From positions 83,204,001 to 83,268,000 of the forward strand of contig NC_079167.1 in NCBI RefSeq assembly GCF_947568905.1: DNA of 64,000 nucleotides, given 5' to 3'. The stretch is from Ostrea edulis. Its lineage: Eukaryota. The position numbers were made by a program, and so were the translations under genes. Shown here piece after piece: positions 1 through 64,000 of this stretch (its first letter is position 1; each line of letters begins with the position of its first letter). Below the pieces are notes generated by a model. It did no database searches, was not told the DNA's origin, and saw nothing but the letters and a program-made list of their open reading frames with translations.

Positions 1-441
1 GAATTTTGGGGATATTATAAAGATTAACTTTTCGCTGAAAAAAGTCAAGTCTCTAAACAAAAATTCTTAGCAGCGTCTGATTGAAATAGGAGAAAGTCAG
101 AATAATTGGCTGCCATTTATGAAAAATCGCTCGCTGGACTGTGGTCCTCCATCTTTAGGAATTGTTTACGAAGTCTGTTTGAATTTTTATCTCCCTATGA
201 AAGCTTAAGACCGCCAACCTACCCCTTTCATATAAATTACTTTTGGAAAACATTATATAAATTCATTTAAAACTTTGTATATTAGTGTTTATAAGTAAAA
301 GTTACCAAACAGACATTCAAATTGTTCAAATTAATGTCTAACATCACTCAGTGTACGGAGAGAGGAAAAGTATCCTGCCTTGATTTTAAACGCGATTTAG
401 AAAATTTCATACTCTGTCATATGAATACCATTGTGTTGTAG

Positions 442-848
442 TCTTACATCAACAGCAGCTGCCATTGGTGCTGCAGGCGTTCCACAAGCTGGCCTGGTTA
501 CCATGACGATCGTACTGACGGCTGTCGGCTTGCCAATAGATGAAATAACGCTCATTTTATCAGTTGACTGGTTTCTGTAAGTCTCCTATTTATTCTATTT
601 ATAACCTTTTTAACGTAAAAAGACGGGATGTTTTCGCGTTCTGATTGTACATGTGTTTTTGCCTTTGTAGGGACCGTTTCCGGACGGCTGTAAATGTTTT
701 GGGTGACGCCTTTGGGGCTGGGATTGTGGAACACCTATCGCGTAATGATATCACAGACGTTTTAGAATCGGATGTACCGCTAAAAGAGGAGAAAAATGGC
801 TTTCAGCCTTCTAAGGTCGCCGTGGACGATTGTGATACCAGAATGTAG
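442..848 (+). CDS. SLC1A: Excitatory amino acid transporter (SLC1A family), last two coding exons; 5' part lies outside the window
   Basis: Exons 442-576 and 671-848 (GT-AG) translate to [31 protein letters not shown]...VDWFL|[19 protein letters not shown]...DTRM*. These are the HP2/TM8 motifs of EAATs. The paralog cannot be assigned. Confidence 0.93.
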
Positions 849-1426
849 CTGATCCAGCAGGGCCATCATATGTAATCGGAATTCACGAAATCATGGAATA
901 AATTGTGTAACGGACTGCCCATTTTTGGCTTATCGTAGAATTCCAAGGTTTAGGTGGGGTGTTGTTCTCCTGTATTAACATCCCCGACAAACCAATGAGA
1001 AAGTTCAGTCCTTCATCCCATAATAGTATTTTAATGCAAATTCATAGTCACCTATTTGTACCTTTTTTTTTTTAAATTTGTTACCTTTTACCTTTTGTTA
1101 TATTGCATACAGTTTTTTATGTCATGATCTTGTTTTGAAGTTTTCTGTACAATGCATATACAAGGACATGATAAATATTTTTAAATATTTGTCGTTCGAC
1201 TTTTTGATCTGTGATTTAGATACAGTGAGCTAACGAATGGTGTATGGTATTAATTCACTAACTATTGAGATGAGAACCTGCAGCTGAGAAAAACACCGGT
1301 ACTGTTTATCATGCTGGTATTAAATGTTCTCATTTAACTTTCTTTCATACACACACAAAAAAATCTCCATGCAGTAGACAAATGAAAACGGCAAGATACA
1401 ATGTGAAGTCGAGTAAATTATTCTCC

Positions 1427-1468
<42 letters not shown>

Positions 1469-1499
1469 ATATGTAATCGCAAAGTTCCTCAGTACCCTT

Positions 1500-1575
1500 T
1501 GCTTGGCGACTAAATAGGGTGGTACTTCTGATGAGACCGCAAAAACTGAGGCCCCATGTCATAGTAGGTGTGGCC
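1500..1575 (+). mobile_element. SINE body fragment (bivalve Meta/CORE-type, from recollection)
   Basis: ggtacttctgatgagaccgcaaaaactgaggccccatgtcatagtaggtgtggc resembles a common bivalve SINE central domain. Confidence 0.35.
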
Positions 1576-2462
1576 TGATCTTGGTGACGTCTCCTTATGA
1601 GTGAAAAATTCTCGAGCGTCCCGCTCGAATGATTTTTTCTATCATTATTATCATCCTTGTTTTCTTTTCTTTTCTCGATTATAATTTCCTATCATTCGGA
1701 TATTCTAGGTTGCTCTAAGCCAAAATGACATGAAACGCAAAATAAAATGCTGGAAATGAAAGCCCACACGATGTGTTTTCTTATATCCCGGAGCGCATTT
1801 TATTCAACTGTAATAGTTTGTTGAAGTGTCACTTTGTGCAAAGGTGCAAGTATTTTACCGTGATGCAGATATGCTCTCCTCACTTGTAAATGCATAACAA
1901 AAAATTTGAGCGTTTGCTTTAATCGTTATATTGTAAATTTTTTTACTACCTCCACAAGGTATTTTGGTTAGAAAGGAGTTTTAAAAACTGTTCGATAAAA
2001 TAATTGTGTGTCATGTTGCAATTTTAAAAATAACCAAACCCCTGCCAACAATCAACAAGTTAGAATAAGGAATTGATTTTGATTATCATTCGGATGTTCA
2101 TTTTGTCCATATAGCACTAGTTGCACTAGTTAGATCTAGTATAATTTACGAGACTTGACATGTATAACATGAAGTATTTCGTATTGACACGGAGTATTGC
2201 ATAAAATAATTTTAAATGTTCAAAAATAAATGTAGACTAGAGCCTTTAAAAATGTCCTGTGTCGTTTATTTTTCATGGAGGAGGTTTTTAAAAGTGCGTA
2301 GTTCTTTTTTATGCTTATTTCTGAAATACTCATTTGCTTTTTATTTACTTGCAGCGCTAGTAACCTTGTGTTGAGTCACACGTTATGCAATTATAATTAC
2401 TCTTCAGAGTTTTCCCCACTTTTAAACATTTCCATTGAAAGAAGGAGTGATCCTTAAAGTAT

Positions 2463-2985
2463 AACAAGAAATGTTTCAGAAACATGTACATCCCCCAGTC
2501 CCGATGCAAAATTGAAAAAAGGTTATATACACATGTATCGGGTGTCGTTCAAGCAAAATGATTCTCAAAATATAGGAGACAATTATTACTATATTATGTC
2601 CACTGAGTTTGACCTTTGACCATATGAACCCAAACTCAATAGAGGTCATCTATCCAAGTACCAGTGTACCAAGTTTGACGTATGTCAAGGAAAGGGTTCT
2701 CAAAATAATGGGCGGACAATATCTTCCCATGTCCAGAGTATATAGTCTGGTCCCCCTTCCCACAATTCCGTTCCCGCACTCTAGTGCGCGAATGGAATTG
2801 TGGGAGGGGGGCCAGACTACAGAGTATATGTACCCTTGATCATGTGACTTTAAAACCAGTAGGGGTCATCTACTCCTTTTAAGATGTGAAGTTGGATGTC
2901 TGTGGAGCAAAGGGTTCACAGGCGGACAAGACTTTGTCTACAGACCGACGGACAGGTGCAAAACAATATATCCCCTCTTTTTCAA
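2463..2985 (+). mobile_element. Non-autonomous Helentron-associated (HINE/Pearl-like) element, 3' end eroded
   Basis: AACAAG start, two diverged internal core repeats (gacctttgacc...ggtcatcta), ACRG microsatellite, then atatcccctc. Confidence 0.55.
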
Positions 2986-3009
2986 TTGAGTTATATATCA
3001 TCTCACTTT

Positions 3010-5075
3010 ATCCAAACTACAGCGTAAAGCCATAAATGAGTCAACTTTAAAATGTTTTACGCTACATACATTTCATTGAAAATTATCCAAATTATAGCAA
3101 CACATGTTATAAGAGAAGAAGTCAGGAAATATAAAGGATGTTAACTCCTACAAGGAACTAAAACGAAAAACACAGCAGGAGATACGACGCTCCTATTGGA
3201 AATATCTAGTCAACATGATAACATCAGAACCAGATGATGCGAACCAAAACAGAAATAAACGTTTCTGAACTTTCATCAAAACATAGGAAGTCGGACGGAA
3301 ATAGTATACCACCCTTAAAAAAGGACGCCCTTCTTCACCAGGAATCAGTAGACAAAGCAAATATTCTAAACAAGCAGTTTCAGGAAGCCTTCTCGGGAAA
3401 AGTGGACATCACAGTTGAGGAGTTTTCTAAGCGATGCAACATGAAGGATGGATATCCCAGGATCGAAGACTAAGACATAACAGTAAACGGAGTCCATAAG
3501 TTACTCAACGGGCTGAATGTAACCAAAGCCCCAGGACCAGATAATAAATCACCAAGGGTCCGTAAAGAACTAGCAGATGTTGTGGCGCCAATCCTTAACG
3601 TGATTTTCAATCACTCTTACCAAACAGGAAAGGTACCCACCTTATGGAAAACAGCCAACATCTGCCCTGTACAAATGTATATTAAAAAAGGGAAGAAATA
3701 TGAGGCAGTACATTACAGGCCAGTGTCATTGACGTGCATCTGTAGCAAAATCATGGAGCACATCGTGACTAGTCACATCATGAACCATGCTGATGACAAT
3801 AACATCATGTACCCACTCCAGCATGGATTCCGTAGAGGCCTCTCATGTGAAACTCAGCTCATAGAGTTTATTTACAACATCTCAATCAACATCGACAAGG
3901 GAAAACAGACTGACTGCCTTATTATGTACTTCTCCAAAGCATTTGATAAAGTGATCCACAGTCTTCTGATCCATAAGCTCAACCATTATGGATTAAAAGG
4001 GAAGACAACCCAGTGGATCCAAAGCTTCCTTACAAACCGCAAGCAAAGTGCAGTTGTGGAGGGGAAATCATCTGAAGAGGTCCTGTGAGTGGACTACGGT
4101 GTGTCACAAGGTTCAGTCCTAGGACCTAGTCTCTAAACGACATGCCGGAAGGCATCGACAGTACGACTCTTTGCTGATGACACCGTGGCATACATGACTA
4201 TCACTTCAGATGCGGGTGCGGAGAAGCTCCAGAATGACCTAGCCCAACTAGCAATCTGGGAAAACAAATGGCTCATGCGATCCATATAGAAAAATGTAAT
4301 GTGCTTACCATCACGAAAAATCGTCAAGACATCTTACATCTTACACGGTCACCAGTTGGAGCATATTCCATCAGCAAAATATCTCGATCGGTGTTACAAT
4401 CTCAACATACTTGAAATGGACGCAGCACATAAATAACATCGGTGCTAAAGCAAACAGCACCATTGGCTTTCTCAAAAGAAACATCTACATCAGCAACTCT
4501 AACATCAAAGAGAAAGCCTATAAATCATTAGTAACAGTGGAGTAGGCCAGTGCGGCCTGGAATCCTCACCAAAAGTCAAACATTCAAAAGATTGAAATGA
4601 TTCAGCGTAGAGCAGCCCGGTATGTCCACAACAGATACCATAACACCTCATCTGTAACCGAGATGCTTAATCAGCTTGAATGGCCATCATTAGAAGAGCG
4701 GAAAAGGACATCTAGCCTCTGTGTTATGTACAAGCTGATCACCAACAAACTTTAGATTGACATTGGCGAGAAACTAAAAATCCAAGAAAGAACATCCAGG
4801 AATAACAACAGTGCAAATTCCATCATGTCGAACATCAGTGAGGAAGGAATCATATCCACGTACCACCAAGGAGTGGAATGCCTTACCCACCTCTGCTGCT
4901 ATGGCTCCGAGCCTTGAATGCTTCAAGACTCGTCTCCGTCAATAAGCCACTGGTTTCGTTAATTTGTTTTTAAACTCGCCTGTAAATAGTCCTTCACCAA
5001 TATATTTGTGTTAACATGCGCACACCCAGCAGTGACATGACGTCATCATTTTGACAGTGGTCGCTTACTGGCAGA
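3010..5075 (+). mobile_element. 5'-truncated, decayed non-LTR retrotransposon (CR1/L2-type LINE) reverse transcriptase
   Basis: RT motifs YRPVSLTCICSKIME, QHGFRRGLSCETQL, FSKAFDKV, QGSVLGP and RLFADDT are spread over several frames with stops and frameshifts. A 3' UTR-like tail ends near 5075. Confidence 0.9.
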
Positions 5076-5514
5076 ACTAGAATTATCCTTTCTTTGAACA
5101 ATCATGATGGACTCATTTTTGCTCCTAACTTTCATGAAATCTGACACAATTATTACAAAACATCTGGACAAGAATTTTAAGACGTTTACCAACAATTGCA
5201 AAAACATGACTAATAAGATAAAGCTTTAACATTCCATTTCCTGATTGTTAGCGCCCTCGTGTCTAATTCTTTGTAAGAATGGAACGAAAACCTAGAGTGT
5301 GGTGTTCTTACAGTCATTTAATATGTGTCTGGCTGTTTATGGGGAGGGTTGGAGCACTAAGACTATAATCTGCAGATATTTGCGCTGTTAATGGTGTAAA
5401 AGTTACTATAAATTGAATCTTGATAAGTTTATGAAAAAGACTTAGAAAAGTGAATTATATAGTTCATCAAATTGCATGCCATCATGAATTTTAACTTTAA
5501 AATAGTTCCATGTC

Positions 5515-5813
5515 GAACAACGATCTTGTAGGTTGACATATAGGCCTTCATTGTATTCTGTCTGACGTGTTTCATACCGATTGTTAGATCGTTCTTGGCA
5601 CACTGATTTTGACTACGTATAACTCAGTTTACCTGATCAAGGTATAGGGCTCATGGCGGGTGTGACCGGTCGACAGGGGATGCTTACTCCTCCTAGGCAC
5701 CTGATCCCACCTCTGGTGTGTCTAGGGGTCCGTGTTTGCACAATTCTCTATTTTGTATTGCTTAGAGGAGTTATAAGATTGAGATTGATCACTGATCGTT
5801 ATCTTCACCTTTC

Positions 5814-5815
<2 letters not shown>
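5515..5815 (+). mobile_element. 3' terminal fragment of a Penelope-like retroelement
   Basis: ORF end tct gac gtg ttt cat acc gat tgt tag (SDVFHTDC*), then a structured GC-rich tail ending at a (GA)n tract. Family assignment is from recollection of oyster PLE-type RT C-termini. Confidence 0.5.
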
Positions 5816-5876
<61 letters not shown>

Positions 5877-5985
5877 ATTTTTTAGTTTGACTTGAATTCA
5901 AATTTTTATATTTAGACACCTGATTGTCACTACATGTGTGTAAAAATTGTTGTCATTTTGGAAGAGAGAGAGTGGATGTGTGTGT

Positions 5986-6046
<61 letters not shown>

Positions 6047-6155
6047 ATCTTTTAGTTTGACTTGAATTCAAATTTTTATATTTAGACACCTGATTGTCAC
6101 TACATGTGTGTAAAAATTGTTGTCATTTTGGAAGAGAGAGAGTGGATGTGTGTGT

Positions 6156-6224
<69 letters not shown>

Positions 6225-6330
6225 TTTTAGTTTGACTTGAATTCAAATTTTTATATTTAGACACCTGAATGTCACTACATGTGTGTAAAAATTGTTGTCA
6301 TTTTGGAAGAGAGAGAGTGGATGTGTGTGT

Positions 6331-6406
<76 letters not shown>

Positions 6407-6513
6407 ATCCTTAGTATAACAAGAATACAACATAAAGTTTGACACTACCAGAATGTCACTACATGTGTATCAGAATCATATATATTATATGTGTGTCTTA
6501 GAAAGAGTGGAAG

Positions 6514-6578
<65 letters not shown>

Positions 6579-6580
6579 AT
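5816..6580. repeat. Composite satellite: about 120-bp unit plus (GA)n, 3 near-identical copies and 1 diverged copy
   Basis: gaattat..tttagtttgacttgaattc...gtgtctga(ga)n is repeated from about 5872, 6042 and 6218. Confidence 0.9.
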
Positions 6581-6867
6581 CCTTCCAGGGAGTCCTAAGT
6601 TTCTGCATCCCCTCTGAAAATTTGTGATAATGGATTTATTTGAAAAGTTCCTGTAGACTATCAAAAAAATTACGTCCTGAGGTAGACTTACCGATCGAAA
6701 TATTTGGTGATTAAATTGACAAATGATAAACGCGGCTCTCTAATCAGTGAAGGTAATATTAGACACCTTATCTGTGTCAGAGTTATTTCGAGATGGTAAG
6801 ATTTATCTTTTTCTCCTCTGTATCTGTATTTTTACGTTTCACATCCATTTGCTTGGCTGTGATGAGG

Positions 6868-6899
6868 CGGAAGTGGGCGCATTAGTCGTGATGGTTTGC
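6868..6899 (+). promoter_or_regulatory. Candidate RABGGTA promoter and ATG-only first coding exon
   Basis: ETS-type GCGGAAGTG at 6867-6875. ATG at 6891-6893 is followed by GTTTGC, a possible donor whose phase 0 fits exon 9413, which starts with CAT (His2). Not verified. Confidence 0.3.
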
Positions 6900-7619
6900 A
6901 AGCGCAGACCTAAAGTTAAAATATTCAAGTTTTGCAGCGGTGACAACACTTTCATTCAGAGGATTCCAATCAAAAGCCGCATTGAAAAGGCTTATCTGTC
7001 GGGTCTTAGTATGTAAATGATGGGCATATATATATGCTAACAAAGCTGAAATGTTAAAATAGCGGCGATTCAACTCACTTGTTTACAGGTGTAACTATTC
7101 TGCAAGAAATAAGCTTACTGCCCCTCTTCCTGCAAGGTGCGTCTAACCACAGGAGTTTGAAATTTTATCAATAAAGTCAATAAAATTCACTTGATTGACC
7201 AAGCCATGAGCTATGCGTTAGCATAGCGAACAGGAATGAAACGCGGTTTTGGAGAAATCTCGAGTTTCGCATTGAACCACCGCGCAATGAATATAACTCG
7301 TAAGTATTTATCACTAACAACATTTGCCTACTTAAATTTGCCTCCTAGCCCCTCTCTAATGCTGTCAGTATCCACTTTATTCGGTTCCGTGTAAACATTG
7401 ACTTTACTGAGGACGCATTGTAATACGTCACATTCACTCCTTAAAATGAAGGAAGATATGAATAAAGTATAGTAAAAACATGCATAACTTGATAAAATAG
7501 AATAAAATTATTGCTGCAGAGCCTCTAGATGGTTGAGGTTAGTGGAGTAGGTTTTGTTCCTGTGTTAATTTTCAAAAATGCAAATATGAAGTTTCTGCTA
7601 AATATAATGGTTCCATCAC

Positions 7620-8215
7620 TAGGGGTGAATCAATATATCGATATATCGAAATGTACCGGTATACGCCTGTCCAGCGATATACGATACAGTCTTTAGACGA
7701 TACGATACGATATAATGTCGGGGTTAAAAATAGCCCTTTTAATAGTCGGGATCGAAGTTCATAATTTAAAAATGGCTTCTAACAGGAACACGATTCCTCA
7801 GACTTTAATCCCGCTTTTTCATTGTGACATTGACTTTCCTCAGACTTTAATCCCCGCTTTTACATTGTGACATTGGAGTTTCCCTCAGACTTTGATCCCC
7901 ATTTTTTACATTGTGACATTAGAGTTTCCTCAGACTTTAAATCGCCGTTTTTACATTGTGACACATCGGAGATTTCTCAGACTTTAATCCCCGCTTTTAC
8001 ATTGTGACATTGGAGTTTCCTCAGACTTAAATTAATTGTCATTGTTTGTTTTGTTATGAAATAAAAGATATTAAACCACTTCATTTTTTTTTTTTATTTT
8101 GATATTTTACTTCAGAAAATGCTTAACTACCTTGTATATCCAATATATCCGGATATCGCATCAGAAAATATTGTATCGTATCGTATCGGAAAATCTTGAG
8201 CAATACACACCCCTA
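7620..8215. mobile_element. MITE with TAGGGGTG termini, subterminal CGATA repeats and an internal ~48-bp tandem array
   Basis: taggggtgaatc...cgatacgatacgata on the left, tatcgtatcgtatcg...cacccccta on the right; five cctcagactttaatccccgc units at 7795-8030. Confidence 0.7.
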
Positions 8216-8889
8216 TGACCATCACCAAGTATGATGGGTTAGACAAAGGCACTAAGGTAATAAGGAGAGAGAAAAAGCTATATGTGTGTGAGTGTGTTTA
8301 ACATCACATACTGAACACAGGATCAGAAGACCTCCTCTTTTCTGGAATTTTCCCCCAAAACATGAATTTGACTTTTTGTTCAGAGGTGAACAACTACACA
8401 GAGAGTCACCATCTCGTCATCAATTGTGTAAAGAACTTTACTTGAAAAGTTTAATCTCTTTTCACATTTAAATTACATCAAATATGTTTACAATATTACT
8501 GACAATCACAATCTCAGTGGCCGGTATTAGAGCCTGATGAATAAAATCATGGTATCATTTTTCATTTTCCAAAGAATCTATGATACGAAGCTGGAATTCT
8601 GGGGGGGGGGGGGTGGGGGGGGGGGGGGGGGGGGGGGGGGACTGTATTATCCAAATATCTTTGACATGTGAAAGTGAAAATCTGTGATGCTCGGACAATA
8701 TATTTTTGGGATCATATTTGAATATTTGAAAAATCAGACATGGAGGAAAAATGTTCGGGTTGGGGTGAAATTCAGGGTCAGTTAAGTTGACCTTAAACAT
8801 ATGATATTTTTTGGCCCAATGCTTTCTGATTTACACGTTTATAGTTAGCAGTAGACATGCTGTAGGAAATTTTAAGAAGGTTAAGGTAG

Positions 8890-9376
8890 TTTATTATACT
8901 TTCATGTAATATACTCGAATCTGATTGGTCGACAAGCATTTGAAAAATCACATTGTTACCATCTGAGAACAGAAAGCATGCGCTCCAGGGTGATAGTATC
9001 TAGCAACGGGTAACAATACTTGACAACGGGTGATATTATAAAAAAACTATCACATGCGTCAAATTTATGCGCGTACGGTTCGCCGTAGATTGTTAGACGG
9101 CATCGTTTGAGCGTTTGTAATAAACACGAATACCCCCATTGATATATGAAATATTGCATGACATGTGATTGATCAAATGTCAACAGACATAAGTCTTTCT
9201 GCTTTGTTGTTTATATAACATTCATTCTAATAAAACAAATATTGCATGTAGTTGAGGGTAACATTGAAAGTCTTCACCCCTCGAGAAACCATTGTCAACC
9301 TCGGCTACGCTTCGGTTGACAATGGTTTTCTCGGGATGAAAAATTTTCAATGTTACCCTCAATTACATGCAATATT
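8890..9376. mobile_element. Non-autonomous element ending in a 139-bp palindrome (Crypton-like)
   Basis: Arm aatattgcatgtagttgagggtaacattgaaa (from 9238) pairs with tttcaatgttaccctcaattacatgcaatatt (to 9376). The left boundary is approximate. Confidence 0.5.
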
Positions 9377-9412
9377 AATATATTGATTCACACCATTTCC
9401 ATTTCATTTCAG

Positions 9413-12400
9413 CATGGCAGATTAAAGGTGAAAAACTACTGCTCAGCAGGAGGAGGCAAAGGCGGAAAGAAAGGGAGAAGAAACTGAAACTTTATAATGC
9501 TGGTACTTCTGCAGCATTTAAAAAAGTAAGAGTATTGTTAAAACAGAAATCTGAAGCGTTTAAAAAAGAAGTGTATTGTTAAAACAGACATCTGCAGCAT
9601 TTAAAAAGTAAGTGTGTTGTTATAAGTGTATTGTTAAAACAGACTTCTGCAGCAATTAAAAAAGTAAGTGTGTTGTTAAAACAGACATCTGCAGCGTTTA
9701 AAAAAGTAAGTGTGTTGTGAAAACAGATTTCTGCAGCATTTAAAAAAAGTAAGTGTATTGTTAAAACAGACTTCTGCAGCATTTAAAAAAGTTAAGTGTG
9801 TTGTTAAAACAGACTTCTGCAGCATTTAGATAAGTAAGTGTGTTGTTATAAGTGTATTATTTAAAACAGACTTCTAAGCATTTAAATAAGTAAGTGTGTT
9901 GTTATAAGTGTATTGTTAAAACAGACTTCTGCAGCATTTAAAAAATTAAGTGTGTTGTTAAAACAGACTTCTGCAGCATTTAAATAAGTAAGTGTGTTGT
10001 TATAAGTGTATTATTAAAACAGACTTCTACAGCATTTAAATAAGTAAGTGTGTTGTTATAAGTGTATTGTTAAAACAGACTTCTGCAGCATTTAAAAAAG
10101 TAAGTGTGTTGTTAAAACAGACTTCTGCAGCATTTTAAAAAAGTAAGTGTATTGTTAAAAACAAACTTCTGCAGCATTTAAAAAAGTTAAGTGTGTTGTT
10201 AAAACCAGACTTCTGCAAGCATTTAAAAAAAGTGAGGGGTGTTGTTAAAACAGACTTCTGCAGCATTTAAAAAATGTAAGTGTGTTGTTAAAACAGACAT
10301 CTGCAGCATTTAAATAAGTAAGTGTGTTGTTATAAGTGTATTGTTAAAACAGACTTCCTCAGNNNNNNNNNNNNNNNNNNNNNNNNNNNNNNNNNNNNNN
10401 NNNNNNNNNNNNNNNNNNNNNNNNNNNNNNNNNNNNNNNNNNNNNNNNNNNNNNNNNNNNNNNNNNNNNNNNNNNNNNNNNNNNNNNNNNNNNNNNNNNN
10501 NNNNNNNNNNNNNNNNNNNNNNNNNNNNNNNNNNNNNNNNNNNNNNNNNNNNNNNNNNNNNNCTGCAGCATTTAAAAAATGTAAGTGTGTTGTTAAAACA
10601 GACATCTGCAGCATTTAAATAAGTAAGTGTGTTGTTATAAGTGTATTGTTAAAACAGACTTCCTCAGCATTTAAATAAGTAAGTGTGTTGTTAAAACAGA
10701 CTTCTGCAGCATTTAAAAAATGTAAGTGTGTTGTTAAAACAGACATCTGCAGCATTTAAATAAGTAAGTGTGTTGTTATAAGTGTATTGTTAAAACAGAC
10801 TTCTGCAGCATTTAAATAAGTAAGTGTGTTGTTATAAGTGTATTGTTAAAACAGACTTCTGCAGCATTTAAATAAGTAAGTGTGTTGTTAAAACAGACTT
10901 CTGCAGCATTTAAAAAAGTAAGTGTGTTGTTAATTTGGACATCTGCAGCATTTAGATAAGTAAGTGTATTGTTAAAACAGATTTCTGCAGCATTTAAAAA
11001 AGTAATTGTGTTGATAAGATGGAGTTGATCTGCATGGTAAGAGTAGAGCACTCCACTAAGATTCATAATATTATAGTGGAGTTGACATTACTTTCAGAGA
11101 TTGAATGGAGAATTTGATGAGGAAGGACTGAAGCTCACAGGAGATATTCTCTCTGTTAACCCGGATTTCTATTCTCTCTGGAACTACCGCAAAGAAATCT
11201 TTCTGTTCATGAAAGATAACAAGTATGTAACATTCATCATGATGTTTGACCAATCCAGTGAAAGTCCTCATAAATTTAATTTTTCATATTGAATATTGTT
11301 AGATATAGACCTCAGTACAACAGAGAGGTTATCTGTAATTTGTTCCCGGGCCCTACACGTTCAGTCCCAAGTTCTGGATAGACACATATATTACAGAGAA
11401 ATGCTGTATTTTAGAGAGGATGAGTTTGTACAGAAGCTGATGCAGGATGAGCTTGGGTTTCTAGAGTCGTGTCTGAAGCTTAATCCAAAGTCATATGGAG
11501 CCTGGCAACATCGCTGTTTCATCATGGAGAACATGCCCTGTCCGGACTGGGAGCGGGAACTCCAGCTCTGTAATACATTTCTGGAGTATGATGAACGAAA
11601 CTGTAAGTACGATCCTGTAGACCAGTCAGAGTCATTGTACTGTGTGATAGTCAATCCAAGTCATTGTACTGTGTGATAGTCAATCCAAGTCATTGTACTG
11701 TGTGATAGTCAATCCAAGTCAGTGTACTGTGTTAGTCAATCTAAGTCATTGTACTGTGTGTTTAGTCAATCTAAGTCAGTGTACTGTGTTAGTCAATCTA
11801 AGTCAGTGTACTGTGTGTTAGTCAATCCAAGTCATTGTACTGTGTGATAGTCAATCCAAGTCATTGTACTGTGTGATAGTCAAAGGAAATCTAAGAAAGA
11901 TTCTCAGTTCTTTATTCAAATGGAATAAACCTGTCCATTAAAGTACCCAGATTGTAGTATTTATTTTTGTTGACTGATGGATTTATCACGGATGTGTGAA
12001 CTTCTATTTCAGTTTGGATTATCACTGATCTGTTATTGCAGCTCACTTTTGGTACTCTCACTGATTTGTTAACATCTATTTCAGTTCATAGATGGGATTG
12101 ATGTTAATTTGTTAACTTCTATTTTAGTTCACTAAATTGTTACCTATATGTTAATTTCTATTTTAGTTCACTGAATTGTCACCTATATGTAAATTTCTAT
12201 TTTAGTTAAATTCACTGAATTGTTACCTATATGTAAATTTCTATTGTAGTTCACTGAATTGTTACCTATATGTAAATTTCTATTTTAGTTCACTGTTGGG
12301 ATTATCGACGATTTGTTGTTCTGATATCAGATGTAGATTTAGAACAGGAACTTGTTTACACAACAGAGAAAATTCAGAATAACTTCTCCAACTATTCATC

Positions 12401-15400
12401 ATGGCATTATCGCAGTAAACTTCTTCCTGTCATCTTCCCAGACCCCGCCCACCCAGTCAGGGTACAAGAGGACATTCTGCTGCAAGGTCAGGCTCAATCA
12501 AACTGTATCTAACATTTCAATATTAATCACACGTCCCCGACACTGGGGAGCAGGCTGTCAGTCTCTGACACTGGGGAGCAGGCTGTCAGTCTCTGACACT
12601 GGGGAGCAGGCTGTCAGTCTTTGACACTGGGGAGTAGGCTGTCAGTCTCTGACACTGGGGAGCAGGCTGTCAGTCTCTGACACTGGGGAGCAGGCTGTCA
12701 GTCTCTGACACTGGGGAGCAGGCTGTCAGTCTCTGACACTGGGGAGCAGGCTGTCAGTCTTTGACACTGGGGAGCAGGCTGTCAGTCTCTAACACTGGGG
12801 AGCAGGCTGTCAGTCTCTGACACTGGGGAGCAGGCTGTCAGTCCCAGACACTGGGGAGCAGGCTGTCAGTCTCTGATCTGCAGTATATAATGTGTACTAC
12901 TACAAAATATTGTGTCTAGTTACTGTCTCAAACTTTGAAGATACTGTTGAGTAAGAATGATTTACATTTTTGGAATGAATAGTATTATGGAGGTTTAAAA
13001 ACAATGAAAGGAGGTGGTCATTTAACATGTTAATAAGTGAAGTCGCAGAAATTACCCCCATTATTTTCACATCACTGGTGATACAAATAACCTACAAATT
13101 TATTCTTTGTATTCATGATTTAAATAGTTTCTTTGCTTGAATATATAGTTTTTATGCCCCCGAGATTCATCTAGATTTTGGTCTGTCCATCTGTCTGTGT
13201 AAAACCTTCAACCTTGGCCATAACTTTGATTGGTTAGTGATAGGGCTTTCAAGTTTCACATGTGTATTCCTTGTGACCTTTTTTGGTACCAAAATTGGTA
13301 CCTTGTGACCTTCACCTTAGAGTTTGACCTACTTTTGAAAAACTTCAACCTTTGTCATAACTTTTCAATGGTTAGTGATAGGGGTATCTAATGTGTATCC
13401 CTTTTGACAAGACCTTTCTTTTAGTACATAATTTTTGACTTCATGACCTTCACCTTGGAGTTTGACCTACTTTTGATTTTTTGAAGTTTGGCCATAACTT
13501 TTGAATGGTTAGTGATGGGGCTTTCATATTTCACATTTGTATTCCTTGTGACAAGCCCTTTCGCTGTGTACCATAACTACTTTGCTGCCATATGGGGTAT
13601 CAGTGCTTCACAAACACATCTTGTTTTGTTATTGTTTTTATTGAGAAATAAAATACAATAGAACAGCATAGGTACTGATAAAATATTAGTAAATGAAGAT
13701 ATTTATTTATAAATATATGTATCTTGATTTCTAACATTTTTTTCCCTTCATTGCTCTGAAAATTTCCATGTATATTATCTCTGATAGAACACGAGACGGT
13801 GCAGAATGCCATATTTACAGATCCAGATGACCAGAGTGCTTGGTTTTATCACAGATGGCTACTTGGCAGAGGTATTGCTAGTTTCTTTTGAGAACTTATG
13901 GGGGAAAAAAGTGGTGATGATAAAAATGGGGGTTAGTGTAAATGAAGCAAATTATTGATGGTAACTTTGGCACCAAAATTTTGTTAATTAACAAGTGATT
14001 AAGATGATGATGAACTATTGGGGTTTGGTCACTGTTTAATTTTTCTATTTTACAGGAAGGAAAAAATTGCAGATCAGCTGTGTTCACGCCTCTCGTAAAT
14101 CAAACGAGATCATAGTGCAGCTGACCAATTACATTAAGGTAGATTAAACCAAGTCATAGTGCAGTGTAATTCTGATTCCTGCGAAAGGGAACAGTCATTA
14201 TGTTTATGTCAAAGGTGTGGCATGGCCATGGCACAAGTATGTCAAAGGTGTGGCATGGCCATGTCACAAGTATGTCAAAGGTGTGGCATGGCCATGTCAC
14301 AAGTATGTCAAAGGTGTGGCATGGCCATGGCACAAGTATGTCAAAGGTGTGGCATTGCCATGGCACAAGTGGGACTTGAACCCATACCTCCTGGTCACAA
14401 AGAGAACACCTGAACCACAGGGATGGTAGATATAGTGCTCCAGACCAATAACTAGTTCACCTAAGGCAGAATTCTTTTTCTTCTCATAAAGAATTACTGT
14501 TGTTGTAATTGACCACAGATTACTATTCTTTATGGAAGAATACATTTATTCAAATGTTGTTTATCAGTTAAAAATACACATGATTTTGGGTTTTTTTTTC
14601 TTTGCTTTTCTGACGGATTGAATATTTAGAATTAGATTTAAATTTTTGAAATGTTTTTGTACATGTTGATAATTTATGATTTGACTGAGGCAGAACTATT
14701 GATCTATTGGCAGGTGGGTTTTTTACATGTTGATAATTTATGATTTGATTGAGGCAGAACTATTGATCTATTGACAGGTGGGTTCCGGTCACCAGTTATC
14801 AGTCAACATCAACAGCACATCAGTAGCAACAACATGGAGAAACGTAACAGGTTCTACTAATTACAGCGATATCTGGGTAAGGCCAAAGATTTCTTGGAAT
14901 TATCTTCTTCTTTTTTTTATCATATAGTGGTTGTGAAGAAAATTCAGATGGAGTAATACAAGACGTTCATTTTCTAGAATTTGTTTCTTCTGTATTTTAG
15001 AATGATAAGGTTTGTTAATTCATAAAGAAAATTTTGTAGTGTTGTCAGGTCTCCTCGTCTTTTTGTCAGTTGTTGTTGATATTTGTAGATAACAACAGTG
15101 AAGGATGCTCTGCAGACAGATGAGGATTTGTCTATCGGAGTAACGTTACTGACTGAGTCAGACTGCACACAGTTCTCGCAAGGCCTGCAGCTTAATCAGG
15201 GTCAGGAAGAAGCTTGGGCAATGGCTGGCTACAAGGCAGGCACCAGATTTAGCATTGAGCTCAGTGCTGCAGCCAGCACCACTCTGGAGAAAGAACTGGA
15301 GGGAATCCAGGAGCTGCACTCTGTGGAGCCTGAAAACAAATGTAAGGAACAAGGACTCTGAAATCACAATGTAGGGAATCTTCTCTTGAGAAAAGTTTTG

Positions 15401-17307
15401 TTCTTGATATTAAGAATTTAGGCCTAAAAAAGTTAATTACTTGGTTCCCAGCCTGCCTGCATCTATTTAAACAATGCACATAAACCACTTTTATCTTTGA
15501 ATGAATAAAATAAAATTTATTTCATGGTATTCTTGACTGCATTTTAGATACTCCTGTCTGTAAAACGTTTGACTGGGTCTGGGTCATCCTGATGATTTTC
15601 ATTAACAGTGAAAATTTTGCAACTGACTGCCAGGGTTATAAGTCCCAAATATTTGATGGTGTTTATATCTGTACAAATATGTGGTGTTTATAACTGTACA
15701 AATATGAAAAGGAACAAAGTTTATTTTGCCATGGCACATTTTGTGAGGTTTTTCAGATACTTGCTTAAAAGTCCTGAGTTTTGAATTTTAAAAAATTCCC
15801 CCCCCCCCCTTTTTTTTTATTAGATGTCCTCCCTCAACTATTTATGACAAAATTGACCTGAGAACCAAGCAATTAATTTTTTGTTGTTAGTGATATTGAG
15901 ATTATTGGACTTTTAGTTCATGTTTTTGTATATATATGTGTAATGTGTAATGTGGATAAAAAATGTACATTTGAAACTAGATGTTACATAATTCTATTTT
16001 TAAAACATTATAAACAGGGGTTCTTCTGACCTTGTTGTACTTGATGAAGGCCATTGACCCAATGCATGAAAAGTATGAGGATGACATCACAGAGGCTATA
16101 AATAAACTCACTGTTGTAGACTCCAAGAGACGAGCATTTTATCTTGATTTAAGTAAGCTTTCTGCGTTTCAATTTAAGTAAGCTTTCTGTGTTTCAATTT
16201 AAGTAAGCTTTCTGTGTTTCAATTTAAGTAAGCTTTCAGTGTTTCAATTTAAGTAAGCTTTCTGTGTTTTGAGCAATGAAAATTTATTAGCATTTTTGAA
16301 TTTCTGTAATAATTTTTGACTGTATGTAGAAAATGTGTATAAATGTATGTACATGATTTTATGTATGCCAATAGATAATAGATTTTAATGGTTTTATACA
16401 ACCTGATAATTTGCAGTTTTACATTTCATTACAGGCACTTTGATACATAAATTTACATTTCATTACAGGCACTTTGATACATAAATGTACCGATTTTCTT
16501 TCTTCTAACACTGTCACAGAAAGTAAATTTACAATGGAGAAGATTCTGGATGTCCAGGACGTGAACACACGTAACATGACCTTGACTAGCCTCGGTCTGA
16601 CCTCGCTCTGTCACACAGAGTGGATGGTTTTAATCCAGGAACTTGATGTATCCCAGAACTACCTAACCTCACTCAAACCACTGAGTAATCTCCCCTGTTT
16701 AAAGGTGCTCATCGCCAATAACAACTCGATAAACTCTGTGGAAGGTCTGCAGCATTGTAAACACCTCAAAAAATTACATCTACAGAAAAACGGTAGGTCC
16801 AGTAAAGCTATTTTGTATTTAAAATTATCTGAAAAAATGATATTTACCATAAAACATGGTTACAGCTAATACACTTAAAATGAATTTATGCTACCAGTGA
16901 AGTGATTTTCATTCCCTGTCACTTTAAAACATGTGAACTTATTGTACTCAACAAATTGCATATTAATATAATAATTGACATTGTTCATCCCCAGCACTTT
17001 GCTATATGTATGTTTTACTCTATATTCATGAAACTAGGCTTTTCATTTGTGTTGAAATACATGTATCAATTATGAGAAATATTTTTCACTTCCTATTAAT
17101 TACTGAGATTTCCCTACAAGTTTAAATATTGTATTTGTGTCTCAGCAGTTTTCTCCCTTTGTTGCAGCCTTGCAGACAGTACAAGTATTCAACATTCTTT
17201 CTTCCCTCCCTCTTGAGGATGTTAACGTGGCAGGAAATCCTTTGTGCAATACTGAAAATTATACTGAGGCCTTGAGGGCAATCCTGCCATTGATGGCCCC
17301 GAGCTGA
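9413..17307 (+). CDS. RABGGTA: Rab geranylgeranyltransferase type II subunit alpha
   Basis: Exons 9413-9525, 11098-11222, 11415-11602, 12289-12486, 13788-13871, 14056-14138, 14778-14876, 15089-15341, 16018-16152, 16520-16792 and 17168-17307, all GT-AG with consistent phases. HGRLKVK start, PFTA repeats ([42 protein letters not shown]) and C-terminal LRRs. The first listed exon has two 1-bp insertions, and the ATG lies in an upstream exon. Confidence 0.93.
9505..11010. repeat. Minisatellite (~42-bp and ~57-bp units) derived from the RABGGTA exon end plus splice donor; spans the assembly gap
   Basis: Unit acttctgcagcatttaaaaaa|gtaagtgtgttgttaaaacag. Confidence 0.95.
10363..10562. other. Assembly gap (200 N)
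   Basis: Run of N inside the minisatellite. Confidence 1.
11628..11885. repeat. ~29-bp intronic minisatellite, about 9 copies
   Basis: agtcattgtactgtgtgatagtcaatcca units start about 25 bp after a RABGGTA donor. Confidence 0.9.
12120..12295. repeat. ~39-bp tandem repeat containing the splice acceptor and first 7 nt of a RABGGTA exon
   Basis: ttttag|ttcactg aattgttacctatatgtaaatttcta, about 5 copies; the last copy is the real acceptor. Confidence 0.9.
12538..12877. repeat. 28-bp intronic minisatellite, about 12 copies
   Basis: gacactggggagcaggctgtcagtctct units. Confidence 0.95.
13149..13625 (-). mobile_element. Helentron-associated (HINE/Pearl-like) element
   Basis: tttttatgcccc at one end, ggggtatcagtgcttcacaaacacatcttgtt at the other; three ~130-bp core repeats. 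Confidence 0.7.
14205..14370. repeat. 33-bp minisatellite, 5 copies
   Basis: tatgtcaaaggtgtggcatggccatg(g/t)cacaag units. Confidence 0.95.
16148..16270. repeat. 25-bp tandem repeat containing a RABGGTA splice donor, 5 copies
   Basis: tttaa|gtaagctttctgtgtttcaa units; the first copy is the real donor at 16153. Confidence 0.9.
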
Positions 17308-18302
17308 GGGCAGTGCTACTGTTCATGGCCCCGAGATGAGGGCATTTCATCGTGCTTGTTCTGTTTTCCTTGTCAAACACTCGGTGCTCCGTAGGATCAG
17401 GGAAGAAGAGGAACTTACACAACAAAATGTGATATCTAAGATATTTTATCTTTCTTAGTATTTTATGAACAAACATGCAGCTGTACATGCATTTTAAACA
17501 TGTGTATTTACCATGATGTGCAAAGACACTCGAGATAAAATTTGTATATACAATGTCTAGAAATATTGAACATAAACCAAATCAAGAATCATGGTCATAA
17601 ATTTACACCTTCAATTTTGATATGGTTTAACAAATGACTGGCATTTTCCTTTTCTTATTTATATTTAGTCCCCCCCCCCCCCCCCCCCCCCATTTTATTC
17701 CTAGGGTAGCAGACATATTTATTTTGACAGTTTTATCTGTCCGTCTTTAACATATTGCGTCCAGACATCCTTACCTGGAGTGACCTTGAGCAACATCTAG
17801 AGTAACTTTTGTACATGCATGTTCACGACTCTTGTCACAAATGTCAAAGCCATGGAACTGACTTGAAATATGTCTGGGCTATAATAAATATTGCTTCAGT
17901 TTTGTTATTGCCCATGACCTAAAGTTGTACCATGATCGTTGAATTAATTCAATCAGATAACTTTGATATCGTGGCTGATAGGGACTCATGATTTTGAGCC
18001 AATGCCATTTCATCAAGGTCATGGGTTTTCATGTCTACTCTACAACTTAAAAACACCTCTGAAGACAGTGCATGTTGTCAAAGATTACACACAATGGTGA
18101 ATTGACTTTGACTAGGAGGTGGGTGGGGCAATAAAAAAATTGTATGTTTGTGATATTCTTTAACTGCTGCAAGTGTAGTGGTCCACATGTGTACAGTGTG
18201 ATTGTGTGTTAGGCTAGATGGTTAGGAAATGCCAGGATTTGCTGATAGTGCAATATCATACAAATAAATTTAAAATTGCATTGTTTTCTTTTTTATTGAG
18301 TT

Positions 18303-18420
18303 GGATTTCTCGAAAAAATCTCAAACTTAAGTTTGAGTTTTCGTTTATTTGAGCAGTCAAAATTTGAGTAAAATCTTAAGTCCAAGTTTTGACTTGAGTT
18401 TCTTTCGAGAAATCCTGGCC
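18303..18420. mobile_element. Short palindromic MITE remnant
   Basis: ggatttctcgaaaaaatctcaa ... ttgagtttctttcgagaaatcc inverted repeats. Confidence 0.5.
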
Positions 18421-18586
18421 TGGTGTATGGAACCGTGTGCATCAGAGGTTTAAGGGGTTAGGTTTATATTGAAATCACCCAGAAAATTGATTTTCCCCCA
18501 GATTTTGTGGAAATATTGTGCACTTGCAACTTTCGGATTGATTTGTGCAATTTTGATCAAGTCACTATCTGTGCTTTATTTCCAGA

Positions 18587-19679
18587 TTTTTATGCCCCCC
18601 TTCAAAGAAGAGGGGCATATTGGTTTGCACCTGTTGGTATGTTGGTTGGTAGACCTCATGTTGTCCGCACAATATCTTGAGAACCATTCACTTGATCATA
18701 ATATTTCATATTTGGGTTGGGTATGAGTAGAAGGGGACCCCTATTGTTTTTAAGGTCAAGGATCAATCTACTCTGGACATAGGGATATACTGTCCGCTCA
18801 ATATCTTGAGAACCCTTTGCTTGACAGACATCAAACTTGGTACATCTTCAGGAGATGACCCATATTGATTTTTAGGTCACTTAGTCAAAGGTCAAACTAG
18901 ACATAGGAACATACTGTCTGTTCAATATCTGGGGAACCCTTTGCTTTACAGACATCAAACTTGGTAAACTGGTACACCTTCAGGAGAAGATGACTTCTAT
19001 TGATTTTGCGGTCACATGGTCAAACTGGATATAGTAATATTTTGTCTCCTATATTTTAAGAATTATTTGCTTGATTGACACCAAACTTGGTACACTGGTA
19101 CAGCATAAAGTGTAGATAACCCCTATTGACTGAGGTCACATGATCAAAGGTCAAACTGGACAATGGAATATACTGTCCACTCAATATCTTGAGAACCCTT
19201 TGCTTGACAGACATCACACTTCGTACATCATCAGGGGAAGATGACTCTTATTGATTTTGAGGTCACATGGTCAAAGTTCAAACTGGACTTGGGAATATAC
19301 TTGCTCTTAAATATCTTGAGAACTTTTTGCTTGATTGACACCAAACTTAGTACACTGGTACATCTTCAGCAGATGATGACCACTATTGATTTTGAGGTCA
19401 CATGGTCAAAGGTTAAACTGAACATAGTAATATATTGTCTCCTATATTTTAAGAATTATTTGCTTGATTGACACCAAACTTGGTACACTGGTACAAAATA
19501 AGGAGTAGATGACCCCTATTGATTTTTAGGTCACATGGTCAATCCACTCTTGACATAGGAAGATATTGTCTGCTCAACATTTTGAATTGATGATGCTGCT
19601 ACCAATTAAATGATGTGTGTGTATAACCCTTTTCAATTTTGCACCATGGGGGCATATGTGTTTTACAAAATCTCTTGTT
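18587..19679 (-). mobile_element. Helentron-associated (HINE) element with an internal array of about six ~125-bp units
   Basis: Terminal hairpin atgcccccttcaaagaagaggggcat; the other end is gggggcatatgtgttttacaaaatctcttgtt; internal tandem units. Confidence 0.8.
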
Positions 19680-20983
19680 AAAATTGATTTTCCTGTACAT
19701 TCTGTCAGCTTTATCGTATGTTGACAACATAGAAAGATCAAAATTCTTGCTTGACACTGAGGTTGCTATTGACATGGTGGCATGTCCTGAACTCGGCTTA
19801 AGGTCATTTGGACAATGTGAGGGACATCATTGCAAAATGTTTCAGTAATAGACCATGTATTCCAAAATTTGTAAAAATTGTTACAGAAGTTTCTCATGCC
19901 TGGATTTGTCCCAATTTATATCCAAGGTCATTTAGAAAATCTTAAGGTCACTTGGAGAAAAGTTATCATTTTTGTCTAGATCTTGTCTTTTAAGCTGTAT
20001 TCTTGCAATGTTCAACATTAAATGTTCATTCTCAAAGTCTCATTGTGATCTTTAAGTGTGTTACCTTCAAGGTCATGGAATTCGTTTTTTCTTCTCGCAC
20101 GTCTTTTAGTGTGCATGGATTTTTAAAATCCATAATTCATGTTGTCCGTCTAGCCGATGGCTATTTCTGCAAAGCTTTAATTTAAATCAATGAAGATTGC
20201 AAGAGTAGATACCATTTGATTGACTTTTAAGCTCACCTTAGCTATATGATTAAGCTCAAGTGCATTTATGAGCATTTGTTGTCTGGCATTTTTCAAATTT
20301 TTACGTCACTCAAGTAAACTCAGGTGACCTATTGCAATTGTTCAGCATCCATCATGCATCAACAACTGAACATTTTTAACCTGGAGTCGGAACTTCTACC
20401 CCGGAGATCATGAAATTTACAATTTAGGTAGAGGCCTTCCTGCTCTACATCACTATGGATTTTACAATTTAGGTAGAGGCCTTCCTGCTCTACATCACTA
20501 TGGATTTTACAATTTAGGTAGAGGCCTTCCTGCTCTACATCACTGGATTTTATGCCAACTCCTTGCTCCTGTCTTATAACTCATTTAGCAATTTTGGATC
20601 AAATTAAACGTATTTTGGGTTTGTTATATATTTCTTATTTGAATGTTAGATTTTGGAACTCCTACTGAAATCATCCATTTTCAGAGACAGATGACTAGAT
20701 ACTGTACCGGCTTCTTGGCAATTTATGTCCCCTTGTCCCAAAGATGCTTCGATCATTTCAAATTTTTAAAGGTATCGGCAGAGTAGCAGTTATCAAGAAG
20801 TTTAAAAAATGTTATTATGTTACTTAAATGTTATACACGAAGAGTTATATCAGTATTAATTGTGTTATTCAAATCTGCATTTCTCCTTAAAAATGCTCCA
20901 TGAATTAATAAAATTCAAGATCAAAGGAATTGAGTGTTTAATACTGCCTTCGCTTAGTCCAATTAACTCTCAAATATAAAATA

Positions 20984-21153
20984 CAGTAAATCATGCTTAT
21001 AATGAACATGCTTATGATGAATTCATGCTGATTGTAAAATGATACTCATTTCCTTATGTGAGGAAAATAACAAAAATTGTATTGGATGTATTGAGTTTGT
21101 TATAATGAAGTTTTTCGCTGGCCCCTAAGGTTTGCAATAACCATGTTTTACTG
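20984..21153. mobile_element. Tc1/mariner (pogo/Tigger-type) MITE
   Basis: TA|CAGTAAATCATGCTTAT ... ATAACCATGTTTTACTG|TA. Confidence 0.75.
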
Positions 21154-21729
21154 TACTGCCATTTACATTAATGATTTTGGGTCCAGGTAAACTCATAACT
21201 AGAAGTCTTTCTGCCATGAATTTTGTAGACATTTTGCAGAGAGTATGCACCACCTTACAACTTTTTGAGAAGGAAGGGTCTGCCTAAGAAATTAAGGAGG
21301 GGTATCATTATAATGTAGCAACCAAAGGGCGTGGTTGTACTACAGAAACTAGAATTAGACAAACACACCCCGCTGGGTTTTTCTTGAAGAAATGTTGTCT
21401 AATCATTATTATGTGCACATCATCATATGGTCAATAGAGAGTGTACACATTTTTAGGAAAGCCCATGCATTAATCTCTTAGAAAACATCTGGACAAAGTC
21501 ATATCTTAGATAATCTTGCTTGCCCATATCTGTAAATAAATTTACTATATAATTTATTTGCAAATACATTAAAACATATTCAATAATGCATTCCAATCAA
21601 TATATTTTTCAGTATTAAACTTTTATGTACAGATTGTCAATAAATAATTTCTTACTTAATAAAATGACAGATACATACACTCTGTCAATTAAACTTAATA
21701 ATACTTCAGCATAAATAGAAAAGCCACAG

Positions 21730-22110
21730 AGACTGCACACAAAACACAGATACTGTACATACAGAGATGTAGCAACACAGCTAATCCACACAAAACACAG
21801 ATACATACAGAGATGTAGCAACACAGCTAATCCACACAAAACACAGATACATACAGAGATGTAGCAACACAGCTAATGCACACAAAACAGATACATACAA
21901 AAATGTAGCAACACAGATACTGCATACAAAACAGATACATACAGAGATGTAGCAACACAGATACTGCACACAAAACACAGATACATATAGAGATGTAGCA
22001 ACACAGATACTGCATACAAACACAGATACATACAAAAATGTAGCAACACAGAGACTACATACAAAACAGATACATACAGAGATATAGCAACACCGAGACT
22101 GCATTTAAAA
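21730..22110. repeat. ~46-bp minisatellite, about 8 copies
   Basis: cacagatacatacagagatgtagcaacacag units. Confidence 0.9.
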
Positions 22111-24512
22111 AACTCTTGATACATACAGCAATTTACTACATTTCTAGATACACAATCATTTACAGACAAACTAAGTACAAAGTATCACTTCCTTTTTGCA
22201 CAAGTCAAACATTCAAACTGAACATTTACTTTCATCTAGCAATCAATACCTGCTGAAATGAAACATAAAATTCTTTTGACATGTGACTATTATTTTGTTG
22301 GTTAAAGAATGTGTCCACTTCATTCCCTGACTGTCCTGCATTGCTTATAGAACTGGGGTCACTTTCTGCATAAATATCCTTGTTTATTACCAATTCAAAC
22401 AAATTGTTCCCAATCTTAAGCAGAAATATCAAATAAAGTCTTCATACATTTATTAACTATAAAGCCTTTTTTTTCAAGAGAGCTCATTTGTAAAATTCTT
22501 GATTTTTATGGAAAAAAAAGCTGTATTTTGACAAATATTACATAAATTTTGAGCACAGCCACAATCCAAAATAATAAATGATGTCTATGAAACATAAATA
22601 CCAGTTCTACATGTACCTTAACATTGGATTGCTGGCTGTGCTTTTTACAAAATACAGATTTGCCAAAGTTAATGAAATGGTGGTACAGTAATGATATACA
22701 TTGTGTTAAAATTACTTCATACTCATTGATCTTAAATTATGAAGCACTGTGTGTACCTTGTCCATTTAAAACATTTTGAAAGTTTAATTAATTTAAGTTT
22801 TTAAGAAAATTTGTATAAATACATCTTGATTTTTTTCAAGAGGAATTAACAAAGCCCTACCTTAATGTTATAAATCTGGAATATGAGGTTAATTGTGCAC
22901 TAATTCTTTTATTTTCAGTTACTAAACAAATTATGTTTGAATGAAATCACATATCTTGCACCTTTAAAAAAGTGTTTGAATGGTCTGCTTTAAGCAAGTT
23001 TGGTCCTTCAAATCCTGAGACATCACAGATGGTGGCAACATTAACATAAAGCTGAAGGTCTCGGGGGGGAAAGTGAGGGTCCCAGGGGAAACTGGAGGTC
23101 AGTTCGAGGAATGTTTACTATGGAAGGTGGGGGTGAAAATCAAACATATCACAGCAAGGTTAACTCGTCATACCATGGAGTAAATCACCATTTTAAAAAC
23201 AACTTAAAACTTTGCATTTTAAAAAGAGATGATGTTTGTAGAAAATCAATCATTCACGGACAAAAAAAACCCAACAACACCAAAGCTTAACCAAACACCA
23301 CACCTTCACATCAGGCATATTATAGAACATTTTATTTAGACATGATACTGACCCTCATGTATTATTTAGTACTTTTACACTGACCTACACAGAGTTTTGT
23401 TTCAAACTATGCTGAGGAAATGATAACATAGAGTTGCATTATCCAAAACCGTGCAGTCATATTCAACAGTTTACTAGTCTTTGCCATTCCATTAATTCCA
23501 AAAACATTAATTAATTAAAACAAGGTCTTATAATGTAATCATCCATATCAACATGATGCACCAAATCTGCAAAAATTTGAAATCTCGAATATACATAACT
23601 TATTTTTCATACAAACTACAAATGTACAGAAATTTGCGTACTGTACATTTCTGCAAACTCACTTCTGCGGGAAAAGTAATCGGCACATTTGTACATGTAC
23701 CATTAAAATTTCTCCTTTGCAGGAATTTGTGAAAAAAAAATTGTAAAGCTTAGAACTGCACATCTCAGCACAATGTATAAGCATTGTATTACAAAATTAA
23801 ATGTGACCTCACAAAGTATCAAACAAAGATAGCAATCTGACACAGTCAACAACAATCAATACATAGAAAATATCTACACCAAGGTAAGGTATGTAATCAA
23901 TTCTCTCTGAGATATAATGGTAGATTCCGACACTTCCTCTCTCCACAGCACGGAAGTTACAATGGCACAATGAAACAATGTAAATTAACAAGAATAGACT
24001 CCAGAAATTATCTACAGTACATGATTTTGTTAAGAAAAGCCTTTAAAATATCTTATGGTTCATTGTCACAATGCCACACTAAACAATAACTTGGATGTCA
24101 ATCCGACCAATTATGTTGAAAATGGCATCCATGGCTGACTGACAAGCACGGATCTAACTAACGGAATATTACAAGGACACTTTCTAAAATTCACATCTAA
24201 ACCTAATCTAAATACAAGTGTTTCATGTTTATTGACATCTGCTGTGTTAGAAACACAAAACAGTAGGCAGAATTTTCCTTCTGCACATCAATCTGTCAGT
24301 ACACCATTTCTTTTTGTCAGCCAAACAAACGTTACAAAACAAACAATGTTTAAATGATGGTTCTATCCTTGCGCTGTAATCGTCGGTGACAGTTGGGTAT
24401 TTGGGTTTAATGGACTAGATTGTCTGTTCTATGCAAACAGAAGTGGACTATTTATTGATTTTGGTGTAATGCCATGACCTTGAGCTGCCTGTTTCCAAGG
24501 TTACCTGTACTT

Positions 24513-27500
24513 CTACTTCTTCTCTTTAATTGTGAATGCTGATATATTAAAGTGATCACACATTTCTTGAACCTGAAAGAAAAGAGTAAGTAGGAAAGTT
24601 TTACTACCTACAGTAACAAGATTTCACTTACTCTTGGGAGAAGGGTTTACCTTTTTCTAGTGACATAGTTTTATTTACTCTAGGGGCAATGTTTTACTCA
24701 CAATATGAACTCCAAAGTGCAGATGAGCAGCAGTAACTAAGCAGCAGTAAGCCCATAGTAGGTACACCTCCAGTTGTCCTAGTGACAGGAGTGAGGATGC
24801 AGTTACTATGGTAACCAGGGGTAGGAGGAGCCAGTTGATGAGTTCACAGCGAGTGTCGCTCATTTGACTGATGATCAGACGACACTGAAAGGACAAAAAT
24901 CAATCATGAAGTACCTGGCTCCAATTTCAGGTCTCAAAATAATTGATGGTCTTGGGACTGTAGAGTATAGATTTGGGCTAGTGCTTTGTAAAAGAGCATG
25001 TGCCCTTAATACCTCTTTTGAATGATATAAAAATTCCTCAACAATTGGGCTAGTAAATTAGATGTGTGTGTCCAGGTTTTTATCTGATGCACAATAAGTT
25101 ATTAACTTCACTTTTGTTGACTGATGACAAAACGCACTGTACTATACAGTTACAAATTTCCATGGATTCTAACCTGTGGTTTTTAACTAAGCACTTACTG
25201 CAATGTTGGAGAAAGCTGTGCCGGTTGTCCAGTAGAAGAGACGAGGCTGCTGTTCCATTACTTGACAGCTGGACACTCGCGCCCAGAAGAACAACAGAAA
25301 GAACAATATAAATGTGGAAATAAGAGGGCGTATCATCTCCCACGGACCGTACAGCTTACCCGACTTGTCCCGGTACGACCTACAGTTAATAGTTTACTTC
25401 ATTAATTTCACCAACATTAATTTATTACATTAAAAGTACATAGAGTGTGATTTGTACTAATGCTTCACTAAATATAAAAAAAATACTGTCTCACAAACAT
25501 TTACAACTTCCTTGCATACAGTGTATTGGGTAATTTTGGTGCATAGGAAATGTTGGGTTTTTTTGTAGATGAGGAAAATTCGCCAAAAATGGAAATGCTA
25601 ATACACGTATTTCTATATGTATATCCAAATAAGTGATACATTTAATAAAAGAAAATGCACCAAAAAATGAAGTGTTATTTCATACTATCTCATTTTTAGA
25701 CAAATTTGCTATAAAACATTCCTGATGCCAAACTTACCCAATACGGTGTATTTGTCAGTCATATATACACCTAATGTACACACGCTGATTCTAATAATCT
25801 TACTTACTTGTATATATTCCAAAACGTAGCAGGAAATGTCAAGACGAAGAACCCCACTGTAAAAAGAAACCAAGATTAAAGGGTTTCCATGGAAACATCA
25901 GGCAGTGGCTGGGACATGGAAATTTTGTTCTCATCAAATTAATCATTATTCATTGGTCTCGGATAACATATACACATTTATAGCTGCAGAACTAGGGCTC
26001 TCTGGGGAAAAATTGGAGATATCACCCCCCCCCCCCCACACACACACACACAACAGATCTGCAGCTAATACAAGTACTGTTAAATAATATACTGCTAGGT
26101 TTGTAATTTTTTATACTGTACTGGGTGGTGTATAAAACTTTCTACATAATGCATTATAATGAGAGGATAACTCTGGTTGATGCTAAAAAGTTTAGAAGTC
26201 ATTACAGTTCTTGCACTTGCAATACATGTTAATGAAACAAATACAGGGAGTGGGGTGGGAAAATGAGTGTGAAGTTTTACACCAAATGCCACCTGTGCTT
26301 TACAGCCACTCTCACATGCATTGTAAAACCTCTGTCTGAATTTTAATGGACAGTCTCTAATTTGAATAATAGCCCAATAAATCTATCCCCTTGATGATTT
26401 CGTAACATGTCAGTACACTTGAATATACATGTATGTACTATACACATCCTCAATAGTTCTAAATTACCCATATCCCACAAATGTAATTATCATACACATC
26501 CGCACAGTTCTAAATTACCCATGCCCCACAAATTTCTAACCAAAATGAATTATATACAATTCATAATATGTGCCAAGGTCCAGAAATCAAATCCACAGAA
26601 TGTCATTCCCCACAAACCGGTAATATCTTGGCATTCAATTAAAGCTGGCCCCTCTGAATTTAAATGATTCCATAGAATATACAGTCGACGCTGATGACAA
26701 CAGAAAGTCTGAGACAGATGACCACAGACAGATGACAACAGACAGATGACCACAGACAGATGATCACAGACAGATGATGGGCACTAAATAATGGTAACAG
26801 CTCACATTGACCTCCAGTCAGGTAAACTAATAAAAGGAGGTAATACTGAATTCAAATCTTAAGATTTAGAAACAAACATTGCAGCAAGATGGTGCATTTG
26901 GACATTATGTCTTTCCATAACATTTCAAACAAGAGGCCTATGGGTCACATCGCTCACCTGAGTCACCTTGGCTCATATTTAAAGATTTTTCCCATATATT
27001 CGCATGAAAAATACTTTGATCCCTATTGTGACCCTAACTTACTCCCGAGGGCCATGATTTTTTCAAAAAAATTGAATCTGGACTATGTCAGGAAGCTTTC
27101 ATGTGAATGTAAAGTTTTCTGGCCCAGTGATTTTTCAGAAGATTTTTAATGATTTTCCCTATGTATTTGTATGTAAACTTTGATCCCCTCTTGTTGCCTC
27201 ATCTTACACCCGGGGATCATGATTTTAACAAACTTGAATCTGCACTAAGTCAGAAAGCTTTCATGTAAATTTCCACTTTCCTGGCCAAGTAGTTTTTGTT
27301 GAGAAGATTTTTAAATGACCCCACCAAATTTTTGCATTTTTGTGATTATCTCCCCTTTGAAGGAGACATGGTCCTTCATTTGAACAAACTTGAAAGCCCT
27401 TCACCCAAGAATGCTTTTGGCTAAGTTTGATTATAATTGGCCCTGTGGTTCTGGAGAAGAAGTTGAAAATGTAAAAAGTTTACAGACGGACAAATAGACA

Positions 27501-30500
27501 CACGGACAGATGATGGACAACAGGCTATCAGAAAAGCTCACTTGAGCTAAAAACTAACAGCAAAATCTGAGGGTCCCTTAAGCAGACTTTATACCGATCT
27601 TGTCCTTAAGCAGACTTTATACCGATCATGTCCTTAAGCAGACTTTATACCGATCATGTTCTTAAGCAGACTTTATTCCGATCATGTCCTTAAGCAGACT
27701 TTATACCGATCATGTCCTTAAGCAGACTTTATACCGATCATGTCCATTTTAATCTGAGTCCTATACATACAACTTACCATACATACAGATTTCTATGACC
27801 TCCGAGAAGTAAAGGTCTATCACCGGGAATTTAAATTTCCACATTTCATGACCCCCAACAAAGGTCAATAGGTACACAGCTGTCATGGCCTGTTAATATA
27901 ATAATAGGATTAAAACACACAAACACTTCAGTATATCAAAATGTTCAATTTATTTTTACAGGAAATCCTAAAAAATCTCATTTATCCAAAAAAGCCAAGG
28001 TGTCTCATGAAAATTCAATTTTACACAAAACATTTCTCAGAAGTTTCAATCTGATCCAAGCTGAAATTAAACTGTAGCAAAAATTGCATTCACAAAATCA
28101 CAATGCCTTAGTCCATCATTAATATAATGCAGAAAATTCTACAAACTGATTTTATCCAAGAACAATTGTATTGCACAACTACACTTGGAGGTTTTATATA
28201 AGGAAAGGGGTGAGTACCGGTACTAGACAATATCAATGGACCTTACAAAATAAAATTTTACTGGAGATATAGATCTGACTTTTGTTAAACCCATTCTACA
28301 AATCACATAACATGATTCTTTATAAAGAAATTTATCCTCCTTGGCTGGGAATTAAATTTAGTTACCGGTAATATGATTTTCATGAATTAAAGGACACTTC
28401 ATACAAAAAAATGAATGCATGGGTTGATATATTATTTTTTGGTTTGGTTTGGTTGTAACAAGTTCAATAAAAAATAATGGACTTAAAATTTTTTATACGA
28501 TGTTCGAAAGTTGAAACATAATACCCCTCCCTATATAACTGCAGGGTTTCCTCATGTCTGTAAGTCCGAGACTGGTAAAAAATTACGTCGGACTAGTAAA
28601 CTCTCTATGGCACTAGTCCGTATAGACAAATGAAAATCCTGATATCAATCTTGAATTGCTTAAGTTTTTAGCAAATTTGTGTAAGTCTCTTAGATGTTTG
28701 AACTTATGGTCGATTACCTGCGTAGTTAAGTGTTTGCATGACAATGACATGCTGACCTTTAAAACATGTGGACGTTTATAAAAGGAGTTACAAATAAAAT
28801 GAATTCATGGGATCTATATATGATATACTGGACAGACTAAAGAAATGCTTTGCAGACTAGTGAACAGCAATAGTCACTAATCTGTATGGACTAGTGCTTG
28901 AAAAAATTAATTTTAAACCCTGTAACTCTTTATAAATTTTCTCCATTGTTTTGGACTTAATTGAGAATCATGGGAATAAAATATATTCCATTTAGTAAAC
29001 TATTCATCTTACTTCCAAAACATTACTTTAATTTTCATCAATTTTGAAAAAAAAGTGTTTGTAGCAATTGCTGTTACCATTTGACTAGGATCATAGCCTT
29101 TTCATTTCATAATTTTATTTTCAAAAAGTTTGTAGCAATTGCTGTTAATGCTTTGTGATTAAAAACATTACCAGTTGACTGAGATCATAACCCCAGGGTA
29201 GAAATAAGATTTTGGTGTTGTATTTCTCCCAGTGAGATAGGATGAAGCACAGCATGACTCCAGTAACAATGATGTAAACCCTGAACACTCCCACACCATA
29301 CTCCCCACGGCCAAAAATAGAGTACAGGGCCACTGGGAGGAACAATGTGGCCCAGCTGTCCAGTCCGTGGTCAAACAACTCCCCCAGGGGCGAGCTGGAG
29401 CCTGTTCTCCTGGCCTGCTTCCCATCAATGCCATCTGTAAAAAGAAAGAGGGTGCAAGTTTGAAAAGGCCAGAAAATTCAACAAAACTATGATGAGAATA
29501 TTTTTGTGATTTATAATTATATATCGATATGCCAAAGATAAATATCAAATCTACAAAAAACTTGCATCGTTTAAATTCACATAAGGAAAGAACTAGGGCT
29601 GAAACGATTCACCAAATTATTGATACAATTCAATATAAACGCTCGATTCAATGTTCAATTCATTGCCTCCATCTTCAGTTTGATAGTTTTTTAAAATTGG
29701 GTTTGGTAAAATATAGGGCTTGACCTGTACTTACCGGGTATCATTTTTAATATGCACGAGGGACAAAATGGTCAGACTATTGTTAGCCTTCAGTCTGACA
29801 AAAACAATAATGACCTTAATCAGTTTAAACTACAGAGCCAGCAGTTCAGAAACAGTTTACTTTTGAAATTCTGAATATTGATGTTTGTAATTAAATTTTT
29901 CTTCAAAGTTATCAATGGTTTCTTCTGTAAAATGTATTGTGTTGAAAATATTGCAGAAGTATATTGTATAAACATAAATATTGAAATACGTATCGTATCG
30001 TGAAGAGGGTGTATCGTTTCAGCCCTAGAACACAAATCCAATCAAGACACACATCTACTCTCTACTGGTAATATAAACCTGCTATGTTACCTAATGTGTG
30101 TGACATGAAGTTATTGAAAGCACAGACGAGCCACACCCAGTTTGGAATAGGTGCAATTTCTGGATGGTCTCCACTGACAGAAAAGAAATGTGGATCGTAG
30201 TAGGTCAGGAGGGCAAAGTTCACCAACAGCTGGATAAACCCTGTCAGTGTTAATACATTTGGTGCAATCCATTTTGGCACAAACTGCAAGAAATCAAAAC
30301 AGCACATTACTCCGTGTACATCATTAGAAATAAAATCAATGGAACATACTAGTGACTACATCACAAAATACACTAGTATTTGGAGAACTTAGATAGTTTT
30401 CCTGTCTTTTCATGTTACATATCTCCATTTTATTCAATGTAAATACTTAAGAATTGAACAGCACTTTTGAGCTGTTCATGGTCAATATGAACGGATTTGG

Positions 30501-32235
30501 ATTTGAGACAAATTACGTGAATCCACGTAAGTTCACAATCTTAATCTTAATCCAAGGTGTGACTTTGCGAAATTTTTGTATTTTTTCAAATCATTAAGCT
30601 CTCTCAGTCACATGCTTTAAACTAGTTCATAATCCGTTCATAGTCAATATGACGGATTGTGTCGCATGCTGAAATTAGTTAGTTCATAGAGGAAAATGCA
30701 ATTTGTAACATAAATATAAGTAAATGAAATAAGTAACACAGCATACTTACCTCAACTACCCAGTTCCAGAAAGGGTGTGTTATGTACTTGCTTACAGGAC
30801 TAGTATCAACTGCACTGTACTGAAATTAATTTACAAGTCCATTGAGTTCATATTTTACATTCAATATATTCTCTCCTTATCAACTCTGTTGTCGATTTTC
30901 AAATTCATATGTCAAGAATGCATAAAGCAGTTGGAAGTACTTAGCATAATGTCAAAGTCTAATCTAAGTAGGTCACACATTGACTGCCAAATCACTAAAA
31001 ACAATTATTTCTGTATCAATTTTCAATAATCTTACTGTCATTCTTAAGCAATGAATATAAACAAACTGTTAAAAAAAGAAACAAATTTAAGACTTTTCCA
31101 ACAATAAAAAAATTTCTCTTAATCAAAGGGCACCTGTCTTTACTCTCCCATCTAGTGTTCTCACTTTAAGTAACATAGTTGTATAACCTTAAAATGTGTT
31201 ACTCGGTCAATTTAGTGGGTGTGAATGTAAATATAAACAAAGAGAAGTGTTTTTGTTATCATTATTGAGGGAGATAACAGTCACCTGTATTGTAAGAAGC
31301 TGCATGACTCGTTTATGCACATCATTTAATTTCCCTGCAATGCTGGTGACCATATCATATCCCCAGTAATGACAATAAAATCACACTTCATTGTTTAAAT
31401 GATATTACTGTTGTTCTTATATATAGTCATGACTTTCTGTGATGGTCAGACGGGTTTGATTGCTGGTGGTCAGATAGCTCAGTTGGTTGAGCACCTGGCT
31501 AGAGATTCAGGGGACCCTGATCTGGTCCATTGCAGTTTCTTCCTTCCTGTTACATCATCAATCCTGCCCTCCTTTATTTCCTATCAATGCCTTCGATAAT
31601 GTTAGCAAATGACATAAATGGTTAAAAGAGAGCTTTCAAAATGTTTATGCCTGTATATTTCATTTCTAATACCTGACCTACAGACGTCCATTCTCTTAGA
31701 GTCCTAGACCTGATACCGTGCTGTGTGTCGCACATAAAAAAATCAAGTGTATGTAATAGTCTTTAATAATATCGACATCAACTGTTCTATTAAAAGACTT
31801 TCTAGATAAATATCCCTAACTGAAACATTATACTATATCAAATAAAGATATAAAACAAGCTCTCAGAAGGCTATTTCGACATATCCTGCTAAGAACTTAG
31901 AACTCATTAGGATGAATGCTGTATGTAGCGCCCCCACTGATTCATTTTTTTCTTCAAAAATTGAAATTTCCTCCCAAGATCGTTATCCTACTGCCCTGTT
32001 AGATTGTAACGTTATCCATAACCAGTCGATGCTTGTTTCAATAAGAGACATCACACACACTGCATAAATAATGTTATGTCCGATTCAATACGGGGAAGTG
32101 AGGTGCATTGCGGCTCATTACTTACAGATTTCGGTGTTTTCATAAAACGTTAATAATATTCTCAAACTTTATATCTACCTTGTATTTGTCAAATCCAGAT
32201 AAAACTTCTGGAGAGAGGTATTTGTATGTTGTCAT
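24513..32235 (-). CDS. SELENOI: Ethanolaminephosphotransferase 1 (SELENOI orthologue without selenocysteine), 388 aa
   Basis: Complement of exons 32179-32235, 30751-30819, 30091-30283, 29172-29434, 27778-27889, 25808-25856, 25199-25379, 24702-24884 and 24513-24572 (1167 nt, phases consistent). [19 protein letters not shown] start, CDP-alcohol motif [43 protein letters not shown]; ends FTIKEKK*(TAG). Confidence 0.93.
26928..27553 (+). mobile_element. Helentron-associated (HINE/Pearl-like) element
   Basis: aacaagaggcctatgggtcacatcgctcacctgag start, two core repeats, ACRG microsatellite, agctcacttgagctaaaaa end. Confidence 0.85.
27578..27745. repeat. ~28-bp minisatellite next to a SELENOI donor
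   Basis: ccttaagcagactttataccgatcatgt units, about 6 copies. Confidence 0.9.
28542..28922. mobile_element. hAT-like MITE (CAGGGTTT termini, internal GGACTAG motifs)
   Basis: cagggtttc ... aaaccctg; repeated actagtcc/ggactagt; no clean 8-bp TSD. Confidence 0.5.
29594..30027. mobile_element. MITE with a perfect 15-bp TIR (TAGGGCTGAAACGAT)
   Basis: tagggctgaaacgat ... atcgtttcagcccta, flanked by gaac on both sides. Confidence 0.8.
31438..31554 (+). mobile_element. tRNA-derived element, possibly a solo LTR of a Helenus-like TRIM
   Basis: TGT...ACA ends, A box tagctcagttgg, anticodon-like arm cctggctagagattcagg, degenerate B box. Confidence 0.45.
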
Positions 32236-32476
32236 GCTGCTCGGTTCAAGTCCATTCTCAAAATGAAAGAAGAAAGATCCTCATTGGCCAATTGGTATAT
32301 TTTCACCAATCAAAAGTGTCGTACCTAAATCTCAACATCGTCTGCATTGTTCCTTCGGAAGCTTTCGGAGTTTATAAGAAAACTGCCTGCGGACATATCT
32401 ACAGTGTACCTTCACGTTGCTGAACTTTTATCTTGTATAAAGTGTACTTTGTCAAAAATCTGAAGTCCAGGTTACA
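32236..32476. promoter_or_regulatory. Bidirectional promoter between SELENOI and ENDOU
   Basis: Divergent ATGs at 32235 (-) and 32477 (+). Clustered CCAAT boxes at 32283-32310 and an ETS-like ttcggaag near 32355. Confidence 0.7.
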
Positions 32477-35400
32477 ATGGCAAAACAAAGAGGGTAATGT
32501 ATATTACTTACGACAGAATTGATTGTGTATCAGGGCAATGTACAGTTAGTTTAGGTCAGTAGGTGGGCGTGGCCGCATGGCATATGTAACGAGAGAGAGA
32601 GAGAGAATTAAACATGAAGAACTACATTCAGTTCTGGCCATGAGTCAATATGTCAGTCAAAATATCATAACCAGGCTGATATCATAAGTAGGTAAATTCT
32701 ATTTAGAGTCGATATTCGTATGTATCTATGTGCAGTGTATTTCAATTTTAATTAAATTAAGCTCATTTAATAATATAAACCGACTATGTATTTACCAGTG
32801 ACGGATCCAAAAATTTCTGAATGGGGGAGGGGGCACAGTAAAAGGCTAGAGGCCTGGGAGCTGTCTTGAAGTCCAATTTGGTCCAGGGTGAAACCCTAGT
32901 GAAACCCATTGAGACAAATCTACATGTTATACCGAGTTCTAACAAAAATAGTACTATATGATTTGGACATGAATTGTAATTCATGATTTATGAGTGTGAG
33001 GGGGTGGGGTGCTGCATGCTGATGCTGGATCCACCACTGTTTACAAATTTCAAAAATATCATTTGTTGTGAATCTGTCTCGATAAACGTGTAACATACAT
33101 GTTGATAATACGTGAAGGCTGTACTTGTCCTACAATAATACGTGAAGGCTGTACTTGTCCTACATCAGACTATTCTTTTTTTTCCTTTATATATATTTTA
33201 ATTTTTGTTCTCATATCATGTATACAATTGACATAGCAAAAACACAGTAGTTGACAATGTATGGGATTTTAGAGAGTTTTTAGAAGACAACTTATTCCAC
33301 CTTTTCCAATTGTATATCAAACTTTTTCCTTTTCACATGTTTTACCATTGATTTCATTTGATTGATATGAATTAAATTTTTGTGTTTCATGAAAACTTTT
33401 CATTTACATACTCAAGGGCTTCCCAGTACATTTTGCTTTATACACATAGTACTTAAGCCATAAAACAACTGTTTTATCCCCATTATTTTCTATAAAACCG
33501 AAGATAAAGTATTTCCTGGTCATAGCTATAACTGTGGATCAGTCTTATCTTCCAGAAAATGTTCAAATTCTGGAAGGAATAATTGTAAAATGTTTAATGT
33601 CTTGGACATGAGCCAGGTAAACATAGGAAGGAAGGGAGATAACTTTGAACATTATCATACGAATATGATGTCAGTCCTGATCAGAGAGGGAGATTAAGTC
33701 AAGAGCTGGGGCATGATGTGACGGAAGGTGAACGTACTGACCTACAAATTATAGATTGCATTTGATTTTGCTGATTGATAAAAAAATTAAGTGATTAAAA
33801 ACTGCTGAGTTTCAAATTCATGATATATTAGGCATACTTAAAGAGTTGCTTAAAAATCATTCAGAAACTCTTAATTCCTATGTATTTTTTTAATCACTTC
33901 AATTAAAAAAAAATACTTGGTTTCCTCATATCTATCACTGTGACACAGATCCCTCTTAGAACCTGTACATGCTACAGCAACCAAACACTGTTGAGTAGGT
34001 AGTGATCCCCCTGTGTATGTTACTACTAAGGTCAATTTTTATCTCATTTCTTTATATTTTCTACCAAATTTAAAGAGCTGTTGTGGAATCTTAAACCATT
34101 GCATCAACAGCAACGAGCAGTCTTATTCCCCCCCCCCCCCCCCCCCCCCCCCCCCATTTTTTAAAAATTCACTTTAAATGGTCAAAATCTATAGTCTAAT
34201 ATGTTAAGAAGGTTTCACAAAAAAAATTAAGGTTATTCGTCATGACAGAAGCTCACTATAGAGAGTTTATTATTTGTTTTGAAAACAAAGATTAAGGTGT
34301 GTTATTGTTTACGAAGTTTTCAAAATAAATGGATATTGACCCAAGTTTATTATATATGCATCACAAGAATACATTAGGTAAAATGTGTCATTTAAAAGTT
34401 AAAATTTGTGAGGGTACAAAATGAAGATCATGCTTTTAAATTACAAAATTAATGTTTTACTAGTTTGTTTACATAAAAAAGACTTGTTTACATAAAAAAG
34501 ACTCAAGTCTTTGTTTACATAACACAGAATCAAAGCTAAAATATTGCTCTTATTCTTGCATTCAGACAGTCCAAATTTTGGTTGTCAACATCAAATGAGT
34601 TATATTTTTAATTTTTAAGAACAACAAAAATGAAAAAGATTTCTTTCAAAAAATGTGAACCAGTCCCTGACAATATTTAGGAAATGTGAAATTTGTTTGA
34701 ATATTGTTGATGTTCATTATATAATCACATTATTTAGTTAGATCAGTTGTATCACATGAACTTTTGTACCAGAGTACCAGGTTTAACCCTCAGCAGAGAT
34801 ATTAGACATTGGTGTATATTTGTTGCAGATTTCATCCTGATCCCGAACTGACAGAGATTCTGGGAAGACTTTGGGAACTGGACAAAAACAAATGTTTTTC
34901 TGGCTATGATTTTGATATTGATCTTCAAGGTTAGTTATGGTTCCATAGATTGTAAGAAAGGGAGAAAACTTTAAAGATATTAAATATTGTTGTAATTACA
35001 TTATAGTAGAACATATCACCAGCTTGTTGCTGTTACTCTATAAAACTATGATAGCTCATTCAGTTAAGAAATAAAATCTTGATAATTTATTGAAACTGCC
35101 ATCATCTTGAGCTAAGTTTTTCCATATTGTCTATATGCCATGAAATTTTGCTGGTATACATGAATGTCTGACAGAAAATTGAAATTTGAATCCTCAAATT
35201 TTCTGTTAACTTATTTATTATACTGTTACTATCTAATTTAGCGGATAGTCATTGAAAATCCTTCTTTATTTCTGTTGCCAGGATATGTGACAAGTGGCAA
35301 AGAGCTACAGAGAGACAGAGCGAGATACACACTGTTTGCCTGGGTCGATGAAGAAAATGTGTTTGAAAGAAAAACCTACAAAAGTATGTACAAATATATT

Positions 35401-38400
35401 AAATGACCGTGTGAAAAATAGTTGAAAACAGTGTACCATAAATCAGGATATTTTTGCTGACTACAAATTTTTAGCAATTTAGTGGCTGTATTGAATTTAT
35501 GAAAATGATTATGATAAATATCTTACAAATATTTTCATATTGTCTTTAAGCAACAATTATATGAATTTACAAGATCTTCCAATTTCAAAGTTTCTGTGTA
35601 TACTAATTAATGGTGTAGCGGACAGTATAAGAGGGAACTTATACTGCCTCGCCAGAGAGCTAGCTTTTCTAGTGATGTGGTAGAGTCTCTCTCTTGATCA
35701 CGCAAGTTAAGCAACAGTGAGCATGATCAACACTTGGCTGGGTGACTGCTACACATTACAAATTGGTGGCATCGTAGTGACTCTGGTGTTTGGCGGGAGG
35801 CCTGCTTCAGGTAGAATCTTTTCGGAGCTCTGAGTACGGACGTGGATTCGTCCGGGACGACAGTGGTTGTCACCGGGAACGGCGGGTGCCGTTACTAAGC
35901 GGATGCTGTTACTGAGCAGGTGCCAAACACTCCGAGAGGACTCACGCTAAGCTTCGGGACGAAGCTTCCCCAAGTGGGGGGAAGTGTAGCGGTCAGTATA
36001 AGAGGGAACTTATCCGGCCTCGCCAGAGAGCTAGCTTTTCTAGTGATGTGGTAGAGTCTCTCTCTTGATCACGCAAGTTAAGCAACGGTGAGCGTGATCA
36101 GCACTTGGCTGGGTGACCGCTACACGTTACAATGGTTTATTACAAGATTCATTCACCTAATTGTGTGTGTTTGTTATAACATATGAATCCATGTTTAGAA
36201 AGGTTTAAAAAAAAGCTTATTTTGAAGTGTTGAATCTTCATTTCGGGGTACAACTATTATATCGTGTTAGTTTTGTTGTAGCATTCAAAGCTCTCTTAGA
36301 CAACTATGAGCTGGAGTGTGGGAAACAAGAAGTGGTAACAAATGAAGTTTTGTTGTAGCATTCAAAGCTCTCTTAGACAACTATGAGCTGGAGTGTGGGG
36401 AACAAGAAGTGGTAACAAATGAAGAGAGGAAGGAGAATCGGGATTTTATCGATGCCATTATGGAGACGGATGTAATGCAGGAAGCTCACCGCTACCTGGT
36501 GGAGAAAAACAAAGCACCTACGGATGAGATCGAGTTTAAACGGCTTCTCTACAAAACCTGGTTCAATCTTATACGCAGGACAAAGGGTGACAGGTGAGCT
36601 TCAGAGGCCTCCAATCTATAACGTATCAATCTCAGAGTATATGTATCAAGCCTCCAATCTATAAAGTATATGTATTAAGCCTCCAATCTATAGAGTATAT
36701 GTATCAAGCCTCCAATCTATAGAGTACATGTATCAAGCCTCCAATCTATAGAGTATATGTATCAAGCCTCCAATCTATAGAGTACATGTATCAAGCCTCC
36801 AATCTATAGAGTATATGTATCAAGCCTCCAATCTATAGAGTATATGTATAAAGCCTCCAATCTATAGAGTATATGTATCAAGCCTCCAATCTATAGAGTA
36901 TATGTATCAAGCCTCCAATCTATAGAGTACATGTATCAAGCCTCCAATCTATAGAGTACATGTATCAAATCTCCAATCTATAGAGTACATGTATCAAGCC
37001 TCCAATCTATAGAGTACATGTATCAAGTCTCCAATCTATAGAGTACATGTATCAAATCTCCAATCTATAAAGTACATGTATCAAGCCTCCAATCTATAGA
37101 GTACATGTATCAAGCCTCCAATCTATAGAGTACATGTATCAAGCCTCCAATCTATAAAGTATATGTATCAAGCCTCCAATCTATAAATTACATGTATCAA
37201 GCCTCCAATCTATAAAGTATATGTATCAAGCCTCCAATCTATAGAGTACATGTATCAAGCCTCCAATCTATAGAGTACATGTATCAAGCCTCCAATCTAT
37301 AGAGTATATGTATCAAGCCTCCAATCTATAGAGTACATGTATCAAGTCTCCAATCTATAGAGTACATGTATCAAGCCTCCAATCTATAGAGTACATGTAT
37401 CAAGCCTCCAATCTATAGAGTACATGTATCAAGCCTCCAATCTATAACGTATCAATCTCAGCATTGTTCATTTACTTGGTTTTCTGTGAGATAATTATTT
37501 TATAAATCACATTGTTCATTTACTGACTGCCCCTCTATCTGTTTGGTCATCTGTGAGATGATAGTTTTATAAATCACATTGTTGATTTACTTGGTTATCT
37601 GTGAGATGATAGTTTTATAAATCACATTGTTGATTTACTTGGTTTTCTGTGAGATAATAATTTTATAAATCACATTGTCGATTTACTTGGTTATCTGTGA
37701 GATAATAATTTTATAAATCACATTGTTGATTTACTTGGTTTTCTGTGAGATAATAGTTTTATAAATCACATTGTTGATTTACTTGGTTATCTGTGAGATA
37801 ATAGTTTTATAAATCACATTGTTGATTTACTTGGTTATCTGTGAGATAATAGTTTTATAAATCACATTGTTGATTTACTTGGTTATCTGTGAGATAATAA
37901 TTTTATAAATCACATTGTCGATTTACTTGGTTATCTGTGAGATGATAGTTTTATAAATCACATTGTTGATTTACTTGGTTTTCTGTGAGATAATAATTTT
38001 ATAAATCACATTGTCGATTTACTTGGTTATCTGTGAGATAATAATTTTATAAATCACATTGTTGATTTACTTGGTTTTCTGTGAGATAATAGTTTTATAA
38101 ATCACATTGTTGATTTACTTGGTTTTCTGTAAGATAATATTTTTATAAATCACATTGTTGATTTACTTGGTTTTCTGTGAGATAATTATTTTATAAATCA
38201 CATTGTCTTTGTATGTTTTGACAGTGTAAAGAGAAAATTTTGGACTGAAAATTGAACCCATACTAGGTTAAATTTTCAGTCCATTACTAGTCAGGTGCTC
38301 TAACCACTGAGCCATCTGAACAGTCCAATATCCACAGTCCATATAGCCCTAAAGTTCTGCTACAGTTTCCTCCCTCCTTAGATTGCCTTCACCCTTGAAG

Positions 38401-39739
38401 ACACACAACTCAGATTCTTCTGCTCCTGGCATGGTCACCAGCTCCTAATGTAATACATGTATATTGAAAAGGAGAAAATTTTGGGCTGGACCAGGATTCG
38501 AACCCGGGACCCCTGCATTACTAGTCAGGTTCTCTAACCACTGAGCTACCCAGGCTGATATCCATGGTCCATATAGCCCTAAATACTGCTTCATTTAATG
38601 GTTAATTTTCTTTAATTTTTATACATCTTTTGTGCTGAAAACATGCAATTGTTTGCAAATGAAATAAATGGCTTGATAATACTGAGATCTATATAGATGC
38701 GACATTTGACAGCCAGAGCCTCCTACAATGACAGCTGGATTGACATTGTGGTGTCTAACTCATTCCTTAGGGTGGCTTTCAGATGACCACATGATTTTTA
38801 TTTCAACATTTTGATGTCACGCTTAAGTCCTATTTCACACTCCATTTTTTCAACGTTTTTTGTGGCAACATCGCATTAGAAAGTAAATGTTGTATGTTCC
38901 CTCTATGTTTTGGCATTTTCTCAGAGCATTAGTTCAGTGTTAACTGTTTGCATTATTTTCAGGGACTTTGATTCCAGCAGCTTTGAGCACGTTTTCGTGG
39001 GCGAGGGTCGTGAAGATGATTTTATCGGCCTTCATAACTGGATTCAGTTCTACCTTCAGGAGAAAGCAGGAAACATTGACTATCACGGCTATTTCCGACG
39101 AGAAACGGTGAGTCACAGGATATTTCCTTTTAATTTACCACGTATTACTCACTGTAATAAAGATTTTATATCCACTTTTTGACCAAAGGCTGTGCTCTAT
39201 CTGTAGAGACTTTCATTATATGTACTGTACAGTAAAATATGGTTATAGCGAACGTCAAGGGTCGGCAAAAAACAGTTCATGATAACAAACTTCGTTATAT
39301 CCAATACGAGTTTTGTTATTTTCCTCTTATGGGGGATTAATATCACTTTGCAATAAGCATGAATTCGTCATAAGCATGTTCATTGTAAACATGTTTTACA
39401 ATAGTAAAGATTTCATTAGAATATCAAAAAATACCCATAGTAATGAGCATTTTTATGGAAGTTATATACATGATATTTTAGGTGAAGGATGACGACTATT
39501 TCCGATTAATAGCTCTTCAGTTCAGCTGGCGGGGAGAAAAAGGGAAGCCAATGAGCTCATGCTTCTTGGGGACCAGCCCAGAATTTGAGATTGCAGCATA
39601 CACAGTGTGCTTCCTGAGCGGTAAACACGGACGTAACATGGATGTTCAGCTTGGCGAGTATGAGGTGGAAATCAGCTGTCTTCCTCTCGGACACCACTGC
39701 ATCGGAACGGCCTACATCGCTGCTGCCAGGATGAACTAG
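32477..39739 (+). CDS. ENDOU: Poly(U)-specific endoribonuclease (EndoU/XendoU family)
   Basis: Exons 32477-32493 (tentative, phase-compatible), 34829-34929, 35282-35383, 36359-36593, 38963-39107 and 39482-39739. Motifs [62 protein letters not shown]; the catalytic His/His/Lys residues are present. Confidence 0.92.
32796..33039. mobile_element. MITE with CAGTG(A/G)(C/T)GGATCCA TIRs
   Basis: cagtgacggatcca ... tggatccaccactg, with tttac on both flanks. Confidence 0.7.
35614..36131 (+). mobile_element. TRIM (miniature LTR retrotransposon) with 5S rRNA-derived LTRs (Cassandra/Ajax-like)
   Basis: Two 147-bp TG..CA LTRs (35614-35760, 35985-36131), PBS at 35764-35780, PPT at 35972-35984, TSD ATGG. 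The LTR 3' half matches the 5S A-box/C-box region. Confidence 0.9.
36271..36424 (+). repeat. 77-bp tandem duplication of an ENDOU acceptor plus 66 nt of exon
   Basis: ttttgttgtag|cattcaaagc...aaatgaag occurs twice, with 1 mismatch. Confidence 0.95.
36605..37461. repeat. 29-bp minisatellite, about 28 copies, immediately after an ENDOU donor
   Basis: aagcctccaatctatagagta(c/t)atgtatc units; both ends share gcctccaatctataacgtatcaatctcag. Confidence 0.95.
37462..38207. repeat. 48-bp minisatellite, about 15 copies
   Basis: atcacattgttgatttacttggttatctgtgagataatagttttataa units. Confidence 0.95.
38219..38593 (-). mobile_element. tRNA-Thr-carrying TRIM (Helenus-like), diverged copy
   Basis: Two LTR-like repeats (about 38447-38593 and 38219-38364), each with gggctatatggac...ctcagtggttagag..cctgactagtaatg; PPT aaggagggagg before the 3' LTR. 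Confidence 0.75.
39230..39401. mobile_element. Tc1/mariner MITE, same family as 20984-21153 in the opposite orientation
   Basis: TA|CAGTAAAATATGGTTAT start; gaattcgtcataagcatgttcatt is the near reverse complement of the internal segment of the other copy. Confidence 0.7.
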
Positions 39740-42578
39740 ATGACTTCATGTCTGTCTCCCGCGTAACGAAGAACTCAGAATGATCTGCTCATTAACTTGT
39801 ACTGTTGAGATTCTTTTCACATCTTGCCTTATGATACATGTATTTTAGTAGCACAGAACATGACTGTGTGTTCTTAAAATACTCAGTTTGTGTAACATTC
39901 AGGGTTTTATGCTGACTTTATCTGGTATGGTAGCCCGTAGGGTTAGCAGTGGTTGAAAACTTAGCTTCCAAAGGTGAAAAGAATGAATGGGTGGGATGTT
40001 GCTCTTTCAATGAAATTTAGAATAAAGAATGCAACTTCTGATATTTTAGGAAAACTCTAGGGTTAAGTATTCAACATTGGAGAAATTTGGGGGTTAAATA
40101 TTCCACACTAAAACAATGCTCCGGGGTCATAGATTTCAGCTTCCATAGAGTGCTTTCTGAGTGGTAAACACGGATGTTGCATTCGATTGTCAGAGGACAT
40201 CAGCTTTACTGCGCTCAGGGATTTCACATCACAACTGCCTGAAATTTACCTTACCTCCTCAATATATTAAAGATTTCCCACCTAGTCAGATTTTTACTAG
40301 CGTACGTTATGGGCTACCGTTATCATTAACCCTAACCACATATCAACACTGTCAATGGTCAGTAATTCTGTAAAAATTATTATGATGATGTTGATTATAT
40401 ATACATGTATATATATATATATATTATATCTGTATTGGTGTCTATACTTAATTTGAAAGCAATACTGAAATACCTCAGAGATGAAAATGACACTTTCATC
40501 ATTATTAATTGTTAAATATTTTATTAACATTTTTAAAAGTAGGGGCTTACATGTAATTCAAGAATTTTTGTTTTTGTTCTAGTTGACTTTATCTTACAGT
40601 TGAACCATTTGTGATTCATCTATGTGCTCTTTTTTACATACTGGTATACATCATTGTATATGGTTGTGCGGTCGTTATCTTTGTTTAATACTTTTATACT
40701 CAATTCGTCCAATTGTACTAAACACCTTTCTTAATTATCTTATATACGACATTATGGAAGATATGAGTTGAGTTTGTTATATTGAAATTTAAAACTGTGG
40801 GGAGGGGGTGTTAGTGTTAGTTCCTACTAATTTTCAATTGAACCATGTGAGCAAAGTGTCATTGTAACATATTTATTTCAGTGTATACCAGTAAAAGTAA
40901 ATACAGGATATGTTTTCAATTGAATAACATTTATAAGGAATGTGCAATTGTACAATTTCAGGATTTATCAGGCTACACTGTTCAGCATTAATAAGTCCTT
41001 TACTGACTTTAACCAAAGCTTCCGTGTTACTTTTATTTGTGAAGGTATGAAATATTTAGTAAATGTGTGTTGAAATTCTATTGGTGCTATGAAAGGTAAA
41101 GATGACCATGGATAAATAAAAATGGCCAAATACTGAAAAAATTTCACGCACACACACTTGTTAATTGTTTTGCTCTTTTAGAAAGATTATTTATTCAAAT
41201 TTACCCATTAAGATAGATTTTCAGTGGACAAAAATGAAACAAAATGGGTGAAAATGTCTTGTGATTCAGTAAACTGAGAAATTATGCATGGGCATGTGAT
41301 GTATAAGGTGTCAGAAAGGATTGGGTTTTTTCAGCATTTTGATTTGGTTCAAAATAGATATGAAAACATGCTGGTCATATTATACGGGTTCTTATAAAAG
41401 AGGGCAAAGGGTGGTGATTTTAATACTACATACATTTATTTAAAAACTTGCTACATGTATGAGGAGGTGGTGGTAAACATTAAAATTACATCAGAGTAAT
41501 TCATCTGCTGTCTTACTGTTAGATAGATAAAATGACTAAAGACAGTATGGATGGTAAACTCTCACTTACTAATAATCAAATTAGAATTTGTATAGTTTGA
41601 TGAATTAGATGTACATGTATATTTAAGACATTTTTCTAATGTTTTAAATATTTATCTGAAAATTCTTACAGGAAATATAAGCAGTTCATTTCCATTAACC
41701 TCACCCGTTATCTCAGCCAGTTTACCAGAACTTGACTTCCCGTATTAAAAGTTACATTTTTCGTGTAATTTGACCCTGTTAATATCTCGACTTCTAAAAT
41801 CACATCCTGTCCATTTCTGCAATGTGTGTATGACGGTGCTCCTCCGATGTTTACTGCTTTACTTTGACCCTCATTTTTTTTTTTTTTTTTTTTTTTAAAA
41901 ATACATTTTATACCATTTTTCATGAATGTTTTTTTTTTTATAAACCTTAATTTTCATTGTATATACATAGAAATTTTTTATTTATACATGTACAGAGGTA
42001 TTAAAACTGCTGAATATGTTGGGAAGGTGTATTTATAGGATGAATATACAATAAAATTAGTAATTACAGAGTTTGTGTTAGTTTTCATTTCCACTGTTTC
42101 CCTGTTAGTGTACTCAGTACTTTGATAAGAGTATATACTATTGTGATGAATTAAAACAGAGTGAATTAATTTCAGCAATGTTGTAGATTTCATGAGACTA
42201 CGTTGTTTGCATTTTTCGAACAAAATCGCACTAAAGAGTTGAATATGGAGCAGTAAAATTAACATAAATTTAAATAATTGAAAATATCTTTAATTGAAAA
42301 TATTATCAATTCTTTGATGTGACAGTGTATCAATTCAATTTAAGATTCCTTCAAATAACTGACGATGTCTTCAAAACTGAATTATTGCCAGCATTTATTG
42401 AATTGTTGATGGCAATAATTCTATTCTGCTGAATTGATGTGTGCAATAACTGAATTGTTGCTCTCATCATCAAGTTATGCACAATCATTAAATTATTGCA
42501 CTCTTAAATAAAATTAATGATATCACTAATTCAAATGAATGATATGATCAATAATTTTAAGTAAGATCAACTATTTAA

Positions 42579-45393
42579 GGTAGTGATTGCAAGGCATCAC
42601 GTGGTTTATTCATGTAGTATCTAAAAAGAGACTATTTTCGTTTCCACCACCGGAATACGTCAAGTGCTAAGCATCAGTAATAATGACAGACGATGGAAAC
42701 AAAGACTTGTCAGATATAACCTGACACAGGATAATGTGAAAATATGTTTAGAAATATACAAGTAAATTAAAATACAAAAGAAAAATCCCTTATGTTTTAA
42801 TTACTTTTTAAACAATAGTTTACGTCTCCATGATTCATATAACCCCCCACCCACCCCTGCTGCCCGGTTAATTTTTACTCTTAGAAAATGTAAATTAAAT
42901 TCACAAACCACTAGGCCTATTAAAATTATAATATATAATGCTATAAATTTCATAAAATGTATATGGTGTTAGTGCACATAAATCTAAAGTGCTGGATGTG
43001 TACCCAAGGGAAACCGTTAGGCCGAGGAAACACGGGTTATGTAAACGCGTCATTTTAAGCAAACAATACTGATTATTTTAATCATATCTTTCCTAAGTAC
43101 ACTATACATGGATTTAAAACACTTTATTTTGCTACAAATATCCTCATCGTCCACTTTGAGATCGTCAGCTAAGAGGGAATCAAAGGAGTCCACTGTGTAA
43201 CGTGGATCTTAAGAGAAATCAAAAAAATGTGAATTTCGGAAACAGCACTTGCTGTTAATATGTTTTTGCTCAATTAGTTCAGTTATTTCTTATAATTTAT
43301 AAAATAAAGAAAGTTTTGTTGTTTTTGATAATCACTTGGTTTGAAATGAGAAAAAAAAAAACACGTCACATTTAATACAATGTCACAATGCACAGTTTAC
43401 ATCGGCTGTGTTATATTTTCCGCGTTTTTAACTAATACACTTACAGAGCATGATTATACAAGTAATTTCAAATAGAAAGTAATAAAAACATCTCCAAAGC
43501 CACAGTACTATCATTCTATGTGAAATTAATTCAATAGTAAACATCAAATCATAATTATAGTTTTAACATGAATTAATATAAATACATATAAGATGCATAT
43601 TTATCTTATTATCACCTGCAGCATTTATGTAAGGAAGAAGAGGGGGTAACTGTAGTGCTCATAGCGCCATAGTAAACCTGAAAACCAATATTGATACTTT
43701 TAGGAAAAATTCCTACTAACATATGTTAGGGCTGTTCCAGAAATGATCAAATGGGGGGGTCGGGCGGCAAATGATATTTTTTTGTGTGGGTGGTCGTATA
43801 CACGTATCAACACTTCGCGAAAGTTACGTCCCTTGTCCGCCATCTCCCGGATAAAAATCGTGTTTTCCTACGTTGGCCTTTGTAATTTTCCAATCTGTAG
43901 CTTTGACATCTGTTATTTTTCCATCAATTGCAGTTAACTACAATATGCCCCAGATTGGGGCAACCCATTAACTTGTATGAAAACTTGGTAATTGGCTAAA
44001 ATTCAAAGTAATAACATCTTACATTTGGTAAGGTAAAGAAGGAAAACTTAGTTTTTCACCGATTGACCTTTGGCTGACCCCGCAAAGGGACGTAACTCTT
44101 AGTGGGTAGTTTCTATTGTTTTATTTTGTGCTACGTGGGTGTTGAGTTTTCAGAATATTTTTATTGTCGCTCTTGTCGTGTTGGTTACAAAACGTCGGAG
44201 GGAAAATTGAAAACGTGCTTTCGAAATGCTGCTTTCGAAATCGAAAGTAACATAGAACTATTCGAGTTGTCGCTCTTTGCAGCGCATAACTTTCCATTAC
44301 GGCACTCTTCAAATTAGAGGCGCGTTTAATAGGGTCCCTTTGGACGTGATGGCAGCGAACTCTGTTCTGCAATTCTGTAGATTATTACAGTTTACAGTGC
44401 ATCGATTTTGGGAATATTTTGAAACCAATAGGTATTCCGTTTTCTAATAAAAATAGGCAAACCTTAGTTGAATTATACGAGGGTACCGATGCGTTATATT
44501 TATCAGTCGGTGTGATGGTGATATAGAGGCCTCCGGGCGCGGCCCGGGCTCCATTAGAAGACGAACGATTCGTGGAAAAACATATCCATACCCATTTCAT
44601 GATAATAGCATCGTTTGGACTCTCAGTCTTTCCAACATTCCCGCCATAGATGCCTTTGATTGTTGATGTGACATCGTTTCTTCAGAACTACTGTGATACA
44701 ATGTCGCACAGACATTACCGCGTCATTGACTAGAATGTTTGTCCAGAAAACCTCGCGAGATTTGTACCGTTTTCATTTTTAAAAATATTTTTGTGGTGGG
44801 TCTGGTTAGTTTTTTTTTTTTATTAGATGGGTCATTGTAAAATGAGTTTATTAATTTGATGGGTCATGGGGTAATTTTTTATTTTTTTTTATGGGTGCTT
44901 GGTATGTACAAAAGGTGCCTCCCGACCCCCAACCCCCATGTATTTATTTCTGGAATAGCCCTTAAAACATATGTAAAAATAAAAAAAATTCATTGGTCAT
45001 TTATTTTTCAGGGGGTGAAAATATGTCTGTTTTGGTGAATCACTGCCATCTAAAAATTGCTCATAAGGAACCGTGCTACTACTTCTTATGAAAATAAATG
45101 GACATCTTGATACAAATTATATATTAATTAAGGCTTTAACTAGAATTTGATAGAAAATTTGTATCACTTACTGTTTTTGTATCATTTTTAAACACCATCT
45201 GAAACACCTGTGCCATTTATTACAGAAAGTCGACGAGGGGTTACTATGACAACCGTAGCGTCACAATTTCCGTGAAAACCCTACATGATACATTCATAAT
45301 GAGTTACAGATACTGTCAACTACAAAATATGTAAAAAAAAAAATTAAAAAATCATAGATTCATTAATTTTCAATGACCCATGCAATCACTACC
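42579..45393. mobile_element. Kolobok-type non-autonomous DNA transposon with nested insertions
   Basis: TTAA|GGTAGTGATTGCA ... TGCAATCACTACC|TTAA (13-bp TIR, RR start, TTAA TSD). Confidence 0.7.
43729..44961. mobile_element. Zator-type non-autonomous element nested in the Kolobok element
   Basis: TTA|GGGCTGTTCCAGAAAT ... ATTTCTGGAATAGCCC|TTA (GG termini, TWA TSD). Confidence 0.65.
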
Positions 45394-45699
45394 TTAATTA
45401 GAGCATCAAATCAATTTATGCTTTTATCAATTCAATTGAAGAGAGCATTATAATTGATTTGATGCAAACATTAATTGAATTATTGCATGCAGTATTGAAC
45501 TAATGATATCCTGAAATAAATAATGATATCATCAATCATTTCAGTTAAGGTTAATTTGGTGCTCCATAGTTGAATACTCGTGTAATCTACAAATTCACAC
45601 ATGTGTACTCTATTCTTAAGGATTTTAATGGACAAGTCTAATAAGTAAACAAGGATCATGCAATGTGAAACATTGGCGTGTGAATACAATGAAGGCTGT

Positions 45700-46345
45700 G
45701 TACATTAGACTGTTTCTCTCACAGTAACACTCACTGAAGAGTGTCTGTTCAGACGGACAGATAACACTCACTGTAGCGTGTCTGTACTGGTAATACTCGC
45801 TGAAGCATGTCTGTACTGGTAACATTCACTGAAGCGTGTCTGTACAGACAGACGGACAGGTAACACTCACTGAAGCGTGTCTACCGGTATCACTCGCTGA
45901 GGAGCGTCTGTACTGGTAACATTCACTGAAGCGTGTCTGTACCGGTAACACTCGCTGAGACGTGTCTGTATAGGTAACACTTGCTGAAGCATGTATGTTC
46001 CGTTAACACTCACTGAAGCGTGTCTGTACCGGTAACACTCGCTGAGACGTGTCTGTATAGGTAACACTCGCTGAAGCATGTATGTTCCGTTAACACTCAC
46101 TGAAGCGTGTCTGTACCGGTAACACTCACTGAGACGTGTCTGTATAGGTAACACTCGCTGAAGCATGTCTGTACCGGTAACACTCGCTGAGGCGTGTCTG
46201 TACTGGTAACACTCACTGAAGCGTGTCTGTACTGGTAACACTCACTGAGGCGTGTCTGTACTGGTAACACTCGCTGAAGCATGTCTGTACCGTTAACACT
46301 CGCTGAGGCGTGTCTGTACCGTTAACACTCGCTGAAGTGTGCCTG
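45700..46345. repeat. 29-bp minisatellite, about 20 copies, downstream of the PITHD1 stop
   Basis: gtaacactc(a/g)ctgaagc(a/g)tgtctgtac(c/t)g units. Confidence 0.95.
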
Positions 46346-46463
46346 TACCGGGATCTATTGCATTATTTTGTCCCGTCTATTACATGTACACAGTTCACAT
46401 TGTAAGCACACGGTCTAGAAGTAGCTGTAGAGATGACAGAGGACAACAAACATAACCATGACA

Positions 46464-49400
46464 TCAACTGATCGGGAGATTTAAATTTTCCAAGCCAGAA
46501 CCAGCTTTGTGGTCACCCGGCATTGGTCGGGCTTCGTATGTTGCTATGACGACCTCCTGACGTTGGGCCTAAAATAGAATAGCACTCATGTACAGATCAG
46601 TTGAGTAGGTAAAAATAAATAGTCAATCTTTAAAATCCGGTCTGAGTAGTACGTATCAAAATAAATAGTCAAGCTTTAAAATCCAGTCCGAGTACATAAA
46701 AATAAATAGCCAAGCTTTAAAATCCAGTCCGAGTACGTAAAAATAAATAGCCAAGCTTTAAAATCCAGTCCGAGTAGGTAAAAATAAATAGCCAGGCTTT
46801 AAAATCCAGTCCAAGTACGTAAAAATAAATAGCCAAGCTTTAAAATCCAGTCTGAGTAGTACATATTAAAATAAATAGCCAAGCTTTAAAATCCAGTCCA
46901 AGTACGTAAAAATAAATAGCCAAGCTTTAAAATCAAGTCTGAGGAGTACGCATTAAAATAAGTAGCCAAGCTTTAAAATCCAGTCCGAGTAGGTAAAAAT
47001 AAATAGCCAAGCTTTAAAATCCAGTCTGAGTACATGTAGGTAAAATAAATAGCCAAGCTTTAAAATCCAGTCTGAGTACATAAAAATAAATAGCCAAGCT
47101 TTAAAATCCAGTCTGAGTACGTGAATATAAATAGCCAAGCTTTAAAATCCAGTCCGAGTACGTAAAAATAAATAGCCAAGCTTTAAAATCCAGTCCGAGT
47201 AGGTAAAAATAAATAGCCAGGCTTTAAAATCCAGCCTGAGTAGGTAAAAATAAATAGCCAGGCTTTAAAATCCAGTCCGAGTACTTAATGATAAATGGCC
47301 AGGCTTTAAAATCCAGTCTCAGTAGGTAAAAATATAAAATAGCAAAGCTTTAAAATCCAGTCTGAGTAGTACATATTAAAATAAATAGCCAAGCTTTAAA
47401 ATCCAGTCCAAGTACGTAAAAATAAATAGCCAAGCTTTAAAATCCAGTCCGAGTACGTAAATATAAATAGCCAAGCTTTAAAATCCAGTCCAAGTACGTA
47501 AAAATAAATAGCCAAGCTTTAAAATCCAGTCTGAGGAGTACATATTAAAATGAATAGCCAAGCTTTAAAATCCAGTCTGAGTACGTAAAAATAAATAGCC
47601 AAGCTTTAAAATCCAGTCCGAGTACGTAAATATAAATAGCCAAGCTTTAAAATCCAGTCTGAGGAGTACGTATTAAAATGAATAGCCAAGCTTTAAAATC
47701 CAGTCTGAGTACGTAAAAATAAATAGCTAAGCTTTAAAATTCAGTCCGAGTACGTGAAAATAAATAGTCAAGCTTTAAAATCCAGTCCGAGTACGTAAAA
47801 ATAAATAGCCAAGCTTTAAAATCCAGTCTGAGTACGTAAAAATGAATAGCCAGGCTTTAAAATCCAGTCTGAGTAGGTAAAAAAATAAATAGCCAAGCTT
47901 TAAAATCCAGTCTGAGTACGTAATAATAAATATCCCAAGTTTTAAAATCCAGTTTGAATGTCAAGAAGTTGGTAAATATCAAATCTGAACTTCTTTTGTT
48001 ATAAGAATGGGTAATCTTTTTCCCATTTATTTTCAACTTGTGTCTTAAGCTGTTGTTAAATATTCACATATCGCAGAGATTCGAAAATACTATGTCAACT
48101 AATTGCAGGTCACATGACACATCAGATGACAAGCCTACCTGCTGGAAGTCTCCCTTCAGTCCTATGTAGTAAATCTTTGTGTTGTCATCTCCAAAGTTGG
48201 ATGGAAAATGGATGGATAAAGTATTTACGCTATTGAATCTTGCAGCTCTGTAATGAAACAAGCACTTGCAATTTACCCTATAACCTATATATGCTTTTAA
48301 GGTGGAATTTCAGAATTCTGGTAAAGCTTACATGACACTGTACTGGATGTTGCCTTCAGGGTCAGGGCTCAGTTCAAATTCCTGGTCCGCTTTGCGACCT
48401 ACCTCATCAAAGGTCATTTCTGGGACATTTTTGAACCTGTCAATAAACCAAAGGTCTCTGTCAAGACTGTAGCTTTACTGATCAGGTCTTTATAAATAGA
48501 TTGAAGAAAAAACCCACATGGAACCAAATATTTTCATAGCTCTCTCTCTCCTTTCTTTCTCTCTCTCTCTCTAAAAGAAATAAACACTTCTGTAATTCTA
48601 AATTACATGTACAGTGAAACTTCTCTAAACCGGCCGGCTCTCGGACTGGAAAAAACGGCCGGTTTAGAGGGATGGCCGGTATACCGAAAATTTAGCAATT
48701 ATAGACGTTTTATCTCAATATTCACAAAGTAGGTACTGTTCAATTTGATCTGGTGATCTATGATCAATTATCGGTGGACATTAAATTAGTCCGCTTGTAC
48801 CTAATGGTAATTATGAATTACAAGAAATATTCTCGCTGAAATTATCAAATTTTAAACTGAAAATCTATAACAGGATACATAAAGAAAACACAGAGACCTA
48901 TTATTGGAATTCCTCTTACCTATAAATACTCTGTTTACATTTATCGCTTATGTCATTAACAATTTTGTTTTGACGTTTTTAAAAAGTACAGTAGTAAATA
49001 TGAAATTGTAATTTTAATATTTCTTTGGAATTTTAAGCCTATGGAGACCAAGAAAATTAATCTATCTTTTAATAATTATCATTAACAGTCATGGGTTTGT
49101 TCTTTATTAAATACCGCTTATATCCATACGATATATGTAGTATGGTGAAGCAATATGGCGTTTGATACTGTATTCATTCAATATGTTCCTAACTGTTTTT
49201 TACCTTTTGTACTGAATTTGGAAGGGTCTCTTGGATTAGCTAAGTGTCAATTAACACCCTTGACAGCACAGGTATATAATAGAAATTAAAGAGGCCACTA
49301 GTGTTTTTCACACCTTCGGTGGATGATTTCTCACCTGGCCAGTTGGTCAGTCAATTTGGATGATCTTGATCAACCTCTGGCCAAAATTTTATGGTCTTCA

Positions 49401-50331
49401 AAAAGTGGCCAGTATGTTAAGGGTAAATTACACATGTTTGTTAACAAATGTACTTTAAAAAGTGGCCGATGTCCGGTTTTCAGGGGTGGCCGCTTTTGTA
49501 AGACTTTCTTTGTAAGGAAATGTTAAGATTTCTGCCGGGACTTTGAAAATCGGCCGATATTCAGGGAGAACCGGTTTTCTGAGGGGCCCGTTTGGAGAAG
49601 TTTCACTGTATATATTATGAAGATATACCATGAACTATGTACAGAATGTTGAAAAATAATAATTTAAAAAAAACCCAAAAAACAACCCACATGCATCTAA
49701 TCAGGTAAGATTAACACAATTTTCGGTATCATATCAGTCTCTGTATTAGTGGAAGGAGTAGCATTTTTAAACTATTCAACAGATTAATAAATTTTTAGTA
49801 AGGTTTCATTGCATCTTCATCAAAATTCAATACACAAAATAATTTATTGGAATGAAATCTTTGCACAAGTCTCACAACAACTAAACAAAACCTGTAAGAG
49901 AGATGGCATATCTATGTGATTTGACAAATCCATCTTTTTTTAGTAACAGAAACTGGCAAGTGGAATACTGTACAGACGTTAATGTGTCATCTTTATGTGT
50001 ACAAAATTACAATAAAATTCAACAAGAGGCCCATTGGCCACATCGCTCATCTGAGTTACCTTGGCCTATATCTGAAGACTTTCCATATATATTTGCATGT
50101 AAAACCTTAGTCCCTATTGTGGCCCCAACCTACCCCTGGAGGCCATGATTTTTACAAACTTGAATCTGCACTATGCCAGGAAGCTTTCATGTAAATGGCA
50201 GCTCCTCTGGCCCAGTGGTTCTTGAGAAGAAGATTTTTAAATGACCCTACCCTAATTTTGCATTTTTGCGATTATCTCCCCTTTGAAGGGGGCATGACCC
50301 TTCATTTGAACAAACCTGAAAGCCCTTCACC

Positions 50332-50365
<34 letters not shown>

Positions 50366-50377
50366 ACCCAGTGGTTT

Positions 50378-50410
<33 letters not shown>

Positions 50411-52868
50411 ACGATGCCGCCGACGATGACAGACAAATTTTGATCAGAAAAGCCTTCGGCTCAGGTGAGCTAAAAACTGGAGAAGTTGAAGCATTTTCAA
50501 AATTATTTGTCGGATTATAAATCTATTTAGAAACAATAGCCATATTTTTGCTGAAATTTGAAAATGATAAGCAAAATTTTGTGTCTTCACACAGTTTTCC
50601 TGTGTGTAAAGTACATCACTGAAATCTGACAATTTAGAAAATAATCATTTACAGACATCACTCACACAATCAATACCTTACTGTGACACAAGATCTCTAA
50701 CCAGTAGAGCTAAGAATATAAAAATAATTCTGTTACAAGAATAGGAGTCCAGTGATATGAGGAAGCAGTACATTTTCTGTTAATCGAGGTATAATCCTAC
50801 TGATGCGGGTTTTGCATGTTCCACTTGGGTAGTACCAGTACTCACAGTCTCATTTTATCTGGGTGACTTTGTCCTTCTCCACCTATCACAATGATGCCTT
50901 TCAATTTCACACTTCCAGTAAATCTGCAATATAAATCATGTACACCACATTAAGTATTCTTTTACCAAACCATTAGCATGGGGCTATTTTTAAGGAAACA
51001 TTCAAATGTGTTTGTCAAAAATTATGCCCTTGACCAAGTTCAAATGTGACAAACCCTACCTTTAAACTTGATACAAATTTTTACAACTCATACAGGTTTG
51101 CCCTTTCAGTTCACTAAATATGAAGTCTATTTCTTGAACAGTTCAAAAGTTATAACATAGGACATACAAACACAGGAGAAAAAGTCTGCCCGTTTATCTT
51201 CCATTTCAGGGGCATAAAAAGATCCTAGCTTTATAGCAGTAAATACTTTACAAAATTTATTCCTGTGTGCCAGTGGGTATTATTACTTTATTTTGCTTTT
51301 TTTTTTCCTTATCAAAATGCAAAGATTGCCCCCCCCCCCCCTTCAAGCAAATACATAAGTGTATATCTCCATGTTTACACAATTTTAACTCTAAGTGAAG
51401 TGAAGTAGAGTGTAGCAAGAACATGAATGGATTTAGAATTCTAATTAACTAATTCTAAATTAGATTGATGTTAAACTTACGGAATTCTAAACAGTAACTC
51501 AGGATCTGCATCACTCTCTACATACTGAAAGACAATGATGGAATCTCAAACTGTAGTGAAACTTTGTTAATACTTTACCAGACAAATTTCTTTTTTGGGT
51601 GAAGACAAGAATGATAGTTCAATGTTGTTGTATGAAAAAAACAAAGTGATCTGCAAATCTTTTGATCAAGAAATGTTAGTAGGTCTGAGTAATAATGAGA
51701 TTATTTAATATATATACCTGTACATTTGTCTTTGAAATGTTGATTTTGCATGTGATGTGAGATCATGGTCGATGTGCCACTGAATACCTCAGATTGTATG
51801 CAATCATGTGAGTGATAAGAAATGTACAGTTATACAATTCTTTTACTTTTCATCCCAAAAATTAAACCTAAACCACTTTATTGTTAAATACTTTAATTTC
51901 GTTCTCTTTGATAATAAACAATGTTGTCCAAAGCATCTATGTTCTTAGCTCATTTGAGAAAATTTGTAAATTTTTGGTTTAACTTTCAGATATCAATTCT
52001 TCATTCATATTTTCAGTTGTAGTAGTTAGGGCTATATGGACCGAGGATATTGGCCTGAAAAGCTCGGTGGTTAGAGCACTTGACTAGTAATGCAGGGGTC
52101 CCAGGTTCAATTCCCAGACCAGCCATACATTTTCTTCTCTCCTATACTACAGTTGGTGCCATTAACCACCCCTGCACTGTAGGCTGTCCTGCCAGGGGCG
52201 AGGGGAGTCTGTGTTATGTGTCTTTGATGGTGGAGACAAATTAAAGGAGGTAGGAGTGTAGTAGTTGGGCTATAATATGGACCATGGATATCGGCCTTAG
52301 ATAGCAGTGGTTAGAGCACCTGACTAGTAATGCAGGGGTCCCAAGTTCGATTCCCAGTCCAGCTAAATATGTCCTCCTCTCATATACTACACAATCTTAC
52401 ACTTTTACTTTGGTCGTTTGAAAACAATAGTGCTTAAAGCAATTAAGTCTGATAAGATTTAATTAAATTATGACCACAAGATATCTCTGAATGTCCCTTC
52501 CTGTGACCCTTAAAGGGCTTTATTGTAACTTTGAAAACCAATAAGATCCAAAGTCTTGTTCAGAACTGCAAGTTAAAACGACATCCTAGTATACACAAAC
52601 ACCTGAACACGGTGAGAACATATCGATGTTTTGGACAAAGTTAAACATAAAAAGGTCCTGTATTTGATACCTCCTCTTTGTCGAGTCTCTGCTCCCATGG
52701 TTTAAACACCGACTTTGCCGGAGAGTCTGAATTCAGGCACTGAACTGCGTCTAAGTTTATTTTTGTATAAAGACTGTACGCGGCTGCCAGCTGATCTTCC
52801 GTCACGTGACTATCACAGTCGTGACCCCCACCACATCCCCCATCATGACTGTGCCCGTGCCCCGACAT
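46464..52868 (-). CDS. PITHD1: PITH domain-containing protein 1, 212 aa
   Basis: Complement of exons 52671-52868, 51481-51524, 50846-50923, 48332-48436, 48139-48247 and 46464-46568 (639 nt). MSGHGHSH start, YSLYTKINLDAVQCLN, VESDAD.ELLF.IPFTGSVKLKGI, FGDDNTKIYYIGLKGDF, YEARPMPGDHK. Confidence 0.94.
46600..47960. repeat. ~41-47-bp minisatellite, about 30 copies, filling most of the last PITHD1 intron
   Basis: aaaataaatagccaagctttaaaatccagtc(c/t)gagta units. Confidence 0.95.
48612..49608. mobile_element. Tc1/mariner (pogo/Tigger-type) non-autonomous element
   Basis: TA|CAGTGAAACTTCTCTAAAC ... GTTTGGAGAAGTTTCACTG|TA. Confidence 0.85.
50021..50476 (+). mobile_element. Helentron-associated (HINE/Pearl-like) element, same family as 26928-27553
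   Basis: aacaagaggcccattggccacatcgctcatctgag start; agccttcggctcaggtgagctaaaaa end (subterminal inverted repeat plus hairpin). Confidence 0.85.
52018..52391 (+). mobile_element. tRNA-Thr-carrying TRIM (Helenus-like)
   Basis: LTRs 52018-52151 and 52257-52391 (TGT..ACA), PBS-like tggtgcc at 52154, PPT aaaggaggtaggag at 52243-52256, flanks cagt/caat. Confidence 0.85.
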
Positions 52869-53083
52869 CGTGCATTAAAAATTAAAATCCTTGCAAATAC
52901 TGCTCATAGAATTCTTTCCAACTTTCACTTTGAAAGATCTTTCTAGAAAGTTCTAGAATGTCAACACGCAAAATCCCTTGATGTCAAACGCTTCAGCGAT
53001 CAAAATTGCTGTCCTTTCGGAAGCCTCGGACTTCACCCTAAAGCAAAAAGGGTTATTTTCAAAGAACTCCGAAAAAAGTAAAC
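52869..53083. promoter_or_regulatory. 215-bp bidirectional promoter (PITHD1/PDCD2) containing a heat-shock element
   Basis: Divergent ATGs at 52868 (-) and 53084 (+); tTTCt aGAAa gTTCt aGAAt at 52940-52959. Confidence 0.75.
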
Positions 53084-56000
53084 ATGGCAGAAAATTCTCA
53101 CGTGGATTTGGGTTTTGTGGAGAAAACCGACCCAGAGAAATTGACATGCCAACAATTTCCAAGCAAAGTTGGAGGAAAGCCTGCTTGGTTATCACTCTCA
53201 CCTCTTCCCTCACCAGATCAGTTGTCATGCCCGAAATGCAATGCAGTATGCGTGTTTTTACTACAAGTTTATGCACCAGTTGATGATGATGACAATGCGT
53301 TTCACAGGACAGTGTTTGTATTTCTTTGTAAGAATCCAGAATGTCATCAACTAAACTCCAGTGTTCCATTCATTGTTCTGAGGTCTCAGCTTCCGCGAGT
53401 TAATGACTTTTACAGCCCAGAACCCCCAACACCGGCAACGCCCGTGCCAATCAAAGGGGACAAACTCTGCGTGGTGTGTGGCAGTGTTGGACCTAAATGT
53501 TGCTCTAAATGTCACTCCAGGTCTTACTGTTGTAAAGAACATCAGACGATTGACTGGAAAGGCGGACACAAACAGAATTGTTCAGACACCCAAGGTTGTT
53601 TTACTTTGCTTTTCAGGTTCACATATATAATTTGGTGTAGCACTAAGTATAATCCGAGATTTCTCTTATCTTACCCCCGCGTTTATATTGTGACAAGTGT
53701 GGGGGAGAGTCAGAGTGGACTCCATATTGAAAAGTGGGAATTCAGCGACACCAGCTGGTGTCGCTGCTTTACCTACCTCTTACAACTTCATTTCGCAGAT
53801 CTATCTTCCAAGACGCAAGGATTTAGTTATCGGAAGATTATTCTACACATAGATCATGATTAATATGATGCTATCACCATTTAAACGGCCCTAACACCGA
53901 CAAATGAAGCATTACTTGAATTAGGTCACCGCCTCGCCATTCGATTTCTTTGCGCATGACGTCAGCACATAAACACACAAAATTTCATAGTTTAAATGGC
54001 AAAGAATTTCTAGAGTCTCTCATTAAAAATGATGGAGATCTCGCAAATTCATGTCTTGTTCATTTGAGATTATAAACTTGTGTAGATCAATTATCAATAT
54101 GCATCCTAGTATTCTGGTCCACTACATCAATAATGATCTGTAATATTTATTGATCATAGCGTGTGACATCACTGTTTATGTTTAGATGTCTGAAACAGTG
54201 GTGAATATGATATAAACCCCTCAAGTTTAGTCACCATTTTCAACTTAGGTGATACAGAATATAGTAGCACCCCCACCCCCCATCCCTTCATTGGTTTAAG
54301 ATTAGTTTAACATACATCCACGATAAGAAAATCAGCTATGAGAGAGAAATTCATTATTATTATAATGATGTACTGAAATATGTCAAGATCCGTAAGCATG
54401 CTATCAAGTGATCATATTCAGCTTAATTAATTCTAGAATGGATCTGCGTGTATCCTTACAACAACGTCAATTTTTAAAGTGGTCAAACTTGTAGAAATTT
54501 ATTTACAATGTGTGAATGCTACAGTATTTTATCATTGTGTTAAAGCTACCTTGTTAGCTGATACCTGTGTTCATAAATCTGTAGATTTCTTTGAGAGTTT
54601 GGTTGTTAGGGTAGCTCCATCCTCATGTGACTTATCAATATTAATGGTTTAAAATGGACAAACTGTATAATTAATTTCCACTTAATACTTACTATATTTT
54701 AATTTGATAAAAAAAACAAAGAAAATAGATGTACCAATTTTTAATGTCAACAGTTTCAAAACACTGCTTCTTTGTAAATATGTATAAAGCAATTGTGGAT
54801 ATCCAGGAAATCATTGTATAATAGACATACAGTAGAGAAATACCCCTATAGGAGTTATTGCCCTTGACAACATTTTTATTAAATAATAGATAATTGATTA
54901 TTTATGGAAAATATAAATGTTTTCAGTATCAGTAGTTTTCCAAATTGTTTCTTTATCCAGTGAAAGAAATTACTTCAAAAGATCTGTTTCTATCATGAGC
55001 AAAGTTTAATTAAAGATTTTGCAAAAGCCTATGAGATCACATGAGGATGTACATGTAGCTACCTTAATGGACTTTTTAGTTTTAAAATGATCAGTGATGT
55101 AGATGACTGTTTATTTCCCTGTTTTGTGTGTTGTAGAGGACAGGTGTTCTGAGAGGTCAAAGGTTCTCTTCCAGGAATACGAATTGTTGATTGAGGAGGA
55201 AGCGTTCCAAAAGGAGGAGGAAAAATCTGAGGCTGAGAAGAAACAGGAGCTGCAATCGTTCCTAAAGTCCGACAAAGCCAGCTCTCTCCTCCAAGAATGT
55301 CCTCCCGAGGACATGGAGAAAATGTCGAACCAGTCGGAGGACAAAGTGTTCCTCAAGTTCAGGAAACGAGTGGGGCATGCTCCCGATCAGGTCAATATCA
55401 ATTACCAAAAACAAAACTTCATTGTCAGTTTAGTTTGGATTAATTCGTACATTTTGATATTTTTGCATTCCTTTTGTTTTGTGATTTAGTCTGTTACCTG
55501 TTTAGTCTCTAGACTGACCTCTGACTTTTTCAAAACCACAAGACAATTTTCACGAAACTTGGCATGGGAGATTTATTATTGAAGGGGATGCAGAATGTTA
55601 CAGGTTCATCCCTGTCAGCAAGGAGAGATATATGTAGGGAAAATAGGTCAAGGTCATCACTGTCAGCAAAGAGAGATTTATGTAGTGAAAATAGGTCAGG
55701 ATCATCCCTGTCAGCAAGGAGAGATATATGTTGTGAAAATAGGTCAAGGTGATCCCTGTCAGCAAGGAGAGATAGATGTAGTGAAAATAGGTCAAGGTCA
55801 TCCCTGTCAGCAAGGAGAGATAGATGTAGTGAAAATAGGTCAAGGTCATCACTGTCAGCAAGGAGAGACAGATGTAGTGGAAATAGGTCAAGGTCATTTA
55901 ATAATTTTCTTCTCAAGAACCACCAGACTAAATATGACAAAACATGTGTTGAACTGTTCCTTAATTCAAATATCTTGACCCCCATTTCACCCCCACTCCA

Positions 56001-57739
56001 ATATTTGTGAATGTATTATGAGTCACTTTGATGTAGGTTCTGCGTTATGACAGAGGAGGGTGTGCATTGTTGGTTTCCGAGGACAACAAGCCGGATAACA
56101 TACCAGACTGTTCCTGTGGAGCCAAAAGAGAGTTTGAGTTTCAGGTTTGTATCGTAGTAAACTTTGCTGTTATGAATATCAATCTAATTAGAATTTTATA
56201 TATTCGTCGACTACTCTTCTCTGAATGTGGTAACTGATGAAAACATAAAGAAAATTATTATGTTGGGAATATTACTGATCAGACTCGTCATTCCATACTG
56301 AACATGCACTTTACAAGTTATTATAAATACAAACATGTAGAAAAACAATTGTCCAGTTTTAACTTGTGTTGCATTTTATGAAAGTTGTAGTGACAGAGAT
56401 GTATACTATACAAATCACATACATTAATACAAAACAAATGGATCTTCAAATGAAAGATGAAGTCTGATCATGAAGTTTGATTGTGGATATGTGGTTTTAA
56501 GCCTTGTTGTATTTTTCTCTTGTTTGTAAGTAGATCTGTCAACATATGAGCTATTTTAGCACATGACATAACTTCATAGATAGCAGAAGAATTGCTGTAT
56601 CTTCCTTTTTCTGAATGTTTAAAGTAAATATAGTGTTCCAGCATTCTAGAATTTTTAATGTATGTCTGTTTTAGAAAATTAAGGTTGTATCTGAGGTGTA
56701 TACCCCCGCCATACATATGTCTATTACATACATATATTCAGGCAGATACATATGCTGGAGTTACTCAGGTGAGCTCACTTCAGCCTTCAGTGCAGGTGAG
56801 CTAAAAACTGAATGTTGGAAAAACAATCTGAATACCCCCACAGGTTAAACGGTAACACTTCAACATACATGTATAATGACTCACCAAAAAAGGGCTCAAT
56901 ATCTGCAAGTGTGATGATGAAAAAAGTAAGTCCATAGGCCATAGCTCTACTCCTTTTCGGTTGATTGAATCTTAACTAAAAATTCAAGAATATAGTTATA
57001 TGATATTTGCTCAATATCTGCACATGTAGCGAAGAAAAAGTTTGGAAAATTGAATTCTGTGAAAATTTCAAATTCCAAAGACTTTAACTCTTTTAAAAAT
57101 CTTGTTATGTAACTCATCAAAACTAAATATCAGCTGAATATCTGCAAGAACTGAAAGAGAAGGCAGTAAAACTGTTAATTCTTAGAGGGGTACAGAATTC
57201 TGTCCATTCTTTTATTCTTTCAGAATTAGAGAATGGACAGAAGGGGAGAAAACTCCTACCATAGTCTGTATGCCCCAGCAATTTTGTTGTGAATATGGGA
57301 CTAAAGTATTTCTGCAAGTTTCCAAACAAAGTCAATATCTTGTCCTTCTAATGTAACAGTATAGTTTCCAATCAATGTCCCCGAAACCTAATGGAGCTAT
57401 GTAAGTCTTCAAAGGCATCTTCATAAAGACACCAAGAATCTTCAGGTATAGTGATGTCACGTCAGCCTAATGGAGTAGAGCTTTGTAACCTTATAAGACC
57501 TTTAGTCTTCATTATTTTTAGTTGTTGTTGACAAACATGTGAATTGCTACATAGGGATGTAATTTTGGTACCTTGACTGTCTGTAGGTGATGCCCCAGCT
57601 TCTGTGTCACCTGGGGGTGGATCGTGTGGGAGCCAGCATTGACTGGGGGACTCTCTGTGTCTACACATGTTCAGCAAATTGTGACACTGGGAACCAGTAT
57701 CAACAGGAGTATCTATGGAAACAAGACTATTCCAAATAG
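53084..57739 (+). CDS. PDCD2: Programmed cell death protein 2 (MYND zinc finger plus PDCD2_C domain)
   Basis: Exons 53084-53594, 55137-55390, 56037-56144 and 57587-57739. DLGF, SKVGGKPAWL, LLQVYAP, FHRTVFVFLC, MYND finger CVVCG..CSKC...YCCKEHQ..DW...H...C, QVLRY, REFEFQVMPQLL, IDWGTL.VYTC. Confidence 0.95.
55600..55895. repeat. 48-bp tandem repeat, about 6 copies, inside a HINE-like remnant
   Basis: atccctgtcagcaaggagagatagatgtagtgaaaataggtcaaggtc units. Confidence 0.9.
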
Positions 57740-57815
57740 ATTGTATCTATGGAAACAAGACTAATATTCCAAATAGATTGTATCTATGGAAACTAGACTT
57801 TTCCAAATAGATTGT
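57710..57815 (+). repeat. Triplication of the last PDCD2 codons and stop codon
   Basis: gtatctatggaaacaagactattccaaatagatt occurs 3 times with small variations. Confidence 0.9.
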
Positions 57816-58364
57816 AATCCTGACTGTGATTTTGGTGTTCTTGAGAGAAGTTTTTATCTTCAGTGAAAATCTTTGGTGCCTGTTGTGTTAAGATTGATTA
57901 AAAATTGTGTACATGTTATACAAATATTTTTGATGGCAATGCATTTTGTGAAATAATAAAAATCTCGGACCTTTTTATTTTAATCATGTGAAGTTAAATC
58001 CGTATTACAATTGGAGCGAAGAGTTTTATTATAACTCATAGATTGTGAACTAGCCAATCAGACAGAATATTGGTACAGGGTAATTTAATATGTGCATACT
58101 TTCACTCTATCTATCCATGATTCATCAGATCCTGTAGTTAGAGTAATGTCAGATGTATGTCAAGGGACATGCACATTCATATCCCATGTGGTATAATCCT
58201 GTAGAAATATAAAAAATAAATATTATGCAACCCTCAACCTTAAACTTATTGATACATGAATTCTTGTAGAACCCTCTTTATTCTTACTCCAGTTAGTGGG
58301 CTCCTTAAATCTGTATGTCAATACACAGGTCTGAGTGGGAGATGGGGAACTACTGTAATACTGG

Positions 58365-59157
58365 TATAGGGACAGAAAGTCACAGGACAAAAAGTCACAA
58401 AATCCATAGGACAAAAAGTCACAATGATGACTTTTGATTAGATAGGATAATAATTCACAGGACGAAAAGTCACAGGACAAAACGTCACTGGACAAAAAGT
58501 CACAAAATCAGTAGGAAAAGTCACAAAAATGCTCACTAAAGCTGTTGTTCAGACACCAGACATTTCTTGCAGTGGATGGGAGGTAGAAAGGAATACATGT
58601 CATCATTCTTATTGGTGTTTGTTTTGCCACATTTAGCACTTTCAGTTCATTAAAAAGGAAAAATCATTGACTTGTTTATATAGCAATTATTATATGACAG
58701 TTCACTTACTTCTTGTTTTGACAATAATCTGGAGTGAAAGGAAGCCAACCATAATTCTGCCATCAGATTTTGTTTTGACAATCCTTAATTTAATTTGTAG
58801 TATACTAAACCTAATGATCATAAAGCTTATTTTTATTTTATCTCAGTGAATAAAAAAAATCTCTTTTTAAAAATCAAAATAATATTTTACAATGATAAAA
58901 GGAATAACAATTTTATAATTATTATAAAAATCTCATAGAAAATATAAATTTTGCATAATATATTTTCTTAAACTTTACAAAAAGAGCAGATATGTTTTCA
59001 AATATATATAAAAAATCAATACTTTTTATTTTCTTATAAACTGTGACTTTTTGTCCTGTGACATTTTGTTCTACTTTCATAAAATTTCTTAGTGTGACTT
59101 TTTATCCATGGTCATTTTGTCCATGACTTTTTGTCCTGTGACTTTTTGTTCTACATT
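58365..59157. mobile_element. Foldback-type MITE with tandemly repeated GGACAAAAAGTCAC in its inverted arms
   Basis: The motif is repeated at 58367-58530, and its reverse complement gtgactttttgtcc at 59040-59155. Confidence 0.65.
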
Positions 59158-60835
59158 GGTTTTTGATGTTGGAGTTGTAGATGTACTCTTGTATATTAGG
59201 GGTACACAGGTCTGACCCTCAGGGATCTGCTGTGGGTTCTTTGATGTGTGAGGCTTGACCCTGTTGATAGACCTTTGTGTATTAGGGGTCTACAGGTCTT
59301 GGAGATAAGATGTGGGTCAGTCCTTTGATGTGTGAAGTTTGGGGGCTGTAGATATACCCATGTGTATTAGGGGTACACCAGCTCAATGGGTAGAGTGTTT
59401 GAGTGGTGTGTCCTTGGGAAGTTTGAGGCCTCAGGGCATGCTCCAGGTCTACCTGGGACTACTTGGTGTGTGAATTTGGGGTACACACATTCACACCTCT
59501 GTTCTGCACCTGGCTACCTGGGAGGACTTGGTGTGTGGATTGGGGGTACACCTAGAACTTCTAGGCCTGTTGATTTAGGGTACACACATTCACACCTCTA
59601 GTGTTTGTTCAAACAAATATTTTCCAGAGTTGCTCAGTAGAAAATAAAACTTCTACAAAATTTATGATTTTTTTTTACTCTACTTTGCCTTTTTTTTTTA
59701 CAAACTTGTGAAATTCTATACATGTTTCCATGATTTCAATGTGTCCCATGATTTGTGTGTACATGTTTGTTTTAGATGTAAAGCATTGTGTGATAAATCC
59801 TTGGTCTTTTGGGGGTGGGTGTTTGTTTAGATTTTTTTTTCTTTTTGGTTTAATGCACTAGGATAAAATATGACATTTTGGAGACAGAAAAATCTAATCA
59901 ATATTTTTCACTTTCTAGAACATTTTACCATAACTAAAGTATGAAAAGTCGTGATGCAATAAATTTGATTTTAAATGAAAACATGCATATATGGTCATAT
60001 ATTATATAACAGGTTTAAATCCTAGCAGAATTTATATAACTTTTCTTGGTGATGAATTTCACAAGACAGTATTGGGCTGTAAGTTCTTACATTCAACTTA
60101 TAGTAATTATCAATTTTTTAATTAAATAAAATTTACAGGGCATAACAGCAAAATGATTTCATGGAGAGAAAAAACTTACAATCATTAGAATCGTGTTTAA
60201 AGTAATGTGTTGGTTGTATTTTTGCTATTTTTTTTCATTGGTTGCAGTAAGAAGGAGGGGGGGGGTTGTCATGGTTTTATTTTTTGATACAGACTGTTAC
60301 TTGTACATTTGCAAAATGTCTACAGACAGTGAACAAATGTACCAATTGAAAATGGTTGAAAATTTAAACAAACAAACTCCAAATTTTCCATAGTGTCTTG
60401 TAACATTTTTTTGTTAATACTATAACAACATCCTGATGCGAAACATCCCGAGTCTGTGATTTAAGTACAAAATATTTAGTTCTAACTTCAACAGATACAA
60501 TTCAGAGGAACTGGTCAACTAATAATGTTGTTTTCTTTCCAAACTTTCAATAGTATGTCGATAAACTATTATTTACAAATTTTATATTGTATAAAAATTA
60601 CAAAAAATGGATAAAGAATGGTAAAAAAGAATATTTTTGGATAACGATGAAAAAATTGTGAAATTTTTTTTAAAAAAATTTGTCATGGTACTTTTGATAT
60701 GTGAATGTTTAAATATATTTATTGATAAACTATACACAAAGATTTTACTATCTCATGATGTTACAAATTGTTATTTTTCAAAATTTCTTTTAGATTTCAC
60801 CAAATACTAAGAAAATAAACACAACATGTCTTGTG

Positions 60836-60968
60836 ATTGGCCAGTCTTTCAGTGTTCTGTCGACTGTGATTGGTTGTCGCCAGCGCTATATAGGAACACT
60901 GGAGCCCAGGGAGGGGACATTAACTTGTATCTACCTGAGGCCATCACACCTGTCAACAGATGGTAAGT
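60836..60968 (+). promoter_or_regulatory. Promoter and first exon of an unidentified gene
   Basis: ATTGG at 60836 and 60869, TATATA at 60887-60892, exon ending ATG (60960-60962) followed by GTAAGT. Confidence 0.6.
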
Positions 60969-62586
60969 ACCTCTTCCTGTGGGGTTAGTTTAATGCTTCT
61001 GTTTTATGTTTAATGTACTAGCTGACAGTCAGTACATGTTAATTCAGAAACTTATAAGTACAAATTTTTCTCCATAGTTCATTACAAAATTTCATACAAT
61101 TAAAAATTAAAACAATCTAAACAATGCTTTTACTTTGAGAAATCAAGATTTAAAAATTATCTTGGGGAAAAATTTATATTAAACTATGTTATTTTCATAA
61201 CAAAAGCTAATAACAAAGTTATCAAAACATATTATAATTTATTCTATTTGATTATGTAAATTCATGGATTGAGAAATTAATGGACAAATATTGAGTCAGT
61301 GTACAACAACTTTGATCTTGTCTAATTTGTCGTCTATTATATTTTAGTAATTAATTGAAACATAATTTCAAAATTATGCAAAGGAAAATTTTGTTTTATG
61401 TGTATTTTAAATAAACATAGATAGAATTTTAAATTTTACAAACAAAATGTATTTTTTGTATACATACCACATACATGCAAAGTATTGTTTATGTTTTCTG
61501 ATCAAAGTTTATTGTCTGTCCAATCTGATTATGCCCCCCCCCCCTTTCTCTTCAGTGTAAGAAGGAGGGTGGTTTTAATCAACTGTTGTCTATCTATAAC
61601 AACACATTTCCAACTCACACAGAAACACTCAATGGACAGTTATACACTCAATTTCATTCAGGGAAATTCCTTGGGTAGAGGAGGATTAAAGTTTTGTTTC
61701 ATTCCTTTCCAGGGGAGATAATCAGGAAACAGTGGCAATATGATTGGGTGACATATAAGAATCTTCCCAAGAACCTATAGGTCAGAAAAAGACATATCCC
61801 CCATGTAGAATATTGGTTTTTGATAGAATGGTCAATGAGGCACTAAAGGTCAATACATCATTAATTACAGATCGTACAGTTATGTCCAAGTTCACAGGAG
61901 AAAAATCCTAGGTATGCATGCAGTTATGTCCCATGATTAAGTTCACAACTTTGATAACTTTTTCACTGTTAGCAGATTCTTGGAATAGTTTTGAAATATT
62001 TGTCTCATCAACTACTTCAGAGATGTGAGCAGTTGAACATTTGTAATTATATGTGCCTAAATATTCTGAAAAACATCTTCTGCCAATTGTCATTTAAAAT
62101 GTGTGTGTTTACAGCAAAAAATTTTCTTCAAGTCAATGTTGTAGTGAATCTGTAAAGTTTTGCCTCAAATAGTGTCTGTAAATATTATCTCAAATAAGTT
62201 TTACATCTAATAGTTTCAATAGTGAATCTTCCCCAGGTATGATTAATGTTCTTAAATGTTTTGATTGTCTGTTGTATTTTATGCTCCTCCATGGAATGGT
62301 GTTACCCTCTTCCATCACAGTTCAGTTTCCATTCATTATGTCTGCTATGGATGCACATATTCAATTGATATATGGTACATTATAAGATACTATATGGAAA
62401 GATCTAGGTCAATTATACATATGCCACAAGAATATACACAGGTCAAATTTGTATTTGGATCAAGTCAAAAAACATTTTATAGAGTTATGCCCCTTGGACA
62501 ATTCATAGTTTTTGCTCAATCATTAGGACATTTTGAATTGAATCATTGGAATATTACTATATGATTTTAGTCAGATGATTATAAGA

Positions 62587-63480
62587 CTCTCTTATGAGTA
62601 ACCATGAAATATAAGGTGATTCCACCCGAGGGTTGTAAAAAAGCTGTGAAACCCCGAGGCTTTGCCGAGGGTTTTACCGCTTTTTTGCAACCCTGAGGGT
62701 GGAATCACCTTAATATTTCATGGCAACTCATAAGAGAGTATTTTTCTCTCATATTTCTGGAAGTTTTCCTTGTGCCTAGGGATGCCATTTTGAGAATTTT
62801 CCAATTAATTTTTCGCTTTACATTATAAATAACACCAGAATCAAATTCTACGACCTTCATTTTGGCAACTACGTTGCTGACAAAAAAATCGGCCGACGAG
62901 TGTATAAGTGAATTGTATTAGAGTTATTCCTCTTTGAATAAATCAATAATCAGGGTGATGTGTGATGTCACTCGGCAGTCCATCAGCGCGAAACATTTTG
63001 ACAGACCTAATCAGAATCTGAATCCACAACTACACGCTTTCTTCTTAAAGGAGCATTGATATTGATATTAATTGAGCAGTTATTTAATGACGAGTGTGTG
63101 AAGAGAGATTCCAAGTGGTTTTTGTTGGTGGATATGGGCATGGCTAGACTTTCTTTTTCCACACATGCAAGGACTCGAGTTTCATGTTTCACCTGAGACA
63201 CATATAGGGACAGTAGACGTTGGCAGAGTGAATGTGGAGGTAGGCCTAGAACTAGTAGGCTGGGTTTCTGTGAACTGGCATAATGCACCGGATGACATAG
63301 ATGTACTCGACAGCATTTTCGATATGAGGAATTTGTGACTGTTGTTGAATGTGCGGTAGTTGTCCAAGGAATGTGTATTTTTGTGTCCGGTCACATACAC
63401 CTGGAGATTATCAGGGACATTAGAGTCATTTTTTGTACAAGAGCTTTGTGGACACTAGTGTTTGTCAATCAAGGCAAGTT
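62587..63480 (-). mobile_element. Crypton-like element remnant: decayed tyrosine-recombinase C-terminus plus a 152-bp terminal palindrome
   Basis: The minus strand reads LTNTSVHKALVQK / NDSNVPDNLQVYVTGHKNTHSLDNYR / ...SLNNCSININ...RRKRVVVDSDSD* across frameshifts; palindrome at 62587-62738. Confidence 0.65.
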
Positions 63481-64000
63481 GCAGGCTAGTTGTGTATTGA
63501 TTATTACGTCATGGGACATGAAAGATAAACGTCTTGTGATATGAAAGATAGAAATATTACATAGAATATCTGTATCTTACATACGTAGATATGAGAGAAA
63601 TAGATATATTTAGATTTATCATGAGAATATGCAAGTCAGGATATGATGTGGTTCCAGTTAGATAATGTTTGCAGAGTTATGCCCCTTGGACATAGAAAAT
63701 TTTAAACAATTAAGGTTCTACTCATCATCTTAGTCATACATGACATATTTGATTAAAATTTTAGATATAGATATATCATGGGAATATGATGGTCAAGTAC
63801 TTAAATGGGTCCAGTTGGATAAAGAAGTAGGTACAGTTTCTAAAGTCATCTGGCCCAAAATATCAATGATTTCACTTGGAGCTCAAACCCTGGCATTCAA
63901 ATAAGGAATAGATTAGCAAACAAAAAATTCGCTCAATTTGATCAGCAACATGATTTGTGCCAAATGACAAGAACTTGAAGTTGGCATAAAATTGCAAAAA

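What the first reader, a model, noticed from the sequence alone, without database searches (positions are those of the whole stretch)
35614..36131. Complete miniature LTR retrotransposon with 5S rRNA Pol III promoters in both LTRs (Cassandra/Ajax-like) in a bivalve-type genome
Seen: two 147-bp LTRs starting TG and ending CA; PBS tggtggcatcgtagtga 3 nt after LTR1; PPT aagtggggggaag directly before LTR2; a 224-bp noncoding interior; and a perfect 4-bp TSD (ATGG). The PBS matches TGGTGGCAGCGGTGGGA, the complement of the tRNA-Leu 3' end, at 13 of 17 positions. The LTR segment gatcacgcaagttaagcaacggtgagcgtgatcagcacttggctgggtgaccgc aligns with the internal control region of invertebrate 5S rRNA (GATCACCGAAGTTAAGCAACGTCGAGCCCGGTTAGTACTTGGATGGGTGACCGC, from memory), keeping the A box and C box. 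Established, as I recall: 5S-carrying TRIMs are Cassandra in plants and Ajax in nemerteans, the latter with 5-bp TSDs. Inference: a mollusc element with a 4-bp TSD and a Leu PBS could be a new or independent lineage mobilised by a Gypsy-type integrase and transcribed by Pol III via TFIIIA.
Basis: partly seen in the sequence, partly recalled or inferred. Interest (0 to 1): 0.9.

Follow-up and report, generated by a model that had tools for sequence, protein, structure and literature searches.

The report
Oyster mini-retrotransposon with 5S promoter
This is a real 518-bp non-coding jumping element of an oyster genome whose two end repeats carry the internal promoter of the 5S ribosomal RNA gene, a design known so far only from plants (Cassandra) and ribbon worms (Ajax), and here a likely helper retrotransposon can be named.

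Summary
The copy has two 147-bp TG..CA LTRs, an AAT spacer, a PBS, a 224-bp non-coding interior, a PPT and an ATGG target-site duplication.

It belongs to a family of at least about 200 full-length copies. Fifteen of 26 complete copies have perfect 4-bp duplications, each different. Three copies have identical or nearly identical LTR pairs, so the family was active recently.

LTR positions 83-136 match the host's own 5S gene at positions 41-94 (44 of 54). That is box A to box C only, and the Rfam 5S model does not match.

Older copies carry a PBS perfectly complementary, over 20 nt, to the host tRNA-Leu(AAG). One fossil copied 47 nt of that tRNA.

A low-copy Ty3/Gypsy family has the same PBS and the same LTR end (ACGTTACA). 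It is found fused to a family member in a way that a template switch at the PBS explains. It is a candidate helper.

Pol III transcription is inferred, not shown. A conserved TTTT lies about 10 nt after the predicted start.

I found no report of such an element from molluscs. I classify it as a new member of the known TRIMp3 kind. Descent shared with Ajax is undecided.

The scan noted the same family at two other places in this genome.

The parts
35610..35613 (.). Left target-site duplication ATGG
   Evidence: The same four bases follow the element at 36132-36135. The 4-bp rule holds in 15 of 26 complete copies.
35614..35760 (+). 5' LTR, 147 bp, TG..CA
   Evidence: It is 94.6% identical to the 3' LTR. 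Several differences are at CpG sites, where most family copies and the 3' LTR keep the CpG and the 5' LTR has lost it.
35626..35633 (+). TATA-like motif TATAAGAG, LTR positions 13-20
   Evidence: Conserved in nearly all copies and both LTRs. It starts 78 nt before AAGTTAAGC, which is -30 relative to the position equivalent to 5S +1 (LTR position 43, window 35656). The role is inferred.
35665..35668 (+). TTTT run, LTR positions 52-55
   Evidence: The only T4 run conserved in the family: 25 of 30 5' LTRs and 29 of 30 3' LTRs. It lies at about +10 to +13 of the predicted Pol III transcript, so it is either a leaky terminator or the 3' end signal.
35696..35749 (+). 5S-derived segment in the 5' LTR (5S positions 41-94; box A about 35705-35719, intermediate element about 35722-35727, box C about 35735-35749)
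   Evidence: Alignment to the host 5S gene, score 51 against 14.6 +/- 2.1 for shuffles. The Rfam 5S model gives no match even at E up to 10.
35761..35780 (+). AAT spacer (35761-35763) and primer-binding site (35764-35780)
   Evidence: The family's main form is TGGTGGCAGCGTAGTGA. Older copies have 18-20 nt (mostly 20) perfectly complementary to the host tRNA-Leu(AAG) plus CCA.
35781..35971 (+). Non-coding structured interior
   Evidence: No room for gag or pol. The RNA fold is -89.7 kcal/mol, z = -2.5, with a long stem pairing 35781-35794 with about 35923-35939. The middle part, 35851-35940, is the most variable among copies. The TTTT at 35818-35821 is private to this copy.
35945..35965 (+). 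CGCTAAG followed by the hairpin GCTTCG-GGA-CGAAGC, ending 19 nt before the 3' LTR
   Evidence: Conserved in the copies and folded as a hairpin. A hairpin of the same type (..CG-RGA-CG..) lies 17 nt before the 3' LTR of the candidate Gypsy helper. By eye it is also present in the Ajax and oyster Helenus consensus sequences.
35972..35984 (+). Polypurine tract AAGTGGGGGGAAG
   Evidence: The G run varies in length among copies.
35985..36131 (+). 3' LTR, 147 bp (TATA-like motif 35997-36004, TTTT 36036-36039, 5S-derived segment 36067-36120)
   Evidence: The 5S-derived segment matches the host 5S gene at 44 of 54 positions, score 63 against 14.9 +/- 2.3.
36132..36135 (.). Right target-site duplication ATGG

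Best explanation
It is one copy, a few percent diverged, of a family of terminal-repeat retrotransposons in miniature (TRIM) in an oyster genome. The family is of the kind Kojima named TRIMp3: the LTR carries a small-RNA-gene promoter.

**Shown**
- The element has the full LTR-PBS-interior-PPT-LTR anatomy.
- It is dispersed in hundreds of copies with 4-bp target duplications.
- It was active recently.
- It is primed by tRNA-Leu(AAG).
- Each LTR keeps only the internal control region of the 5S rRNA gene (box A, a partly changed intermediate element, box C), placed at the 3' end of the LTR.

**Inferred**
- TFIIIA, TFIIIC and TFIIIB assemble on this region, helped by a TATA-like motif at -30.
- RNA polymerase III starts near LTR position 43 (window 35656).
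- The RNA runs through the interior into the 3' LTR, which gives the terminal redundancy needed for strand transfer. That redundancy is either the 13 nt up to the conserved TTTT or the rest of the LTR, if the TTTT is leaky.
- The RNA is packaged, reverse-transcribed and integrated by the proteins of a Ty3/Gypsy element. That element uses the same tRNA-Leu primer and the same LTR end. It has a Pol II-type LTR of its own and looks like a relative of Repbase Gypsy-130_CGi.
For: **Anatomy and family**
- Anatomy.
- Family size: 42 scored full-length matches. The 34-nt 5S-like core occurs 384 times and the LTR-end-plus-PBS junction 196 times, each within 3 mismatches. The ratio of about 2 means few solo LTRs.
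- Duplications: 15 of 26 perfect and all different.
- Recent activity: LTR pairs are identical in L002 and L004 and differ by one base in L003.

**5S origin**
- 44 of 54 positions match the host 5S gene, far above shuffles.
- Against the family's commonest core sequence, box A is 14 of 15 identical and the first 15 positions of box C are 14 of 15 identical.
- No similarity is detectable to roughly the first 30 positions of 5S or beyond position 94.
- So exactly the part bound by TFIIIA is kept, as in Ajax.

**No Pol II end signal**
- There is no AATAAA or ATTAAA in the LTR. The Gypsy LTR has both a TATA box and AATAAA.

**Primer**
- 18-20 nt (mostly 20) of perfect complementarity to the host tRNA-Leu(AAG) plus CCA in older copies.
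- Locus L054 holds an LTR followed by a 47-nt copy of that tRNA's 3' end (45 of 47), then an inverted LTR start. This is a fossil of primer read-through.

**Helper**
- L053 carries a family LTR plus a perfect PBS joined to protease, RT, RNase H and integrase remnants.
- These are followed by that Gypsy family's own 494-bp LTR, then the TAAAAT spacer, a TRIM-type PBS, the TRIM interior and a TRIM LTR. The flanks are CCAG and CCAT.
- Native Gypsy copies have ..ACGTTACA, TAAAAT and a tRNA-Leu PBS.
- Kojima's Figure S2 lists Gypsy-130_CGi with TAAATT followed by TGGTGGCAG.
Against: - No transcript start or end could be read. All runs laid were contigs, and RNA evidence is limited to LTR-bearing contigs of uncertain meaning.
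- The conserved TTTT at +10 to +13 would stop Pol III early if it is an efficient terminator.
- The intermediate element differs from the host 5S gene at about 3 positions.
- T-run avoidance in the element is not significant.
- The TATA-like motif could equally serve Pol II.
- Helper evidence rests on one chimeric locus plus short shared signals. The LTR bodies are unrelated, and the region before the PPT is only weakly alike (58 of 2000 shuffles reach the score).
- The ending GTTACA is common among oyster TRIM consensus sequences, so it is not specific.
Confidence: 0.65

Rival explanations
1. The element is an ordinary Pol II-transcribed TRIM. The 5S piece is a passenger, a fossil of a 5S gene or 5S-derived SINE fragment captured in an ancestral LTR. 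Transcription starts about 30 nt after the TATA-like motif.
For: - TATAAGAG is conserved at LTR positions 13-20.
- The TTTT at LTR positions 52-55 would not trouble Pol II.
- The intermediate element is partly changed.
- Conservation among copies is flat along the LTR, so it says nothing about constraint on the boxes.
Against: - There is no polyadenylation signal anywhere in the LTR, unlike the Gypsy LTR.
- What is retained of 5S is exactly box A to box C, and those two boxes are the best-kept parts.
- The TATA-like motif sits at -30 of the 5S-equivalent start. By eye, the two Ajax consensus sequences have the same 78-79 nt spacing to box A.
- Cassandra, the validated case, is transcribed from its 5S promoter according to PMC10886601.
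Confidence: 0.25
2. It is a true member of the Ajax lineage, sharing descent with the nemertean elements, rather than an independent capture of a 5S promoter in molluscs.
For: All points below were read by eye from the consensus sequences printed.
- The 5S part is restricted to box A-box C and placed at the 3' end of an LTR of 147-163 bp.
- TATA-to-box-A spacing is 78-79 nt in all three elements.
- CTTT and CTAGTG motifs occur between the predicted start and box A.
- The changes GAGCG and TCA are shared where 5S has GAGCC and TTA.
- Both are assigned a tRNA-Leu primer.
- CGCTAAG followed by a small CG-RGA-CG hairpin lies before the PPT.
Against: - The duplication is 4 bp here and 5 bp in Ajax.
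- The interior is twice as long (224 against 108-113 bp).
- The Ajax PBS match is only 6 nt.
- The hairpin type also occurs in oyster Helenus and in the Gypsy candidate, so it may be a helper-imposed signal rather than inheritance.
- A similar by-eye impression of kinship with a Helenus-like copy in this same window was not borne out by alignment.
Confidence: 0.3
3. The Gypsy-TRIM chimera on C9 is an accident (a nested insertion, DNA-level rearrangement or assembly error), and the real helper is some other LTR retrotransposon.
For: - It is a single locus.
- The flanks match at only 3 of 4 positions.
- The Gypsy family is low-copy, with about 5 internal copies and mostly lone LTRs.
- The LTR bodies are unrelated.
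Against: - It is not a simple nested insertion. The Gypsy part lacks its 5' LTR and starts exactly inside the PBS.
- The left PBS is Gypsy-type after the TRIM spacer, and the right PBS is TRIM-type after the Gypsy spacer. A switch within TGGTGGCAGCG would produce exactly this.
- A genome-wide search for the perfect 20-nt tRNA-Leu PBS three bases after a CA (the TRIM spacing; the Gypsy's 6-nt spacer was not covered) found only 7 sites, all behind this family's LTR.
Confidence: 0.35
4. It is a chance tandem duplication of a 5S-derived SINE, not an LTR element. This is the refutation the first reader named.
For: None found.
Against: - Hundreds of copies have the same two-LTR structure, PBS and PPT, with different 4-bp duplications.
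- There is a tRNA primer read-through fossil.
Confidence: 0.01

Closest known systems
Ajax (Ajax-1_NGe, Ajax-1_LiLo), 5S-promoter TRIM of heteronemerteans; Kojima 2024, PMC10886601
   Same: - A miniature LTR element of 421-434 bp, against 518 bp here, with LTRs of 154-163 bp against 147 bp.
- The LTR holds only box A, the intermediate element and box C of 5S, placed near its 3' end.
- The primer is assigned to tRNA-Leu.
- There is no functional 5S RNA.
- By eye, the TATA-like motif has the same spacing to box A, and a similar hairpin lies before the PPT.
   Different: - The duplication is 4 bp here, not 5 bp.
- The host is a mollusc.
- The PBS is far longer and clearer, 20 nt in old copies against 6 nt.
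- The interior is twice as long.
- A conserved TTTT follows the predicted start, where Ajax has TTT.
- A candidate helper is identified here; none is known for Ajax.
Cassandra, 5S-carrying TRIM of plants (Kalendar et al. 2008; Maiwald et al. 2024, PMC10853983)
   Same: It is a non-autonomous LTR element whose LTRs carry the 5S Pol III promoter in place of a Pol II promoter. Three-LTR tandem forms occur: one is seen here at C4:21003310-21004167, and Cassandra forms arrays (PMC7215508).
   Different: Cassandra keeps a long 5S-like stretch that folds like 5S RNA. It is 565-860 bp long and its host is a plant. Here only 54 nt of 5S remain and the Rfam 5S model does not match. The origins are almost certainly independent.
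Helenus of pteriomorph bivalves, tRNA-promoter TRIM (Kojima 2024)
   Same: - Same host group, same size class and 4-bp duplications.
- LTR ends of the type TGTAGC../..TTACA.
- A TATA-like motif close to the LTR start.
- A small hairpin before the PPT.
- A decayed Helenus-2-like copy lies 2.4 kb away in this window.
   Different: - The promoter module is tRNA-derived, not 5S-derived.
- In the part of Kojima's Figure S2 that I read, bivalve Helenus families pair with tRNA-Lys, His, Ile, Pro or Glu, none with Leu.
- There is no significant alignment between the two elements of this window.
SINE3 (5S-derived SINEs of fishes, mammals, lepidopterans)
   Same: The head is derived from the 5S internal promoter, and the element is short and non-coding.
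   Different: SINE3 elements have no LTRs, PBS or PPT and depend on LINEs. Here the full LTR-retrotransposon anatomy and tRNA priming are present.
biv-TRIM (Satovic et al. 2019, PMC6934838)
   Same: It is a TRIM of bivalves.
   Different: It is a different family: it has no canonical PBS, has a conserved TGATCCCAAAGGAC segment that is absent here, and was not detected in Ostrea edulis.

Membership tests
TRIM (terminal-repeat retrotransposon in miniature) | Two direct terminal repeats of about 100-250 bp with TG..CA ends | tested here: met
   147-bp LTRs, 94.6% identical.
TRIM (terminal-repeat retrotransposon in miniature) | PBS complementary to a tRNA 3' end just after the 5' LTR, and a PPT just before the 3' LTR | tested here: met
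   The PBS starts 3 nt after the LTR. There are 18-20 nt (mostly 20) of perfect match to the host tRNA-Leu(AAG) plus CCA in older copies, and 11 contiguous nt in the main form. The PPT is conserved.
TRIM (terminal-repeat retrotransposon in miniature) | Under 1 kb, no coding capacity, dispersed copies with target-site duplications | tested here: met
   518 bp with a 224-bp interior. At least 196 LTR-PBS junctions in the genome. Perfect 4-bp duplications in 15 of 26 copies.
TRIMp3 (TRIM with a Pol III promoter from a small RNA gene) | A small-RNA-gene-derived promoter sequence inside the LTR | tested here: met
   LTR positions 83-136 match host 5S positions 41-94 at 44 of 54, score 63 against 14.9 +/- 2.3.
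TRIMp3 (TRIM with a Pol III promoter from a small RNA gene) | Transcription by RNA polymerase III from that promoter | not testable with these tools
   Only contigs were available to lay, so there is no start or end information.
Ajax | The 5S-derived part covers only box A, the intermediate element and box C; no 5S-like RNA | tested here: met
   definition.
Ajax | 5-bp target-site duplication | tested here: not met
   It is 4 bp here. Ajax makes 5 bp (Table S2).
Ajax | Sequence homology to the Ajax-1 consensus outside the 5S part | tested here: inconclusive
   Only a by-eye comparison with the letters printed: shared spacing, CTAGTG, and CGCTAAG plus hairpin. No statistical alignment was possible without a reference for those letters.
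Cassandra | A near-complete 5S-like sequence in the LTR that folds like 5S RNA | tested here: not met
   The Rfam 5S_rRNA model gives no match at E up to 10. Similarity is limited to 5S positions 41-94.
Helenus | A tRNA-like sequence in the LTR | tested here: not met
   Neither Rfam nor ARAGORN finds a tRNA in 35614-36131.
SINE3 | 5S-derived head plus a LINE-related tail, with no LTR, PBS or PPT | tested here: not met
   Full LTR anatomy and tRNA priming are present.
Type 1 (5S-type) Pol III promoter | Box A, intermediate element and box C at the 5S spacing | tested here: inconclusive
   Against the family's commonest sequence, box A is 14 of 15 identical, the first 15 positions of box C are 14 of 15 identical, and the spacing is ungapped. 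About half of the intermediate element is changed and the last 3 positions of box C are lost. Function was not tested.

The most novel reading that the evidence does not exclude
This oyster family and the nemertean Ajax may be branches of one ancient lophotrochozoan lineage of 5S-promoter TRIMs, kept alive by one clade of tRNA-Leu-primed Ty3/Gypsy elements. If so, the C9 recombinant is the first direct trace of co-packaging of a TRIMp3 RNA with its helper. No helper is known for Cassandra or Ajax.
Probability: 0.3. Interest if true: 0.65.

Novelty: new member of a known kind. Interest (0 to 1): 0.5.

Why it matters
**Why the kind is rare.** LTR retrotransposons that swap their Pol II promoter for a 5S Pol III promoter were known from plants (Cassandra) and two ribbon worms (Ajax). 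Neither has a known helper element.

**What this family adds.** A third host group is now involved, with young copies (some with identical LTRs), a clear tRNA-Leu primer, a primer read-through fossil and a named candidate helper. That makes three questions testable in an animal with good genomic resources:
- How can a Pol III transcript meet the needs of LTR reverse transcription, namely terminal redundancy and getting past T runs?
- How is such an RNA recognised by a helper whose LTRs are unrelated?
- Does the TRIM promoter track the host 5S promoter, as reported for Cassandra?

**Practical point.** The 5S-like cores (at least 384 in this genome) can be mistaken for 5S pseudogenes in annotation.

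Tried and rejected
- **Rfam scan.** At gathering and at E up to 10 there was no 5S match in the element. So it is not a 5S gene or pseudogene copy, only the control region.
- **tRNA for the main PBS form.** I searched for a host tRNA that fits TCACTACGCTGCCA. There is none; the three hits have no tRNA gene by ARAGORN. So the main PBS is a diverged tRNA-Leu site.
- **Read laying.** Four runs were laid, all as contigs. It shows the family in two other coded organisms and an LTR in one RNA-Seq contig. It gives no start, end or strand, so it does not support expression.
- **T-run avoidance as a sign of Pol III.** Not significant: 2 runs observed against 1.2 expected.
- **Conservation profile among copies.** Flat at 0.91-0.96 except in the middle of the interior, as expected for neutral decay. 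It is not informative about the boxes.
- **TRIM as a deletion derivative of the Gypsy.** Rejected. There is no significant match between the TRIM interior or LTR and the Gypsy outside the short terminal signals.
- **A common chassis with the Helenus-like copy in this window.** No significant alignment.
- **biv-TRIM identity.** Rejected.
- **Further loci** (3' ends of native Gypsy copies and their duplications).
- **Consensus sequences.** None was built for either element.
Full report
**1. The observation**

- Two 147-bp direct repeats lie at 35614-35760 and 35985-36131. They begin TG, end CA and are 94.6% identical: 8 differences, 5 of them transitions.
- The four bases ATGG lie on both sides (35610-35613 and 36132-36135).
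- After the 5' LTR come AAT and then TGGTGGCATCGTAGTGA (35764-35780).
- AAGTGGGGGGAAG (35972-35984) lies directly before the 3' LTR.
- The interior is 224 bp.

**2. It is a family, not a chance duplication**

- A search of the window's own genome (895 Mb; the window is C4:83204001-83268000) gave 42 scored matches, nearly all over the full 518 bp at 78-92% identity, and 1414 first-look candidates.
- In 30 fetched copies the ends are TGTAGC.. and ..GTTACA. The flanks are unrelated from copy to copy (majority fraction about 0.4, against 0.91-0.96 inside).
- Fifteen of 26 copies with complete ends have a perfect 4-bp duplication, each of different sequence. Six more match at 3 of 4.
- Exact-pattern counts with up to 3 mismatches give 384 copies of a 34-nt piece of the 5S-like core and 196 LTR-end-plus-PBS junctions. 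That is about two LTRs per interior, so solo LTRs are rare.
- One place (C4:21003310-21004167) has two matches that overlap by one LTR, which is a three-LTR tandem.
- LTR pairs are identical in L002 and L004 and differ by one base in L003. Other copies range down to about 83%. The family has therefore been active over a long period, up to very recently.
- The window copy is of middle age. Several of its private changes are at CpG sites.

**3. The 5S piece**

- The genome's own 5S genes were found with the Rfam model: 119 nt, in arrays on C6 and C3.
- LTR positions 83-136 align without a gap to 5S positions 41-94. For the 3' LTR this is 44 of 54, score 63, against 14.9 +/- 2.3 for shuffles and 15 for the opposite strand.
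- Using the family's commonest sequence, box A is 14 of 15 identical and the first 15 positions of box C are 14 of 15 identical. The stretch between them, which includes the intermediate element, is 11 of 15.
- No similarity is detectable to roughly the first 30 positions of 5S or beyond position 94.
- The Rfam 5S model does not match the element even at E up to 10.
- What is kept is therefore the internal control region and nothing else. Kojima described the same for Ajax.

**4. Other conserved LTR features**

- TATAAGAG lies at LTR positions 13-20, starting 78 nt before AAGTTAAGC. That is -30 from the position equivalent to 5S +1 (LTR 43).
- A TTTT lies at LTR positions 52-55. It is the only T4 run conserved in the family (25 of 30 and 29 of 30 LTRs).
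- The TTTT at 35818-35821 of the window copy is private; other copies read TCTCTTC there.
- The LTR has no AATAAA or ATTAAA.
- The host 5S genes do not have the TATA-like motif at -30. They end in TTTT followed three bases later by a T8 run. This hints that a T4 run alone may not be a full stop in this animal.
- T-run avoidance over the whole element is not significant.

**5. The primer**

- The main PBS form is TGGTGGCAGCGTAGTGA. Nine copies examined have TGGTGGCAGCGGTGGGA, in eight of them continuing ..TTC.
- The longer form is the exact complement of the last 17 nt plus CCA of the host tRNA-Leu(AAG) genes. Those genes were found by pattern (19 sites) and confirmed by ARAGORN.
- No host tRNA fits the main form. 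The main form is thus a diverged tRNA-Leu site with 11 contiguous matches.
- Locus L054 (C5, near 69611100) holds a family LTR, AAT, and then 47 nt matching the complement of the tRNA's 3' end at 45 of 47. Both differences are G to A at CpG. An 18-nt inverted copy of the LTR start follows.
- This is what an integrated plus-strand strong-stop DNA that read on into its primer would look like. It is direct evidence that tRNA-Leu(AAG) primes the family.
- The copy stops just before the base 3' of the anticodon. In eukaryotic tRNA-Leu that base is usually a methylated G that blocks reverse transcriptase. This last point is inference from general knowledge.

**6. A candidate helper**

- Two of the seven perfect-PBS sites were not followed by the TRIM interior.
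- One of them, read as L053 (C9:25649500-25659499, minus strand), has this order:
  1. flank CCAG;
  2. a full family LTR, AAT, and a 21-nt perfect PBS;
  3. a leader, then remnants of aspartic protease, RT, RNase H, integrase zinc-binding domain and integrase core, in the Ty3/Gypsy order and broken into several ORFs;
  4. a 494-bp unit;
  5. TAAAAT and a TRIM-type PBS (..GCGTAGTGA);
  6. the TRIM interior and PPT;
  7. a family LTR lacking its first 23 nt;
  8. flank CCAT.
- The 494-bp unit is the Gypsy family's own LTR. It occurs at least 25 times. In native copies (L057, L058) it stands in front of the same leader.
- That LTR has a TATA box and AATAAA. It starts TGAAGC (the TRIM starts TGTAGC) and ends ACGTTACA, the same eight bases as the TRIM. 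It is followed by TAAAAT and a tRNA-Leu PBS.
- The bodies of the two LTRs are unrelated.
- The 60 nt before the 3' LTR are only weakly alike (58 of 2000 shuffles reach the score). However, both hold a 6-bp hairpin of the form ..CG-RGA-CG.., ending 17-19 nt before the LTR.
- The chimera is not a plain nested insertion. The Gypsy part has no 5' LTR and begins inside the PBS. The two PBS copies are reciprocal hybrids: TRIM spacer with a Gypsy-type PBS tail, and Gypsy spacer with a TRIM-type tail.
- One reverse-transcription event explains all junctions. Minus-strand synthesis on a TRIM RNA switches at the PBS to a co-packaged Gypsy RNA. It runs through that RNA's U5-R, jumps to its 3' end and copies it back to the PBS. 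The TRIM plus-strand strong-stop DNA then lands on that PBS.
- Recombination of a one-LTR circle with a resident TRIM at the PBS would give the same map.
- Either route needs the two elements to meet through their shared primer site. I take this as moderate evidence that this Gypsy family, or a close relative, is the helper.
- Kojima's Figure S2 lists Repbase Gypsy-130_CGi of the Pacific oyster with TAAATT followed by TGGTGGCAG under tRNA-Leu-AAG. That is a likely relative. Only those 23 letters could be compared.

**7. How it most likely works**

- Shown: the anatomy, spread, duplication length, recency, primer identity and the 5S origin of the LTR segment.
- Inferred: Pol III starts near LTR position 43, directed by TFIIIA on box A and box C with TFIIIB over the TATA-like motif. 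The RNA carries U5, the PBS, the structured interior (z = -2.5), the PPT and the 3' LTR.
- The terminal redundancy is either LTR 43-55, if the TTTT of the 3' LTR ends the RNA, or LTR 43-147, if transcription runs into the flank.
- In both cases the TTTT of the 5' LTR must be passed. This is the weakest point of the Pol III model.
- The rival is Pol II transcription from the TATA-like motif with the 5S piece as a passenger. It explains the TTTT. It does not explain the missing poly(A) signal or the selective retention of exactly the control region.
- I put Pol III at about 0.55-0.6 and the Gypsy helper at about 0.55.

**8. Comparison with what is known**

- Kojima 2024 (PMC10886601) defines Ajax and Helenus and groups them with Cassandra as TRIMp3.
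  - Ajax is a 5S-promoter TRIM of two nemerteans, with 5-bp duplications.
  - Helenus is a tRNA-promoter TRIM, present in pteriomorph bivalves, with 4-bp duplications.
- The oyster family meets the TRIM and TRIMp3 sequence criteria. It fails the Ajax duplication length, the Cassandra full-5S criterion and the Helenus tRNA criterion.
- By eye, against the consensus letters printed, it shares several features with Ajax: placement of the 5S part, the 78-79 nt spacing from TATA to box A, CTAGTG upstream of box A, GAGCG and TCA in place of the 5S letters, and CGCTAAG plus a hairpin before the PPT.
- The hairpin type also occurs in oyster Helenus consensus sequences and in the Gypsy candidate. It may therefore be a signal imposed by the helper clade.
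- A similar impression of kinship with a decayed Helenus-2-like copy in this same window (about 38228-38597, minus strand) was not borne out by alignment.
- Common descent with Ajax is therefore open, at about 0.3.
- biv-TRIM of Satovic et al. is a different family.

**9. Novelty**

- Full-text searches found no 5S-promoter TRIM reported from molluscs. A 2024 review lists only Cassandra and Ajax.
- Repbase and Dfam could not be searched.
- First-stage readers of this scan noted the same kind of element at two other places in this genome. That is consistent with the copy number and is not independent support.
- Earlier notes of the scan call the genome the flat oyster. Runs labelled oyster metagenome hold the locus.

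**10. Verdict**

It is a real, well-formed, recently active 5S-promoter TRIM of an oyster, and a new member of a known kind. Three points go beyond the published cases: a well-supported tRNA-Leu primer with a read-through fossil, 4-bp duplications, and a candidate Ty3/Gypsy helper supported by a recombinant copy. Pol III transcription remains to be shown.

Noticed in passing
window 38228-38597 (- strand): A decayed tRNA-promoter TRIM of the Helenus-2 type. It has two LTRs with TATATGG and a tRNA-like sequence; Rfam tRNA scores 37.9 bits at 38483-38555, and ARAGORN calls an aberrant anticodon loop. It also has a small hairpin and the PPT TAAGGAGGGAGGAA. It lies 2.4 kb from the 5S-type TRIM.
   Followed up: partly
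L054 1353-1575 (G000:C5, near 69611100): [quoted passage not shown] This is an integrated aberrant strong-stop DNA. The copy stops just before the base 3' of the anticodon.
   Followed up: yes
L053 3506-3949 (- strand): An ORF of 147 aa with a C2H2 zinc finger (Pfam PF13909, E = 1.7e-6) lies downstream of the integrase remnants of the Gypsy element and before its 3' LTR.
   Followed up: no
window 36269-36424, 36627-37446, 37543-38235: Three tandem arrays lie just downstream of the element: a 77-bp unit in 2 copies, a 29-bp unit in 28 copies, and a 48-bp unit in at least 9.5 copies, which runs up to the Helenus-like copy.
   Followed up: no
window 36047-36058 (LTR positions 63-74): The 12-mer TGTGGTAGAGTC inside the LTR is identical to the first 12 bases of the Helenus-1_CGi LTR consensus printed. 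This may be the trace of an older LTR terminus, so the LTR may be composite.
   Followed up: no
G000:C4:21003310-21004167 (not fetched): Two full-length matches overlap by one LTR, giving an LTR-interior-LTR-interior-LTR tandem like the arrays described for Cassandra.
   Followed up: no
G000:C1:64584318, 65036150, 65256679, 65438205 (not fetched): Four LTR cores with the same private variant (AAGTTAAAC..) lie on the same strand within 0.9 Mb of chromosome 1. They may be part of a segmental duplication.
   Followed up: no
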